Shown here: positions 1 to 64,000 of the stretch, in pieces
How positions within the stretch are numbered: position 1 is the stretch's first letter
Layout of the letters: each line of letters opens with the position of its first letter
Source: a virus
Taxonomy: Duplodnaviria; Caudoviricetes
Length of the DNA stretch: 64,000 nucleotides
Reading direction: 5' to 3' (one strand)
IMG/VR virus record: IMGVR_UViG_3300005366_000001
Span: 1,411-65,410 of that record
The notes under the pieces: generated by a model
Told to the model about the DNA's origin: nothing
What the model saw: the letters and a program-made list of their open reading frames with translations, nothing else
Database searches by the model: none
Position numbers and translations under genes: made by a program

Positions 1-162
1 GATCGTGCGACTGATCACGACTTGCGACGCTGCGAACGGTGGAATAACTTGTTTGATGACCGCCAGCAGGCGTACAACCCGTCACGGCCCTGTACGTGTA
101 TGCCCGATCCACGGTTCGCGCCTCGGTCTGAGCGCGAAGTAAAAGACGGTGAATCATCGTGA
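1..162 (+). CDS. Partial phage hypothetical protein (3' end), paralog of the N-terminus of 52145..52726
   Basis: Frame 1 reads DRATDHDLRRCERWNNLFDDRQQAYNPSRPCTCMPDPRFAP..., matching DRATDHDLRRCERWNSFDGDRQTYDNSRSCTCTPDPRFAP. Nt 1-45 are identical to 52160-52204. Confidence 0.75.
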   Translation, partial: DRATDHDLRRCERWNNLFDDRQQAYNPSRPCTCMPDPRFAPRSEREVKDGESS

Positions 163-300
163 GAACTAATCGCGCAGTGCTTCGAATGGCTGTCATTCTG
201 TCTGTCGATTGGCTGGAGCAAGTCAGATCTGGATCGACTTGGAGAACTTTGGTGGGAATACCACGATGATTACGGGAACCTGAAAGGCTCAACAACATGA
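159..300 (+). pseudogene. Frameshifted paralog of the small protein at 53905..54087
   Basis: GTG-RTNR, then after a frame change QCFEWLSFCLSIGWSKSDLDRLGELWWEYHDDYG, versus VRTSRAIRQCAEWLGYCLEIGWPKSALDQLEDLWWQYHDDYG. About 8 nt are missing near 174. Confidence 0.65.
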
Positions 301-473
301 GAGTTAAGCTTCTCCTCGCAATCGTCCTCTCGGTAATCGTCTCCGCGCTATTGACGATCATCATCGTGTCACACTCTCTCCCCGATCCCTGTATGGAGAG
401 CAAACCGGAGGCCCCAGACAGATCAGTCGGCAGCTATCCGATTAGACCGAGAGAAGAAAGGATCAAGCGGTGA
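297..473 (+). CDS. Small membrane-anchored protein (58 aa)
   Basis: Manual translation MRVKLLLAIVLSVIVSALLTIIIVSHSLPDPC...; overlapping ATGA/GTGA junctions with both neighbours. Confidence 0.6.
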   Translation: MRVKLLLAIVLSVIVSALLTIIIVSHSLPDPCMESKPEAPDRSVGSYPIRPREERIKR

Positions 474-634
474 ATAAACCTAATCTCACGCACTCGCTAC
501 CCTTACTGTTGAGTGTAGTTTTAATAATCCTAGTGCTGTTCATTGTAGCTAGTGGCCCCAAGCCGCAAACAGTTTTGAGGATCAACATCACAGAACAGGT
601 GAAGTGCAAAGGCGTGAAGTGTCCAAATGAGTAG
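470..634 (+). CDS. Small membrane-anchored protein (54 aa)
   Basis: Manual translation MNKPNLTHSLPLLLSVVLIILVLFIVASGPK...; coupled to the upstream gene. Confidence 0.55.
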   Translation: MNKPNLTHSLPLLLSVVLIILVLFIVASGPKPQTVLRINITEQVKCKGVKCPNE

Positions 635-1865
635 GGAGTTTCAAATGAGACGGATTAATGAGATTCGAGAGCAAGCGACGCTGACAAATCATTCTCTTGT
701 GGCGCTGGTGCGTAGCGGCAACGTGCAGGAGTTGGAGTTGCGCATTGTCGCAGCGCTCTCCCAGCTTAAAGACGGTGGAGCGGCGGCGATGTATGCACCG
801 TCGTCTTTGCGCGAGCTAAGCAGACTACTGGACGCGATTGAGCAAAGTATTCGCAGTCTGTCTCAACCGCTTGGACCAAACGAAACCGCAACGCGAGTGA
901 CACTGGCTGCTGACCACGGCTTGGCTTACGTGGCCGCGTTACGAGAACGATTATCGGCAGACTTCGCCACCGCCCCAACCGAGACGAGCGCGCGATGTCC
1001 TGACTGTGGACATGAATCGCTGTTTAGCGATGAAGGGACAGTACCCTGCCAGAAACCTGTCCGCAGACCTGAAAGCAAAGACAAGTCAACCACCGAGACA
1101 CATGCCGATGACTTTATAGCCTGCGGTTGCAAGTACGTATTCCCTGCATCAACTGAACAGGCGGGGGAGAGCGTTGTGCTGGTGCGCCGTGAAGACGCGG
1201 CAAGAGCGGCTGAGTTAGTCAACGACTCCGTCAAAGCGAAGGGCAAGTTTGCGGCAGCGATACTGATGATGCCGCCTTATCCTGCGCCGGACTGTCCGAT
1301 CTGCGGATACTCGATCGACAATCAAGGGCTTTGTGTTTTGGATGCTGCGCACACCGCCCCTGCTCCAGTAGCGCAACCAGAAGCCGATCCGTGTCCGCTG
1401 CATTCGCCTTGTGGTCAAGCTTGGCACGATTGGTTTGAGCGTGTAGGCGAACACGCGACCATTGATGTTGTGAACGCCACCGCCAACCTCGTTATTATCG
1501 AGCGCGAAATCCACGCAAGCACTACCACACCATCCACTACAGCAGTAGAAGCAGCAAGGGAGATCGCTGCGCTCCTGTTTGCCCATATCTTTCATCCGTC
1601 TGGCATGGGCGGTATCAGCGAAGAGCGCGAGGCCGAGATCGCCGCCATTATCTCTCGCTACTTACCAGTACAGCAACCAGAAGCCGATCCGTGTCCGCCG
1701 CACTCTCCCTGCGGTAAAGCATGGCATGAGTGGTTTGGACGCGTCGGCCAACATGCAACCATTGATGTTGTCAACGCTACCGCTACTCTCGTTATAAAAG
1801 AACGCGAAATTCACGAAAGCGCCACCACTGTTGGAAGCGCAACAAGAGAAATAAATCATGAGTGA
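627..1865 (+). CDS. Mosaic phage hypothetical protein with CxxC motifs and a duplicated ~52-aa module
   Basis: 412-aa ORF; CPDCG and CPICG motifs; QPEADPCP..HSPCG..WH.WF..VG.HATIDVVNATA occurs twice. Confidence 0.8.
   Translation: MSREFQMRRINEIREQATLTNHSLVALVRSGNVQELELRIVAALSQLKDGGAAAMYAPSSLRELSRLLDAIEQSIRSLSQPLGPNETATRVTLAADHGLAYVAALRERLSADFATAPTETSARCPDCGHESLFSDEGTVPCQKPVRRPESKDKSTTETHADDFIACGCKYVFPASTEQAGESVVLVRREDAARAAELVNDSVKAKGKFAAAILMMPPYPAPDCPICGYSIDNQGLCVLDAAHTAPAPVAQPEADPCPLHSPCGQAWHDWFERVGEHATIDVVNATANLVIIEREIHASTTTPSTTAVEAAREIAALLFAHIFHPSGMGGISEEREAEIAAIISRYLPVQQPEADPCPPHSPCGKAWHEWFGRVGQHATIDVVNATATLVIKEREIHESATTVGSATREINHE
1365..1826 (+). repeat. Intragenic direct repeat of ~160 bp (1365-1526 and 1665-1826, offset exactly 300 nt)
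   Basis: Visual alignment; many differences fall at synonymous third positions. Confidence 0.9.
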
Positions 1866-2064
1866 ACCAAAGAGCTTATACGATTCGATAGGTGCACTGA
1901 TTGATGCGTGGGCGTTGCTTCCCAATGACCTGAAAAGCGATCTGCGAGAGGCGTCACCTGCGTTTACTGGAGCGATAGAGGGCATCTCTGGCGCAATGGA
2001 ATTCTACGGTAGTTTTGGCCCCGCTGCGAAAGATGCCGATGCCTCAAATGGTCGCGCAACGTAA
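1858..2064 (+). CDS. Hypothetical protein
   Basis: 68-aa ORF overlapping the upstream stop. Confidence 0.6.
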   Translation: MSEPKSLYDSIGALIDAWALLPNDLKSDLREASPAFTGAIEGISGAMEFYGSFGPAAKDADASNGRAT

Positions 2065-2137
2065 ATCTATACGCCACAAGCCTAACTGTGATAATGTGCA
2101 GGCCCAAGAGTAGGCCTTTTCACCCTGAGGACACTGT

Positions 2138-2644
2138 ATGAATCGCAGAACACTATTAAAAACAGGCAGCGTAGGAGCACTTGGCTTTCTAACGCTTGGC
2201 GCGAAGGGCTGTGGTAAGAACCTCTCGACTTATGTGAACGTGGTTATTAGTACGCTGCAAGAGTTAAGCCCTCTTTTGCCCGGTCAGGCCCAGTTTATCT
2301 CCAAGGCAGTCGGCATAGCAAAAACATTTGACGATGCTTATCGTGCCGGCAAGTTCATGGATGCGACTGCGTTGTTTGAGAATCTCGCTGGAGTGATTAG
2401 CCAGATTGCGGACTCAGCCGGACTATCCAGCCCTTCGGTGAAAGTAGCGATCGCGGTTGTTAGTATTGCAATGAGAGGGATTGCAGTGTTGCTGAAAGAC
2501 CAGACATCAGATCCGACTATCGCGGCGATTGTGAGTGAAAGCGCGAGCAAGAATCCGGCCGTCAGGCGTCAGAAGTCGCTGGTTGAGAAACTCGCAGACG
2601 AGAAAGAGATCGATGCTCTGTTTGCGGAGGCTGTACCGCGATGA
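2138..2644 (+). CDS. Putative Tat-exported lipoprotein
   Basis: MNRRTLLK twin-arginine motif, hydrophobic stretch, lipobox-like AKG-C; GAGG RBS. Confidence 0.7.
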   Translation: MNRRTLLKTGSVGALGFLTLGAKGCGKNLSTYVNVVISTLQELSPLLPGQAQFISKAVGIAKTFDDAYRAGKFMDATALFENLAGVISQIADSAGLSSPSVKVAIAVVSIAMRGIAVLLKDQTSDPTIAAIVSESASKNPAVRRQKSLVEKLADEKEIDALFAEAVPR

Positions 2645-3039
2645 CCGCATTTCTTCTCTTCTTCATTTTCTCAGTTCCACAGGAGCCGAAGATCATCAGT
2701 TGTGTAGTGACGGTACCGCGGCAAGCGATTACCTGTGATGGTCATAGACTTCTGGATGTAACTGTTCTCTCTGCGGAACAGTTAGACGAATGGGAGTTAG
2801 TCGCCCCGATGCAGGGGGAATCTCCAAACTCTGACGCGCCGTTATCAAAGCACTCTCTCAAGAAAGGCGACAAGGTTAAGCTGTTAGTCGAAGCGGATGG
2901 TATGACACCCATTGCGAACTGCAAGGTAAGAGTGTGGCGCAAGCTAAAGGATTACACCTTAAGTCATCCCGGCGATCGCGTACCGTTTACGCTACGAACT
3001 GAGCCCGATGATTGTCAGCCTTGGTATGGGAAGAATTGA
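2641..3039 (+). CDS. Secreted hypothetical protein
   Basis: Hydrophobic N-terminus, 4 Cys; ATGA overlap with the upstream gene. Confidence 0.6.
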   Translation: MTAFLLFFIFSVPQEPKIISCVVTVPRQAITCDGHRLLDVTVLSAEQLDEWELVAPMQGESPNSDAPLSKHSLKKGDKVKLLVEADGMTPIANCKVRVWRKLKDYTLSHPGDRVPFTLRTEPDDCQPWYGKN

Positions 3040-3041
3040 AA

Positions 3042-3383
3042 ATGATGTCAAACCCATTCCGCAAGCCGCAAGTCCAACACTTTGAGTTCGGACCCGAGTC
3101 CGCAAAGCAGATCGAACGGCTCATCAAGGCCGTTAGTGATAACCCACCAATAGGCGAAACCTCCGTCGCGCAGAAGTTGGACGCGATCATTGAAATGCTT
3201 CGCTCACAAGCGAACGTGGCGGCGGATCTTGCGCTCGTCAAAGAGGAACTGAGCATCGTTCACGGTCTGCTAGACGACTTGGTTAATGCCGATCCTGAGA
3301 AGATTAAGGAATTAGCCGCGAGTGTTAAAGCAGTTCGTGAAAAACTACAAACATCTGTTGATAATCAAACAAAGGAGACTTAA
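3042..3383 (+). CDS. Coiled-coil hypothetical protein
   Basis: ORF 3012..3383, more likely starting at ATG 3042; helical composition. Confidence 0.65.
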   Translation: MMSNPFRKPQVQHFEFGPESAKQIERLIKAVSDNPPIGETSVAQKLDAIIEMLRSQANVAADLALVKEELSIVHGLLDDLVNADPEKIKELAASVKAVREKLQTSVDNQTKET

Positions 3384-3388
3384 ACGAA

Positions 3389-3619
3389 ATGCCTGCTGAC
3401 TTTACGCCATTGGTAACTGAGGTTACCGATCTTACCACTGTTGCTGATTCCGCCGTTGCGTTAATGGATGGCTTTGACCAGCGATTGAAAGACGCTATTG
3501 CCGCTGACAATCTCGCAGACGACACGAACGTAGCTAAGCTGTCCGCAGACTTCAGTGCTCAGAAAACCAAGCTGGCTGACGCGGTCACGCGCAACACGCC
3601 CGCAGCGCCAACGACCTGA
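3389..3619 (+). CDS. Small helical phage protein
   Basis: 76 aa; AAGGAG RBS. Confidence 0.75.
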   Translation: MPADFTPLVTEVTDLTTVADSAVALMDGFDQRLKDAIAADNLADDTNVAKLSADFSAQKTKLADAVTRNTPAAPTT

Positions 3620-3706
3620 GAAAAGTTCACCTTTCGCCCTTCGGCTATCGGGGGAAACTTGTTTGGTAAGGCGATGGCTGGAGGGCGAATCGTTTATTTT
3701 CAACCT

Positions 3707-3952
3707 ATGAAAAGACTAATTACCTTCGCAGTATCCGCATTAATAGTCTTAAGCGTCGTGATCAGCACGCCAAAGAATGCGCGATTCTGCATGACTTGTG
3801 AGCAACAATGTATACAGGATTACGCTCAGTTAGTTGTAGACTGCTCGGCAGATGGCACACCTGTTTCCGTCTGTGAGACGCGCAACAAAGACTTCATGCG
3901 CACCTGCGGAGTGGTTATGTGCCCGGTGTGCTCGTGGTATGAGAACTATTAA
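3707..3952 (+). CDS. Small secreted cysteine-rich protein
   Basis: MKRLITFAVSALIVLSVV signal-like N-terminus; 8 Cys in the mature part. Confidence 0.65.
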   Translation: MKRLITFAVSALIVLSVVISTPKNARFCMTCEQQCIQDYAQLVVDCSADGTPVSVCETRNKDFMRTCGVVMCPVCSWYENY

Positions 3953-3981
3953 GGCTCTTTATCTGACCGGAGACAACGTGT

Positions 3982-4569
3982 TTGGCCGAACAGCGCACAG
4001 GGATGGGCGTAGACGCGATGGGCGGTCCTGTGATCGACCCGACAAAGAACGTCCTCGATCTAACCAACGCGGCCAACAAGCGGCAAGACGATCTGCGCGA
4101 GATGTACAACCGCTACATTGTGGCGGAGATAGGGCGGATAGAAGAAACAGTCAAGCGGGTTGAACAGCTTTCAGATCTAAGGGCCGAACATGCCCGAGAA
4201 GTGAATCTGATTCACCAAAGCCATGATAGAGAAATCCACAAGATGGAGCAGGACAAGCTGGCAGCGTTTCGAGCCAGCGATGAAATGGCCCGCATCACAG
4301 AGGCAAACAGAAGTCTTGCGGCGATTCAGGTAGTTGAGCGTACTCTGAACTCGACAGCAACCGCACTAGCGAGTCAGAACGCAGAAAACAACGTTGAAGT
4401 AAATCGCAGGCTGGCAGCACTTGAAAAATCAAGCTATGAAGGTGCGGGTAAAGGCACGGGCGCAAAGAATACAGTCGCCTATGTAGTGTTGGCAGTTGGT
4501 TTACTTGTTTCGCTGATAACAATCGGATCAGTAATAATAGCGATCGCATTCGCAATTCGCACAAAGTAG
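3982..4569 (+). CDS. Coiled-coil protein with C-terminal transmembrane helix (lysis-module candidate)
   Basis: Long helical region followed by VAYVVLAVGLLVSLITIGSVIIAIAF; GGAG RBS. Confidence 0.7.
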   Translation: MAEQRTGMGVDAMGGPVIDPTKNVLDLTNAANKRQDDLREMYNRYIVAEIGRIEETVKRVEQLSDLRAEHAREVNLIHQSHDREIHKMEQDKLAAFRASDEMARITEANRSLAAIQVVERTLNSTATALASQNAENNVEVNRRLAALEKSSYEGAGKGTGAKNTVAYVVLAVGLLVSLITIGSVIIAIAFAIRTK

Positions 4570-4603
4570 TTGAAACCACATAGAACAAGGAGCAACCTCC
4601 CAA

Positions 4604-4756
4604 ATGAGTAAACAACATGAAAGCAAACCATCGGATAGACCGGATCCGCAGCCGGATGCACCCGATCCTAAGGGGCCACCAGTCAAGCCTAGTGGGGATG
4701 TTGACGCGCCGGGTAAGAATCCGCCACCCCCGCCGCCACCGCCATCGGGAGGTTGA
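4604..4756 (+). CDS. 50-aa proline-rich peptide (not in the ORF track)
   Basis: AAGGAG upstream; MSKQHESKPSDRPDPQPDAPDPKGPPVKPSGDVDAPGKNPPPPPPPPSGG. Confidence 0.6.
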   Translation: MSKQHESKPSDRPDPQPDAPDPKGPPVKPSGDVDAPGKNPPPPPPPPSGG

Positions 4757-4760
4757 AAAC

Positions 4761-5258
4761 GTGCAGCCGATGATTAGTTCTGACTCAATCCGTGAAGTTT
4801 GGAAGGTCTCGGAGTGGAAGTGGAACATCGACAAAGGCTCGCCTTGGTGGAAACAGGCATTCTTTCACTACATCTTCCTTCCATTTCTGAACTTTTCTTT
4901 TGGGACCATGAAAGTCCCGGCTCCAAAGGAAGTAACCGTTGAAGCGGATGAACAGGGACGCATCAAACGTACCTACTCATGGTTTGAGGATATTGCAATC
5001 CTGCCAGATGAGGACATGGCCGATAATGCCTGTTTGACTGAACACCACGGCTATAAACGCATGGTTTACGGTCGCGTTGCGCCCTCAGAATCGGCCCAGT
5101 ATTCAGGAACGATATTCCCTCGCAAAAACAAGAACTCACATAAATGGGCCAATCCAGCATTGAGTTTGGTCATCAAAGATCGCAAACAGGACGAACTCAA
5201 GGATCAAACTCTAGCCTTAGCATTAACCAAACTGAATCAGGTACTTGACCGACGATGA
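4761..5258 (+). CDS. Hypothetical protein
   Basis: ORF 4617..5258. Its Arg/His-rich N-terminus is the shadow of the Pro-rich gene; GGAGG precedes GTG 4761. Confidence 0.65.
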   Translation: MQPMISSDSIREVWKVSEWKWNIDKGSPWWKQAFFHYIFLPFLNFSFGTMKVPAPKEVTVEADEQGRIKRTYSWFEDIAILPDEDMADNACLTEHHGYKRMVYGRVAPSESAQYSGTIFPRKNKNSHKWANPALSLVIKDRKQDELKDQTLALALTKLNQVLDRR

Positions 5259-5688
5259 GACGATGCAGCCCGATATACACGCTATTCCTCAAAGCCTCGC
5301 ACAAGTGTTCTGGCTTGTGCTTGCATCGTCCCTTGGATGGATAGGTGGCTGGCTGACTCGACGCAAGCGAGAGCCTCACGAGATTGCAAAGATCTCTGCG
5401 GAAACCCGACAGATTACGGTTAACACAGACGTGTCACTGATTCAGGCTGCTACTGCCGCAATCTCGAAAGCCGAGCGTCTTCAAGACGAGAGGGACCACT
5501 GGGAGCGTAAAGCAACTGACCTAATGTTAGACCTCGAAGACTCACGCAATGCCAACGCAGAAAAGGACATCCGCTTAAAACTGCACGAGTACCAGATGAA
5601 GCGAATGAAGGGGCTTTTGGACGCTCATAGTATTAGCTATTCCGAGATGGACACGCCGCGGATCTCTGACTCAACGGATACCCACTAA
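5245..5688 (+). CDS. N-terminal TM plus coiled-coil protein (holin/spanin-like candidate)
   Basis: VFWLVLASSLGWIGGWLTRRKR followed by a coiled coil. Confidence 0.6.
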   Translation: MTDDETMQPDIHAIPQSLAQVFWLVLASSLGWIGGWLTRRKREPHEIAKISAETRQITVNTDVSLIQAATAAISKAERLQDERDHWERKATDLMLDLEDSRNANAEKDIRLKLHEYQMKRMKGLLDAHSISYSEMDTPRISDSTDTH

Positions 5689-5694
5689 AACACA

Positions 5695-5719
5695 AAAGCC
5701 AGAGAATTTCTCCTCTGGC
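5695..5719 (-). terminator. Intrinsic terminator
   Basis: GCCAGAG/CTCTGGC stem preceded by AAAA on + (a U-tract on -), between convergent genes. Confidence 0.55.
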
Positions 5720-5767
5720 GTCAATTTCTAAGTTATTATCTGCAACAGAAAAGGCCAGCCGTGAAGC

Positions 5768-6168
5768 TCATTTTCCCTGAGACCTATCAAGGTAGGTTAC
5801 CGCGCTGATAAGACTGTCACGCCGATCTTTGAAGCACCCAAGCCCTATGTTGCAGGGAGAACAGAGTAGTCCGCGCACATAGCCGGTGGCGTGATCGTGG
5901 TCCACCCCCGCAACTCGCTACAGATAGCACATCTACGTCCTTGCGTTTCGTACCGGCGCTTATAAGAGAAATAGGTCAGCCCGTATTGTCTTAGTCGTTC
6001 ATCGATGCGAATGCGCCAAGGAGGGGCCGCGGGCGGCGCGTCTTTAATTCCGCGCAAGGTAGCGCACTCCATGCAGAAGGTCTTGCCCCTAAACAGGCAG
6101 AGAGGTAGATTCTTAATGCAACCGGGGCACAGTTTTTTGGATTCTATGTTAGATTCAGCCGAAGCCAT
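5768..6168 (-). pseudogene. Recombination endonuclease VII-family nuclease, frameshifted
   Basis: YGLT...QGRRCAIC in one frame; [27 protein letters not shown] continues in another frame after a G5 run near 5905-5909. Confidence 0.8.
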
Positions 6169-6463
6169 TTGGTCGCGATCTCCTAACAGATTGCGAAGGA
6201 TGGTAGAGCGGTCAGATCGTTTCAGGCGTTCTGACCGCTCGCATTGTAGCACACGGGGTAAAAGTCGGGGTATGCCTGTTTCTTGTGTTGGCTGTGGCGG
6301 AAAAAAGAAACGAACAGCGCTATTTTGCAAAAAGTGTCGATTTGGCTATTTAGCGGCACGGCGCGCAGAAGCCGAATTGGACGATATGTTTATGAGTGCA
6401 GTTGAACGCGATTAACGCTTTTCTCTTTCACCAAAGCAGAGTAATGCCTTATAGTGCGAGAGC

Positions 6464-8512
6464 ATGAGCCTTCCCCTAACCTTCGTTAAGGCAATTTTAG
6501 TTTCACTTGCGGTTGTGTTCTTTGTTGTTGCTCCGCGAGTTACGCTATCGCCTTTTGGAAGCACCTATTACGTCTCACCGCAAGGCAGCGATACTAACGA
6601 CGGCTCTTTTGAGCAGCCGTGGAAGACATTGAATAAAGCCTGTGCGGCCGTCGCTTCAGGATCTACAATCATCATGCGTGGCGGTTCATATCCAGATAAC
6701 TACTGTCACGGCACAACCCCCAACATCATACTAAAGGCATCAACCGGGGAGATACCTGTTATTACCGGAAATCCTACCTATGGCATGTTTTTGAATTTGA
6801 GTTCTGGCTGGATAGTGGATGGGATAACGATCTCTGACACGGCCGTGTCAACTTCAGTTCAGGTAAGTATTCAAGGAGCGGGAACGATATTGAGAAATTC
6901 TCGCCTGAAGAACAACGCAGGTGACACGATGGTCCGCGTACTCAGCTCGAGCTCGATCACGATTGAGAACTGTGTTTTTGATACCACCGGCGGCGATCTC
7001 GTGCCCACTGATACGACTTCAGGATTTGGCGCGGGAGATCATATTTACGTCTTAGGATCGCATCACGTACTCATCCAGGGAAATCAATTCTCGCGCGCCG
7101 GCCACGCCGCAATGGACATTATAAACTCTGGCAGTGGCACGAGTGATCCGGCTTTTGTCGCTAGTCACGACATCGTGATTCGCCGTAATCGAATTGAACA
7201 GCATTGGGGTGGCGGAATCTATATTTCTCGAGGCTCTTATCGCACACTGGTCGAAGAGAATGAGATCTACTACGCTGGTGAAGGTGTGACATCCTATCCC
7301 AAGACTGGGCTGCAAATTGCCGGCGAGTCAGGCATCTGGCGTCGCAACATCATTGGCTGGCCTAGTGTTTCACCAATGGCGAATACGGGAATAACCGTTG
7401 CAGGTTACTACTACGGCGGAATCATTCAGAACGTCAGACTGAATCGCGTATACAACAACGTGGTCTATAAAGCAGGCTGGATGCCTTTCATTTTGATTCA
7501 GAAGGATGATTCAGCAGCAACCCAAAACAAGTTCGCCAACAACGTCTTCTACTACTCTCGGCTCGCTGGAATAAAGAATCCGTATTGGCCAGACGGGTCA
7601 ACCTATCTCGGCTTCGACACCTATCATGCCAATGTGCAGTGGACCGACTTCCCACATGAGAACTACTTCCTTGGCAACGACATCCTGCATGCAGACGCGA
7701 GTGGGGATAAGCCTGACAACCCACGCATTATCTATCACCAGTCTCGAGAGGTTGCCGATCTTGCTTATTCCCTTACACAAGCCGAGCAGCAATTCCCTGG
7801 ATTCTTTGTGAGCAACCGCGCAGTCAACCCACAATTTGTCAACGCCGATGCAAGGGACTTCCGCTTAGCTAGTGGCTCGCCAATGATTGACTCTGGAGTA
7901 TCGCTTGCACGCACAACGGGAGCTGGAAATAGTAACGTCATTCCGATGGATGATCCGTACTGGTTTTCTGATGGATTTGGCGTAATCACGGGAGACGTGA
8001 TTCGCATTGGAACTGCAACAGCAACGATTACAAACGTAGACTTAGCAGGAAAGAAATTGACGGTTGATCATGCTGTGACGTTTGAATCAGGAGCGGCGGT
8101 TAATTTGGATTATCGGGGGGCAGGACTGGACGTGGGCGCGATTGAGAGCGGAGGCGGAACTACAAGTCCAAGCCCAACACCAACACCGTCTGCAAGTCCG
8201 ACGCCCTCGCCGATTCCGAGTCCGTCTCCTACTCCTGTACCTACTCCAACACCCTGTACAATGACAGTTGATAATCCAGTTGTGCCTCAGTGGGGTAACG
8301 GAAAATTAGTAGTAACGTTTGCTGGTATAACTCAACCGGGAAATGTGAGCGCGAGTGCGACCTCAGGACAGGTCACGGTGAGTCCGAGCTCTAGATTAGT
8401 GAGTGGAACATCAATGATCGCAGAGTTTCTACTCCAAGCAAAAAAGAAATCCAGCAGTGTTATAGTTACCGGACCATGTGGATCTAAAACTGTGATGGTG
8501 AATGTTCAGTGA
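6464..8512 (+). CDS. Right-handed beta-helix (pectin-lyase-like, DUF1565-type) protein with Pro/Ser/Thr linker and C-terminal Ig-like domain
   Basis: Signal/TM N-terminus, YYVSPQGSDTNDGSFEQPWKT motif, PbH-like repeats, DFRLASGSPMID, PSPTPTP linker. Confidence 0.8.
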   Translation: MSLPLTFVKAILVSLAVVFFVVAPRVTLSPFGSTYYVSPQGSDTNDGSFEQPWKTLNKACAAVASGSTIIMRGGSYPDNYCHGTTPNIILKASTGEIPVITGNPTYGMFLNLSSGWIVDGITISDTAVSTSVQVSIQGAGTILRNSRLKNNAGDTMVRVLSSSSITIENCVFDTTGGDLVPTDTTSGFGAGDHIYVLGSHHVLIQGNQFSRAGHAAMDIINSGSGTSDPAFVASHDIVIRRNRIEQHWGGGIYISRGSYRTLVEENEIYYAGEGVTSYPKTGLQIAGESGIWRRNIIGWPSVSPMANTGITVAGYYYGGIIQNVRLNRVYNNVVYKAGWMPFILIQKDDSAATQNKFANNVFYYSRLAGIKNPYWPDGSTYLGFDTYHANVQWTDFPHENYFLGNDILHADASGDKPDNPRIIYHQSREVADLAYSLTQAEQQFPGFFVSNRAVNPQFVNADARDFRLASGSPMIDSGVSLARTTGAGNSNVIPMDDPYWFSDGFGVITGDVIRIGTATATITNVDLAGKKLTVDHAVTFESGAAVNLDYRGAGLDVGAIESGGGTTSPSPTPTPSASPTPSPIPSPSPTPVPTPTPCTMTVDNPVVPQWGNGKLVVTFAGITQPGNVSASATSGQVTVSPSSRLVSGTSMIAEFLLQAKKKSSSVIVTGPCGSKTVMVNVQ

Positions 8513-8697
8513 ACGTTGAGTTTGAAATTAACCGACTCAGTCGTCAAGTTGAAAGCCTTAAACGTGAACTGAGGCAAAAGAGCAAGCTTTGGGACACAGT
8601 CTGCTCTGCACCTTGGCAAAGGTTTTTGTGGTTCCTGCAAGGGTTTAGATTGTGGCGTGTTGGTCGGTGGTATGGGAAGACAGACGGTTTGAAGTGA
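8509..8697 (+). CDS. Small hypothetical protein
   Basis: 62 aa; GTGA overlap with the upstream gene. Confidence 0.55.
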   Translation: MNVEFEINRLSRQVESLKRELRQKSKLWDTVCSAPWQRFLWFLQGFRLWRVGRWYGKTDGLK

Positions 8698-8704
8698 GGT
8701 AGTT

Positions 8705-9127
8705 ATGCCAATTACAAGCAACGAAGATTTTGTGCTGACCTACGACGCTGACTCTCAAGTTGCATCGACACGTGTGTTCTCTCATGACGCACCAACCCAA
8801 CTAGAATTCGGTGGACAATGTCTGATTATTGAGATTGTCCGCGGTGTGTTGGCTGACGGCATCTCGGCAGACGATTGGAATAACACTGGGGAAGGATTCA
8901 GGTTCGCAGACCAAGCCGCTTGGGATGAATGGTTTTTAGGTATACGCAACGCCGCTCAGGAGCGGGCCGCACTGAACGTCGCATCGCACGTAAACGAATT
9001 AACCGAAGCACAGTTGGGCCAAGCGGCAAATCTGGCCGCAAACTTCTGCGAGCGTGGCTATGTAGGTGTCATGGCGGGAACGCAGCAAGCCGATAAGATC
9101 ACGTTTACGAGGCTAGGGGGAATCTAG
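8705..9127 (+). CDS. Hypothetical protein
   Basis: 140 aa; GAGGT RBS. Confidence 0.75.
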   Translation: MPITSNEDFVLTYDADSQVASTRVFSHDAPTQLEFGGQCLIIEIVRGVLADGISADDWNNTGEGFRFADQAAWDEWFLGIRNAAQERAALNVASHVNELTEAQLGQAANLAANFCERGYVGVMAGTQQADKITFTRLGGI

Positions 9128-9129
9128 CC

Positions 9130-9771
9130 ATTGCTTCTCTGCTCTATTTAAGGAATTCCCAACTCCACGGTATAAGCGGGACCGGAGACGGAATTCTTTA
9201 TGACATGCTGAAGGACGCGCCCGGATCTTCAGCCGATACGGTAGTGACCAATACGGTAGCAAGCGGCACTGAGATTCAGGCGACAAAAACTGCCGGTGGA
9301 TCGTCGGTAGCTTGGATTAGCGGTCGCGTTCCTGCCGGCGGCTTCACGCTCACGGCGGTGGACATTTCGCTATGGCAAGTCGAGTCAAACATGAACGCCA
9401 ACATCGGAGGGCGGTTTAGATTATTCAAACGCACGGCGGCCGGGACAATTACAGAGTTGGGCGGGGGGCCGTTTGACGATGGAGCCGAAATGGGAACCTC
9501 CAACACGGAGGACACATGGACTGGCAATCCTACCGATACAGCATTCTCCGAAGATGATCGGATTATCCTTCGTTACTATCTAACTAACATTCTAACTATG
9601 GGCGGGAGCTTTACAGGAACCATGACTTTCAATGCTGCCGCAGGGGCAACTGGCGATTCGTTTCTCAACCTTGCGGAAACCGTAGCGTTCAAATCCGATG
9701 GAGGCCTGTTTCCTTTCTTCCAAGATAATTCGCTTACAGGGGGACTGCAATCGGGCGGATTTGGAGATTAA
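9130..9771 (+). CDS. Putative virion fibre/decoration beta-sandwich protein (possible ATT start)
   Basis: ORF 9205..9771 extends in frame to ATT 9130 behind AGGGGG; Gly/Thr-rich. Confidence 0.65.
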   Translation: MASLLYLRNSQLHGISGTGDGILYDMLKDAPGSSADTVVTNTVASGTEIQATKTAGGSSVAWISGRVPAGGFTLTAVDISLWQVESNMNANIGGRFRLFKRTAAGTITELGGGPFDDGAEMGTSNTEDTWTGNPTDTAFSEDDRIILRYYLTNILTMGGSFTGTMTFNAAAGATGDSFLNLAETVAFKSDGGLFPFFQDNSLTGGLQSGGFGD

Positions 9772-9777
9772 AAACTC

Positions 9778-10731
9778 GTGTTAGTAGATTATAAGCGCGG
9801 TACGACTTCAATCATCCTGCGGGTCAAGATTCGCGATAGTACGGTATCCACTGGCGCCGGAAAAACAGGTCTGACAAGCTCGTCCTCTGGTTTGATCATT
9901 TCAACGATAGCGAACAACGAAGCGACACCGACTGTCTACGCACAAGCCTCGTCAAACGTTGAGACGATTACAACGTTGGGTACTTATGCGGCCCCGACTG
10001 CTAGTAAGTGTCGTTTCAAAGAAGTTGACGCGACCAATCACAAAGGCATCTACGAAATCCAGATTGCCGATGCGCGGTTCGCCGTTTCAAACGCCCGCAC
10101 CTTGCTTGTTTCGATTTCTGGCGTCACAGGCATGGCAGAGACAGACTTTCTCATTCCCCTTCGTGACGTTGATCCTTATGATGCGGTGCGCTTCGGCCTC
10201 ACGGCATTACCTAATGCGGCGGCAGAAGCATCAGGCGGTTTGTACACGAGGGGCACAGGAGCCGGACAAATTAATCAGCCCGCAAATGGAATGGTTGATA
10301 CAAACGTTGTTCGTAATGCCGGGACCGCGATTACTGCGGCTTCAGGTGTCCAGGAAGTGAAGGTAGCGAGCATCGCCGCAAACGCTATTACAGACGCAGC
10401 GGTGTCAACGGACATGGACAGTTACATAGCAAAGGTGTGGGTTACTAAACAGGGAACCACGCAAGATGAATACTCAGTTACGTTTTATAAGAACGGGACA
10501 CCGATAGAATCAGGTATTACCAGCCCGCTCATTGATTACGTCAAAAAGATGACGGACGGCACAATCCTCGTGAACGACGCAACGTTAACCGAACAGAGCA
10601 ATGGTGATTACTATTACGTGGAATCCACAAATAAGTTAGTTGCGGGTAAGGCTTACATGTCGCGAGTGACAGCGACTATTGATGGATCAACTCGGGTAAT
10701 GAAGCAGAACGTTAGCAGAGACTCTACTTAA
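9778..10731 (+). CDS. Putative virion structural (fibre-associated) protein
   Basis: 317 aa, Thr/Ser/Ala-rich, IAANAITDAA fibre-like motif; GGAG RBS. Confidence 0.7.
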   Translation: MLVDYKRGTTSIILRVKIRDSTVSTGAGKTGLTSSSSGLIISTIANNEATPTVYAQASSNVETITTLGTYAAPTASKCRFKEVDATNHKGIYEIQIADARFAVSNARTLLVSISGVTGMAETDFLIPLRDVDPYDAVRFGLTALPNAAAEASGGLYTRGTGAGQINQPANGMVDTNVVRNAGTAITAASGVQEVKVASIAANAITDAAVSTDMDSYIAKVWVTKQGTTQDEYSVTFYKNGTPIESGITSPLIDYVKKMTDGTILVNDATLTEQSNGDYYYVESTNKLVAGKAYMSRVTATIDGSTRVMKQNVSRDST

Positions 10732-10759
10732 GGAATTGTTTTAAGGCGCCACCGAAAGA

Positions 10760-10787
10760 GGGTCGGGGTAAGTGACCCGGCCTTTTT
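10760..10787 (+). terminator. Intrinsic terminator
   Basis: GGTCGGG/CCCGGCC stem plus TTTTT. Confidence 0.7.
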
Positions 10788-10801
10788 AATTAGCACTATC
10801 C

Positions 10802-12907
10802 ATGACATTCCCTACCACTTCAGTCGTATACAACTTCAACGGAGCAGATACAGGCCCGCCTATGCCTAATTGGGCAACGGTTAATGATCTCTTCGGTTCT
10901 GTCAGTCGTGGATTCAAGATTGTCAGCAATCAGGCTGAAAACAGTGCTAACTCAGTCAATTGCGATTACTACAGTTTGTCAACATTTGGACCAGACGTTG
11001 AAGTCTACGCAACGATGGTAGCCCGAGGGTCAGGGGTAGACTCGAGCGGCGTAAGTTTTTTGAGCGATCCCGCCGGCACTCCACAAGGGTACACCGTTCT
11101 CAGTACAGGCAGCGTTATAAGGGTTTATCGGGTAGACGGTGACTCAAATCATTCACAGTTAGGTGCCGATATCTCCCAAGCGTTCACCGCTGGAGACTCG
11201 ATAGGGTTCGTGCGCAATTCTGCCACGGGAGCGATTGATGTCTATTACAAAGTAGGGGCAGGGGCGTGGACGTTTCTCGACAGCCGTACAGATTTTACCT
11301 ACACGTCCACCGGGCGGCTGTGCTTGTGGGCTGATGGCGGATCCATAGGTTCGGCCAAGTTTGATGATTTCGGCGGCGGTACGCTTAGCACAGCAACAGC
11401 GGCTGGGCCTGCTTTATTCCGTGGACGCAATACTCCGTTCTTTGATGACGATCAGGTAAATAGATTTGAGTTCTGGCCAGCAGCGACCGCAGTTCAAAAC
11501 TATACCATGCCGACAACGGCTGGAGCGTTCGCTCTAACAGGTAACGCGACAGGACTTAGGACGGATCGACGGCTTACGGCTGCGAGCGGAGCATTTTCAG
11601 AAACTGGCACTGCTACCAATCTCAAGCTCGGGCACAAGTTAACTGTCACCACGGGAGTTTTTAACGAAACCGGGAATAGTGCGTCTCTATTATTTGGCCA
11701 CAAGTTGAGTGCGGTTGTCGGTCCGTTTGTTGAGACAGGAAACGCGACGGGTTTATTAGCCCAACGTAAACTCAGCGCCGCCGCAGGAGCGTTCAACGAG
11801 AGCGGGATCGCCGCATCGTTATTGCGCGGATTTCGTGTGTCCGTGACTCCTGGATCTTTTGCGCTCTCAGGGAATGCCGCCTTACTTCGACGCACCGGAT
11901 TGTTACCTGCCTCTGGCGGAAGTTTTGCGCAGACAGGGCAGAGTGCCGGACTCAGGGCATCACGAACCATTGGTGCCACAGTCGGCACGTTTAACCTTAC
12001 AGGAAACGCCGCCACACTAACCAAAATATCGTCTCTGACGCTTTTAGCATCAACTGGAGCGTTTAACCTTGCAGGCAATGCGGTCGCGTTTCCGGTCAAT
12101 CATGTGTTAGCCGTGAACCCCGGCAGCTTTTCGCTCACAGGAAACGCTCTTAATCTGCTTTACGGAAAGAAGATCTCGGGCACGACAGGCATCTTCTCGA
12201 ACACTGGTAACTCCGCCGGTCTTACGTCTCAGCGAAGGCTAGCGGGCTCTGTGGGTGCTTTTGTGGTGATCGGTAATGCATTAGGTCTATTAGCATCAAG
12301 GAAATTAATAGCGAACGCTGGCATATTCAGTCAGTTGGGCCAGAGCGCAAGCCTCAGAACATCGCGATTGCTCACTGTAACGACAGGCACATTTAATCTC
12401 ACAGGTAATAGTGCCACTCTCACACAGGCGGCAGCCCGGACCATCGTTGCAAGTGTGGGTAATTTTGCTTTGGCCGGGCAGGATGCAGACTTATTCGCGA
12501 CAAGGCTGTTCGGGGGCAATACCGGATCATTTACATTAGCGGGAAACAGTGTTGCTCTTAAGTCTTCGCGAACCGTAACCGTTACCACAGGAGAGTTTCA
12601 ACTCGGCGGTCAATCTGCACAATCCGGAATCAGCCGAACACTGACTGTTACATCTGGATTATTCAGCACTACGGGTCAAGATGCAGAATTTCTAAGCGCA
12701 AGACTACTCCCAGCAGCAGCGGGATTATTTACACTGACAGGTGGGCTGGTTACATTTGGCTTTAGCGGTCTTGATTTAACCGTTCAGCCCACGGCACTCA
12801 TTTCTGTGGTCGAAAAACCTACAGCCGTGCTATCTTTAATCGCGAAGCCTTCTGCAACGATTACGATTACAAATAAACCAAGTGCCACAATCACGAAATG
12901 GCTGTAG
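10802..12907 (+). CDS. Fibre-like protein: N-terminal lectin-like domain plus ~19 repeats of ~22 aa
   Basis: Periodic GxFxxTGNxAxL motif from about aa 240 to aa 650. Confidence 0.8.
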   Translation: MTFPTTSVVYNFNGADTGPPMPNWATVNDLFGSVSRGFKIVSNQAENSANSVNCDYYSLSTFGPDVEVYATMVARGSGVDSSGVSFLSDPAGTPQGYTVLSTGSVIRVYRVDGDSNHSQLGADISQAFTAGDSIGFVRNSATGAIDVYYKVGAGAWTFLDSRTDFTYTSTGRLCLWADGGSIGSAKFDDFGGGTLSTATAAGPALFRGRNTPFFDDDQVNRFEFWPAATAVQNYTMPTTAGAFALTGNATGLRTDRRLTAASGAFSETGTATNLKLGHKLTVTTGVFNETGNSASLLFGHKLSAVVGPFVETGNATGLLAQRKLSAAAGAFNESGIAASLLRGFRVSVTPGSFALSGNAALLRRTGLLPASGGSFAQTGQSAGLRASRTIGATVGTFNLTGNAATLTKISSLTLLASTGAFNLAGNAVAFPVNHVLAVNPGSFSLTGNALNLLYGKKISGTTGIFSNTGNSAGLTSQRRLAGSVGAFVVIGNALGLLASRKLIANAGIFSQLGQSASLRTSRLLTVTTGTFNLTGNSATLTQAAARTIVASVGNFALAGQDADLFATRLFGGNTGSFTLAGNSVALKSSRTVTVTTGEFQLGGQSAQSGISRTLTVTSGLFSTTGQDAEFLSARLLPAAAGLFTLTGGLVTFGFSGLDLTVQPTALISVVEKPTAVLSLIAKPSATITITNKPSATITKWL

Positions 12908-13257
12908 CAGATCAAGATTTGGAAATTGACCGAGGCGATGACGAGCGACTACTTGCTGTGATAACGCCATTCACTGCCGCAACGGAATTACATTTCACTG
13001 CAAAGAAGCGACTAAACGATACGGATGCTAGCGCAGTAATCACCAAAACTTTAGGGGCTGGCATCTCAGTCACAGTACCAGGAGACGTGAACACGCCGGC
13101 ACAAGCACAGATCGCAATCAACAAGGCTGATACACAAGCGCTGCCAAATAAAGTAAGTCCGCCCGTGGTTCTGTTTTATGATTTGACGGACGGAGCAAAT
13201 CACACTTTGGCTAAAGGAAAGTTAACGATCAAGCCCGAGGTAAGGTTAGCAGGATAG
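12898..13257 (+). CDS. BppU-N-like fibre attachment protein (putative)
   Basis: LEIDRGDD...FTAKK...YDL...GKLTIKPEV pattern typical of BppU N-terminal-like adaptors. Confidence 0.55.
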   Translation: MAVADQDLEIDRGDDERLLAVITPFTAATELHFTAKKRLNDTDASAVITKTLGAGISVTVPGDVNTPAQAQIAINKADTQALPNKVSPPVVLFYDLTDGANHTLAKGKLTIKPEVRLAG

Positions 13258-13267
13258 GAGATAAAAC

Positions 13268-13681
13268 ATGGCGAGCTTTCAAAAGTTCAACCAGTTCGCA
13301 GAAGACGTCTATGAAAAGGTCCATAACATGGGAGCAGACCAATTCACGATCGCTCTGACGAACACAGCCCCGGTCGCCGCTAATTCCGTGATCGCGGACA
13401 TCACTGAAATCTCCTATACAAACGTGTCCAGCCGAAATGTAACTACGTCCTCATCCGTGCAAACATCCGGAATTTATAAGCTAATTCTTGCCGATCTCGT
13501 GTTGACTGCCTCAGGCTCAGTTGGCCCATTCCGTTACGCCGTTCTATTCAACAACACGCCAACATCGCCGCTTGATCCGTTAGTAGGATTTTACGATTAC
13601 GGATCGTCAATCAGCCTGAACACAGGAGAAACCTTCACCGTTGACTTCGACGGATCTGCCGGAGCAATTACACATCAGTAG
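13268..13681 (+). CDS. Conserved phage fibre subunit-like protein
   Basis: MASFQKFNQF...GPFRYAVLFN...YDYGSSISLNTGETFTVDF; strong AGGAG RBS. Confidence 0.7.
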   Translation: MASFQKFNQFAEDVYEKVHNMGADQFTIALTNTAPVAANSVIADITEISYTNVSSRNVTTSSSVQTSGIYKLILADLVLTASGSVGPFRYAVLFNNTPTSPLDPLVGFYDYGSSISLNTGETFTVDFDGSAGAITHQ

Positions 13682-13690
13682 GAGTCGCTA

Positions 13691-14050
13691 ATGAGCAGAA
13701 TCAGAGACATCAAAGAAATCAAAGACGAACTCGAAGCCGCACGCACCGACTATCAAGGCAAAGCGAATACCCTGCCCGCCTCAGAACTGCGCCCGCTCAC
13801 TGATAAGATCAAAGAGTTACAGGCTGAACTAGCGGCTTGGATATCAGATGGTGCATTGGCTTGCACTGTGTGCGAGATCTCCCCTCACGGTATGGAGCAG
13901 CAAGTCGCGATTAAAGGTCAGGCAATGCCTATTTACGAAGTCGGCTGCCTTGTGTGTCCTGATCGGCGTGCACAGGGATTCACTCCAGAGGGCGCAGTTA
14001 AAGCATGGAATGAAGAGAAGTTCCTGCCGCCAAAGAAAGAGGTCGCGTGA
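13691..14050 (+). CDS. Hypothetical Zn-ribbon protein (Lar-like C-terminus)
   Basis: CTVC...CLVC...AVKAWN. Confidence 0.6.
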   Translation: MSRIRDIKEIKDELEAARTDYQGKANTLPASELRPLTDKIKELQAELAAWISDGALACTVCEISPHGMEQQVAIKGQAMPIYEVGCLVCPDRRAQGFTPEGAVKAWNEEKFLPPKKEVA

Positions 14051-14175
14051 TGGATAGCTCCAAACTTTATGACGCCATTTTTATCTCATTATTCCTACTT
14101 GGTGCGGGGGTTTGTTTGAAGGTGATTTACGGCGGCGTAAAGCTCTACTACAAACCAGAAGATTCGCGTAGGTAA
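14050..14175 (+). CDS. Small single-TM protein (41 aa)
   Basis: Manual translation MDSSKLYDAIFISLFLLGAGVCLKVIYGG...; GAGG upstream. Confidence 0.5.
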   Translation: MDSSKLYDAIFISLFLLGAGVCLKVIYGGVKLYYKPEDSRR

Positions 14176-14181
14176 AGAAAA

Positions 14182-14349
14182 ATGATTTCAACTCCCTTTT
14201 TAGTCTGTCTTATAGGTGCTTTGCTCTGGTTGATCTTCACTAAGTGGCAGAAGATCGCGGATGCCTGGGTAGCAGAGTTTGGTAAGTGCATGTTTGTAGT
14301 TGGTCTATTTTGGACTGTAGCGCCTTATGCTGGGAAGGTGGCGTGGTGA
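14182..14349 (+). CDS. Small two-TM protein (55 aa), holin-like candidate
   Basis: Manual translation MISTPFLVCLIGALLWLIFTKW...CMFVVGLFWTVAPYAGKVAW. Confidence 0.55.
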   Translation: MISTPFLVCLIGALLWLIFTKWQKIADAWVAEFGKCMFVVGLFWTVAPYAGKVAW

Positions 14350-14741
14350 GGATAACGTGGGGCGGAACGCGAACAGTGCTGCTGACGAAGCGTTATGCTT
14401 TGAAGGTGCCTCGGTTTTATCCGTGGTCGTGGATACTGTTCAAACTAGGATTTCACTGTAATCGGCATGAGCGTAAGCACTCACAATCGGGTCATCCAAA
14501 ACTCTGTCCTGTGCTGTTCGCGGATCGCTTCGGCTTACTGGTAGTCATGCCGCGATGCACGCCGATTGTGCCGATGGAGCCGTGGAAAGACACAGCGTCG
14601 CGGGCAATGTGTCCGGTTGAGTACGCATACTGGCAATCACAAGGGCTTCCGTTTGATAACTATCACTTCAACTTCGGACGGCTTAACGGGCACTTGGTAG
14701 CTCTTGACTACGGAACCGACTACCGGATGGAGTTGTGTTAA
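14346..14741 (+). CDS. Minimal protein-kinase-like fold protein
   Basis: GGTRTV (Gly loop), YALKVP (catalytic Lys), DNYHFNFG (catalytic loop), VALDYG (DFG-like). Confidence 0.6.
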   Translation: MRITWGGTRTVLLTKRYALKVPRFYPWSWILFKLGFHCNRHERKHSQSGHPKLCPVLFADRFGLLVVMPRCTPIVPMEPWKDTASRAMCPVEYAYWQSQGLPFDNYHFNFGRLNGHLVALDYGTDYRMELC

Positions 14742-14828
14742 ATGAGCACGGGCGAAGGGATATTGATAGCGATTGGCGTTAGTTTTCTAGTGGGTTTATC
14801 GCTGGGGCTGATACTGGCCTTGAAGTAA

Positions 14829-15125
14829 ATGCGCACAATCCGTACATCTGAAGGCCGTGTTTACTTGCTGTGGTGCGAAGGCAGCACCTTGTTCAAGATA
14901 GGGTTTACACGCGGCGGCGTTGACGACCGTGCGCGCCAAATCCAAACATCATGCCCACTGCCTATTAGAATCCAAGGAGAGTTGGCGGGCTCCACAAGAG
15001 ACGAGGATCTGCTACACAAGGAATGCCGCCCTTATCGTACCGTGGGAGAGTGGTTCAATCTTCCCGAAGCGGTTGTCTGGAAGCTGTTGGTATGGTTTGG
15101 AAGGGGAACAACTTGTCAAAGTTGA
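14829..15125 (+). CDS. GIY-YIG nuclease (T5orf172-like)
   Basis: VYLL...FKIGFT...R..QIQT..P...E..LH...GEWF. Confidence 0.85.
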   Translation: MRTIRTSEGRVYLLWCEGSTLFKIGFTRGGVDDRARQIQTSCPLPIRIQGELAGSTRDEDLLHKECRPYRTVGEWFNLPEAVVWKLLVWFGRGTTCQS

Positions 15126-15583
15126 CACCTATACGACGCCAAACGTTCCTTGATTACCTCCGAAATGGCTGGAGCATATCAGCAGCAGCGAAGGGGATCG
15201 GCGTTACCCGGCAGGCGCTTTACGCTGTAAAACTTTCAGATCCCGGCTTTGCGGAACAATGGGAAGACGCGTACGAATCAGGCACGGATCTATTTGAGGA
15301 CGAGGTTAAGCGCCGCGCCCTTGAGGGAATCGACAAGCCAGTGTTCTACAAAGGTGAGATAGTCGGCCATATCAAAGAGTATTCAGATACTCTGATGGCC
15401 ATCGTGCTTAAGGCGAGGCGTCCAGAGAAGTACCGCGAACGCTTTGACGTTGAGATTAAAGACGCTCGCAAGCGTGCTGAGATTGCCATTGAGCAGATGA
15501 TGAGAAACGCTGGCGTGGGTCGCGCTGAAGCGATCGATCTACTTAAGCCACACATACCACAAATCTCTGAGTTGCTTCATTAG
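15113..15583 (+). CDS. terS: Terminase small subunit
   Basis: HTH (ISAAAKGIGVTRQALY), FAEQWEDA, EVKRRALEG, YSDTL...LKARRPEKYRE; directly upstream of TerL. Confidence 0.85.
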   Translation: MSKLTPIRRQTFLDYLRNGWSISAAAKGIGVTRQALYAVKLSDPGFAEQWEDAYESGTDLFEDEVKRRALEGIDKPVFYKGEIVGHIKEYSDTLMAIVLKARRPEKYRERFDVEIKDARKRAEIAIEQMMRNAGVGRAEAIDLLKPHIPQISELLH

Positions 15584-15590
15584 AAAATGA

Positions 15591-16985
15591 ATGCAGGAAG
15601 CGGAACACATTGCCCGTCAAGTAGCCGCAGCGTTTCATGCGAGCACTATTCTCGATGAAACTGACGCCGGATTTGTAGATTCCCCCGAAGTTGAACCTCC
15701 TCACGCGCCTACTAACGACGCAGAGTTAAAGACATTTCTTGCCGACAGATTTGGAATTCGTATACCGGATACGCAAGTCTGCCCAAACCATTCAACACCA
15801 TTCAGAGCCTTTGCGGATGCTTACTTCGCGCGTTATGGCGTGACCGTATGGAAAGCCTCACGAGGGCTCGGTGGCAAATCTTATCTGCTCGCGTTGCTTG
15901 GACACTTAGAGGCCAACGTGCTTGCGGCAGACGTGACAATTCTGGGCGGTTCAGGCGAACAGGCACTACGAGTCATCGAATACCTTCAAAAACTTTCTGG
16001 AGACGAAGAGAACACGCAAAGACGCACACTCTACAGTAGTGGCGGGCGTGTAACCGCACTAATGGCGTCTTCAAAGTCAGCTCGTGGACCCCATCCACAA
16101 AGAATGCGTCTTGATGAAGTTGACGAAATGGAATTAGTGATTCTCGATGCCGCAATGGGTCAGCCAATGGGTACTGAGAAGATCGCTAAGCAGACGGTGA
16201 TGAGTTCGACGCACCACTATGCTGACGCGACGTTTACGGAAGTTCAAAGGCGCGCGGCAGAAAAGGGCTGGCCTGTTTATGAGTGGTGCTACAAAGAAAC
16301 GAGCGCGGAGCCGGATGGATGGCTAACCACTGAAGAGATTGAATCGAAACGCGGCGAAGTTACGGATTCAATGTGGAAGGCGGAGTATGATCTCCAAGAG
16401 CCAAGCCCGGAAGATCGCGCAATCTTACCAGAGAAGGTTGATCTTTGTTTCGACAAGGAGTTAGGTGTATTTCCGGGCGACTTAGGGAAGACAGTCACGA
16501 TAGAAGAACCGATCTCGGGCGCGACCTACGCGACCGGCTGCGATTGGGCAAAGAAAAAGAACTTTACAATCATCGACACGCTTAGGACCGATGTCCGCCC
16601 CATGAGAAGAGTTTGCTGGACGCGCACAGGCCGGCTGCCGTGGCCGATGATGGTTGCGAAGTTCGACACTCAAGTAACAAAGTACAAAGGGAATGCGTGT
16701 CATGATGCTACAGGCATTGGAGATGCGCCAGATGATTATAAGTCAGTAACTGCAGAGGGTGTCATACTGACCGGGCAGACACGAGGTGACGTATTCACTC
16801 AGTACATTGCTGCGATTGAGGGAGGGCATATCAAATCACCAAAGATCCGCTATTGCGAAGGTGAGCATAGATACTGCACGAATAACGATTTGAGCGGCTC
16901 AGGCCATCCTCCAGACAGTTTCGTTGCCGGCGCGCTCGCCTACAGGGCAAGCCAGCAAAAGAGCGGTAAACTTCTCACTTGGTAA
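15591..16985 (+). CDS. terL: Terminase large subunit
   Basis: Walker A SRGLGGKS, Walker B RLDEVDE, nuclease motifs GCDWA, HDATGIG, PPDSF. Confidence 0.9.
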   Translation: MQEAEHIARQVAAAFHASTILDETDAGFVDSPEVEPPHAPTNDAELKTFLADRFGIRIPDTQVCPNHSTPFRAFADAYFARYGVTVWKASRGLGGKSYLLALLGHLEANVLAADVTILGGSGEQALRVIEYLQKLSGDEENTQRRTLYSSGGRVTALMASSKSARGPHPQRMRLDEVDEMELVILDAAMGQPMGTEKIAKQTVMSSTHHYADATFTEVQRRAAEKGWPVYEWCYKETSAEPDGWLTTEEIESKRGEVTDSMWKAEYDLQEPSPEDRAILPEKVDLCFDKELGVFPGDLGKTVTIEEPISGATYATGCDWAKKKNFTIIDTLRTDVRPMRRVCWTRTGRLPWPMMVAKFDTQVTKYKGNACHDATGIGDAPDDYKSVTAEGVILTGQTRGDVFTQYIAAIEGGHIKSPKIRYCEGEHRYCTNNDLSGSGHPPDSFVAGALAYRASQQKSGKLLTW

Positions 16986-17007
16986 CTTGAATGATTAGGG
17001 AGACGAA

Positions 17008-17172
17008 ATGAATCAGGCGGATAGCGTTATGAGGGACTTCCAACAAGAGATCGCGAATGAGATAGATCGTCAATATCTTGAGGAGTGCAATCTGTTTTGG
17101 CCGTCTGATTTGTTCTGGCCTTTAGTGGTCGTTGCACTCGTTTTGACGGTTGTTTGCCTAGGTGCTCGATAA
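17008..17172 (+). CDS. Small C-terminal TM protein (54 aa)
   Basis: GGGAG RBS; manual translation ending PLVVVALVLTVVCLGAR. Confidence 0.5.
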   Translation: MNQADSVMRDFQQEIANEIDRQYLEECNLFWPSDLFWPLVVVALVLTVVCLGAR

Positions 17173-17174
17173 GA

Positions 17175-18551
17175 ATGATAGAAGATCTCAAATGGGCCTT
17201 AGGTGAGTTTGCGAGACTGGCGAACGGTTACAAGATTGCTCGCGATTATTACGACGGAGATCATCGTCTCGCATTTGCCACTGAGAAGTTCAAAAGCACG
17301 TTCGGTTCCCTGTTTGCGGCCTTCGCGGATAACCTCATGCCTGTAATAGTTGAGACTCCCCGAGACAGACTCAAGCTCGGTTCGTTTAGCCTGGAAAACG
17401 AATCCGCTAAAGAACAAGCTACAGAGATTTGGCGGCGCAATCGAATGAAGAAACGGGCGGGTGAAGTGCATCTCGACTCGTTTATTGAGGGCGATGCTTA
17501 CGTAGTCGTATGGCCCGATGCTGATGGGTTTCCAGTCTTCTATCCAAACCGTGCTTCGAGGATCGTGATTCAGTACGATGACGAGCAGCCGGGATACATA
17601 GTTAAAGCAGCAAAAGCGTGGATTACGGTAGATAAACTCGCACGAATAAATCTCTACTACCGTGATCAAATTGAGAAGTACGTCACCCGAAGTAAGGTGC
17701 ACGGCGGACTCCCGATCAACAATAAGCTATTCATACCATTTGAAACAGAAGGCGAAACATGGCCGCTTGATAATCCTTACGACAAGGTTCCTGTGTTTCA
17801 CTTTGGGAATCGCACCAGCGTGGGGCAGTTAGGTAAGAGTGAGTTATCAGAACCGATTCCGCTACAAGACGCGCTTAATAAGTCCATTGCCGACATGTTG
17901 GTAGGCTCAGAGTTCTACGGTATCCCGCAACGCTGGGCTATTGGACTCGAAGAGATGGACGAGGAAACCGCCAAAAAGAAGTATGGATTGATGGCTGGTG
18001 GTGTATGGGGAACTACCAGCGAAAAGGCATCATTTGGCGCTTTCCCGACTGGTGACCTGGATCAGTTTGTGACGGTGATCAATGACTTTCGCAAAGAGAT
18101 CGCGCGAGTCTCACGCACGCCCTTACATCATTTCACCTTAGAAGGGACTCCTCCGTCAGGCGAGTCGATGAAGACTGCTGACAGTCCATTACTCGCAAAG
18201 GTAGAGGACAGGCAGGAGGCTTGGGGAATGGTGTGGTCAGACGTAATGCGATTTGCCTTGGAAATTACCGGGATAAAAGACACTGAGCCAGAACCTGTCT
18301 GGATTGATACGACGCCTCGAAATGAGACAGATGAGATCAATAACGCGGTAACGAAAGTCGAGCACTTAGGCGTAGACATGGAGACGGCTCAAAAAGAGAT
18401 CGGGTACACCGATATTCAAATCCAGAAGTTTGCAGATGAGCGTGTTAACAGCGTGACGAATGGACCGCTCGCCGCTAAGGTTGCAATACAGAATGCACCG
18501 CCGGGAATTAAAGGGCTTCTGACCGCCCAAAGTAACGGGCGTGGCCGATGA
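17175..18551 (+). CDS. Portal protein, SPP1 gp6-like
   Basis: YYDGDH, GDAYVVVW, VPVFHFGN, PLQDALNK, PSGESMK; follows TerL. Confidence 0.9.
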   Translation: MIEDLKWALGEFARLANGYKIARDYYDGDHRLAFATEKFKSTFGSLFAAFADNLMPVIVETPRDRLKLGSFSLENESAKEQATEIWRRNRMKKRAGEVHLDSFIEGDAYVVVWPDADGFPVFYPNRASRIVIQYDDEQPGYIVKAAKAWITVDKLARINLYYRDQIEKYVTRSKVHGGLPINNKLFIPFETEGETWPLDNPYDKVPVFHFGNRTSVGQLGKSELSEPIPLQDALNKSIADMLVGSEFYGIPQRWAIGLEEMDEETAKKKYGLMAGGVWGTTSEKASFGAFPTGDLDQFVTVINDFRKEIARVSRTPLHHFTLEGTPPSGESMKTADSPLLAKVEDRQEAWGMVWSDVMRFALEITGIKDTEPEPVWIDTTPRNETDEINNAVTKVEHLGVDMETAQKEIGYTDIQIQKFADERVNSVTNGPLAAKVAIQNAPPGIKGLLTAQSNGRGR

Positions 18552-18818
18552 ATCAAGGTGACCGGCTTGCCTGCTTAGAATTGATATGGGAGTGTGCGAG
18601 GGCTGCACCTATCAATACTTTAGCTGCACGACCGAGGCGCGAATTTACGTGGTTGGTCGATCCGTTGCTGATCGGTTGCTATCGGCGAGAGCGATGGTCA
18701 AAGCGGACTCTGAGAAATCTATGGCTCAAGGAGCATCGCAATTAGCAAGCTGCTCCGAATGGAAGAAAGTAGTGCTTTACAATCCCTTCTAGTCGCATAC
18801 AATTTAGCTTTCTGAATT

Positions 18819-18845
18819 GACCGGGATTTACGCTCCCGGTCTTTT
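18819..18845 (+). terminator. Intrinsic terminator
   Basis: GACCGGGA/TCCCGGTC plus TTTT. Confidence 0.7.
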
Positions 18846-18944
18846 CATTGCCCTCTCAATACCTACTTGCATTCCTACAGGGTGTAGGGCGATGTAGCAC
18901 GAATTGTATTGCGTTGCATGACGCCGCGCATTACAATACCCTAC

Positions 18945-19373
18945 ATGAGTGAGGTTAAGACACGATCAATCAGGCTGGATGATGAAAACTGGCAATGGCT
19001 GGCCAATTTGCCTGGGCGTACTTCAAACGACGCAGTAACGGCGCTTCGAGCATCCGCAGAGCAAAAAGGCGATACAGTTACAGGTTCGCCAGAAGAGTTG
19101 AGCGAGTTAGTTGAGTTGGTCCGCAGTTTGCCAGATTCAACCGACATGCGACAGCTTATGCAAGAAGTATTTAGTGAATTGAGATTTGAGAAAGTAGCCG
19201 CTCATGCGGACGCGGAAATCACGGACAATCGCCCAAAGAACGCCTACTGCAAACACTGTGGAAGCCGTTTTGTTGGGGCGAAGTTCGCAACCATTTGTCC
19301 TGAATGTAAATCCAGTGGGCATACTTTAACTCCTGCTGATTGTCCTGTATGTGGGGAGGGAAGGGCTATATGA
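18945..19373 (+). CDS. Ribbon-helix-helix-like regulator with C-terminal Zn ribbon, leaderless
   Basis: KTRSIRLDDENW N-terminus; CKHC, CPEC, CPVC; TTGCGT-17-TACAAT 7 nt before the ATG. Confidence 0.65.
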   Translation: MSEVKTRSIRLDDENWQWLANLPGRTSNDAVTALRASAEQKGDTVTGSPEELSELVELVRSLPDSTDMRQLMQEVFSELRFEKVAAHADAEITDNRPKNAYCKHCGSRFVGAKFATICPECKSSGHTLTPADCPVCGEGRAI

Positions 19374-19738
19374 GCGAGAACCTAATGAGAAATGATCTAA
19401 CAACAAAAGAGGTTGTTGGAACCGCCGACGAGAATTCGCCAGTTGGTCAGGAATGTCTGAAAGACTTTTCTCTTGCGCAAGCTGCATTAGCCCGCAGCGA
19501 TGCCCAAGAACTATTTGTGTTGTATCAAAAAGCGATCCGCCAACGAAATGAAATCGTCGGTGCTATGGAAACGATCGTGGGCCATTTTATGGGCAAGAAC
19601 AAAGATCCGCGGCTCAGCAGTGTTGAACTGCCCGATTCAGTAGCCGCCATGCGAGAGGTAGCACTCAGTGCATTAGCTCTTGCTAAATCACTTGTCGAGA
19701 ACCAAGGCCGAAACGGCTCACAGCGGGAGAGCCTATGA
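19370..19738 (+). CDS. Hypothetical protein
   Basis: ORF 19340..19738, likely ATG 19370 overlapping the upstream stop. Confidence 0.6.
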   Translation: MSENLMRNDLTTKEVVGTADENSPVGQECLKDFSLAQAALARSDAQELFVLYQKAIRQRNEIVGAMETIVGHFMGKNKDPRLSSVELPDSVAAMREVALSALALAKSLVENQGRNGSQRESL

Positions 19739-19773
19739 GTGATAACAAATTCCCTTTCAGGAGGTAAACTCGA

Positions 19774-19968
19774 ATGGAAAACGAACTAACCGGGATTGAG
19801 GAGATCGACAAAGAGATCCTCGAACTGCTACCACAGACACAGACCATGTCCGCGGTGAGCGGGATGAATGACCGCGTAAGCCAATTGGGCAGCATGGCGG
19901 CATCGCAGAGAATTGCTGGATTAAGACAGGCGGCAGAGATTATCAAAACGCGCGAGAGCGACAAATGA
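19774..19968 (+). CDS. Hypothetical protein
   Basis: 64 aa; AGGAGG RBS. Confidence 0.65.
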   Translation: MENELTGIEEIDKEILELLPQTQTMSAVSGMNDRVSQLGSMAASQRIAGLRQAAEIIKTRESDK

Positions 19969-20345
19969 TTTGGGACAAAGTTCAGCGCAGATTTGAGAAC
20001 GATGACGGCACGCCCCTGACCTCTGCCGAAGTAAAGAAGCATATTCACGACTTCATCGAATCAGAACAGAAGTTGATTGCAAAGCAAGCGGAGAAACTTG
20101 TACGCGATGGGTTGACTGTAGCTGAGTTCTTTCAGTTCATGCGCCACAAGATTACAGCCATGCATCAAGTCACCGGAGCGATTGCTTATGGTGGTCAATC
20201 CCAACTCAACAGAGAGCGGCAAAAGAGAATCAATCAAAAGATACTTTCAGAGTTAGCCTATCTGAATGAGTTTGAAGCACAAGTTGAGCAATCGTTTGCG
20301 GTAGTTGATAGAATAGCTGATAAGGTTGCGACGGGAGGCAAGTAG
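19965..20345 (+). CDS. Minor head (MuF-like) protein, N-terminal part
   Basis: WDKVQRRF...AIAYGG...ELAYLNEF pattern; lies between portal and scaffold. Confidence 0.65.
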   Translation: MIWDKVQRRFENDDGTPLTSAEVKKHIHDFIESEQKLIAKQAEKLVRDGLTVAEFFQFMRHKITAMHQVTGAIAYGGQSQLNRERQKRINQKILSELAYLNEFEAQVEQSFAVVDRIADKVATGGK

Positions 20346-20568
20346 CAAGACGGATAAAATAACTGAACCTGTAAATGGAGAGTACATCGCGGGCTGTGTG
20401 ATTTGCGGCGAGCAAAAGCCAGTAATGCTTTACCCGCATCGACGCGGAACGCTGATTGTGGGCTGGGTGTTCGTCTGCGTTGACGATCAATCGCAAGTAG
20501 CAGGAGCCGATATCTCGCTGATACAGCCGTTAAAGCCAATCACGTTGGGCGCAGGAGCGCAAGCGTAG
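20326..20568 (+). CDS. Small Zn-ribbon-like ORF inserted between the halves of the minor head gene
   Basis: GCVICGE...FVCVDD; start codon uncertain. Confidence 0.5.
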   Translation: MRREASSKTDKITEPVNGEYIAGCVICGEQKPVMLYPHRRGTLIVGWVFVCVDDQSQVAGADISLIQPLKPITLGAGAQA

Positions 20569-20581
20569 AGCGAGTATTACA

Positions 20582-21079
20582 GTGGCGCGGAAAGGCTCAC
20601 GTAAAGACATCCAGGATGAGATCAGGCAGAAGGTAAGAAGAGCAATTCTCACCGCGGCTCCCTCTGAGGCTGAAGATCTCATTGCTGAAGCCCTCGGTGA
20701 AGACGTAGAGATTCCTGCTATTGAAAATCTTGCTGAAGATTTAATCGGCGGGCAGATTGTCAACCGAGCGACGATGTACGCTGAGTCCGCGTATGCAACT
20801 TACGCAAACAACGTTGTCGAGAGAGAGAAAGACGAAGGCGTAACACTTGGGCGCCGGGTACTTGAGGAAGGCGACAATTGCGAAGATTGCATTGCAGCAG
20901 CAACCGAAGAATTCATCCCGCTAGATGAGATACCGGAAATTTCTGACAGCATTTGCGGCGTAAGATGCAGATGCAGCATAGAATTTTCGGTAGGAGGCGT
21001 ACAGTTTTCAACCTCTGATTTATTCAGTGCAGTTGTTGGTGGTCAAGATCAGTATGGTGGAGACGTGGAGATTCAGTGA
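20582..21079 (+). CDS. Minor head (MuF-like) protein, C-terminal part
   Basis: NRATMYA...RRVL...NCEDC...ICGVRCRCSIEF, the Cys pattern of MuF/gp7-like C-termini. Confidence 0.7.
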   Translation: MARKGSRKDIQDEIRQKVRRAILTAAPSEAEDLIAEALGEDVEIPAIENLAEDLIGGQIVNRATMYAESAYATYANNVVEREKDEGVTLGRRVLEEGDNCEDCIAAATEEFIPLDEIPEISDSICGVRCRCSIEFSVGGVQFSTSDLFSAVVGGQDQYGGDVEIQ

Positions 21080-21330
21080 GATACCCTGAGATGATCGACG
21101 GAGAAGGCGTTGAACTAAAGCCCCGAGGCCGTAAGGGCAGAGCATGGCAGATCCTTCGACTTGCATGTTGCGACTGCGGGTTAATTCATTCGCTGGCATT
21201 TGCGATCGAGGATAATGGCAACTTGGGTATCGCTGCCCGGTTAGAGAAACGTCGCACGGCAGCGCATCGACGCGCGGCGAAATTCAAGGGATTGAAACTC
21301 CCCTATAGCAAACGTAAGAAGAGATCGTAA
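21076..21330 (+). CDS. Hypothetical protein (CCDCGLxH motif)
   Basis: 84 aa; GTGA overlap. Confidence 0.65.
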   Translation: MRYPEMIDGEGVELKPRGRKGRAWQILRLACCDCGLIHSLAFAIEDNGNLGIAARLEKRRTAAHRRAAKFKGLKLPYSKRKKRS

Positions 21331-21505
21331 ACGGCGCACAACAAACACCGATGCGATAGCGAGCGGCTCTGGAGGCTCTGGAGGCGGTGACACGTTTCAG
21401 GGCCGCTTTACTTGTCTCAAGATTACCCGTCTACCACGCCTCGGAACAAAACTCTTTGACACACTGACGGTAATTCGTGATACATTCAGCACGGTTAATC
21501 CAAAG

Positions 21506-21847
21506 ATGCGTCAAAAAGACTCGCAAGCCAAGTCCGATAGCAAGGTTGATACAAGCAGATTGACTGATGCCAAGGCTAAAGCGCAAACAGTTAAACAGGA
21601 ACCGCACACTTCGTTTGGGCAGAATGGTTCGTGTCCTGATTGTGAGGCTGACAAAAGTTCGCTCACAGACGAGGAGTGTGACTTCATTATCCGGCGCTTG
21701 CTTTGGAGGTTAAGAGACGCAACCAGTCCAATTGATTTCTTTCGTGAGATGAAGCGAGGGGTGGTGTTTGAAGTTTCTGACGCAAGTAAGGCCCGTGATT
21801 TAGTACGGCTATTTGCGAAGGCTGAAACACCTACGATCACAAACTAA
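21506..21847 (+). CDS. Hypothetical protein
   Basis: 113 aa, CPDC motif; TTGACA upstream. Confidence 0.55.
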   Translation: MRQKDSQAKSDSKVDTSRLTDAKAKAQTVKQEPHTSFGQNGSCPDCEADKSSLTDEECDFIIRRLLWRLRDATSPIDFFREMKRGVVFEVSDASKARDLVRLFAKAETPTITN

Positions 21848-21848
21848 C

Positions 21849-22400
21849 ATGGCAGACGATTCCACTACCGATACAACGTTAAAAACCGGAGACGAACCGG
21901 ATAAACAAACGGACGTTGCTAAGGACAAGAGCACTCAGCTCGAAAAAACTCCTGAGACGAAGGCGCACACACCTGAAGAGGTCTCACGCATTGTTGCCCG
22001 CGAGATAGCCAAGGAAAAAAAGAAGTGGGAAGAGGCTACCAAGAAGGCGCAAGACGATGCGACAAAGACTGAAACAGAACGGTTGTCGGGAACGATTAAC
22101 GAGCTGAAGGCTGAGATCCTTGAACGCGATACCCGTGATGCGGTTCTAAAGGCGGCACAGGAGAAGAAGTTCCTTGCCCGGAATCCGAACGCGGTGTATC
22201 GACTCGTGAAGGATGAGCTTGAGGTTGACGACAAAGGTCAAATCAAGAATCTCAACGAAGTGCTAACTCAGGCCAAAGCCGACTATCCCGAACTGTTCGG
22301 ACCTAAGCCGTCCGGTACAGCAAACGGTGGAGAAGGTTCACAGCAAGCTCCGAAGTTTGATATGAACACTCAAATACGCCGTCACGCTGGCTACGGATAG
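21849..22400 (+). CDS. Capsid scaffolding protein
   Basis: Acidic N-terminus, TPEEVSRIVARE coiled coil, YPELF, C-terminal MNTQIRR; precedes the capsid gene. Confidence 0.8.
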   Translation: MADDSTTDTTLKTGDEPDKQTDVAKDKSTQLEKTPETKAHTPEEVSRIVAREIAKEKKKWEEATKKAQDDATKTETERLSGTINELKAEILERDTRDAVLKAAQEKKFLARNPNAVYRLVKDELEVDDKGQIKNLNEVLTQAKADYPELFGPKPSGTANGGEGSQQAPKFDMNTQIRRHAGYG

Positions 22401-22414
22401 AAGGAGTTGGCTAG

Positions 22415-23353
22415 ATGGCCTACGACAACATAATCTCCAGAACTGACGCACAGGCTCTCATCCCTGAAGACGTTGCGGCAGAGATAATCCAAAATACAGT
22501 CAAACAGTCCGCAGCCCTTACGCTAATGCGGCGCGCGACAATGGCGACGAATCAGCAACGTATGCCAGTCCTGTCTGCGCTCCCGATTGCCTATTTCGTC
22601 AACGGTGATACCGGGCTCAAGCAGACAACCGAAGTAGCGTGGGGCAACAAGTTTCTCAATGCAGAAGAGATCGCGTGCATCGTCCCTATCCCTGAAGCCG
22701 TGTTGGAAGACGCGAGCTTTGATGTGTGGGGAGAGATTCGGCCCAAGCTGGAAGAGGCAGTAGGCCGCACGTTGGACGCAGCGATATTCTTTGGCACTAA
22801 CAAGCCTTCAAGCTGGCCAACTGACATCGCGGCATCGGCTGTCTCTGCCGGCAACGTCATTGCCCGGGGAACAAACAACGCAGCCGCCGGCGGAATTGCT
22901 ACCGATATATCAGACACGATGGCGACTGTGGAAGCGGATGGTTTTGACGTGAATGGGTTTGTTACTTCCCGATCCTATCGTCGGTTTCTCCGTAATGCCC
23001 GTGACACCACAGGCCAAAAGCTTCTCGATATCGCGTTGAACACTATCGAAGGTGAACAGGTGGTCTATGCGCTTAATGGTCTATGGCCTACAGGCGCGAG
23101 TGCGGCTGAATTGTTTACCGGAGACTGGATGCAATTTGTCCTTGCTGTTCGACGCGACATGACCTACAAACTGCTCGATCAGGCGGTGATTCAGGACAAC
23201 ACCGGAGCCATCGTCTATAACCTAGCCCAACAGGATATGGTTGCGATGCGGTTGACGTTCCGCGCAGCGTGGCAAGTCGCAAATCCGATCAGTTATGACA
23301 ATCAAGTCGAAGCCAACAGATATCCAGTTGGCGTACTTCGTTCGCCTGCCTAA
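22415..23353 (+). CDS. Major capsid protein (HK97 fold)
   Basis: LIPEDVAAEII, AEEIACIVPIPEAVLED, LDAAIFFG, GDW, NLAQQDMVAMRLTFR. Confidence 0.93.
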   Translation: MAYDNIISRTDAQALIPEDVAAEIIQNTVKQSAALTLMRRATMATNQQRMPVLSALPIAYFVNGDTGLKQTTEVAWGNKFLNAEEIACIVPIPEAVLEDASFDVWGEIRPKLEEAVGRTLDAAIFFGTNKPSSWPTDIAASAVSAGNVIARGTNNAAAGGIATDISDTMATVEADGFDVNGFVTSRSYRRFLRNARDTTGQKLLDIALNTIEGEQVVYALNGLWPTGASAAELFTGDWMQFVLAVRRDMTYKLLDQAVIQDNTGAIVYNLAQQDMVAMRLTFRAAWQVANPISYDNQVEANRYPVGVLRSPA

Positions 23354-23386
23354 AGCTAGCGAGCTAAACTAACGGAGAAAATCATT

Positions 23387-23803
23387 ATGGCTAACGAAGG
23401 CGCACCACTTGTCACTTCGCTGAGAAACACTGTTCCTGGCGCTACCATTGCCGCCACAGACTCTTTCTCGCTGGGGAAGGCTCCAGTCGCGGGAACAGTT
23501 ACGGCAATTAGCTACACGCCCGATGCCGCAGCAACCGGCGACAATACCAACGCACGGACCTTCACGGTTGTGAACAAAGGTCAGTCAGGTGTTGGAACAA
23601 CTGTAATCGGCACGCTCGCACTAACCACGGGCGTCAACCTCGTGGCCTTTGACGAGAAGGCGTTTACCTTGTCAGTGGTCGCGGGTGCTCTAACTATCGT
23701 AGCGGGCGACGTGCTGGCTTTTGTATCGACTGCGACCGGCACTGGTGTTGTCGATCCGGGCGGTACGGTGCAGATCGATATCAGTCGCGTCGCGGGATCA
23801 TAA
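23387..23803 (+). CDS. Putative head decoration protein
   Basis: Beta-rich 138 aa directly after the capsid gene. Confidence 0.6.
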   Translation: MANEGAPLVTSLRNTVPGATIAATDSFSLGKAPVAGTVTAISYTPDAAATGDNTNARTFTVVNKGQSGVGTTVIGTLALTTGVNLVAFDEKAFTLSVVAGALTIVAGDVLAFVSTATGTGVVDPGGTVQIDISRVAGS

Positions 23804-23805
23804 AA

Positions 23806-23987
23806 TGGCGCTGACTGTTGAAGACGAGAAGGCGGTTGCGTATCGGCGCCAATGCGAGCGACGACGGGAGTTTCAAGAACTACTCGCTCAAAAACTCAAA
23901 GGCGATGATTACGCGCGCCGCCAACTCTGCTTGAAAACAAAGCCAGCTATGAAGGGACCAAAGGGGGATACAAGTCATGACGACTAA
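23806..23987 (+). CDS. Small hypothetical protein
   Basis: MALTVEDEK... part of ORF 23721..23987; start position approximate. Confidence 0.45.
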
Positions 23988-24165
23988 GAAGGCGGATGAT
24001 AATCTCGGGGCTGCCGAGGTTCAAAAGAAAGTAGACAAGGAAGTAGATCAGGGCTTCAGTGGGGAGGTTCCAGATGAAACCGCGAATGAAAACTACACCG
24101 TGGGCGGCGTAATCAAGGGCAAGCCAACTCCCGAAACATCAGCACCAGAAAAGACAAAGAAGTAA
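23977..24165 (+). CDS. Small hypothetical protein
   Basis: 62 aa in the head-tail region. Confidence 0.65.
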   Translation: MTTKKADDNLGAAEVQKKVDKEVDQGFSGEVPDETANENYTVGGVIKGKPTPETSAPEKTKK

Positions 24166-24166
24166 A

Positions 24167-24490
24167 ATGGCTCTTTCAGCGGCACAGATCGAATCCGTGA
24201 GGGAAATGGTAGGGGATAAAACGTTCGCTACCATTGAATCCCTCTGTGCGGAAATGAATGCCGCTCAGGAATCGGCAATGTCTGATGACGTTGATGAATG
24301 GGATCGGATCAAAAATAAGCACGTGCGGCTTTCGGGGGGTCATGATGGCATTGATGTTGACAACGAGCGTAGCCGCTCAGCGTTGAAGCGCCGCGCAAGA
24401 CTCAGGCTTAATTTGCCCGTTACTAGTAGTTCGGGCGGCATCTTTCAAATACCCGTGGGTACGGTTATGGGTAATGCGTGTGATTGGTAG
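24167..24490 (+). CDS. Putative head-tail adaptor
   Basis: Position and helical 107-aa sequence. Confidence 0.5.
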   Translation: MALSAAQIESVREMVGDKTFATIESLCAEMNAAQESAMSDDVDEWDRIKNKHVRLSGGHDGIDVDNERSRSALKRRARLRLNLPVTSSSGGIFQIPVGTVMGNACDW

Positions 24491-24493
24491 TCA

Positions 24494-24892
24494 ATGGGAC
24501 TTGACCTTGCAGATGTTATTGACGATGTACGCTTGGAATTGGATCAGGTTGGTCCCGATATCTTTACAGATCTTTGCAATTTGATTATCCCCGGCGCAAC
24601 GGTTCCTGATGGCTTTGGAGGCGAGACGCAATCAACGCCTGTGGTGCACTCGAACATCCCTTGCAAGGTAGAAGTGCTGAACAGATCAGATGTCCCAATC
24701 GGAGGAGCGCAGATAACCACTCAGGGACATAAGTTAACGATGGGGGCAAACGCGGTCACAAAACAGATCAAGCAGCATTATCAAATTGTTGTGTTGGCCC
24801 ATCACAATCAAGCTGAGCAGACTTTTGAGAACCCGATAACGCTGATGGGTTCGTTTGATATGTTCATGAAGGTCGCTGCGACAAAGATATGA
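24494..24892 (+). CDS. Head closure/stopper protein (SPP1 gp16-like)
   Basis: PDGFGG...NIPCKV motif; position. Confidence 0.7.
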   Translation: MGLDLADVIDDVRLELDQVGPDIFTDLCNLIIPGATVPDGFGGETQSTPVVHSNIPCKVEVLNRSDVPIGGAQITTQGHKLTMGANAVTKQIKQHYQIVVLAHHNQAEQTFENPITLMGSFDMFMKVAATKI

Positions 24893-25224
24893 GCGTCGTA
24901 ATCAAAAAGACTGGCTTCAATCTGTCGGCCCTATCGTTGCGAACGCGAACTAACATCGCGAATGTGCTGAATGAGGGAGCGAGCTCTTGCGTATCGCTGG
25001 CCCAACAACTTGCCCCGGTTGACACTGGATTCATGCGAGACAATGTTAAGCAGACAGAGGAGGCAACGCCCGATCACTTGAAAGTCACGATGGAATCACG
25101 GGCTGATTACTCTGCGTTCGTAGAATTCGGCACTGTTTCACAAGATCCGCAGCCCTTCATGACTCCAGCTTTTGAATCGGCACGGAGACAAGTCAATAAC
25201 GGTTTATTGAGGGTGTTGAAATAA
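24889..25224 (+). CDS. HK97 gp10-like tail completion protein
   Basis: APVDTG, YSAFVEFGT, QPFMTPA. Confidence 0.9.
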   Translation: MSVVIKKTGFNLSALSLRTRTNIANVLNEGASSCVSLAQQLAPVDTGFMRDNVKQTEEATPDHLKVTMESRADYSAFVEFGTVSQDPQPFMTPAFESARRQVNNGLLRVLK

Positions 25225-25493
25225 TGGCTAACAAGTATGCGAGCGACGAAGAATGGCTGACTGAGGAGGAGATAGCACGTGTACGTGGGCGTGTGGTGCC
25301 ATACTTTCCTGACGCGACTATAGATCGTGATGGAACGTTTACTGAGCACGTCATCACTATTGCCGAAATGCTAGATCGTCTTAATGCGCCCCTGTTGCCG
25401 CTTGATGAAACCGCACGGTATGACGAACTCAAAGCGCATTGGGACGCCGGGAACGGCACAGCAAAAGGCTTCCGTTGTGAGATAGTAAAATGA
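25224..25493 (+). CDS. Hypothetical protein ending GFRCEIVK
   Basis: 89-aa ORF coupled to the upstream stop. Confidence 0.6.
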   Translation: MANKYASDEEWLTEEEIARVRGRVVPYFPDATIDRDGTFTEHVITIAEMLDRLNAPLLPLDETARYDELKAHWDAGNGTAKGFRCEIVK

Positions 25494-25505
25494 AACGGTA
25501 TTGAG

Positions 25506-25706
25506 ATGAAAGCGAGTGAGTGGCGCGAATTGATTATCTCGGCTGTTCAGCAGTCCGTCGCTGGGGATGATAGTACGCTCCAGTTGTTATCAGAGGCGCT
25601 TGAGGAAACGGACACTGCCAAGCAGGAGTTGCGCTCGCGTGGTTACGGCGTGACCGGACAATCTTTACTTGCGACTGTTCAAATGATCGAAGCGAGGACA
25701 GCATGA
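25506..25706 (+). CDS. Hypothetical protein
   Basis: 66-aa ORF. Confidence 0.6.
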   Translation: MKASEWRELIISAVQQSVAGDDSTLQLLSEALEETDTAKQELRSRGYGVTGQSLLATVQMIEARTA

Positions 25707-25819
25707 AGTGGAAGATCGTATACATCGAACTAACAGCGAACGATTTAGAACACCTAGAAGCTTTCTGGCTTGGCGGCTTCAGCAATGCCATCGGCTTTCG
25801 CTGCGAGATAGCAAAATGA
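25703..25819 (+). CDS. 38-aa protein ending GFRCEIAK
   Basis: Manual translation; GAGG RBS; ATGA overlap. Confidence 0.55.
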   Translation: MKWKIVYIELTANDLEHLEAFWLGGFSNAIGFRCEIAK

Positions 25820-25820
25820 A

Positions 25821-26264
25821 ATGGGCGATATTTCAGAGATCCAGCAAGCAAAGAAGTGGATCTACGATTCACTCCACGCTGACACATACATTGCAAGCCA
25901 AGTCGGCACTCGCATCAAAGACAGCTACGTTTCTGAGCCTCCTGCTGATCGGGTTTATCCTTACATTGTTTATAACTTCATGGGCGGGCTTGATGTTGAT
26001 GCGCTTGGCACTAGCCGCCTTCTCTCCCGACCTCTCTTCCAAGTCCGCGTTGTGTGCGAAGGACGACCAGACGACGCTATCAGAAAGATCGATAAACGGA
26101 TTGACGAAGTTTTGCAGCACGCGGTCTACCAACTCTCGGGTGATTGGTACTTTAGCGCACGGCGTGAGCAGCCAATTGATCGGCCCGAGTTCGATGCGTC
26201 TACAGGAAAACATTACGCCAACATCGGAGGCTTGTATCGTCTTTATATCGGGAGAACAGTATGA
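25821..26264 (+). CDS. Tail terminator (DUF3168-like)
   Basis: VGTRIKD...YPYIVY...FQVRV; directly upstream of the tail tube gene. Confidence 0.75.
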   Translation: MGDISEIQQAKKWIYDSLHADTYIASQVGTRIKDSYVSEPPADRVYPYIVYNFMGGLDVDALGTSRLLSRPLFQVRVVCEGRPDDAIRKIDKRIDEVLQHAVYQLSGDWYFSARREQPIDRPEFDASTGKHYANIGGLYRLYIGRTV

Positions 26265-26461
26265 GAATTGAGAACTGCACTTTCAGAGTGAACAAACATT
26301 CATCGGCAACGGAAGTCTTTATCACGAGCAAGACAGGAGTCAACACCGTTCTGTATTTACCACCTGATGCGGAAGTTGATCCGACAAAACCACTAGAGTT
26401 TATTCCCGCGCCTCCTCCACCTACTGAGGAAGCAAAGAAGACTGAGACACCGAGCAAGTAG
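26261..26461 (+). CDS. Small hypothetical protein
   Basis: 66 aa; ATGA overlap. Confidence 0.6.
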   Translation: MRIENCTFRVNKHSSATEVFITSKTGVNTVLYLPPDAEVDPTKPLEFIPAPPPPTEEAKKTETPSK

Positions 26462-26480
26462 CTCGCAGGAGGGCTAGGTT

Positions 26481-27455
26481 ATGGGCCGTGGAACCGTTAA
26501 TAGGCAAGTCCAGGTTGGCGTAGAAACGACGCCGGGAACTGCCGTGGCCGCAAGTAAGGTCCTTCCGTCGATGTCGATGGTGATAACTCCTCTCACACGA
26601 ACAAAGGAGATTAGAACTCAGGGATTCAAACCCGCTACAGACGTTCAGAATCTTGGCGGTCTAAGTCAAATCGCTTTGACGGGACCTCTCAACTACACAG
26701 AAATTATTTACCCGCTGAATATGATTGTTCTCGGGGTGATTACCACTCCAGCAGGGGGCACACTCTCACGCCAACATTTATTCAGCCCAACAGCGCAGGG
26801 TACAGACACGTCAAAGACACTCACAGTACAAGAAGGTGATGCGACCGCAGCAACACAAGCAGCAGGCGTGTTTCTCGCTAACTGGGGCTTTGTGGCCGCC
26901 GATGCGGGAGTTGATATCACAGGGGAGTTACGCGGGCGTTATCCCACTGCCGTGAGTCTGACGGGTTCGCCTACGTCAGTAGCGCAATTGCCGGTTAACC
27001 CGCGAGAGATTGATATATACATCGATCCGACATTTGGTGCGCTTGGTACGACTAAAGTATCGGACGGCCTAAACGTGCAATACGGGCTTACAGACAAGCA
27101 ACGCGAAAAGTTTGTCCTCAATACGAGTTTTGCTTCGTTCAGTGAGTCGATCGAAGTTGTACCGACTCAAACCTTCTCATTCATTACTGAGCACAACGCG
27201 CAGTCGCGAGCGATATTTGCTAGCATTCCTTCAGGGTCTGTTCAGTACATGCGAATGAAAGCAACGGGACCGCTAATCGAGGGCGCAATCAACTATCTAT
27301 TTCAGTTTGATGTGCCAGTTAAAATCACTGCGACAGCACAAGAAGACGCAGACGGAGTGTGGGGCTATCGATATGACTGTCTGCCGAAATATGACTCAGC
27401 CTTTGGTAATAAGATGTGGGAGATTAAGGTGATCAATACCATCACCGCGCTCTAA
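26481..27455 (+). CDS. Major tail (tube) protein
   Basis: QVGVETTPGTAV N-terminus, IKVINTITAL C-terminus; AGGAGG RBS. Confidence 0.85.
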   Translation: MGRGTVNRQVQVGVETTPGTAVAASKVLPSMSMVITPLTRTKEIRTQGFKPATDVQNLGGLSQIALTGPLNYTEIIYPLNMIVLGVITTPAGGTLSRQHLFSPTAQGTDTSKTLTVQEGDATAATQAAGVFLANWGFVAADAGVDITGELRGRYPTAVSLTGSPTSVAQLPVNPREIDIYIDPTFGALGTTKVSDGLNVQYGLTDKQREKFVLNTSFASFSESIEVVPTQTFSFITEHNAQSRAIFASIPSGSVQYMRMKATGPLIEGAINYLFQFDVPVKITATAQEDADGVWGYRYDCLPKYDSAFGNKMWEIKVINTITAL

Positions 27456-27457
27456 TT

Positions 27458-27976
27458 ATGGAACTCTCTTCGTTCAGTGAAAACATAATCAAGGTTCCCT
27501 ATACACGCTCGGGCGAAACAGTCAACCTTGAGATCAATATCGACGTGTTCACGCCGGAGTTCTTTCGTCGCGTTGGTAAAAGATTCGAAGAGCGCATGAG
27601 AGGATATCAAGCAATCGATGCGCAAACAAAGGCGAAAGGGAAATCAAAGGTAAAACCGAAGGTCGATCAGTTTCAGGGCGCTAAGGACTTCTTCGAAAAC
27701 GAGGCACGCGGACTGGAAATCAAACGTGAAATTCATGCTGAGCTTTTAGCGGGAGGCGTGTTGAAGGGCTGGGATCTGGTTGAGAACGGTCTGCCGATTC
27801 ATCCTACTTACGATGTCTTGATAAAACTCCCGCCCTTGCTAGTTGAAGACATTTGGAACCTCTCACTGGAGAAGGCAAAGACGGTAAAAAAAAGGGTGGC
27901 AGAGGAAACAGAGGAGACCTTGGAGAACTCGCCCAGTGGTACAAGGGCACTTCACGCAGTCGGCCAGACTGGGTAG
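27458..27976 (+). CDS. Tail assembly chaperone G
   Basis: LKGWDL motif; between tube and tape measure; A8 slippery run at 27886-27893. Confidence 0.8.
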   Translation: MELSSFSENIIKVPYTRSGETVNLEINIDVFTPEFFRRVGKRFEERMRGYQAIDAQTKAKGKSKVKPKVDQFQGAKDFFENEARGLEIKREIHAELLAGGVLKGWDLVENGLPIHPTYDVLIKLPPLLVEDIWNLSLEKAKTVKKRVAEETEETLENSPSGTRALHAVGQTG

Positions 27977-28149
27977 ATGATGAAGCCTTGTCAATAAGTT
28001 TCGGCATTCCACCGTGGGATCTGAAATACGTCGCCATTCACTATCAGGAAAGGCGGCGTGTTTATTTAATGGCCCGTTACGAGGCGCGAATGGAACTAGC
28101 AAAGAAGCACGAATGCAGTCCTGAGAAGGTTGTATTACCGGAGTTCTGA
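27886..28149 (+). CDS. Tail assembly chaperone GT extension (-1 frameshift)
   Basis: A AAA AAA slippery site; the -1 frame stays open to 28149 (FGIPPWDL). Confidence 0.75.
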   Translation, partial: KKKGGRGNRGDLGELAQWYKGTSRSRPDWVDDEALSISFGIPPWDLKYVAIHYQERRRVYLMARYEARMELAKKHECSPEKVVLPEF

Positions 28150-30692
28150 TGTCGATTGAGATTGGAAGATTAACAGCAGTCTTCGATGCTGACACGCGAA
28201 AGTTAGACTCGTCGCTAAAGGCGTCAGAGGAGCGCATTAAATCCCTCCGCGCAAACATAGCATCAATCAAAACGGACGACATCGGGTTTAAGTCACAACG
28301 AATAGCTGGCCTAAAGAGCTTGCTCGACAAGGCTCTCAGCGATCATAAGGCTCTTCAGGCCGCACAGAAGGCAACGGCTCAAAGCGCCAAGGCTATGTCA
28401 AACGACATGAAGGCGGCGCTTGATGTTATCTCGCCTCGTCTCGGTAGGCTGACAGAACTAGCAGGACCACTGACGGCAGTCGCGGTAGGGCTGGCTGCCA
28501 TTGCGGGGGTTGCAGTAGGTTTGTTTGAGCTCGCTAAGTCGGCCGCCAAAACAGGCGGTGATTTATTCGACCTTTCGCAAAAAACCGCTTTCACGGTTGA
28601 GACTCTCTCAGGTCTGTCGATTGTCGCAAAAACAACCGGATCGGATATCAACGGACTGTCTCCGTCTCTCGTAATCTTTCAAAAGAATATGGAGGCGGCT
28701 AGCGACGCCACCAGCAAGCAAGGCCGATTATTCCGCAGTTTGTCAATCGACACCCACGACAACGAGAAGGCTTTAAGACAGGCATTCGCCGCATTGGGAA
28801 GGATGCGTGAGGGTTCGCAGCAAACCGCGCTTGCAATGCAGTTGTTTGGGCGGTCTGGTAAGGACGTATTAGCAATCGTCAAAGAGACGAACGGCAACCT
28901 TGACGCAGCAATCAAACGATATGGCGACATGGGGCTGATCATCTCAACAGGGGCCGCAGCAGCCAGCGACAAGTTTAACGATCTACTAGAAGAGACAACC
29001 TTACAACTTGAAGCGGTGACGCGAAGCATTGGCATGGAACTGCTACCCGTTGTGACCGATGCGTTGCAAAGTATTTCCGCCGGCTTGCGAGCGAATAAAG
29101 ACGAATGGGCCTCATGGGGAACATCTATCGCCAATGTCATGCGCGGTCTTAGTGTGGCGGTGCATAGCGAACTCGGACAAATGCTTGGTCGCATCTCAGA
29201 GTTTAGTATCAAGTGGCTATCTCTAACGGGCTTAATTGTTCAGGGTCTTGGTGCGCTTGGTGCCGGCGCTGACAAGCCCAGCGAGGATTTCTTTGGTCCG
29301 GGTGGTGCTGGACGCGGTGGAAGAAAGACCCTGCCCGGCACGCCTGAATTTAAGGCCGCTCAACGAAGATTAGGATCTGATCTTCCAAGCCTAGCAGGCG
29401 GCGGAGGCAAGAAAGGCGGAGGTGGTGGCGAAGATCCGGCAAAGACGGCACAGCGAATTGCATCGCTTCAGCTCGAAGCGGTGATTAATGGGTTAAAGGC
29501 CGAACAGGAAGCAAATAGACGTGCTCTGGATCTTCGTCGTCGTGACTTCAACGATTACGCGAATCGCTACATGGTAATTGAAAACCGTCGCCATGATGCG
29601 GTGATAGCTGGACTTGATAAGGAAAAGGGGGCCGCGGAGAAGTTAAAGAAGGGTCGCGAAGTTGCGTTACAGGAGATCGCAAACAAGCGCACAGAAGAAA
29701 ACACGACTCACGAGCAAAACCGAAACAAGGTACTGGATGAGCGTGGCAAAATTCTAGATCAGATAAATGACTTCCTCCGCGATCAGGATCGGGAAATCTC
29801 AGGGCTGACAACTTCAACCGATCAGTGGGATCAGGCATATCAACAATTAGTTGACACGCTGAAAGAAGAAGGAGTCACGCTTGAGGAGAATACTAAAAGC
29901 CGCATTGAATCAAATATCGCGATACTCAAAGAAATCGATCTCGTAAAACAGCAAATTCGTGTACGTCAGGTATTGAAAGACTCAACTCGTGATCGCTTTG
30001 AAACCAGAGCAGGAAGAGAAAGACCGCCGTGGATTGATCTTGGTGGAGGCTCTACCGTGGGAGGTGAGCCAGCAACAACCACTAGACCACGTATCGCGAC
30101 TGCGGACGAACAAGTCATGCGTGACCAGCTAGAAAGAATCCGCGGACGAATGCGCGATCTCGGGTTTGAATTAACTGACATCTTTGCTCAAAGTGTAGGC
30201 GATGGATTCAATCGAGGAATCAAATCAGGACTCGAAAGCCTCTCGCTTGGCTTACTGCGCATAGTTGAGGATGTCTTTCTGAGACGGATGGCAAAAGGAC
30301 TCGGAGATCTACTCGGTAACATCGGAACGGGAAGCGATGGGGGTGGAGGATTCTTTGGCGGACTACTGAAATCTATACTCGGTAGCGTAGCAGGAGTCCG
30401 CGGCGGCGGGTCTGCTGGCGGATTAGGAACCGGGATCGCTGGTGCTATCGGTCGTGATTCTGGTGGTCCTCTGTGGCCTAAGCAACTTTATAAAGTTCAC
30501 AAAGATGAATACATTGTGCCGACAGCTCCGGGGTTTGTGATACCAAAGGGCGGCATGGGCCAGCAAACAGTTGTTAATAAATACTACACAATCCAATTAC
30601 CGCCTGATTCGCGTGGTAGCTACAACTCGCCCCGATCCAAACGCCAACTCAGTGAGACTTTGATAGCAGCGTTAGAGGCTTCCAAAGCATAA
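28149..30692 (+). CDS. Tape measure protein
   Basis: 847 aa, Ala-rich helical, AMQLFGRSG, C-terminal RDSGG. Confidence 0.9.
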   Translation: MSIEIGRLTAVFDADTRKLDSSLKASEERIKSLRANIASIKTDDIGFKSQRIAGLKSLLDKALSDHKALQAAQKATAQSAKAMSNDMKAALDVISPRLGRLTELAGPLTAVAVGLAAIAGVAVGLFELAKSAAKTGGDLFDLSQKTAFTVETLSGLSIVAKTTGSDINGLSPSLVIFQKNMEAASDATSKQGRLFRSLSIDTHDNEKALRQAFAALGRMREGSQQTALAMQLFGRSGKDVLAIVKETNGNLDAAIKRYGDMGLIISTGAAAASDKFNDLLEETTLQLEAVTRSIGMELLPVVTDALQSISAGLRANKDEWASWGTSIANVMRGLSVAVHSELGQMLGRISEFSIKWLSLTGLIVQGLGALGAGADKPSEDFFGPGGAGRGGRKTLPGTPEFKAAQRRLGSDLPSLAGGGGKKGGGGGEDPAKTAQRIASLQLEAVINGLKAEQEANRRALDLRRRDFNDYANRYMVIENRRHDAVIAGLDKEKGAAEKLKKGREVALQEIANKRTEENTTHEQNRNKVLDERGKILDQINDFLRDQDREISGLTTSTDQWDQAYQQLVDTLKEEGVTLEENTKSRIESNIAILKEIDLVKQQIRVRQVLKDSTRDRFETRAGRERPPWIDLGGGSTVGGEPATTTRPRIATADEQVMRDQLERIRGRMRDLGFELTDIFAQSVGDGFNRGIKSGLESLSLGLLRIVEDVFLRRMAKGLGDLLGNIGTGSDGGGGFFGGLLKSILGSVAGVRGGGSAGGLGTGIAGAIGRDSGGPLWPKQLYKVHKDEYIVPTAPGFVIPKGGMGQQTVVNKYYTIQLPPDSRGSYNSPRSKRQLSETLIAALEASKA

Positions 30693-30693
30693 G

Positions 30694-31419
30694 ATGGCTA
30701 TACTCTTCGATGAGCTATTGTTTGATTCTTCCCTCTTGACCGAGGAGTCGGCAGTTGGTTCGCCTGAGTATGCGAACACAATGATTCGCAACCCCGCAAC
30801 AGGGGTTTATAAGACTAATGTCAATCGCTACGACTTTCAGAACGTTTGGAATATCAACACGAACCTCTTGAGTCCGGCACAGCTTGACTACTTCATTGAG
30901 TTTTGGGCAGGGGGGTTCGGCTCAGCTTATGGGTTTCGCATCCGGATCATCACCGACTTCTATATGATCGATGAAGTGATTGGGACGGGTAATGGCTCAC
31001 AGACCGTCTTCCCGATCATCCGCACTTACACGCGGCCGGGCGCAAGCCATAACTATCAGCGGAGGATCATCAAGCCAGTCGTAGTTCCCTCGCCTTTAGG
31101 TTCTAGTGTGGCTCTGTTTGAAGCGAACGGAACAACGAATCGGATTATTCCCAGCGCACTTGGGGCAGCTTTAGGTGTGCCAGCTTTCACGGTGAAGCTC
31201 AATACGACACCAACAACCGCGTACACTATTAACAACACAACAGGCGTGATCACTATGAACTCTGCGCCGGGTGCAGGAGTGAGCGTAAAAGTCTCCTGTG
31301 AATATGACACGGCTGTGCAATTCCTGAATAACTCATATCAAATGAAGCCGGGTGTTAGTTCCGACGTAGGCGGTTTGCAGTTGTGCGAGATACTACCCGC
31401 GACTCTTGGTATTACTTAA
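30694..31419 (+). CDS. Distal tail protein, DUF2460/GTA-like
   Basis: GSPEY, GSAYGFR, GTGNGSQTVF, RRIIKPV, APGAGV...CEYDTAVQF. Confidence 0.85.
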   Translation: MAILFDELLFDSSLLTEESAVGSPEYANTMIRNPATGVYKTNVNRYDFQNVWNINTNLLSPAQLDYFIEFWAGGFGSAYGFRIRIITDFYMIDEVIGTGNGSQTVFPIIRTYTRPGASHNYQRRIIKPVVVPSPLGSSVALFEANGTTNRIIPSALGAALGVPAFTVKLNTTPTTAYTINNTTGVITMNSAPGAGVSVKVSCEYDTAVQFLNNSYQMKPGVSSDVGGLQLCEILPATLGIT

Positions 31420-31426
31420 ATCCGTT

Positions 31427-32275
31427 ATGACCGTTTCAGTTTCCATGATCAGTCACCTAGCGTCCAATGTTTCGTTTATAGTTCCGATCTGGTCCATGCT
31501 TTCTGCCGATGGTACTCGCGCCTCATATTGCGCTCACACCCGAAACTTAACCTACAACTCACTCGCCTACACCGCCGCTCCCGTCGAGCCCTCCCGTTTC
31601 TCTCAAACTCTAGGACTCGACGCCAACCACGTAGAACTCTTTGGGGTATTTGATGACATCGTGACGGAAGAAAACCTACAAGGTGGGAAGTGGAAGAACG
31701 CAGAGATCGTGTTCGAGTACATTGCATACGATCCTGCAACTGGCGCAGCAAGCACAACTGTTATCGGATCAGTCGGGAAAATGAAGGGGCAAGCGGGAAA
31801 GTTTTCAATCAATAACGGATCTTTCAGGATGGAGTTTAGATCGCTGTCGGATTTGTTGAATCAAGAAATAGGAGAGCTCACGAGTCCGATGGCGCGTAAT
31901 CGGCAACTCTCGGATCTGGTTTCTGACGTTGCGCCCTACACGTTTGCCCGCACAATTACCGCGTTCACCGATCGTCGCAACTTCACAGTCAACGGCACCG
32001 CGCAAGTCAACGACTATTTCAAGTACGGCAAGGTGACTTTCACGAGCGGCGCTAACAACGGGCGCTCAATGGAAATTAAAGCCAGCGTTGGAAACGTGAT
32101 CGAGTTACAGCTTCCAATGTTGGGTGTAATCGCCATCGGCAATACCGTCTCACTTGTTGCCGGGTTTGATGGTAGCAGGGAGCAAGCGAGAGACAAATTC
32201 GGCGCAATGGAAAACTTTAATGGTGAACCGGACTTGCCCGGAATTGCGCAAGCGATCCTGAAGTATCCAGAATGA
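31427..32275 (+). CDS. Baseplate hub, DUF2163/GTA-like
   Basis: GKVTFTSGANNG, AGFDGS...KFGAMENFNGEPDLPG. Confidence 0.85.
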   Translation: MTVSVSMISHLASNVSFIVPIWSMLSADGTRASYCAHTRNLTYNSLAYTAAPVEPSRFSQTLGLDANHVELFGVFDDIVTEENLQGGKWKNAEIVFEYIAYDPATGAASTTVIGSVGKMKGQAGKFSINNGSFRMEFRSLSDLLNQEIGELTSPMARNRQLSDLVSDVAPYTFARTITAFTDRRNFTVNGTAQVNDYFKYGKVTFTSGANNGRSMEIKASVGNVIELQLPMLGVIAIGNTVSLVAGFDGSREQARDKFGAMENFNGEPDLPGIAQAILKYPE

Positions 32276-32279
32276 GTGA

Positions 32280-32376
32280 TTTTAAGCAGGAGACAGGTGA
32301 TCAGCCTGTTTGTCCGCTACCGTGACGGTCTGTTGGGCGCTCCTGCTAAGTCGCCCCGCGGATTTGAACCGCAATC
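32280..32376 (-). ncRNA. Putative structured antisense RNA with a T-arm and an acceptor/T-like helix
   Basis: TATAAT at 32388-32383 on -; GCGG-UUCAAAU-CCGC; AGCAGGAG/CUCCUGCU helix stacked on ACAGG-CUGAUCA-CCUGU. Confidence 0.6.
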
Positions 32377-32391
32377 AAGTTAATTATACCG

Positions 32392-32892
32392 ATGTCAACC
32401 ACACTTGCACAACGAATAGTCAGTGAAGCGGAGACGTGGATCGGCACCAGATATCAAGAACAGGGTCGTCTGAAATTCCAAGGCGTTGACTGCGTTGGCT
32501 TCATTTCCGAAGTCGCCAAAGGCGCTGGCATTAAGACCGTCGTTATTCCGAGTAACTATACGTCGAGCGGCGACGGAACAGTGATGCTTGGTTTACTTCG
32601 TGAACACATGACGATGGTAGCAACCGAAGACATGCAGGCCGGTGACGTCCTGGCCTTTTGCGATCAGGCGCTACAGGAGCCCGATGTGCCGCGGCATTTG
32701 GCATTCGTGCAGGAAGTAACACCAAAGACTGCTTTCATCATTCACAGTTCTGAGCACGGAGTTAGAAGACACCGGATAGATGCGGCGTGGCGTCGGAGAA
32801 TTCATTCAGTGTGGAGAATCAAAGAAGACACAGATCCGAAGATTCAAATCGCCCCTAACGCATTTATTCCGTTAGACGCGTTTGTTGAGTAA
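32392..32892 (+). CDS. NlpC/P60 tail-associated peptidase
   Basis: WIGTRY..QGR...GVDCVGFI (Cys), PRHLA (His), IIHS. Confidence 0.9.
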   Translation: MSTTLAQRIVSEAETWIGTRYQEQGRLKFQGVDCVGFISEVAKGAGIKTVVIPSNYTSSGDGTVMLGLLREHMTMVATEDMQAGDVLAFCDQALQEPDVPRHLAFVQEVTPKTAFIIHSSEHGVRRHRIDAAWRRRIHSVWRIKEDTDPKIQIAPNAFIPLDAFVE

Positions 32893-32906
32893 TCGAATGA
32901 GAAACG

Positions 32907-33014
32907 AAAAAAGCAGAGCGTTGGCCCTGCTCTTTCCGGCAGGCGTGTTTGCCGATTTCACCAGATCAGCCGCGCGCAGCCGATCACGGGACTTGAACCC
33001 GTAGACTCCTGCTC
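32907..33014 (-). ncRNA. Circularly permuted tRNA-like RNA (YrlA-like topology) with its own promoter and terminator
   Basis: TTGAGT-16-TATAAT, then GCAGG, AGUCU, T-arm, closed 7-bp acceptor stem, UG, D-arm, CCUGC, then terminator hairpin and U6. Confidence 0.8.
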
Positions 33015-33031
33015 AATGAAATTATAGACGC

Positions 33032-36000
33032 ATGATCGAAGAACTCAAAGAGAAATGCCAAGCCCTCGCGATCCGACAGCGCAAGGATCTCGAAGTGCGC
33101 AAGCGCGAAGAACTTGAATCCGCTCTTGAAGAGCACAGGGTTGCCGATCCCTTTAGCAGCACGATCCTGATTGGTCTCTTAGTGTCCTCTGCCGTTTCTG
33201 CGGCCTCCTACCTGATTTCAGCCGCTTTTGCTCCTAAGACTCCCCGTCAACAGCAAGGTAAGCTAACAGGCTCCTTACAACTTCAGAATTCCGAGCAGGG
33301 CATATTCATACCCGAAATCTACGGAGGAAGCCCTACAACGAGTTTGGTTGCCGGGGCTAACCCTACCTACCAGAATCTTGCAAACGTCACTTCAGGGGCA
33401 AATGGGAGCATAACAAAGACCTCTGGAGGCACAACCTGGAACGCGGGCGCAAGTCATAACGTCGCTATTACGGCCGGGCAGGACGCCTTCTTTCAATTCA
33501 CGGTAGGCACCGGGTACGCAACTGCGGGGTTCACGTTAGATTCAAGCCCGACCAGCGGAAATACTGACTTTCTGTTTGCGATTCAATGGAACCCGGACGG
33601 TTCAATCACAATCAAGTACAACTCAACTCAATTACTCGGGGCTGTAACTACCTACGTGGCGGGCGATGTCTTTCGACTAGAATTGCGATCTGGCAGATTC
33701 AGACTTTACAAAGGTTCGGCTGAGATCGTGCCACCTAACTTTATCTTCCCTTCTCCAAGCTATCCACTCTACATGGGGATTGCCATGCAGTTTATTGGGG
33801 CTGGCATCTCTGCCGGCAAGGTTCAGATCGGATCCATTGGCGCAGCACCGAACTCAGGTCGAGGCGGGATTAAGGTTCCAGCGATCATTATTTGGAGTTC
33901 GGGAATACGAAAACTAGTCACGACAACTCAAGTCGCCACAGGTGGAGGTAAAGGATTCGGACATCATACGCAGACCGTTGATAACATTACTTACAACATC
34001 GACCTTGGATTAATGTTTGGGCGTGGCCCGAACAGCCTGATCCGTCTCTATGCCAACGCCGACATCCTGATAGATCAATTCTCTCAATCGCCTAATCCCT
34101 CGGGCGTTTACGATCCGACTGTTGGCCCTGATCCTGATTACGATCCGAAATTACCGCCTGACCCAACACTGAATCACATGCCGTCATTCTTGCGCATCGA
34201 TGGAGACATTCCATTCGACGGTGACAATGTAGGCACGGGAACAATTCAGGGCGGTGGGTCTGGCTTTGCAATTTATCCCGGCAATAACACTCAGCAACCC
34301 GATCCAACGATTGAAGCCGACATAGATGGAAAATTTGGAGCGGGATCTACGCCTGCCTATCGGAACCATTCTTTAACAGTGCTCTCAACTCTGTCGTTGT
34401 CACGCTGGGGTGGCGTCGTTCCTAACATTACTGGAGTTTGGGAACATGAGACCTTCAGAACGCTTGATTTGATCTACGCCTCGTTATGCGATCGCGTGGG
34501 ACTATCAAGTACCGATTACGACTTCTCGGATATTGAAATCGCATCCCGCGGCTTATTGATTTCCGGCCGTCCCTTTCAGCCAAAAGAGATTATCGGCTCT
34601 CCCGATCTGCAACTGGCCTATAACTACTTCGTCACTGAAGCGGATGGTCAGATTGTTGGTTACACCGAAGGCAACGAACCGTCCATCACTATTCCTGATA
34701 CAGAGATTGGATGGCTTGAAGGCGATGCGGATTTACCAGACATCGCGCCAGAAGTCGAGTCGATGATAGCTTCTGAAATCAGTCTCCCGCGCGAGGTGCA
34801 TGTCAAGTCACTGGATCCTGACAAAGACTGGGAACCAAATACGGCGAGCGCAATGAGACAGATCACCGATGGCTCGAAAGTCGAATTACTGGAAATTCAG
34901 ATCTGCCAATTATCGGATGAGCGCAGAGAAACTGCACAGCGAAAACTCTATCGTGACTATGTAGCTGGAACTGCTCACAAATTCACTCTCCCGTGGACCT
35001 ATCTCTATTTGCATCCCGGTTACAAGATCACAATTACCCGAGCTGAAGGCTTCACGCATGTAATGAGGCTGACTTCTATTTCTGGAGGGATCGGAATTCT
35101 TGAGTGTGAAGGGATCGCGTTAGAGCCTGAGACATTTAATCAACCCGCAAATGGAGTCTTTCCGCCCGGTTACATTCCACCACAACCTATCCCTGCAATG
35201 ATCGTTATGTCGATGATTGACTTGCCTCTATTCCGTGAGGCTGACGCAGGTAAACTAGGCTTTTATGCAGGCGGCACACCGCGCACAGGCGTTAATCAAT
35301 CGTTTCAAGGATGGACCTTACAGTCCCAACGTAATAGCGTTTGGTCTTTACGAGCATCCTCAAACCTCCCTGCAACCATCGGGGCGGTTGTCAGCGCCAC
35401 TGCCCTATCAGACGATCCCACTACGTTTGATAATGTCGGTACGATTACGATCGATCTCTACGGCACCGACATGACCCTTTCATCCGTGACTGAGGCGGAT
35501 GTTTTAGTGGGTATAAACAAGTCCGCGATCAAGGACTTCATATGTGGGTTTAAAACCGCGACTCAGGTTGCGGGCTTTCCGAATCGATGGACACTCAGCG
35601 GGCTACTGAACGGACTGCACGAAACGTCCACACAAGTTGCCGGCGATTTAACCGGAGCAAGGTTTGTATTACTCGATCAAGCTGTAGTCTTTGTTCCCAC
35701 TACCGAAGATGAACTAAACCTACTACTTGATTACCGCGGGGTTGCTAATGGACAATCTTTAGGCGATGCGGCCACGTTTGAATTTGCGTGGACCGGGCAG
35801 ATCCTGAAACCCGAGCGGCCAACCTCAATCGATGGCCAATTCGATCTAGCCGATGGCTCTCTGTTGGCCGAATGGGAGAATGAGATCTTCCTAACCGCCG
35901 ATGATACTTACGACTTCATTGTCAGAAGTGCGGCGGATGGTGGCGGCTCAGTACTGTTTGGGCCGATTGAAATTAAGCCTTTGGATTTAGCGAGAGTATC

Positions 36001-36745
36001 CAACACACCGCCACTGTTAGCGATAGAACCTTCGAGTGATTATCTACCGCTAACCGCATATACATATGTTGTGCCCGGTGGCTTTGACGCGACTTATACC
36101 AAAGCACAATGGAATGGCACTATCACTCTTCCTTTGATTTCCGACGTCACGATTGCTGACAACTTCACGGTCCGGGGAGGCGCATTTCTCGAAATGCAAG
36201 TTCCCGATGCGTTCGATCCGCTTAACAATACTCTGGTTCCATCGACTTTCGGATTCATTCAGAAAGTGGCTGCTACTGTGTTTGCTTCGTGGTTATTTGA
36301 TCGGGAGCTGACCGAAGTTGGCTTGCCAGTAACCGCGCGCCCAATTGATGCTGTAGGGAGCGATTTCGATTACACAATCAGTTCGCGCGATCGATTCTCT
36401 ATTCACATTCAACCAGACGGTACAGTGACCTTTTACATTAACTATCAAGGCGCGATGTCCGAGCCTTGGTACATCTCGCCTAATCGAGTTGATGTAACAG
36501 TTCTGCACCGTGCTTACTATCTAAATGAGCCGGGCTATGAAATCGCTGGAAGCACGCTCACAATTGGCGCTCGCAACACACGCTTGCTTCGCAACGTGCC
36601 TGAATTCCGATACCCCGGCGATGAGCAAAGGAGTCACAATTCAGGATCGTTACCAGCCGCAGTCCATGTAGGCGTGCGCAGGCGATCATCGCATCCGCTT
36701 GGACCACCGAGCGACTGGTTATACGCTACATTTACGAGACCATAA
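33032..36745 (+). CDS. Central tail tip protein (GTA megatron / Phage-tail_3-like)
   Basis: IPEIYG, GGGKG, RLYANADIL, PAYRN, LPREVHV, GARFVLLD. Confidence 0.85.
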   Translation: MIEELKEKCQALAIRQRKDLEVRKREELESALEEHRVADPFSSTILIGLLVSSAVSAASYLISAAFAPKTPRQQQGKLTGSLQLQNSEQGIFIPEIYGGSPTTSLVAGANPTYQNLANVTSGANGSITKTSGGTTWNAGASHNVAITAGQDAFFQFTVGTGYATAGFTLDSSPTSGNTDFLFAIQWNPDGSITIKYNSTQLLGAVTTYVAGDVFRLELRSGRFRLYKGSAEIVPPNFIFPSPSYPLYMGIAMQFIGAGISAGKVQIGSIGAAPNSGRGGIKVPAIIIWSSGIRKLVTTTQVATGGGKGFGHHTQTVDNITYNIDLGLMFGRGPNSLIRLYANADILIDQFSQSPNPSGVYDPTVGPDPDYDPKLPPDPTLNHMPSFLRIDGDIPFDGDNVGTGTIQGGGSGFAIYPGNNTQQPDPTIEADIDGKFGAGSTPAYRNHSLTVLSTLSLSRWGGVVPNITGVWEHETFRTLDLIYASLCDRVGLSSTDYDFSDIEIASRGLLISGRPFQPKEIIGSPDLQLAYNYFVTEADGQIVGYTEGNEPSITIPDTEIGWLEGDADLPDIAPEVESMIASEISLPREVHVKSLDPDKDWEPNTASAMRQITDGSKVELLEIQICQLSDERRETAQRKLYRDYVAGTAHKFTLPWTYLYLHPGYKITITRAEGFTHVMRLTSISGGIGILECEGIALEPETFNQPANGVFPPGYIPPQPIPAMIVMSMIDLPLFREADAGKLGFYAGGTPRTGVNQSFQGWTLQSQRNSVWSLRASSNLPATIGAVVSATALSDDPTTFDNVGTITIDLYGTDMTLSSVTEADVLVGINKSAIKDFICGFKTATQVAGFPNRWTLSGLLNGLHETSTQVAGDLTGARFVLLDQAVVFVPTTEDELNLLLDYRGVANGQSLGDAATFEFAWTGQILKPERPTSIDGQFDLADGSLLAEWENEIFLTADDTYDFIVRSAADGGGSVLFGPIEIKPLDLARVSNTPPLLAIEPSSDYLPLTAYTYVVPGGFDATYTKAQWNGTITLPLISDVTIADNFTVRGGAFLEMQVPDAFDPLNNTLVPSTFGFIQKVAATVFASWLFDRELTEVGLPVTARPIDAVGSDFDYTISSRDRFSIHIQPDGTVTFYINYQGAMSEPWYISPNRVDVTVLHRAYYLNEPGYEIAGSTLTIGARNTRLLRNVPEFRYPGDEQRSHNSGSLPAAVHVGVRRRSSHPLGPPSDWLYATFTRP

Positions 36746-38356
36746 ATGCCACTAAGAGACAACGTTCCCGGTCCCGATACTTTTCTACCTAAACAGGTTG
36801 TGGCGCTCGCTGACGCAATCGATGTAGATATCGATGCGACTCGGAGCGCACTCAGCTTTACTTTCGATGGTACAGAACTTTGGGATAACGGTTATTGGAT
36901 CTCACAAACTGGATTCCATCAACATTCTCCACTGGCTCGTGCACTGTTCATTACCAAAGCTACAAGTGTTGATATTGACGTGTACGCCAACTTTACCCCG
37001 GATTCAGGGACAGCTATTCAAGTTTATGTCAACGGATTTCTACATGCTTCACCCGGTCTATCGTTTAGTTCGGGGGCTCAAACCATCACGCAATCACTAC
37101 CATCGGGATCAAAGTTAGTCACGATTGTTGGCGGCGTGCAGGCGATCATTAGCGGCTCGATCATTGGTACTTTTCTGATTGGGTGCGAGTTCAATCAGCC
37201 AGCTTTGCAAATCCCTCCCGAGGCCCCATCTCGTTTACTGGTTTATGGTGATTCAACCTCTCAGGGTGGAGGGGGTGGAGGTACAGGGAAGAATGTTGAT
37301 ACGGCATGGCCCACTCAGTTTCGAATGCTTTCTACCCGCTCAATAATCGTGGAAGCAGCATCGGGCCGGGCGCTTCATGACGATGCGAGTTTAAGTACTC
37401 CACGCGCAGCCTTTGTTGCCAAACTGGTAGCGATGAATCCGGCGTCTATTCTCTTCCTGATCGGAACTAACGATCACGGAGCCAATGCCTGGAGTGCAGC
37501 CAGTTTCGGCACAGCTTATGCGGCGACAATCGATGATCTCCATACGGCACTCCCGAATATAAGAATCTATTGCATGACTCCTTTGTTCAAAGCAAACAGT
37601 ATTGAAGGCGCAAACGGTTCAGGAAATAATTGCGAGGATTATCGAGAGCAGATTCGGACTATTGCCGCAGCGCGGGCTCCGTGGGCAGTCCTGATCGAAG
37701 GCACTGCGATACTCGGAAAAAACGAGATGCTGAGCGAGTCAAGCACGTGGCTGCATCCTAACGATCTTGGAAATCGCAACCTTGCTTTGTACGTTGACCG
37801 CTTTCTCAGTGGCTCCGACTCAGTAAGGTTCACTCCCGATCCCTTCAGCACTACCGCAGACGTGGTATGGGCTAACACCGCGAACGTAGCAACTACCGGA
37901 AACAGTATTCAAAAGAATGCAGGCACTGACGGGGCGGCAGATGCCGGAGGGTTTTCTACCAAAGCCGTTGGACGGGCGCCTTGGTTCGTTAGCATGAAGA
38001 TTACCGAGACGAACAAAACTAGAGTCTTTGGTGTCTCAAGTACAAGTACGGGAATAAACATCGCCAATATCTTGTACGGCTTTAACATCTTTTCTACCGG
38101 CGCACTGTTGCTGTGGGAGAACGGCACTGGTTACGAATCAGGCGGACAGGCGTATTCAGCAAATGATGTTTACCAAGTAAGATCACCCGATGGAGTAAAT
38201 GTCTATTTTGTGCGGATTCGCAGCGGAGTAGTAACAGTGTTGCGCAAGGCTTCGATACCGATCACGCCTTCAATGTATCCTCTTTTCGTTCAAGCAAACA
38301 TCTTAGGATCCACAGGAACGATCACGGACGCTAAGATTCATGGGCTCTTGCAGTGA
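36746..38356 (+). CDS. Tail spike / receptor-binding protein with SGNH esterase and lectin-like domain
   Basis: VYGDS, ASG, IGTND, LHPN blocks; C-terminal beta domain. Confidence 0.8.
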   Translation: MPLRDNVPGPDTFLPKQVVALADAIDVDIDATRSALSFTFDGTELWDNGYWISQTGFHQHSPLARALFITKATSVDIDVYANFTPDSGTAIQVYVNGFLHASPGLSFSSGAQTITQSLPSGSKLVTIVGGVQAIISGSIIGTFLIGCEFNQPALQIPPEAPSRLLVYGDSTSQGGGGGGTGKNVDTAWPTQFRMLSTRSIIVEAASGRALHDDASLSTPRAAFVAKLVAMNPASILFLIGTNDHGANAWSAASFGTAYAATIDDLHTALPNIRIYCMTPLFKANSIEGANGSGNNCEDYREQIRTIAAARAPWAVLIEGTAILGKNEMLSESSTWLHPNDLGNRNLALYVDRFLSGSDSVRFTPDPFSTTADVVWANTANVATTGNSIQKNAGTDGAADAGGFSTKAVGRAPWFVSMKITETNKTRVFGVSSTSTGINIANILYGFNIFSTGALLLWENGTGYESGGQAYSANDVYQVRSPDGVNVYFVRIRSGVVTVLRKASIPITPSMYPLFVQANILGSTGTITDAKIHGLLQ

Positions 38357-38358
38357 CC

Positions 38359-38650
38359 TCAAGGGGTGAGACAATGCTCTGCCTCCGCTTCGCCTTCGCC
38401 TATAATTTCCCTTATCCCGGCCCAACGGTTGTTACGGCCTTCTATAGCAAGTTCGATGTTCTCAATGCGTCGATGGAGATCCATTGCACATTCGCTAACC
38501 GAGATAATTGGCCCTGACATAAATGCACCCTCGCAGCGTATTCCGGCATCGTGCAAGCGCCTACAAATACAAGACGGGCAGAGCAACCCTCCGTCGTCTT
38601 TTGTGGGCGAGATTTTCTTCCATGCCCAGTAGGGGATGACAATAACATCG
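38359..38650 (-). pseudogene. Remnant of a small Cys-containing phage gene
   Basis: Frame VIPYWAWKKISPTKDDGGLLCPSCICRRL lacks an in-frame ATG; the upstream ATG is out of frame. Confidence 0.4.
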
Positions 38651-38974
38651 TGCGACGTTCTCCTCGGTCATTGTCATTCTTCTCCATTCGTCTTTGATGA
38701 AAACCTCTTTGTCCGAGACCAACGTTATCGAACCAACACCGAACGCGGCTGCCGCACAGATTCTTTACGAGACGACACAGGTTGAGCAGCGTTAACTACT
38801 TTGGGCTTCGTTTGCTCAATAGGGACTTGCTGACAGTTACAAGTAGTTGTTCCATCTGCGTACATGAACAGAAAACACATAACAGTAATGGTAAGAAAGT
38901 CGATCATCTCCTTTGCTCCTTTGTTTTGTATAAGTGGGAAGTGGGCTGGGTCCACTTCCCCCTTTCGTTGAGTT

Positions 38975-39364
38975 TCAAAAGACAACGAAGACCGGGCATC
39001 CCCACGCCGCCATACAGCCGTTGTAGATCTGGTTGCTCCTATCCATACAACTAGACCAATTTTGATTCCCTTCAATCAGCAAGCAAGACTTCAGGTAAGC
39101 GGCCTCTTGCGCCTGGCAGTCCTGGTTGGCCTGTATGTAGCTTGGACATGTGGCGCATTCTCCGGTTGGCGCGATCATCTCAAGCGTCGACTCAATAGGC
39201 GTTAAACCCGCATGTTGTTGCGCTGCGCTGTCTTGTAATTCGTTGAGGCCAGCGGTCGTCTGTCTTCCGTGTTGGCGGGCGGGAATAGCTGCTATGGCCA
39301 GCAAACCGAGCAAGCCCAGCGACAATAAGATCACACGTAGGTTCCGGGTTGATATAAACTTCAT
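38975..39364 (-). CDS. Secreted cysteine-rich protein (moron-like)
   Basis: Signal-like N-terminus, 7 Cys in the C-terminal half; AAGGA RBS. Confidence 0.7.
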   Translation of the reverse strand: MKFISTRNLRVILLSLGLLGLLAIAAIPARQHGRQTTAGLNELQDSAAQQHAGLTPIESTLEMIAPTGECATCPSYIQANQDCQAQEAAYLKSCLLIEGNQNWSSCMDRSNQIYNGCMAAWGCPVFVVF

Positions 39365-39555
39365 TTCGTGAGTTTCCTTTCTCTGAGTTTAAGGGTTTAG
39401 GATTTAAGGAGCCGGACGCAACCGCACTCCCTATGACTTTCCTTCCAAGTGAACTGTGGCTTTGCCTCATAAATGAAAGTTACCGTAATAATCCGCGAGA
39501 TTTTTCAAAAATCAGATTGACCGCTTCGCGCCGCGAGCGCAAAGGTCTTTTCAAA

Positions 39556-39798
39556 TTAGAATTCTAAAATCAAATCATCGTCAATGATTACCTCTACGCG
39601 CACTCCAGCAACGCGGGAGTATGCGAGCAAGATTGCAAGTGGTGGCTCGTTGACACCGTGCTCATACTTGCTGATGTTGTTATATGGGATCATTCCGTCA
39701 AAGCGTTTCGCCAGTTGCGGCTGAGAGAGTCCGAGTGTCAATCGGATCTGTAACAGCTTCGCTGCCAAGTGCTTTGGGCGTGGTCTTGCGTGGCCCAT
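39556..39798 (-). CDS. Xre-family HTH regulator
   Basis: LLQIRLTLGLSQPQLA...ISKYEHGVNEPPL. Confidence 0.9.
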   Translation of the reverse strand: MGHARPRPKHLAAKLLQIRLTLGLSQPQLAKRFDGMIPYNNISKYEHGVNEPPLAILLAYSRVAGVRVEVIIDDDLILEF

Positions 39799-40109
39799 TA
39801 GAGTCTCACTCCTAACGTCTCGATCAACGCTTCCTGTGCCCTTGTGGCGCGTCCTTCGATAGCAACGCGATACAGTTCATAAGCGCCTTTGTGGAAGTCG
39901 CTGTGCGAGTACAGAACCTCTGCCGCTTCATCTATCGCGGAGAGTGCCTGTGGCACGTCCGGAGTCTTACTCTTTAGGCTTTGACTCAGAATCATCAAAA
40001 GACGCCCTAGACTAAGGGCCGCTTCGGGATGTCCCGCGTAAGGCTCAAAAGCAATTTGCCAGTCCTCGGTGTCCAGTGACGGATTCTCGGTGTTAGGATT
40101 GTCTTGCAT
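39798..40109 (-). CDS. Hypothetical protein, probably antisense-controlled
   Basis: 103 aa, GAGGAG RBS, coupled to the Xre gene. Confidence 0.75.
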   Translation of the reverse strand: MQDNPNTENPSLDTEDWQIAFEPYAGHPEAALSLGRLLMILSQSLKSKTPDVPQALSAIDEAAEVLYSHSDFHKGAYELYRVAIEGRATRAQEALIETLGVRL

Positions 40110-40186
40110 GGTCGAACTCCTCTTATCCAGGATTCGGCTGTGAAGGGATTGGCGAGTGTTGATAGCACTTGCCAGTCCCGCCTCTT
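40107..40186 (+). ncRNA. SymR-like cis-antisense RNA (putative)
   Basis: TG-t-TAGGAT -10; two hairpins whose G-U pairs work on the + strand; the first loop carries anti-SD CUCCUC. Confidence 0.6.
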
Positions 40187-40268
40187 GCGAGGCTGCCCAC
40201 TATAGAGACATTGTTTCATCCGTGCAAGCTTTAACTACGGGTAGGCTTCTAATTGCGTGGTGCTAAGT

Positions 40269-40760
40269 CTATGCTGAAAACCCCGGCTTCTTGCGGATTA
40301 GCTTGGATTCGTAGAGTTCGTTGATGAATGCGGAGAAATCGTCCGCTAATTGAACAGCCGAGATCGAAACCGCAGACATGTCGATATTTTCTGTGTCTGT
40401 GCGCGCATCCTTTGCCTTGAATTTCAACCTTGAAGGAGCGCCGCTATCAAAGTCTACAAACCACCATGAATGGACAATTCGATTTCGATCAGCATTGATC
40501 TTTTGCGCTCTGGAAATCAAATGGTCAAATCTTTTGACTGTCTCGGGAACCTTAACTTCGTAGTGAAAGATAGACGATAGAAGATCAAGCAGTTTGCTAA
40601 AGGGGACCATAGCTGTAACGCGCTGGCCGATATTCTCATCAGTAGCGGCCATGATCCAGATCAGTCGGACGATCAGAAATTCGAGATGTTGGAAATTTAC
40701 GACTACTCGACCTACATCTCTTACGTGATCTTCAGGTAGTAACGATTTGTTTGCCATCAT
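40269..40760 (-). CDS. Hypothetical protein, HEPN-like (RNxxxH)
   Basis: DRNRIVH motif; VGRVVVNFQHLE N-terminus. Confidence 0.6.
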   Translation of the reverse strand: MMANKSLLPEDHVRDVGRVVVNFQHLEFLIVRLIWIMAATDENIGQRVTAMVPFSKLLDLLSSIFHYEVKVPETVKRFDHLISRAQKINADRNRIVHSWWFVDFDSGAPSRLKFKAKDARTDTENIDMSAVSISAVQLADDFSAFINELYESKLIRKKPGFSA

Positions 40761-41233
40761 GCCGCTTGCTTCTTGCTCTTTGCAATGTGCTCTTGTTCGG
40801 CAACGTCTGGCCCAAAGTCGAGCGGTAACTGTATCGACTCGCCTTTGTTGTAGAACTCGTTAAAGCTATCCACGTCCTGTTTGAGTTGATAACAGTCACC
40901 GATGATTTGATTGCGGCGTTGCCTAAAGGCGGTTTCGATAAACGAGTGGGCGGCCTTCCTCATGTCGCCCCACAGCGTTACCAGCTTGCCGCCTCGACGG
41001 ACTCTGGCCGCATGGTTCATCCGAACACGCCGACCGCTTGGATCGTCCTCAAAGTGCTCGCGCAGCGCCTCAGCGAAATCTTGCGCGCACTGGTTTAATG
41101 CCGCTTCATCGTGACGTTGCCACTTCTCATTGATGATTGCCCATCGTGCCATTTCACGTGTGGTCGCGGTTCGCTTACCTGTGGCCTCGCAAAACTCGAA
41201 GTACAGGTCTAACATTTGTTGCTTGTAACTCAT
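40757..41233 (-). CDS. Conserved hypothetical protein
   Basis: 158 aa, AGGA RBS, in an operon behind the Xre-peptidase gene. Confidence 0.75.
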   Translation of the reverse strand: MSYKQQMLDLYFEFCEATGKRTATTREMARWAIINEKWQRHDEAALNQCAQDFAEALREHFEDDPSGRRVRMNHAARVRRGGKLVTLWGDMRKAAHSFIETAFRQRRNQIIGDCYQLKQDVDSFNEFYNKGESIQLPLDFGPDVAEQEHIAKSKKQAA

Positions 41234-41242
41234 GTCAAATCC

Positions 41243-42382
41243 TCATGCTACACGGCGGTTACTATCGTTAAGGCTGGGTTTATAGCCCCAGCCATCGGTT
41301 AAGGCTGAATCCGAAATCAGGTGTCTAACCTTAACGAGTAAGTCTCTATACTGAGAGTAGGGGATCTCGCCTCGGTATTGCAGTTGGCCCACAACAATTC
41401 CCGCGTTGGCGTTCTTTAGCTCTGCAAAGGCTTTAATCTTGCGCTTGGAGTAAAGCGGCCTAACACGAGCTATAAAGTTTTCTAAGTCCGCTTTCTTTAC
41501 AGCAAACTCAGCCGCAAAAAGATCGGCTCGCTTTTCCATTTCCGGCTTGTCATTCATGTACTTGGCGTCCTCGCCGACAAGGTTTAAATCCAGGATCGGA
41601 TTGTCTTGTCCCTCATGGTGCTTAACGTGGTGCATTTCATGTAAGAGCGTGTGCCAAAACCCATCTATCCGATCTAATCGTTGCGAAAGACCGATCACAG
41701 GTGAGGTTCTATCTAGCCATGTACAAACGCCATCAATTCGCGTTGTCGGCAAAGCCTCAACTAAAACAAATCGAATACCGCTCTCCGAGAGAATACGCGG
41801 CACATGCCTGACTTCTTCAGGATCGCGCATCAACGGACGCAAGTTTTCCAGTGCCTCGTTGCAACGACGATCCGTGTATTTAACAGCAGGAACATATTGA
41901 GCCAATTGACGCACGCGAACCATCCACGCGACTTGCGCCGAAGTTGCTTCCATTTCAGACGCCGACTTTCTCGCCGCAAAATTGATCTTTGGCTGCTCTT
42001 CCATTGAGGCAATCCCTAAGAACTTGCAGATCCGTTCCTCTAACAAGCCCATGTCGGCGCTCGGCTCAATCCAGCCCCGTTTGATCATGTCTTTGACCGG
42101 ATAGTTTTCATAAAGCCGAAGCCGTTGGGTTACGCCCCCGTTATCGTGCTCAAGTTTCGTTAGGCGATAAGCGGCCTCTAACGCAAGCCAGTATTCGGCT
42201 GTATTACCTAGTGCGGTTGCTAACCCCTGAGCAACCTCAGGATTAATCGGCTTTGTGCCAGCCACTAAGCCGCTGACCTCGGAAGGGTGGCGTCCGAGGA
42301 TGAACGCTAGATCGCGTTGCTCCCAGCCGCGACGCTCTAGTTCTTCCTTTATTACTGAACCGGGAATAATGATCTCACTCAT
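41243..42382 (-). CDS. HigA-like Xre HTH fused to ImmA/IrrE Zn-metallopeptidase
   Basis: PGSVIKEELERRGWEQRDLA HTH; RIDGFWHTLLHEMHH (HExxH); EKRAD. Confidence 0.9.
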   Translation of the reverse strand: MSEIIIPGSVIKEELERRGWEQRDLAFILGRHPSEVSGLVAGTKPINPEVAQGLATALGNTAEYWLALEAAYRLTKLEHDNGGVTQRLRLYENYPVKDMIKRGWIEPSADMGLLEERICKFLGIASMEEQPKINFAARKSASEMEATSAQVAWMVRVRQLAQYVPAVKYTDRRCNEALENLRPLMRDPEEVRHVPRILSESGIRFVLVEALPTTRIDGVCTWLDRTSPVIGLSQRLDRIDGFWHTLLHEMHHVKHHEGQDNPILDLNLVGEDAKYMNDKPEMEKRADLFAAEFAVKKADLENFIARVRPLYSKRKIKAFAELKNANAGIVVGQLQYRGEIPYSQYRDLLVKVRHLISDSALTDGWGYKPSLNDSNRRVA

Positions 42383-42421
42383 GAATCCTCCTTTGAGAGA
42401 GACTGGTTTGGAACGGACTGG

Positions 42422-42519
42422 ATTGTCTCACCATAAGGCGGGCTTGTCAATTCACTAATTCATGAATTCATGAATTAGTGAATTACACTCTCGACAAAAC
42501 GAGGACCAAAGAGTATAAT
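42422..42519. promoter_or_regulatory. Divergent sigma70 promoters flanking a perfect 36-bp palindrome
   Basis: Minus strand TTGACA(42450-45)-17-GACAAT; plus strand TCGACA(42491)-17-TATAAT(42514); palindrome at 42449-42484. Confidence 0.8.
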
Positions 42520-42653
42520 TCCGGCATCGAAAAAGCCCTGCCAGTTGCTTGTAACAACCGACAGGGCCATTGAAAATCAAACGCGATTGCTCACGAGTGA
42601 CTTCCAGCGACTTCATTGTGAGCCATCGCCTAACCAAAAGGCAAGAGGACACA

Positions 42654-43910
42654 ATGACACTGACAGACCGCCAGATCACTGACCGCGAAATCAAAGCACT
42701 CCAGATCGCCGCTAAGACTCAACTGAAACGCAAAGGCAAAAGCAACGTGTGGTTGGTTCCATCGCAAGCGGGCCACGGCGAATATGAAGTCCGCCCCGAT
42801 CCGCAAGCGCCGCGATGCACATGCCCTGACTACGAATTCAGAAACGCTCGCTGCAAACATATCGTTGCGGTCGAATACGTTTTGATGCGCGAACAGAAAC
42901 CGGATGGCAGCACGGTTGTCACCGAGACAGTGAAGGTCACGCGACAGACTTATTCGCAGAATTGGAAAGCCTACAACTACAGCCAAACGCACGAGAAATC
43001 AGAACTGCAAGCGTTGCTGTATGAACTCTGCAAAAACATTCCTGAATCTGAGAAACCAAGAGGCAAGGGCAGACCGTCGCTATCGTTGCCGGACATCATT
43101 TTCTCCAGCGTGACGAAAATCTATAGCACGATCTCAGGGCGACGCTTTGACACGGATCTCCGCGACGCAAAGGCGCGTGGCTATCTGATGCGACTGCCGC
43201 ATTACAATTCAGTGTTTCGTTATCTCGAATCAGAAGCATTGACACCTTACCTCTACGAACTGATTACGCTGAGCGCAGCGCCGCTCAAATCGATTGAATC
43301 AGACTTTGCGGTTGATAGTTCAGGATTCAGCACCGGACAGTTTATGCGCTGGCTGGATGTCAAATACGGCACTAAGGAAGATCGTCGCCAGTGGCTCAAG
43401 CTACACTTAATGGTGGGCGTCAAAACGAACATCGTCACGAGCGTTGAAGTCAGCGACGGTTATGCACATGATTATCCGTTCTACAAAGGTTTGGTTGATC
43501 GCACGGCTGACAGTGGATTCAAGATGAAAGAGGTAAGCGCAGACAAGGGCTATCTCGGTGCAACGAACATGCTGGCGACGCTGCAACGCGGCGCGATCCC
43601 TTACATTCCATTCAAATCGAATTCAGTGCCGGACTCACGCGGAAGCTATGGCCCTAAATCAGAACTTTGGACGCGCATGTATCACTTTTACGCGCTCCAT
43701 CGTGCAGAGTTTCTACAGCACTATCACAAGCGGTCCAACATCGAAACAACCTTCCATATGATCAAGGCGAAGTTCGGTCAACGGCTGCGAAGTCGAACAC
43801 TCACGGCACAGATTAACGAGGCTCTTTGTAAGGTACTTTGTCATAACCTCTGCGTGGTGATCCAGTCCGTGCATGAACTAGGGATTGAAACAAACTTCGA
43901 GGCAGCGTGA
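42654..43910 (+). CDS. DDE transposase (IS4/IS5-like DDE_Tnp_1) with N-terminal SWIM Zn finger
   Basis: SWIM CTCPDY...CKH; AVDSSGF, KLHL, SADKGY, YHKRSNIETTF; GAGG before ATG 42654. Confidence 0.9.
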   Translation: MTLTDRQITDREIKALQIAAKTQLKRKGKSNVWLVPSQAGHGEYEVRPDPQAPRCTCPDYEFRNARCKHIVAVEYVLMREQKPDGSTVVTETVKVTRQTYSQNWKAYNYSQTHEKSELQALLYELCKNIPESEKPRGKGRPSLSLPDIIFSSVTKIYSTISGRRFDTDLRDAKARGYLMRLPHYNSVFRYLESEALTPYLYELITLSAAPLKSIESDFAVDSSGFSTGQFMRWLDVKYGTKEDRRQWLKLHLMVGVKTNIVTSVEVSDGYAHDYPFYKGLVDRTADSGFKMKEVSADKGYLGATNMLATLQRGAIPYIPFKSNSVPDSRGSYGPKSELWTRMYHFYALHRAEFLQHYHKRSNIETTFHMIKAKFGQRLRSRTLTAQINEALCKVLCHNLCVVIQSVHELGIETNFEAA

Positions 43911-43931
43911 GACAAGATGCAAGCGTGGTTG

Positions 43932-44750
43932 CTACTTTTCGTCATAGCTATCGAGCAGAGCAGGCATTACGTAAACGTGATGAAAGAATTGCTCGACACA
44001 AGCAATCATCGCTTGCGCGTCTTTTTCTTCAAACGAATTCAGATCATCGTTGTCGTCACCGTGTAATTTTTCATTCGCGGTGAGCCTTACTCGGTGAGCC
44101 ATTCTCTTTAACGGTTCGGTAATTTTCCCTTGAGTAAATAGGTCGTCGATCTTCGCGTTAAGATTCTTACCTTTGGCTCCTAACTGCTTACAGCTCGCCT
44201 CGACCGATCTCCGGCACATCGCAACGGATGCTTTGTACGACTTAACCCAAAAACAGCGCATGGCCTCCGCAAAATCTTCGGCTATATCTTGGGGGACGCT
44301 TGAGTCAACAACATCTTGAGGCTTACCTACAGGATAATGATGCAGATAGCCGAGTTTTGATGGCTCATTAAGGCTGCGCGTTTTTAGGGCTGTCGCTAGA
44401 ATGTGCTCAAGACATCCTTGACACTGCATCCCAACAGCAAGTCTCTGCGCCCACTGTCCAAGTTCTTCCGCGTGGACCGTCGTTACTTGTATAAAGACGG
44501 TTCCTTGTTGACAGTGCGGACACGTGCCTCGCAGAGAAAATTTGCCGGATTCAGCTTCGAGTTCTGTAAGGTCCATGTGCTTAGGCCAGTCTTTCCAGAG
44601 AACGGCCAACGAGTCACAAAGAAAAGAAATTAGGGAGCGCCCGTCTTGGTTGAAGTTCTCCGGCGCATTGTCTACTGATTCAACGCTTTTTCCAAGTCCT
44701 AACATTTTCATTAAAAGGGCAGGATCGATAGTTTCAGTAATAATCACCAT
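43932..44750 (-). CDS. DUF4145-domain protein
   Basis: CPHC/CQGC; EAMRC...ASVAMCRRSVE...LNAKIDDL...RLTANEKLH. Confidence 0.8.
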   Translation of the reverse strand: MVIITETIDPALLMKMLGLGKSVESVDNAPENFNQDGRSLISFLCDSLAVLWKDWPKHMDLTELEAESGKFSLRGTCPHCQQGTVFIQVTTVHAEELGQWAQRLAVGMQCQGCLEHILATALKTRSLNEPSKLGYLHHYPVGKPQDVVDSSVPQDIAEDFAEAMRCFWVKSYKASVAMCRRSVEASCKQLGAKGKNLNAKIDDLFTQGKITEPLKRMAHRVRLTANEKLHGDDNDDLNSFEEKDAQAMIACVEQFFHHVYVMPALLDSYDEK

Positions 44751-45288
44751 TTATGAGGCAAAGCCCCGTTTGCCCGTTCGCAGCCGGGCTTTCGCCAATC
44801 GACGAACCTTCCGATTCCGATGTGCGGTTGATCTCTTGCCCATGACTCAGCCTCTCCAATTCAACGATGCGCTCTCGTGCAGCCTTTAATGCCCCCTTCA
44901 CGATTCGGTGCGCTTGTAGCGACACGGTTGGCTCCTTGCGGACTAACGGCACGTCGTGGATCTCGCTATCAATTTCTTTGTTGCCGTTCTCTGTGAGTAG
45001 GGCCTGAATACCAATCTTCAGACCAGTATCGAACTGCATCCGCATCAATAGGCCGATATACTTGCCGATAATCAACCGTTGGCCTTCTGTCAGCCCGTGC
45101 ATGATTTCGCCAAATTCTTTCTTTAGCCGCTCGATTGATTTGCGCTGCCTGTCCGTCAACCCGCTCCGGTGCATCCAGTAACGTTTGACGAGCGATGCTA
45201 TGTGGTCTGTAAATCCTTCGGTCCCGAGCAGTCGGGCGATCACGACGGCGCTGTTAACTCGTGGTTTTGGGTTTCCAGTATCAGGCAT
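44734..45288 (-). CDS. Hypothetical protein
   Basis: 184 aa; AGGAG RBS. Confidence 0.7.
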   Translation of the reverse strand: MPDTGNPKPRVNSAVVIARLLGTEGFTDHIASLVKRYWMHRSGLTDRQRKSIERLKKEFGEIMHGLTEGQRLIIGKYIGLLMRMQFDTGLKIGIQALLTENGNKEIDSEIHDVPLVRKEPTVSLQAHRIVKGALKAARERIVELERLSHGQEINRTSESEGSSIGESPAANGQTGLCLINGDYY

Positions 45289-45314
45289 CTTGCTCCTAGT
45301 CTAAGGGATTTAGG

Positions 45315-45749
45315 CTACGCTGCTTCCTTAAACTCATGAAAGCCCGGCGTACTTGATAAATGGTGAATGTTGTCATCTGCCGATTTCACGCACTGCACAC
45401 ATGATCCAGACTGAATTTCTTTCGCCTTCTTTACGCCCTCGGCGATGTTGGTTTTCACAGCATCAGGTAGAACTTTCTTAGCCCGAGACTTCCTTAACTG
45501 AAACTTGTGTTGATACTCACCGGGGCCATGTATCGGATCATTCTCCGCGGCCCCGCAGACTTCGCTATCTGTGAGCGGGAACTTACAAGGATGACTCTCC
45601 ATTGCCTTGATGTTTGCCGGCGCAGATTGAGATCCTTCTGCTAGTGGAATAAACTCATCCAAGATTAGATCGAGTACGTCTTTGTTCTTTCGCAACTCTG
45701 CGATTATTTCCTTTGCTCGATTTTGGATTAGTGGAATTCTGCTTCTCAT
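45315..45749 (-). CDS. Hypothetical protein with two C/H metal-binding motifs
   Basis: CGAAENDPIH and CVKSADDNIH; likely ATG 45749 behind GAGG. Confidence 0.65.
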   Translation of the reverse strand: MRSRIPLIQNRAKEIIAELRKNKDVLDLILDEFIPLAEGSQSAPANIKAMESHPCKFPLTDSEVCGAAENDPIHGPGEYQHKFQLRKSRAKKVLPDAVKTNIAEGVKKAKEIQSGSCVQCVKSADDNIHHLSSTPGFHEFKEAA

Positions 45750-45769
45750 AAACGTTCGTCCTCTCAATA

Positions 45770-46024
45770 TCAGATTGCCGGTTGAAACTCGCCCCACTCT
45801 GGCTTGTGGTCCGCAAGTAGAGCCGCGTTAAAGTCGGCCATGTTCTTAATTGAATTCCATCGCTCAGCGAGTGTCTTATGGACCGGACATTGAGCACTCG
45901 GACGCGCCTGACGAGAGCCAAGCGGAATCAACGCCCCAAAGCAGGTACAAAGCCCACGCTTAGCTGCCAGATCCGCGATACTCAAATGGCAGTCGCATTG
46001 TGGATTGTCACACGTCTCATTCAT
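45770..46024 (-). CDS. Cys-rich hypothetical protein
   Basis: 84 aa; GAGGG RBS. Confidence 0.6.
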   Translation of the reverse strand: MNETCDNPQCDCHLSIADLAAKRGLCTCFGALIPLGSRQARPSAQCPVHKTLAERWNSIKNMADFNAALLADHKPEWGEFQPAI

Positions 46025-46134
46025 CGTTTTACCCTCTCAGTTAAAAACAATGGGCGATGAAGTTTCCCCCGACACCGCCCATCTCAAATAACGTCTCAAT
46101 GGTTTGTCACCGCCCCAAGACGCTATCAAGAGGA

Positions 46135-56123: not shown

Positions 56124-56432
56124 ATGACGCTCAAGATGATATTGGAAATGAAGACCACGCAGGAGACGTTCACGAGCGAGCGTCAGTGGAAAGAGTCTGT
56201 CTTCATGGTACGAATGGGGCCGATACAGCGACGGTTTCATTTGGTCAGCCCCGATCATAATGCTACAGGGCCATACGGGCGAGTCTTTCACTCCTTATGC
56301 GGTACAGATTCCGGCGATTGGCGAAGCATTCAAGTCGGAGACTTACCGTTCGGTACATGGTTGTGCGGCACATGCGCCCGAGTAGGAGTGCGGCGTGGGA
56401 TAATTGAGAAACAACCCGAGAAACAAAAATGA
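56124..56432 (+). CDS. Hypothetical protein
   Basis: ORF 56091..56432; SLCG...LCGTC motif. Confidence 0.55.
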   Translation: MTLKMILEMKTTQETFTSERQWKESVFMVRMGPIQRRFHLVSPDHNATGPYGRVFHSLCGTDSGDWRSIQVGDLPFGTWLCGTCARVGVRRGIIEKQPEKQK

Positions 56433-56586
56433 GATACGACTGGATAACCTACATCCCTCCTCCGAAGCGCCGTCCTTTATGGCGGAGGCTCCTGCGAGCG
56501 ATTCAGAGGCTTGTTTGGTGGTAGAAACACGAAAGTCCTTTGATTGATTTTGCAGATGGTTTATAATCCTTTCGTTTGATAAATAC

Positions 56587-56720
56587 CGCTTGCCCCGGTC
56601 ATTAAACAATCCCTTTGGAGCGATTTGATAGTCGCGTTACGCCATAAAAGTCTCTAACTGTTTCCAAAGGGCAGAAAGGGCGGGCAAGCGCGGGCGCGAC
56701 TATCAAATCGCTTTTTCTTT
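56587..56720 (+). promoter_or_regulatory. Structured attenuator-like leader upstream of the replication gene
   Basis: TATAAT at 56562; three perfect complementary pairs (9, 9 and 18 bp) followed by a T-tract. Confidence 0.7.
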
Positions 56721-56736
56721 TCCCTTAGACCGCCAA

Positions 56737-57654
56737 ATGTATCGTATTCGCGATTGGAACTTACACTTTGAAAACAACCGCACTCGCGAGTTGAAAGAGT
56801 TGCGATTTGTGATCATTCCAAATAAGCAAGACGGAGACGGCTACACCGAACTAATGGATCACCCCAACGGACCGTCACACTACGCTGCATGGATCGGAAT
56901 CCTCCAAGTCGCGTCGAAGGGTTCTCATCCCGCAGGGGGGTGCGGGATTCCCGCAGGGTGCTGCGAGTGTCGCGGCACTCTCCTGCGGGACGGTGCGAGA
57001 TCGCATGATCCAGCCTCCCTCGCAAGATTGACGCGAATCCCTGCTTCCGTATTCGAAGAGGCGTTACCGCGGCTTGTGGTCATCGGATGGCTTGACGTGG
57101 AAACTATTGAGGAACCGGGAGTTACAGATATCCCGCAGGAAGTCGCACAAATCCCGCAGGGGGGTGCGGAAAAGCGCGAGATTAGTGCGGCCCTCACGCG
57201 CGCGCGCGGAACAGAACAGAATGGAATAGAACAGAATAGAAAACAAGAAGAAGAAACAACACCGTCTCGCGCAAAGCGCTCGACTGAGCAACGCGGTTCA
57301 CGTCTACCCGATGATTTTGAGCTTTCAGAAAGCCTTAAAGCGTTTGCGGTATCGGATGCCCCGCATGTAAGGCTAGAAATCGCTCTTGCGGAGTTTAAGG
57401 ACTATTGGCGCAGTATTCCCGGCGCACGTGGGAGAAAGATAGACTGGGAAGCAACTTTCCGTAATCGATTAAGGGAACTGGAGGGAAGAAGAAATGGCAA
57501 TGGAACGAGTCAACCCCAGCCAAATCAAACGGCTGCTGAACGAAGGAACGCCGCAATCATTAGGAACCAGCAACGTGCAGCCGAGCTACGCAGCCTCGGT
57601 GATGAGCGAGTTGGATCGATACTTCGCAGGGAACCCGGCTCGTCCAGTGGATGA
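56737..57654 (+). CDS. Phage replication initiator-like protein
   Basis: Low-complexity central linker; C-terminal GSRLPDDF...EFKDYW...KIDWEATFRN. Confidence 0.75.
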   Translation: MYRIRDWNLHFENNRTRELKELRFVIIPNKQDGDGYTELMDHPNGPSHYAAWIGILQVASKGSHPAGGCGIPAGCCECRGTLLRDGARSHDPASLARLTRIPASVFEEALPRLVVIGWLDVETIEEPGVTDIPQEVAQIPQGGAEKREISAALTRARGTEQNGIEQNRKQEEETTPSRAKRSTEQRGSRLPDDFELSESLKAFAVSDAPHVRLEIALAEFKDYWRSIPGARGRKIDWEATFRNRLRELEGRRNGNGTSQPQPNQTAAERRNAAIIRNQQRAAELRSLGDERVGSILRREPGSSSG

Positions 57655-57973
57655 CGAATTCGACTTGATGGTTGAGGCGTGGACGCTCGCGTTGCAGGAC
57701 ATAGTGCCGGAGCGCCGGCTTGGTGAAGCGGTGACGCACGCACGGCAATCTCGAAACTCGAACTTCGTACTTGATGTTTCCGAGGTTTGCTCCGCATGGC
57801 AGAGAATCAAAGGGGCCGAGCGCAGTGTGCCTCCCGTGGGAACATATGACTGGCGATCCAAAAACGTTTGCCCGCAATGTCACAACACTGGAACGCGACT
57901 GGTAGTGAGGCGCGATCCACTCTTACAGCGTGACTACACGTATGGCGAACCGTGCGGAACATTGCGCGATTAA
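57494..57973 (+). CDS. Replication accessory protein (helicase loader/inhibitor-like, tentative)
   Basis: Overlaps the initiator 3' end; AWTLALQDI; CPQCHNTG. Confidence 0.55.
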   Translation: MAMERVNPSQIKRLLNEGTPQSLGTSNVQPSYAASVMSELDRYFAGNPARPVDDEFDLMVEAWTLALQDIVPERRLGEAVTHARQSRNSNFVLDVSEVCSAWQRIKGAERSVPPVGTYDWRSKNVCPQCHNTGTRLVVRRDPLLQRDYTYGEPCGTLRD

Positions 57974-58000
57974 CAATGCAGCATTGAAAGGATATCAACT

Positions 58001-58207
58001 GTGAGAACCTTACAACGAGATAGTTTGATGAACTTTCTCAAAGGCTTCATCGCCTCCAATGGCTACGGTCCAACCATCAAAGAAATCGGCGATTACTTCG
58101 GCTGGAGTTCAAGCGCTTCTGTTCATGATAAGTTACGAGCACTTGAAAACCTAGGACTGATTAGGCGCTCACGAAGGTGGCGCGGGATTGAAATTGTCAA
58201 CGGATGA
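58001..58207 (+). CDS. LexA-type DNA-binding domain only
   Basis: NGYGPTIKEIGDYFGWSSSASVHDKLRALENLGLIRR; no peptidase domain. Confidence 0.85.
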   Translation: MRTLQRDSLMNFLKGFIASNGYGPTIKEIGDYFGWSSSASVHDKLRALENLGLIRRSRRWRGIEIVNG

Positions 58208-58219
58208 AGGGAGAAAACT

Positions 58220-58870
58220 ATGCAAATAGAGCGCACGTACAAAAAAACATCATTAAAGTTTGGTCAGACCGTTGTTTGCGATGAAGAAACATTCAGCACC
58301 GTGGCTAGACAGACGCAAATGGGCCAACACCAGAAAGGCGAATGCGGCAAGGATTCCTGCACGCACTGTCCTGAGGTTGCTCTCGGTAGACTAATGAAGG
58401 GCGCGACGGTCGAAAGTTTCTTTAGTAAGTTCAAGCTGATTGAGACATGAAATGGAAACTCATTTAGTCTGTAACACTCAACCTCTTTGTCTCTGTCTCG
58501 GTGAGGACACGGACAAGTATTCAAAGTACGAATGCGAATGCACTGGCAACATCGTAGGCTTCAGCAAAGAGAAGTGTGAGAACTGCGGAGCGCCAATGGA
58601 GGAGACTGTAGATGCATGAGCACACAGCCAAGTTTGTTTGATTCAGTTATCCCAGACTACGTTGATCGATGTCTTGAGTTGGGCGCAAAGATTGTCAAAC
58701 GCGGCAAGGGCACGGTGGGCACGGTGTTGTGTCCGTCCTGCAAGTCAGAAAAATATCTCAGGCCAGAGTTTCAAGATGGAACAATCATCGCAGATCATTG
58801 CGGCTGCGGACACTCATTCAAACCTGAAGAGGCCATGATCCTGACGTTTCAAGGCGTGGATAGAGCATGA
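58220..58870 (+). CDS. Small Cys-containing hypothetical genes (58220-58450, 58616-58870)
   Basis: ORFs with GGAG RBS and CxxC motifs. Confidence 0.55.
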
Positions 58871-58889
58871 GGAAGGCACGGAGGACAGG

Positions 58890-60323
58890 ATGAGGCTTGT
58901 TTCCTTGTTCAGCGGTATAGGCGGATTTGACTTAGGATTTGAACAGGCCGGGATGGAGTGTGTTCAGCAAGTAGAGATTGATAGAGATTGTCAGAAGGTT
59001 TTAGCGGCAAGGTTTCCTAACACAAAGAGGTTTGAGGATGTCACAAAGATCGGAAAGCTTGAGCCAGCCGATGTTATTTGCGGAGGTTTCCCCTGCCAAG
59101 ACTTGTCTGTGGCCGGCAAGCGCGCGGGCTTGGCTGGAGAGCGGTCAGGGTTATGGTTCGAGTTTTTACGAATTATTGAATCAAATCTCCCGCGATGGAT
59201 TGTCATCGAGAATGTGCCCGGCCTTCTTAGTTCCGATGGGGGACGAGACTTTGCCGCAATCCTTCGAGGGTTGGTCCAATGCGGGTATGTGCTCGCGTGG
59301 CGGATCTTTGATGCTCAATATGACGGAGTGGCACAGCGCCGCCGCCGTGTGTTCATTGTCGGAAGTCTTGGAGACGGAAGTTGCGCCGAAATACTTTTTG
59401 AGTCCGAAAGCGTGTCGTGGAATCCTCCGACGCGCAGAGAAGAGGGGCCGGGAGTTGCCGCCACAATTAGAGGCGGCACTAGTGGCGGTAGCACACACGG
59501 AAAACCCAACGGAAGTGATGAACGAGAAATGATCGTTGCGGCAACCTTAGACCAACGAGGACGCGGACCAACGGATGCCGTGATGATGAACCTACAAGTT
59601 GCCGGATCACTTGCTGCGCACTCACTGGCTCACGGTCACGCAATGACTACGCAGCAGGCCGCCGAGTCAAATCATCTTGTGTCAATGCCTCTTAAGGCAA
59701 AGGCGAATAGTAGCCACGATGAATCCCACGAGACTTACATCTATCACGAAAACATAGATGGCAAGGTTTATGAATCAGCGGAGTGTCCAGCATTGCGCGA
59801 CTTCCAGAAGGATACGCCGTTAGTAGCGATAGCATTCGCAGAAAATCAGCGAGCAGAGATCCGCACTAGTGACATCGCGCCTCAGTTGTCGTGTTCAGGC
59901 GGCAAGCCGGGAAGTGGTTATCCTGCAATAGCGTTCGGATGGAACAAGAGCGCTTCGCAAACGATGCGAGTTGATGACGAAACAACCGACGCTTTGCAGT
60001 CAAGCCCACAGAGCAACCCCGCGATAGCGTTCAGCGCCGGTCAGGGGTCAAAAGCGCGAAGCCTTGCGGAGAGCTACGAGCACACGCCGCCCTTGAAAGC
60101 GGCAGACAGCGGACTCAACCGAGTGCCCGCAATTAGCAACGGCTTCGGAGTCCGGAGATTAACGCCGCGAGAGTGCATGAGACTTCAGGGCTTCCCTGAC
60201 AGTTGGTTTGATGGAACAGGGCTTAGTGATTCAGCGATGTACCGATGTTTGGGGAACGCCGTCGCTGTGCCCGTTGCCAAGTGGATTGGCGAGCGCATAA
60301 TGAAAGTCGCGGCAAAAGGATGA
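58890..60323 (+). CDS. dcm: C5-cytosine DNA methyltransferase
   Basis: SLFSGIGG, GGFPCQD, ENV, QRRRRVF, RRLTPREC.RLQGFPD, GNAV. Confidence 0.95.
   Translation: MRLVSLFSGIGGFDLGFEQAGMECVQQVEIDRDCQKVLAARFPNTKRFEDVTKIGKLEPADVICGGFPCQDLSVAGKRAGLAGERSGLWFEFLRIIESNLPRWIVIENVPGLLSSDGGRDFAAILRGLVQCGYVLAWRIFDAQYDGVAQRRRRVFIVGSLGDGSCAEILFESESVSWNPPTRREEGPGVAATIRGGTSGGSTHGKPNGSDEREMIVAATLDQRGRGPTDAVMMNLQVAGSLAAHSLAHGHAMTTQQAAESNHLVSMPLKAKANSSHDESHETYIYHENIDGKVYESAECPALRDFQKDTPLVAIAFAENQRAEIRTSDIAPQLSCSGGKPGSGYPAIAFGWNKSASQTMRVDDETTDALQSSPQSNPAIAFSAGQGSKARSLAESYEHTPPLKAADSGLNRVPAISNGFGVRRLTPRECMRLQGFPDSWFDGTGLSDSAMYRCLGNAVAVPVAKWIGERIMKVAAKG
59032..59532 (+). CDS. Nested alternative-frame ORF (M.EcoHK31I beta-like)
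   Basis: 166 aa inside dcm; SLSEVLE...KYFLSPKACRGILRRAEKRGRELP. Confidence 0.6.
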   Translation: MRMSQRSESLSQPMLFAEVSPAKTCLWPASARAWLESGQGYGSSFYELLNQISRDGLSSRMCPAFLVPMGDETLPQSFEGWSNAGMCSRGGSLMLNMTEWHSAAAVCSLSEVLETEVAPKYFLSPKACRGILRRAEKRGRELPPQLEAALVAVAHTENPTEVMNEK

Positions 60324-60886
60324 AACGCTCTCGCATAGGACCAAAGACCTACGAGGCCGCACTTGCTTTGAGGATCGCTCAGGACGCACGAAGGCGGGAG
60401 AAGGTGTCTCAGAAGCCTCATAAGTCTCAAATCGCCTCAGGGAAGCCGCTAGAACGTAAGCAGGGACTATTACAGCGCCGTAGCAAGCCGATGAAAAGAG
60501 TCTCGGGAGCAGCCAGTCTGAAGAATAGGGCTTGGAGAGAGTTCTCAGTCTTCATTCGGCGTCGCGGCACAGATGAGCGCGGTTATGTAAAGTGTGTTAC
60601 CTGTTCAGTCGTAAAGCACTGGACGGTGATGCATGCCGGACACTTTGTCTCAGGCCGTGGTAATTCAATTCTATTTGATGAGCGGGGATGCTGGGCACAG
60701 TGCTTCAATTGCAACGTGACCTTCTGCGGAAATCTGTCGGCGTATGAAAAGGTCATGCAGGAAAAGTTCGGACAGAAGGTCGTTGATGAGTTGAAGTCCC
60801 AGCGAGACAAGACGGTGAAGTGGCTACCTGATGAGCTAAAGAGCATTGAGGGGCACTATCGTCGGATTAATCGGAGCAAAAAATAA
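60320..60886 (+). CDS. ninG: NinG/Rap-like recombination endonuclease
   Basis: FSVFIRRR, CVTC, HAGHFVSG, AQCFNCN. Confidence 0.85.
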   Translation: MKRSRIGPKTYEAALALRIAQDARRREKVSQKPHKSQIASGKPLERKQGLLQRRSKPMKRVSGAASLKNRAWREFSVFIRRRGTDERGYVKCVTCSVVKHWTVMHAGHFVSGRGNSILFDERGCWAQCFNCNVTFCGNLSAYEKVMQEKFGQKVVDELKSQRDKTVKWLPDELKSIEGHYRRINRSKK

Positions 60887-60954
60887 TCCCGCTGGCTATA
60901 GACACGTCTACATAGTTATGCTATCTTGTCTTCCTTGAAAGGGAGGATAGGATA

Positions 60955-61650
60955 ATGCTACATAATGAACCATGCAGACTTGATAAAACGCTTAGCCCTG
61001 AACGACCGTTTGCAAGCGTGTTAAAGCAGACGTATACGCGACTAGACGGGATAGATGCCAAGTTGCGCGAGTCTATTACGGACTCTGTTTCTCGAATTGC
61101 CGCCGATCCGACTGACGGGATCGCATGGCGAGGTGAGGGGCTTATTGAAGATCAGACAACGTTGTCCGTTCTTATTGAGGCCAGCCACGCGCTAGCGAAA
61201 GCAGCAACACTGGAAGATGTCTTACCCGCATTTGAGCAATTCTGTGAGCGCTATAAGGGCTATGTCATTTCATGGGCGCATCAAGGCGAAACATCTTCGT
61301 CTTCTATGTCTAATATCGCCAGCCGGACAACGCTGGCGGCGACGGCGAAGATGTTCGGATCGTGGGGCTTTGCGCAGGAGATCGAGCGGGAGATAAAAAG
61401 CGATATTGAGGAAAGCAAAAAGCGGTTCGTGGTCGCCGAGTTTGTGGATTTAAAGGTTGACGAATGGTTTAGAGCGGAGCCGGATCTGACTTCTATGGCC
61501 TATCGCAAACACTCGCCCCGCAAGGCAATTGAAGGCGTCTGGCCCGTCGAGAAAGCGCAGAAGCGGACGTTCAGTCCGCGCGATCGTGTGTACATCTTCC
61601 GCGTTCCCCTGGAATCCGATGTGCTTTATACGGAGGAAGCGGCAGCATGA
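60955..61650 (+). CDS. Hypothetical protein with its own promoter
   Basis: TAGACA-17-TATCTT promoter and GGGAGG RBS. Confidence 0.7.
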   Translation: MLHNEPCRLDKTLSPERPFASVLKQTYTRLDGIDAKLRESITDSVSRIAADPTDGIAWRGEGLIEDQTTLSVLIEASHALAKAATLEDVLPAFEQFCERYKGYVISWAHQGETSSSSMSNIASRTTLAATAKMFGSWGFAQEIEREIKSDIEESKKRFVVAEFVDLKVDEWFRAEPDLTSMAYRKHSPRKAIEGVWPVEKAQKRTFSPRDRVYIFRVPLESDVLYTEEAAA

Positions 61651-61823
61651 GACCGTCGCTTAAGCAACTTCACTGCCTTCGCTGTGATGCCTATTGGTGG
61701 CCCAAATCGCTCAAGAAGCCGGAACGCTGCGCAAAGTGCAACTCTCCATACTGGCAGACCGAACGCGGTGCGAAGCAAGGCAGACCAAAGAAACGAGCAA
61801 CGAATAACGAGAGTGCCTGAATA

Positions 61824-62510
61824 ATGGCTCAACGTTGGACAGAGGACGATCTCTACAACTACCTAGCCAAGAAGGCTATGCAGCAAGATCGTGTTCAGAA
61901 AGTTGCGCAACCAATTGAGCATATTCCAGAAGTCTCCACAGGGAAGAGTTATAGCTTTACTGTGTTTGGTGAGCCACAGCCCGCAGGATCGAAACAGGCA
62001 TTCCCTTTACTCGACAAGAAAAGGATTTGCAAGTGCGGACCCGTTGTCGGACCACTCCCGCTCAGGCGACAGAACGGCAGCATCATTGTCAACGTCACTG
62101 ATGACAACAAGGATACAAAAGCATGGCGAAACCGCGTTTCCCAAACAGCACGAGAGGAATACTCAGGACCACTATTGACTGGCTTTGTATCGCTGGAGTG
62201 TGTGTTTTATTTGCCGCGGCCAAAAGGTCATTTTGGAACTGGAGCGAATGAGCATCGGATTAAGCCATCAGCACCAGCGTTGCCGGGAGTGAAGCCAGAC
62301 GTTGATAAGCTTCTAAGAGCCGTCTCGGACGGTCTTACGCAGGCGAAAAACGTGTACGCTGATGACGCGCTCATTGTCGATAGTATCGGGCGCAAGCGTT
62401 ACGGCTCCCCACCAAGAGTAGAAATAGTCATTCAAGAGATCGTATGTGAGCCAAACGAGAATCAGCCGGAATTGTTCCAATCGGAGGGCAGATCCCCGTG
62501 GGAAGTTTAG
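61824..62510 (+). CDS. rusA: RusA-like Holliday junction resolvase
   Basis: GEPQPAGSK, KPDVDKLLRAVSDGL, YADDALIV. Confidence 0.9.
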   Translation: MAQRWTEDDLYNYLAKKAMQQDRVQKVAQPIEHIPEVSTGKSYSFTVFGEPQPAGSKQAFPLLDKKRICKCGPVVGPLPLRRQNGSIIVNVTDDNKDTKAWRNRVSQTAREEYSGPLLTGFVSLECVFYLPRPKGHFGTGANEHRIKPSAPALPGVKPDVDKLLRAVSDGLTQAKNVYADDALIVDSIGRKRYGSPPRVEIVIQEIVCEPNENQPELFQSEGRSPWEV

Positions 62511-62648
62511 AATCAGTATGAATGATTTTCAGCGTGTGCCGGAGTAGTTTAAGCGGAAAAACAATCGTGCGGGTGGTGCACACATGCACGAATGAGTTGC
62601 CAGACTCGGCTGCTGGCCTCGGGCCATTCCAATACAGGAGTTGAACGA

Positions 62649-63763
62649 ATGACGTATCCAGCAGAAGCAGTAGAGCAATACGAAGCGCAATACGCAGTCC
62701 CTTCCGCATCTCAGATCATTGCCGATGCAAACGCCGCGATTGACGAAGCTGTAAAGCTATTCCCGGGCGCTGAGATATATGCTCGCGCCATAGCGGATCG
62801 AGAATCAGTTTTGTCTTACTTGCTGCGATCGGTCTATCGCGCGGGAATGATGGCAGAGGCACTTCGGCAGCACGAGAAGCGCGTGGCGAATGCGCCGGAG
62901 CAGTAACCACTAAGGAGCAATGCTTGAAACCGTGAATTCACTTGTTCGAATAATCTCCGATGACGATGGCCGTGAGACAAAGGATCGCACATGGCATCTT
63001 GTCGATCCTGGCAACGGACAAGGGCCCGCGGCGTTGTGTACGCAGGAGTTCTTTGGTGAGGGCGAGTCGCAATGCGAGTACGAAACGAAGACTGCGGCGC
63101 GGGGCGGCATTACGTGTACGGACTGTTTGCGAATCCTGAAACAGTACAAGGCCGTGAAGCTGTAGCCGCTATCAGGCAAGGAAACGCGTATGACCAAACA
63201 TTCAGACCAACGCTTCTATCGTGAAGGCCGCAAGGTAATGGATCGTGAGCCAGTATCACGCAGTCCGGTCTACTGTACCGCCCGATCCAATCATGCCGCC
63301 GAAATGATCCAGCACGCGCTCAACAACTGGATCGCACTGGGACCATCAAAGACTCCGAAGATGACGGGCAAGGATTACGCGCAGTTGCGGAGAACGAACA
63401 AGGCAGTTCACATCGAGCGCGAACGCTGTGCGAAGATTGCCGAGATAATTCCTGAGAGCGAATTCGATCTCGACCACGAACCGGCGCTCACTGAAACGCA
63501 AATCCGTAGAGGCATCGCCGCCGCTATCAAACAGGAGAGCACCGATGTCACGAAGTCGGACTAAGAAAAATCTCGGTGCTGAATTATTCAGGCTGGTCGA
63601 GCAAGATCAGGGCTGGGCGTTCATCTCTGATGCTATCGATGAATTGCCCGACGAGCGCGTGTTCGACATCGCGCGGGGCGCGTTGAAACACACTGAGATT
63701 GTCGCCGCTAAGATTCGACGATTTCTCAAGAAGTACGAAGGAAGCACCGATGCCACTAAATGA
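62649..63763 (+). CDS. Small hypothetical genes (62649-62906, 62920-63165, 63190-63564, 63545-63763)
   Basis: Co-oriented ORFs with AGGAG/AAGG RBS. Confidence 0.6.
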
Positions 63764-64000
63764 GAGTGAACTGAAGACACTGCTTGAAGTAGCGGAGAGA
63801 GCTGCGAGATTGCGACCGGGACCGTGGGCGGTTCACGATTCGTGCTCGTGGCGTCGTATTGGAAGCACCGCTCCTTATGGGGACGGCGACGTGATTTCCC
63901 CGACGACGCAGCGAGACGGGCATCCCGATCTACTGGCCGAGCGTGAGGTGCTGGACCACGTTGCAAAGTTCGACGCCACCACCTGTGCAGCACTGGCGCG
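63750..64000 (+). CDS. Ead/Ea22-like protein, runs off the window
   Basis: Manual translation LLEVAERAARLRPGPWAV...HVAKFDATTCAAL. Confidence 0.55.
   Translation, partial: MPLNESELKTLLEVAERAARLRPGPWAVHDSCSWRRIGSTAPYGDGDVISPTTQRDGHPDLLAEREVLDHVAKFDATTCAALA

Follow-up and report, generated by a model that had tools for sequence, protein, structure and literature searches.

Phage morons, a concept tied to HK97 and HK022, are autonomous units of promoter, gene and terminator that have entered the spaces between late genes. Integrating elements typically carry the T-arm and the 3′ acceptor strand of a tRNA gene. Antisense RNAs in phage late and tail operons have also been described, contrary to the earlier note, which knew of no description. 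One example is STnc6030 of the Salmonella prophage BTP1. STnc6030 is an antisense RNA against late structural genes, about 500–786 nt long, that lies within coding sequence, covers the 3′ end of one tail-related gene together with the 5′ end of the gene after it, and is expressed in the lysogen (PMC7067206). The same paper proposes that it pairs with the late polycistronic mRNA, leading to superinfection exclusion (PMC7067206).

The window (the whole 64,000-nt stretch of phage DNA that was analysed) holds two elements, E1 and E2, that can be set against these systems. Like morons, they lie between tail genes that abut in relatives, have a predicted sigma-70-type promoter of their own and, in E2, a predicted terminator, vary in presence across relatives and take part in mosaic exchange. 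Unlike morons, they are oriented against the late operon, their promoter adjoins the ATG of the next gene with the −35 box inside that gene, and their cargo appears non-coding; the mRNAs of the relatives' cassettes appear leaderless. With STnc6030 they share the predicted course against late tail genes, but the predicted RNAs are about 100 nt long, intergenic and T-arm-bearing, and belong to a phage without a sign of lysogeny. A full-text search of PMC and bioRxiv turned up no account of phage small RNAs that bear a T-arm and lie in the gaps between tail genes. On balance we lean to the view that E1 and E2 are independent moron-type accessory cassettes for antisense small RNAs.

Anatomy of the two elements

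Both gaps around the NlpC/P60 gene carry a promoter box, a T-arm and common motifs, so that the earlier description of two elements bracketing one tail gene holds, as does the placing of the boxes: each is a perfect TATAAT on the minus strand, immediately before the ATG of the next gene (Table 1). The two small RNAs are well-anatomised predictions.

Table 1. Coordinates of the elements and of the flanking genes (positions in the window).
Feature	Position	Strand	Remarks
Baseplate hub gene (DUF2163/BR0599 type)	31406..32275	+	left flank of slot 1; PF09931 1.1e-21, PF09356 5.2e-17
E1 cassette	32276..32391	−	116 nt, fills slot 1; in other relatives the genes abut or hold different cargo
E1 body	32285..32347	strand-neutral	8-bp inverted repeat AGCAGGAG/CTCCTGCT around two small hairpins
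E1 T-arm-like hairpin	32373->32357	−	TGCGG-TTCAAAT-CCGCG, 5-bp stem, loop UUCAAAU
E1 −10 box	32383-32388	−	TATAAT (ATTATA on +), 3 nt before NlpC ATG 32392
NlpC/P60 tail peptidase gene	32392..32892	+	PF00877 E 2.5e-4, under the curated cut-off
E2 cassette	32893..33031	−	fills slot 2
Predicted E2 small RNA	32903..33013	−	about 111 nt; predicted 5′ end 8 nt past the −10 box
E2 candidate intrinsic terminator	32905..32938	−	15 pairs, loop of 4, then T6
E2 T-arm-like hairpin	33002->32986	−	ACGGG-TTCAAGT-CCCGT, loop UUCAAGU
E2 predicted promoter	33021..33048	−	TTGAGT-16-TATAAT; 10/12 sigma-70 consensus, which may not be the host's
E2 −10 box	33021-33026	−	ATTATA on +, 5 nt before megatron ATG 33032
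Large tail-tip ("megatron") gene	33032..36745	+	right flank of slot 2; PF13550 1.4e-14, PF23666 1.7e-13

E2 has the makings of a complete, self-contained small-RNA gene, with a predicted promoter, structured RNA and terminator. Its −35 box lies in the first codons of the megatron gene. The predicted RNA is very stable (MFE −52.1 kcal/mol, z −4.20; none of 200 shuffles was as stable), and directly adjoining the T-arm is a 9-bp hairpin, two of whose pairs are G-U. Judged from where the NlpC gene ends in relatives, the insert probably starts near 32827; a C-terminal extension of 21 aa in NlpC is missing from seven relatives in the alignment. Besides its −10 box, E1 has a weak −35 box (TTGTGC, 18-nt spacer) within the start of the NlpC gene, and its promoter falls below the pass mark of a consensus scan. 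An 8-bp hairpin directly adjoins the T-arm, no terminator was found, and the minus-strand fold is not significant (z −1.72; 12 of 200 shuffles). The inverted repeat of the body pairs equally well on both strands. E1 is best described as a predicted promoter-proximal structured transcript without a terminator of its own. The earlier proposal that both RNAs run against the late operon gains from the promoter-like boxes and from the full anatomy of E2, and is weakened by the lack of a terminator in E1.

The inserts could instead function on the plus strand, as structures or processing sites of the late mRNA or as tiny ORFs that couple translation, a reading that we hold quite unlikely. On that view the AT-rich ATTATA would enhance initiation on the plus strand, and restored coupling would serve the NlpC and megatron genes, both of which lack an SD. 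Gap 1 does offer AGGAG, 4 nt and a GTG (32297) that opens a 28-codon frame with its stop 8 nt before the NlpC ATG, and gap 2 an ATG (32897) 4 nt past the NlpC stop with a 35-codon frame; frames of 28–35 codons are, however, unremarkable in gaps of 116–139 nt. On a longer stretch around E1 the plus strand also has a small advantage in folding (z −3.05 vs. −2.20 on the minus strand). The fold over 32900–33020, on the other hand, is far weaker on the plus strand (−39.8 kcal/mol, z −1.77) than on the minus strand (−52.1 kcal/mol, z −3.26), where alone the T-loop consensus is legible. Two G-U pairs of the 9-bp helix of E2 turn into A-C on the plus strand, and the single substitution between lineages in an E1 helix keeps a G-U pair on the minus strand but yields A-C on the plus. 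The T6 terminator faces the minus direction, and a plus-strand terminator within the late operon would be harmful. Finally, the plus-strand reading offers no explanation for the fixed spacing of 6–9 nt between box and minus-strand ATG in six relatives.

As the earlier note had it, neither downstream gene has an SD: a GGAG-like box is absent from the 25 nt upstream of the NlpC and megatron ATGs. Since the same crude test misses such a box in about half of this phage's genes, its absence at these two is not special. Of the nine TATAATs in the window, six fall outside ORFs, a class that makes up 18% of the sequence (binomial p = 0.002), an enrichment that is inflated because intergenic DNA is AT-rich. 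Depletion of the hexamer was dropped as an argument for promoters, as it is only mild (9 observed vs. 13–15 expected). The consensus scan of 31400–33800 gave no excess of promoter-like sites (2 vs. a shuffle mean of 1.8) or of terminator-like sites (2 vs. 2.5).

Variable slots and their cargo in relatives

In most of 80 relatives from IMG/VR the genes that border the slots abut or overlap. Of 13 close-clade contigs, 5 have cargo in slot 1 and 8 have abutting genes there; for slot 2 the figures are 2 and 9 of the 11 that could be assessed. (The NlpC relatives came from an alignment search; a single-protein query gave none.) Both slots of our phage therefore hold insertions between genes that are adjacent in relatives.

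What fills the slots elsewhere bears on the boxes. Six distinct cassettes (L003, L002, L158, L155, L012 and slot 2 of L007) carry TATAAT, 6–9 nt and a minus-strand ATG, a spacing that suggests leaderless accessory genes. Since the same box recurs at this distance in six cassettes, we read the minus-strand TATAATs as promoters, and by this pattern they appear to behave as real ones. In L003, L002, L155 and L158 a junction identical to that of E1 precedes the minus-strand ORFs. The products of L002, L012 and L003 are homologous, and the distant pair L002/L012 is conserved in the minus frame only; no Pfam or PHROG family was found for the cargo proteins, and their Atlas matches all fall below 0.9. 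Unlike these small protein genes, the cargo of E1 and E2 is in all likelihood non-coding: no ATG-started ORF follows either promoter. Past the 12-nt junction neither element shows likeness to the relatives' cassettes.

E1 recurs in one other lineage only, that of the L007-type phage, where 114 of its 116 nt are identical; an exact 21-/22-mer search of IMG/VR returned one other contig. The shared patch, which takes in the last ~60 nt of the hub gene, is 95–98% identical, whereas the hub gene there is 40–70% identical. The contrast indicates that recombination has recently carried E1 between two diverged phages. No further copy of E2 was found by exact 21-/22-mers in IMG/VR, by BLAST or with a promoter-plus-T-loop pattern. 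Because the L007-type phage has E1 in slot 1 and a gene for a 67-aa protein, not E2, in slot 2, and no second E2 was found, the elements are independent rather than paired, and the "two-RNA system" of the earlier note does not hold. Apart from the L007-type E1 contig, the promoter-plus-T-loop pattern matched three AT-rich stretches, all of them unrelated and devoid of a T-stem, and a similar pattern had no matches in three complete relatives.

The placing of transcription in the lysogen by the earlier note is not supported either. The phage record, 65.4 kb long and with direct terminal repeats, represents a complete genome, and a scan of 48 ORFs, a subset of the phage's total, brought up no integrase family. 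No GenBank phage matches it at the DNA level, and its hub protein is at most 33% identical to those of the nearest cultured phages. The genome also carries a TnpB gene and a DDE transposase, with flanks that show no likeness to E1 or E2.

Tolerance of such mobile DNA would suit a further reading, rather unlikely in our judgment, in which the inserts are inert leftovers that kept a promoter: decayed or truncated cassettes, or captured 3′ fragments of tRNA genes such as old attachment-site cores. The lack of a terminator and of a significant fold in E1 is in keeping with decay, as is the narrow distribution, with E1 in two lineages and E2 in one. Yet outside the junction the inserts are unlike every cassette of the relatives, and E2 keeps a strong predicted promoter, a very stable fold and a candidate terminator. 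As sources of captured fragments, tRNA genes number zero in this phage, in the three complete relatives and in three further related loci, and the scan mentioned above found no integrase. In one genome each of 185,579 species no identical 24-mer turned up for either element, as far as the pattern used could detect one. Two independent relics, both with a perfect T-arm directly past a promoter, would moreover be a large coincidence.

An attP core derived from a tRNA gene was rejected on like grounds: to the missing integrase family is added that none of the 62 matching genome stretches is identical to E1 or E2 (the closest differs from E2 at one position), for a pattern that sees only variants mixing E1 and E2 letters and a genome set from which the host may be missing. 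E1 and E2 do resemble tRNA genes and attachment-site 3′ fragments in having a T-arm followed by 7 nt, possibly an acceptor 3′ strand. They differ in lacking a cloverleaf and an identical tRNA 3′ end among those searched, and in lying inside a tail operon.

T-arms, common motifs and likeness to tRNA

Both T-arms have a 5-bp stem and keep all of G53, U54, U55, C56, R57, A58 and C61. A T-arm pattern with a 5-bp stem has three matches on both strands of the whole window, two of them E1 and E2, and 20 matches per 1.0 Mb of relatives' loci, of which five are redundant copies of E1. At this rate two same-strand matches within 255 nt of gap are not due to chance; the coincidence is far beyond it. The three motifs listed in the earlier note were confirmed on the minus strand of both elements, in the order given and together with a T-loop: AGCAGGAG (at 32347 and 33013), GGCTGATC (at 32306 and 32971) and CCTGC. 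The place of the T-arm in this order is not constant, however: AGCAGGAG comes after it in E1 but before it in E2. Put to the note's own question of chance, these words do less well than the T-arm. Two shared 8-mer blocks were equalled in 78 of 5000 dinucleotide shuffles and four shared 7-mer blocks in 25 of 5000, and 38 of 1826 other genome windows have at least two blocks in common with gap 1. The motifs other than the T-arm are above chance, but modestly only; BLAST detected no homology between E1 and E2, and the remainder of the two elements is unlike.

Of the earlier label "tRNA-like" only the T-arm survives. ARAGORN reports no tRNA gene in the window and Rfam no tRNA at gathering score or E<=10; upstream (5′) of each T-arm lies the promoter, in place of the cloverleaf arms. 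Other classes were tried and rejected. For tmRNA, including the two-piece form, ARAGORN finds none, and the T-arm of E2 gives a truncated match of 10.7 bits to the tmRNA 3′ end (gathering score 47). The tRNA-mimicking Y RNAs of bacteria and phages (YrlA; PMC4201824) are likewise small and non-coding, and a T-arm forms part of their tRNA-like module; E1 and E2, by contrast, are without a D-arm or an acceptor-like stem, no bacterial Y RNA (YrlA) match appears in Rfam, and no Ro/TROVE family occurs among the 48 ORFs scanned, a part of the total. Hfq-type small RNAs of phages or bacteria, such as SorX and the prophage anti-sRNAs (PMC4104026), share with E2 the succession of a structured 5′ portion, an unpaired stretch and a terminator hairpin with a U-tail. 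The likeness is one of generic architecture and not of membership: the 3′ half of E2 scores 23.3 bits against the SorX-like family (RF02784; gathering score 46.6), and the match appears only in a 103-nt search, being missing from the listing of a 1.1-kb search.

Next to the second hairpin the T-arm may form a stable 5′ module like the acceptor/T-arm half of a tRNA. The RNAs might then act in trans as mimics of that top half, titrating a tRNA-recognising host factor (candidates would be a T-arm enzyme or a defence nuclease that targets tRNA) with no pairing to mRNA. The retention of every conserved T-arm position in both elements agrees with such mimicry, and apart from these elements the slots contain accessory genes whose function is unknown, as is typical for host-directed cargo. 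The second hairpin, of 8–9 bp and joined without a linker, would give 13–14 stacked pairs against 12 in tRNA. A 24-nt stretch of E2, made up of the T-arm and the 7 nt behind it, agrees in all but one letter with the 3′ end of a real tRNA gene (anticodon read as TGT). However, there is no free 3′ CCA, 5′ acceptor strand, D arm or anticodon arm, and Rfam yields only truncated matches of 12–15 bits, to the tRNA-like mascRNA. No defence partner was identified, and the two RNAs are unlike outside the T-arm. Mimicry of this kind is distinctly improbable to us, and a tRNA-decoy role is speculative. Very unlikely, too, is that E1 and E2 represent an undescribed kind of accessory RNA, each a promoter-proximal mimic of the tRNA acceptor/T-arm half with its T-arm stacked on a closed helix of 8–9 bp, which would be delivered as swappable antisense cassettes in the tail-module slots and serve as decoys for a tRNA-recognising host defence or tRNA-processing factor.

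Proposed antisense RNAs against the late operon

For the reading that we prefer, moron-type cassettes for antisense RNAs, we infer transcription, the 5′ ends and every functional step from the observed anatomy, distribution and mosaic transfer. Each cassette, E1 at hub|NlpC and E2 at NlpC|megatron, occupies one variable slot of a GTA-like tail module, faces backwards there and would supply a host-type sigma-70 −10 box adjoining the ATG of the next tail gene. Both promoters would fire against the late operon, with host polymerase transcribing the two RNAs independently of late transcription. Each RNA would open with a copy of a tRNA T-arm stacked on the second hairpin and could form a perfect antisense duplex with late mRNA, beginning some 20 nt ahead of the start codons of NlpC and megatron. 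Pairing may damp or time tail-tip expression or, alternatively, exclude co-infecting relatives with the same sequence, as for STnc6030. By analogy with that RNA, pairing with the late mRNA is a tentative and rather doubtful mode of action.

If the RNAs are real, the conserved GTA-like tail module of this soil/rhizosphere phage clade contains two defined hot-spots where phages swap backwards-facing accessory cargo driven by host promoters, RNA as well as protein. They would also be a natural case of the T-arm as an RNA building block outside tRNA, and a filled slot with TATAAT abutting an ATG and no ORF would provide a handle in the search for phage small RNAs. If pairing with late mRNA is true as well, the RNAs would join STnc6030 as the second case of control or exclusion at the RNA level aimed at tail genes. 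Among the DNA contigs of four runs only this phage appears, and one of the runs adds a more abundant L007-type relative that carries E1.

Two minus-strand elements in the tail module

The record is a complete 65,410-bp virus genome with direct terminal repeats, of which the window covers nearly all. Its GTA-like tail module harbors, in the gaps on either side of the NlpC/P60 gene, the two elements considered here: E1 between the hub and NlpC genes (slot 1) and E2 between the NlpC gene and the gene of the large tail-tip protein, or megatron (slot 2). The earlier note's observation is confirmed, as all the features it listed were found at the positions it gave, and its interpretation is supported in part. 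In E1, the TATAAT is followed by 9 nt, the T-arm TGCGG-TTCAAAT-CCGCG, GGGCGACT, AGCAGGAG, and, further on, GGCTGATC and CTCCTGCT. In E2, the order is TATAAT, AGCAGGAG, the T-arm ACGGG-TTCAAGT-CCCGT, GATCGGC and, further on, GGCTGATC and CCTGC, then a hairpin and T6. Both have an A at 8 nt past the −10 box with TTG just before it, and no ATG-started frame follows either promoter. The absence of an SD before the NlpC and megatron genes is real, yet about half of the genes of the phage also lack one by a crude test.

Window coordinates of the tail module, its two gaps and other features
Feature	Position	Strand	Remarks
847-aa ORF	28149-30692		probably tape measure, from its size and position alone; Pfam: none
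DUF2460	30694-31419
Baseplate hub	31406-32275		PF09931 + PF09356
Gap 1	32276-32391		116 nt; E1
Small frame	32297-32383	+
E1 TATAAT	32388-32383	−
NlpC/P60	32392-32892	+
NlpC C-terminal tail	32827-32892	+	21 aa
Gap 2	32893-33031		139 nt; E2
Small frame	32897-33004	+
E2 TATAAT	33026-33021	−
Tail-tip protein (megatron)	33032-36745	+	1237 aa
GDSL esterase	36746-38356
TATAATT	38401	+	just past GDSL gene
HTH_3 + M78 fusion	41243-42382	−	ImmA/IrrE-like
TATAATT	42514		upstream of transposase
DDE_Tnp_1 transposase	42570-43910	+	with SWIM finger
TATAAT	47000		intergenic
Sigma-70 region 4 protein	47242-48444	+	400 aa; 1.6e-12
TnpB-type gene	55248-56291	−	347 aa; OrfB_IS605 1e-25, Cas12f1-like TNB 6.7e-19

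The coincidence of T-arms in both gaps is strongly non-random: the pattern with a full 5-bp stem occurs three times in the window, two of these being E1 and E2, and 20 times per 1.0 Mb searched in related loci, where five of the 20 are redundant E1 copies. The other words shared by the elements exceed chance only modestly (of 5000 shuffles, 78 reached two shared 8-mer blocks and 25 reached four 7-mer blocks; 38 of 1826 other genome windows equaled the sharing of E2 with gap 1), and BLAST detected no E1-E2 homology. The TATAAT hexamer is only mildly depleted in the window, and six of its nine occurrences fall in the 18% outside ORFs of ≥100 aa (p = 0.002). Behind the TATAATT box that follows the GDSL esterase gene no ORF reaches 100 aa, and the box may belong to a further small transcription unit.

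Predicted RNAs and their relation to tRNA

E2 is a good prediction of a small-RNA gene. Its promoter, TTGAGT-16-TATAAT, agrees at 10 of 12 positions with the sigma-70-type consensus, and its terminator has 15 pairs followed by T6. The predicted RNA of about 111 nt folds at −52.1 kcal/mol (z = −4.20), a stability reached by none of 200 shuffles. Across the 2.4-kb region, promoter-like and terminator-like sites were no commoner than in shuffles. Since the 9-bp second hairpin contains two G-U pairs, and the plus strand over 32900-33020 folds far worse (−39.8 kcal/mol, z −1.77), the strand of E2 is fixed as minus. The small plus-strand frames, or structure in the mRNA itself, could instead be what the gaps provide, but this is less likely because E2 and the T-loops have strand-specific features.

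E1 is a plausible prediction of a small-RNA gene. Its −10 box is perfect, but its −35 box is poor and it lacks a terminator; its minus-strand fold has z = −1.72, and over a longer stretch the plus strand gives the slightly better fold. Of the two substitutions that separate E1 from a related copy, one lies in the helix beside the T-arm and would leave G-U on the minus and A-C on the plus strand, a single, weak pointer to the minus strand.

The description of the elements as tRNA-like holds for the T-arm of both and fails for tRNA identity. ARAGORN found no tRNA, no Rfam model reached its gathering score and none for tRNA was hit at E ≤ 10, and upstream of each T-arm lies the promoter, without a D arm or anticodon arm. 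An Rfam search starting at the T-arm gave only short truncated tRNA-like matches (mascRNA, 15 and 12 bits; tmRNA 3′ end, 10.7 bits). The 24-mer was also sought in one genome per species (185,579 species) with a pattern allowing the E1 or E2 letter at each position, to which the only near matches visible are mixes of the two. None of the 62 stretches returned was identical to either 24-mer; the closest, one letter off E2, lies inside a tRNA gene with the anticodon read as TGT. tRNA genes are absent from the phage itself, from three complete relatives and from three other related loci. None of the results supports the proposed role as tRNA decoys. The T-arm of each predicted RNA runs without a linker into a second hairpin (8 bp in E1, 9 bp in E2); the two would stack to 13-14 pairs, resembling the 12-pair acceptor/T-arm half of tRNA, although the stack is loop-closed and has no CCA end.

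The slots in related phages

Protein-anchored searches yielded eight loci with the hub protein, and 80 IMG/VR and 17 metagenome loci with the NlpC alignment. Tail genes in relatives by default are tightly packed, abutting or overlapping. Slot 1 is filled in five of 13 distinct close-clade IMG/VR contigs (two minus-strand ORF cassettes, two forward ORFs, and one E1 with a forward ORF), and slot 2 in two of 11 assessable ones, both with minus-strand ORF cassettes. With the metagenome contigs included, six different cassettes have a minus-strand ATG 6-9 nt after the same TATAAT: L003 (6 nt; 80 aa), L002 (9 nt; 129 aa), L158 (6 nt; two ORFs) and L155 (7 nt; ORF running off the contig end) in slot 1, and L007 (6 nt; 67 aa) and L012 (7 nt; 120 aa) in slot 2. 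This short, fixed spacing fits a leaderless mRNA that would start 7-8 nt past the −10 box. The proteins of these cassettes had no match in Pfam or PHROGs. Those of L002 (3791-4180, −), L012 (1735-2097, −) and L003 (1607-1849, −) are homologous, so that one family occurs in slot 1 of some phages and slot 2 of another; the second ORF of L158 also belongs to it. Because of this homology, and because the distant pair L002/L012 is conserved in the minus frame only, these ORFs are real genes. ATTATA before the start codon is absent from the more distant relatives that have gaps.

The promoter junction of E1 is identical to that preceding the L003 and L002 genes. E1 itself recurs, identical at 114 of 116 positions, in a single further lineage, termed the L007 type (L007, L010, L018, L161, L162). 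Identity around it is 95-98% over a patch whose start falls within the final ~60 nt of the hub gene, whereas the remainder of that gene is only 40-70% identical; this is a signature of recent recombinational exchange. A two-RNA system, as the earlier note had it, is contradicted by slot 2 of the L007 type, where a 67-aa gene replaces E2, and by E2 itself, no other copy of which was found in the sequences searched; the elements are therefore separate cassettes. At least one run contains an L007-type phage together with this one, the former at the higher contig depth.

Two further observations concern the insertion boundaries. The C-terminal tail of NlpC is missing from all seven aligned relatives, and the slot-2 insert probably starts inside the present NlpC end. 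In slot 1, L004 (3875-4111) and L007 (~4007-4228) have an inserted, homologous forward ORF of ~75 aa. On each side of it stands a copy of the initial ~20 nt of the NlpC gene, a duplication that marks the recombination boundary.

Possible action and genomic setting

From sequence comparison, our reading is that E1 and E2 would be moron-type antisense cassettes, inserted between late genes and transcribed by the host polymerase. The phage encodes a sigma-like protein, so late transcription may rely on other promoters, in which case TATAAT promoters of the host type would be active independently of it. Each predicted RNA is fully complementary to the late mRNA, beginning ~19-20 nt before the NlpC or megatron ATG and continuing outward, which makes antisense pairing the most economical action. 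Such pairing could set the timing of tail-tip expression or dampen it, or could act against co-infecting relatives with the same sequence. This follows the pairing model proposed for STnc6030 of the Salmonella prophage BTP1, an RNA that lies opposite an injection gene and the tailspike gene and prevents superinfection by BTP1 (PMC7067206). A host-directed role in trans, including mimicry of a tRNA half, is a live rival because the slots otherwise carry unrelated accessory genes.

For expression in the lysogen, which the earlier note thought probable, nothing was found in support: the genome has terminal repeats, and none of 48 ORFs scanned, a subset of the total, belongs to an integrase or resolvase family. 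The same scan gave YqaJ, RusA, NinG and a C5 methylase. The fused HTH_3 and M78 protein belongs to a kind of regulator that temperate elements often carry. The sigma-70 region 4 protein, downstream of an intergenic TATAAT, is a possible phage sigma factor serving later genes. The closest cultured phages infect Alphaproteobacteria (hub protein identity ≤33%), no GenBank phage matched at the DNA level, and DNA of the phage occurs in soil and rhizosphere metagenome runs.

The flanks of the TnpB-type gene have no similarity to E1 or E2. The transposase gene, the only plus-strand gene in a block of minus-strand ones, probably represents an insertion sequence. Finally, palindromic hexamers are strongly avoided across the window (CAGCTG, CTGCAG and GTCGAC occur twice each against 37-38 expected, and several others are similarly depleted), which suggests restriction avoidance.
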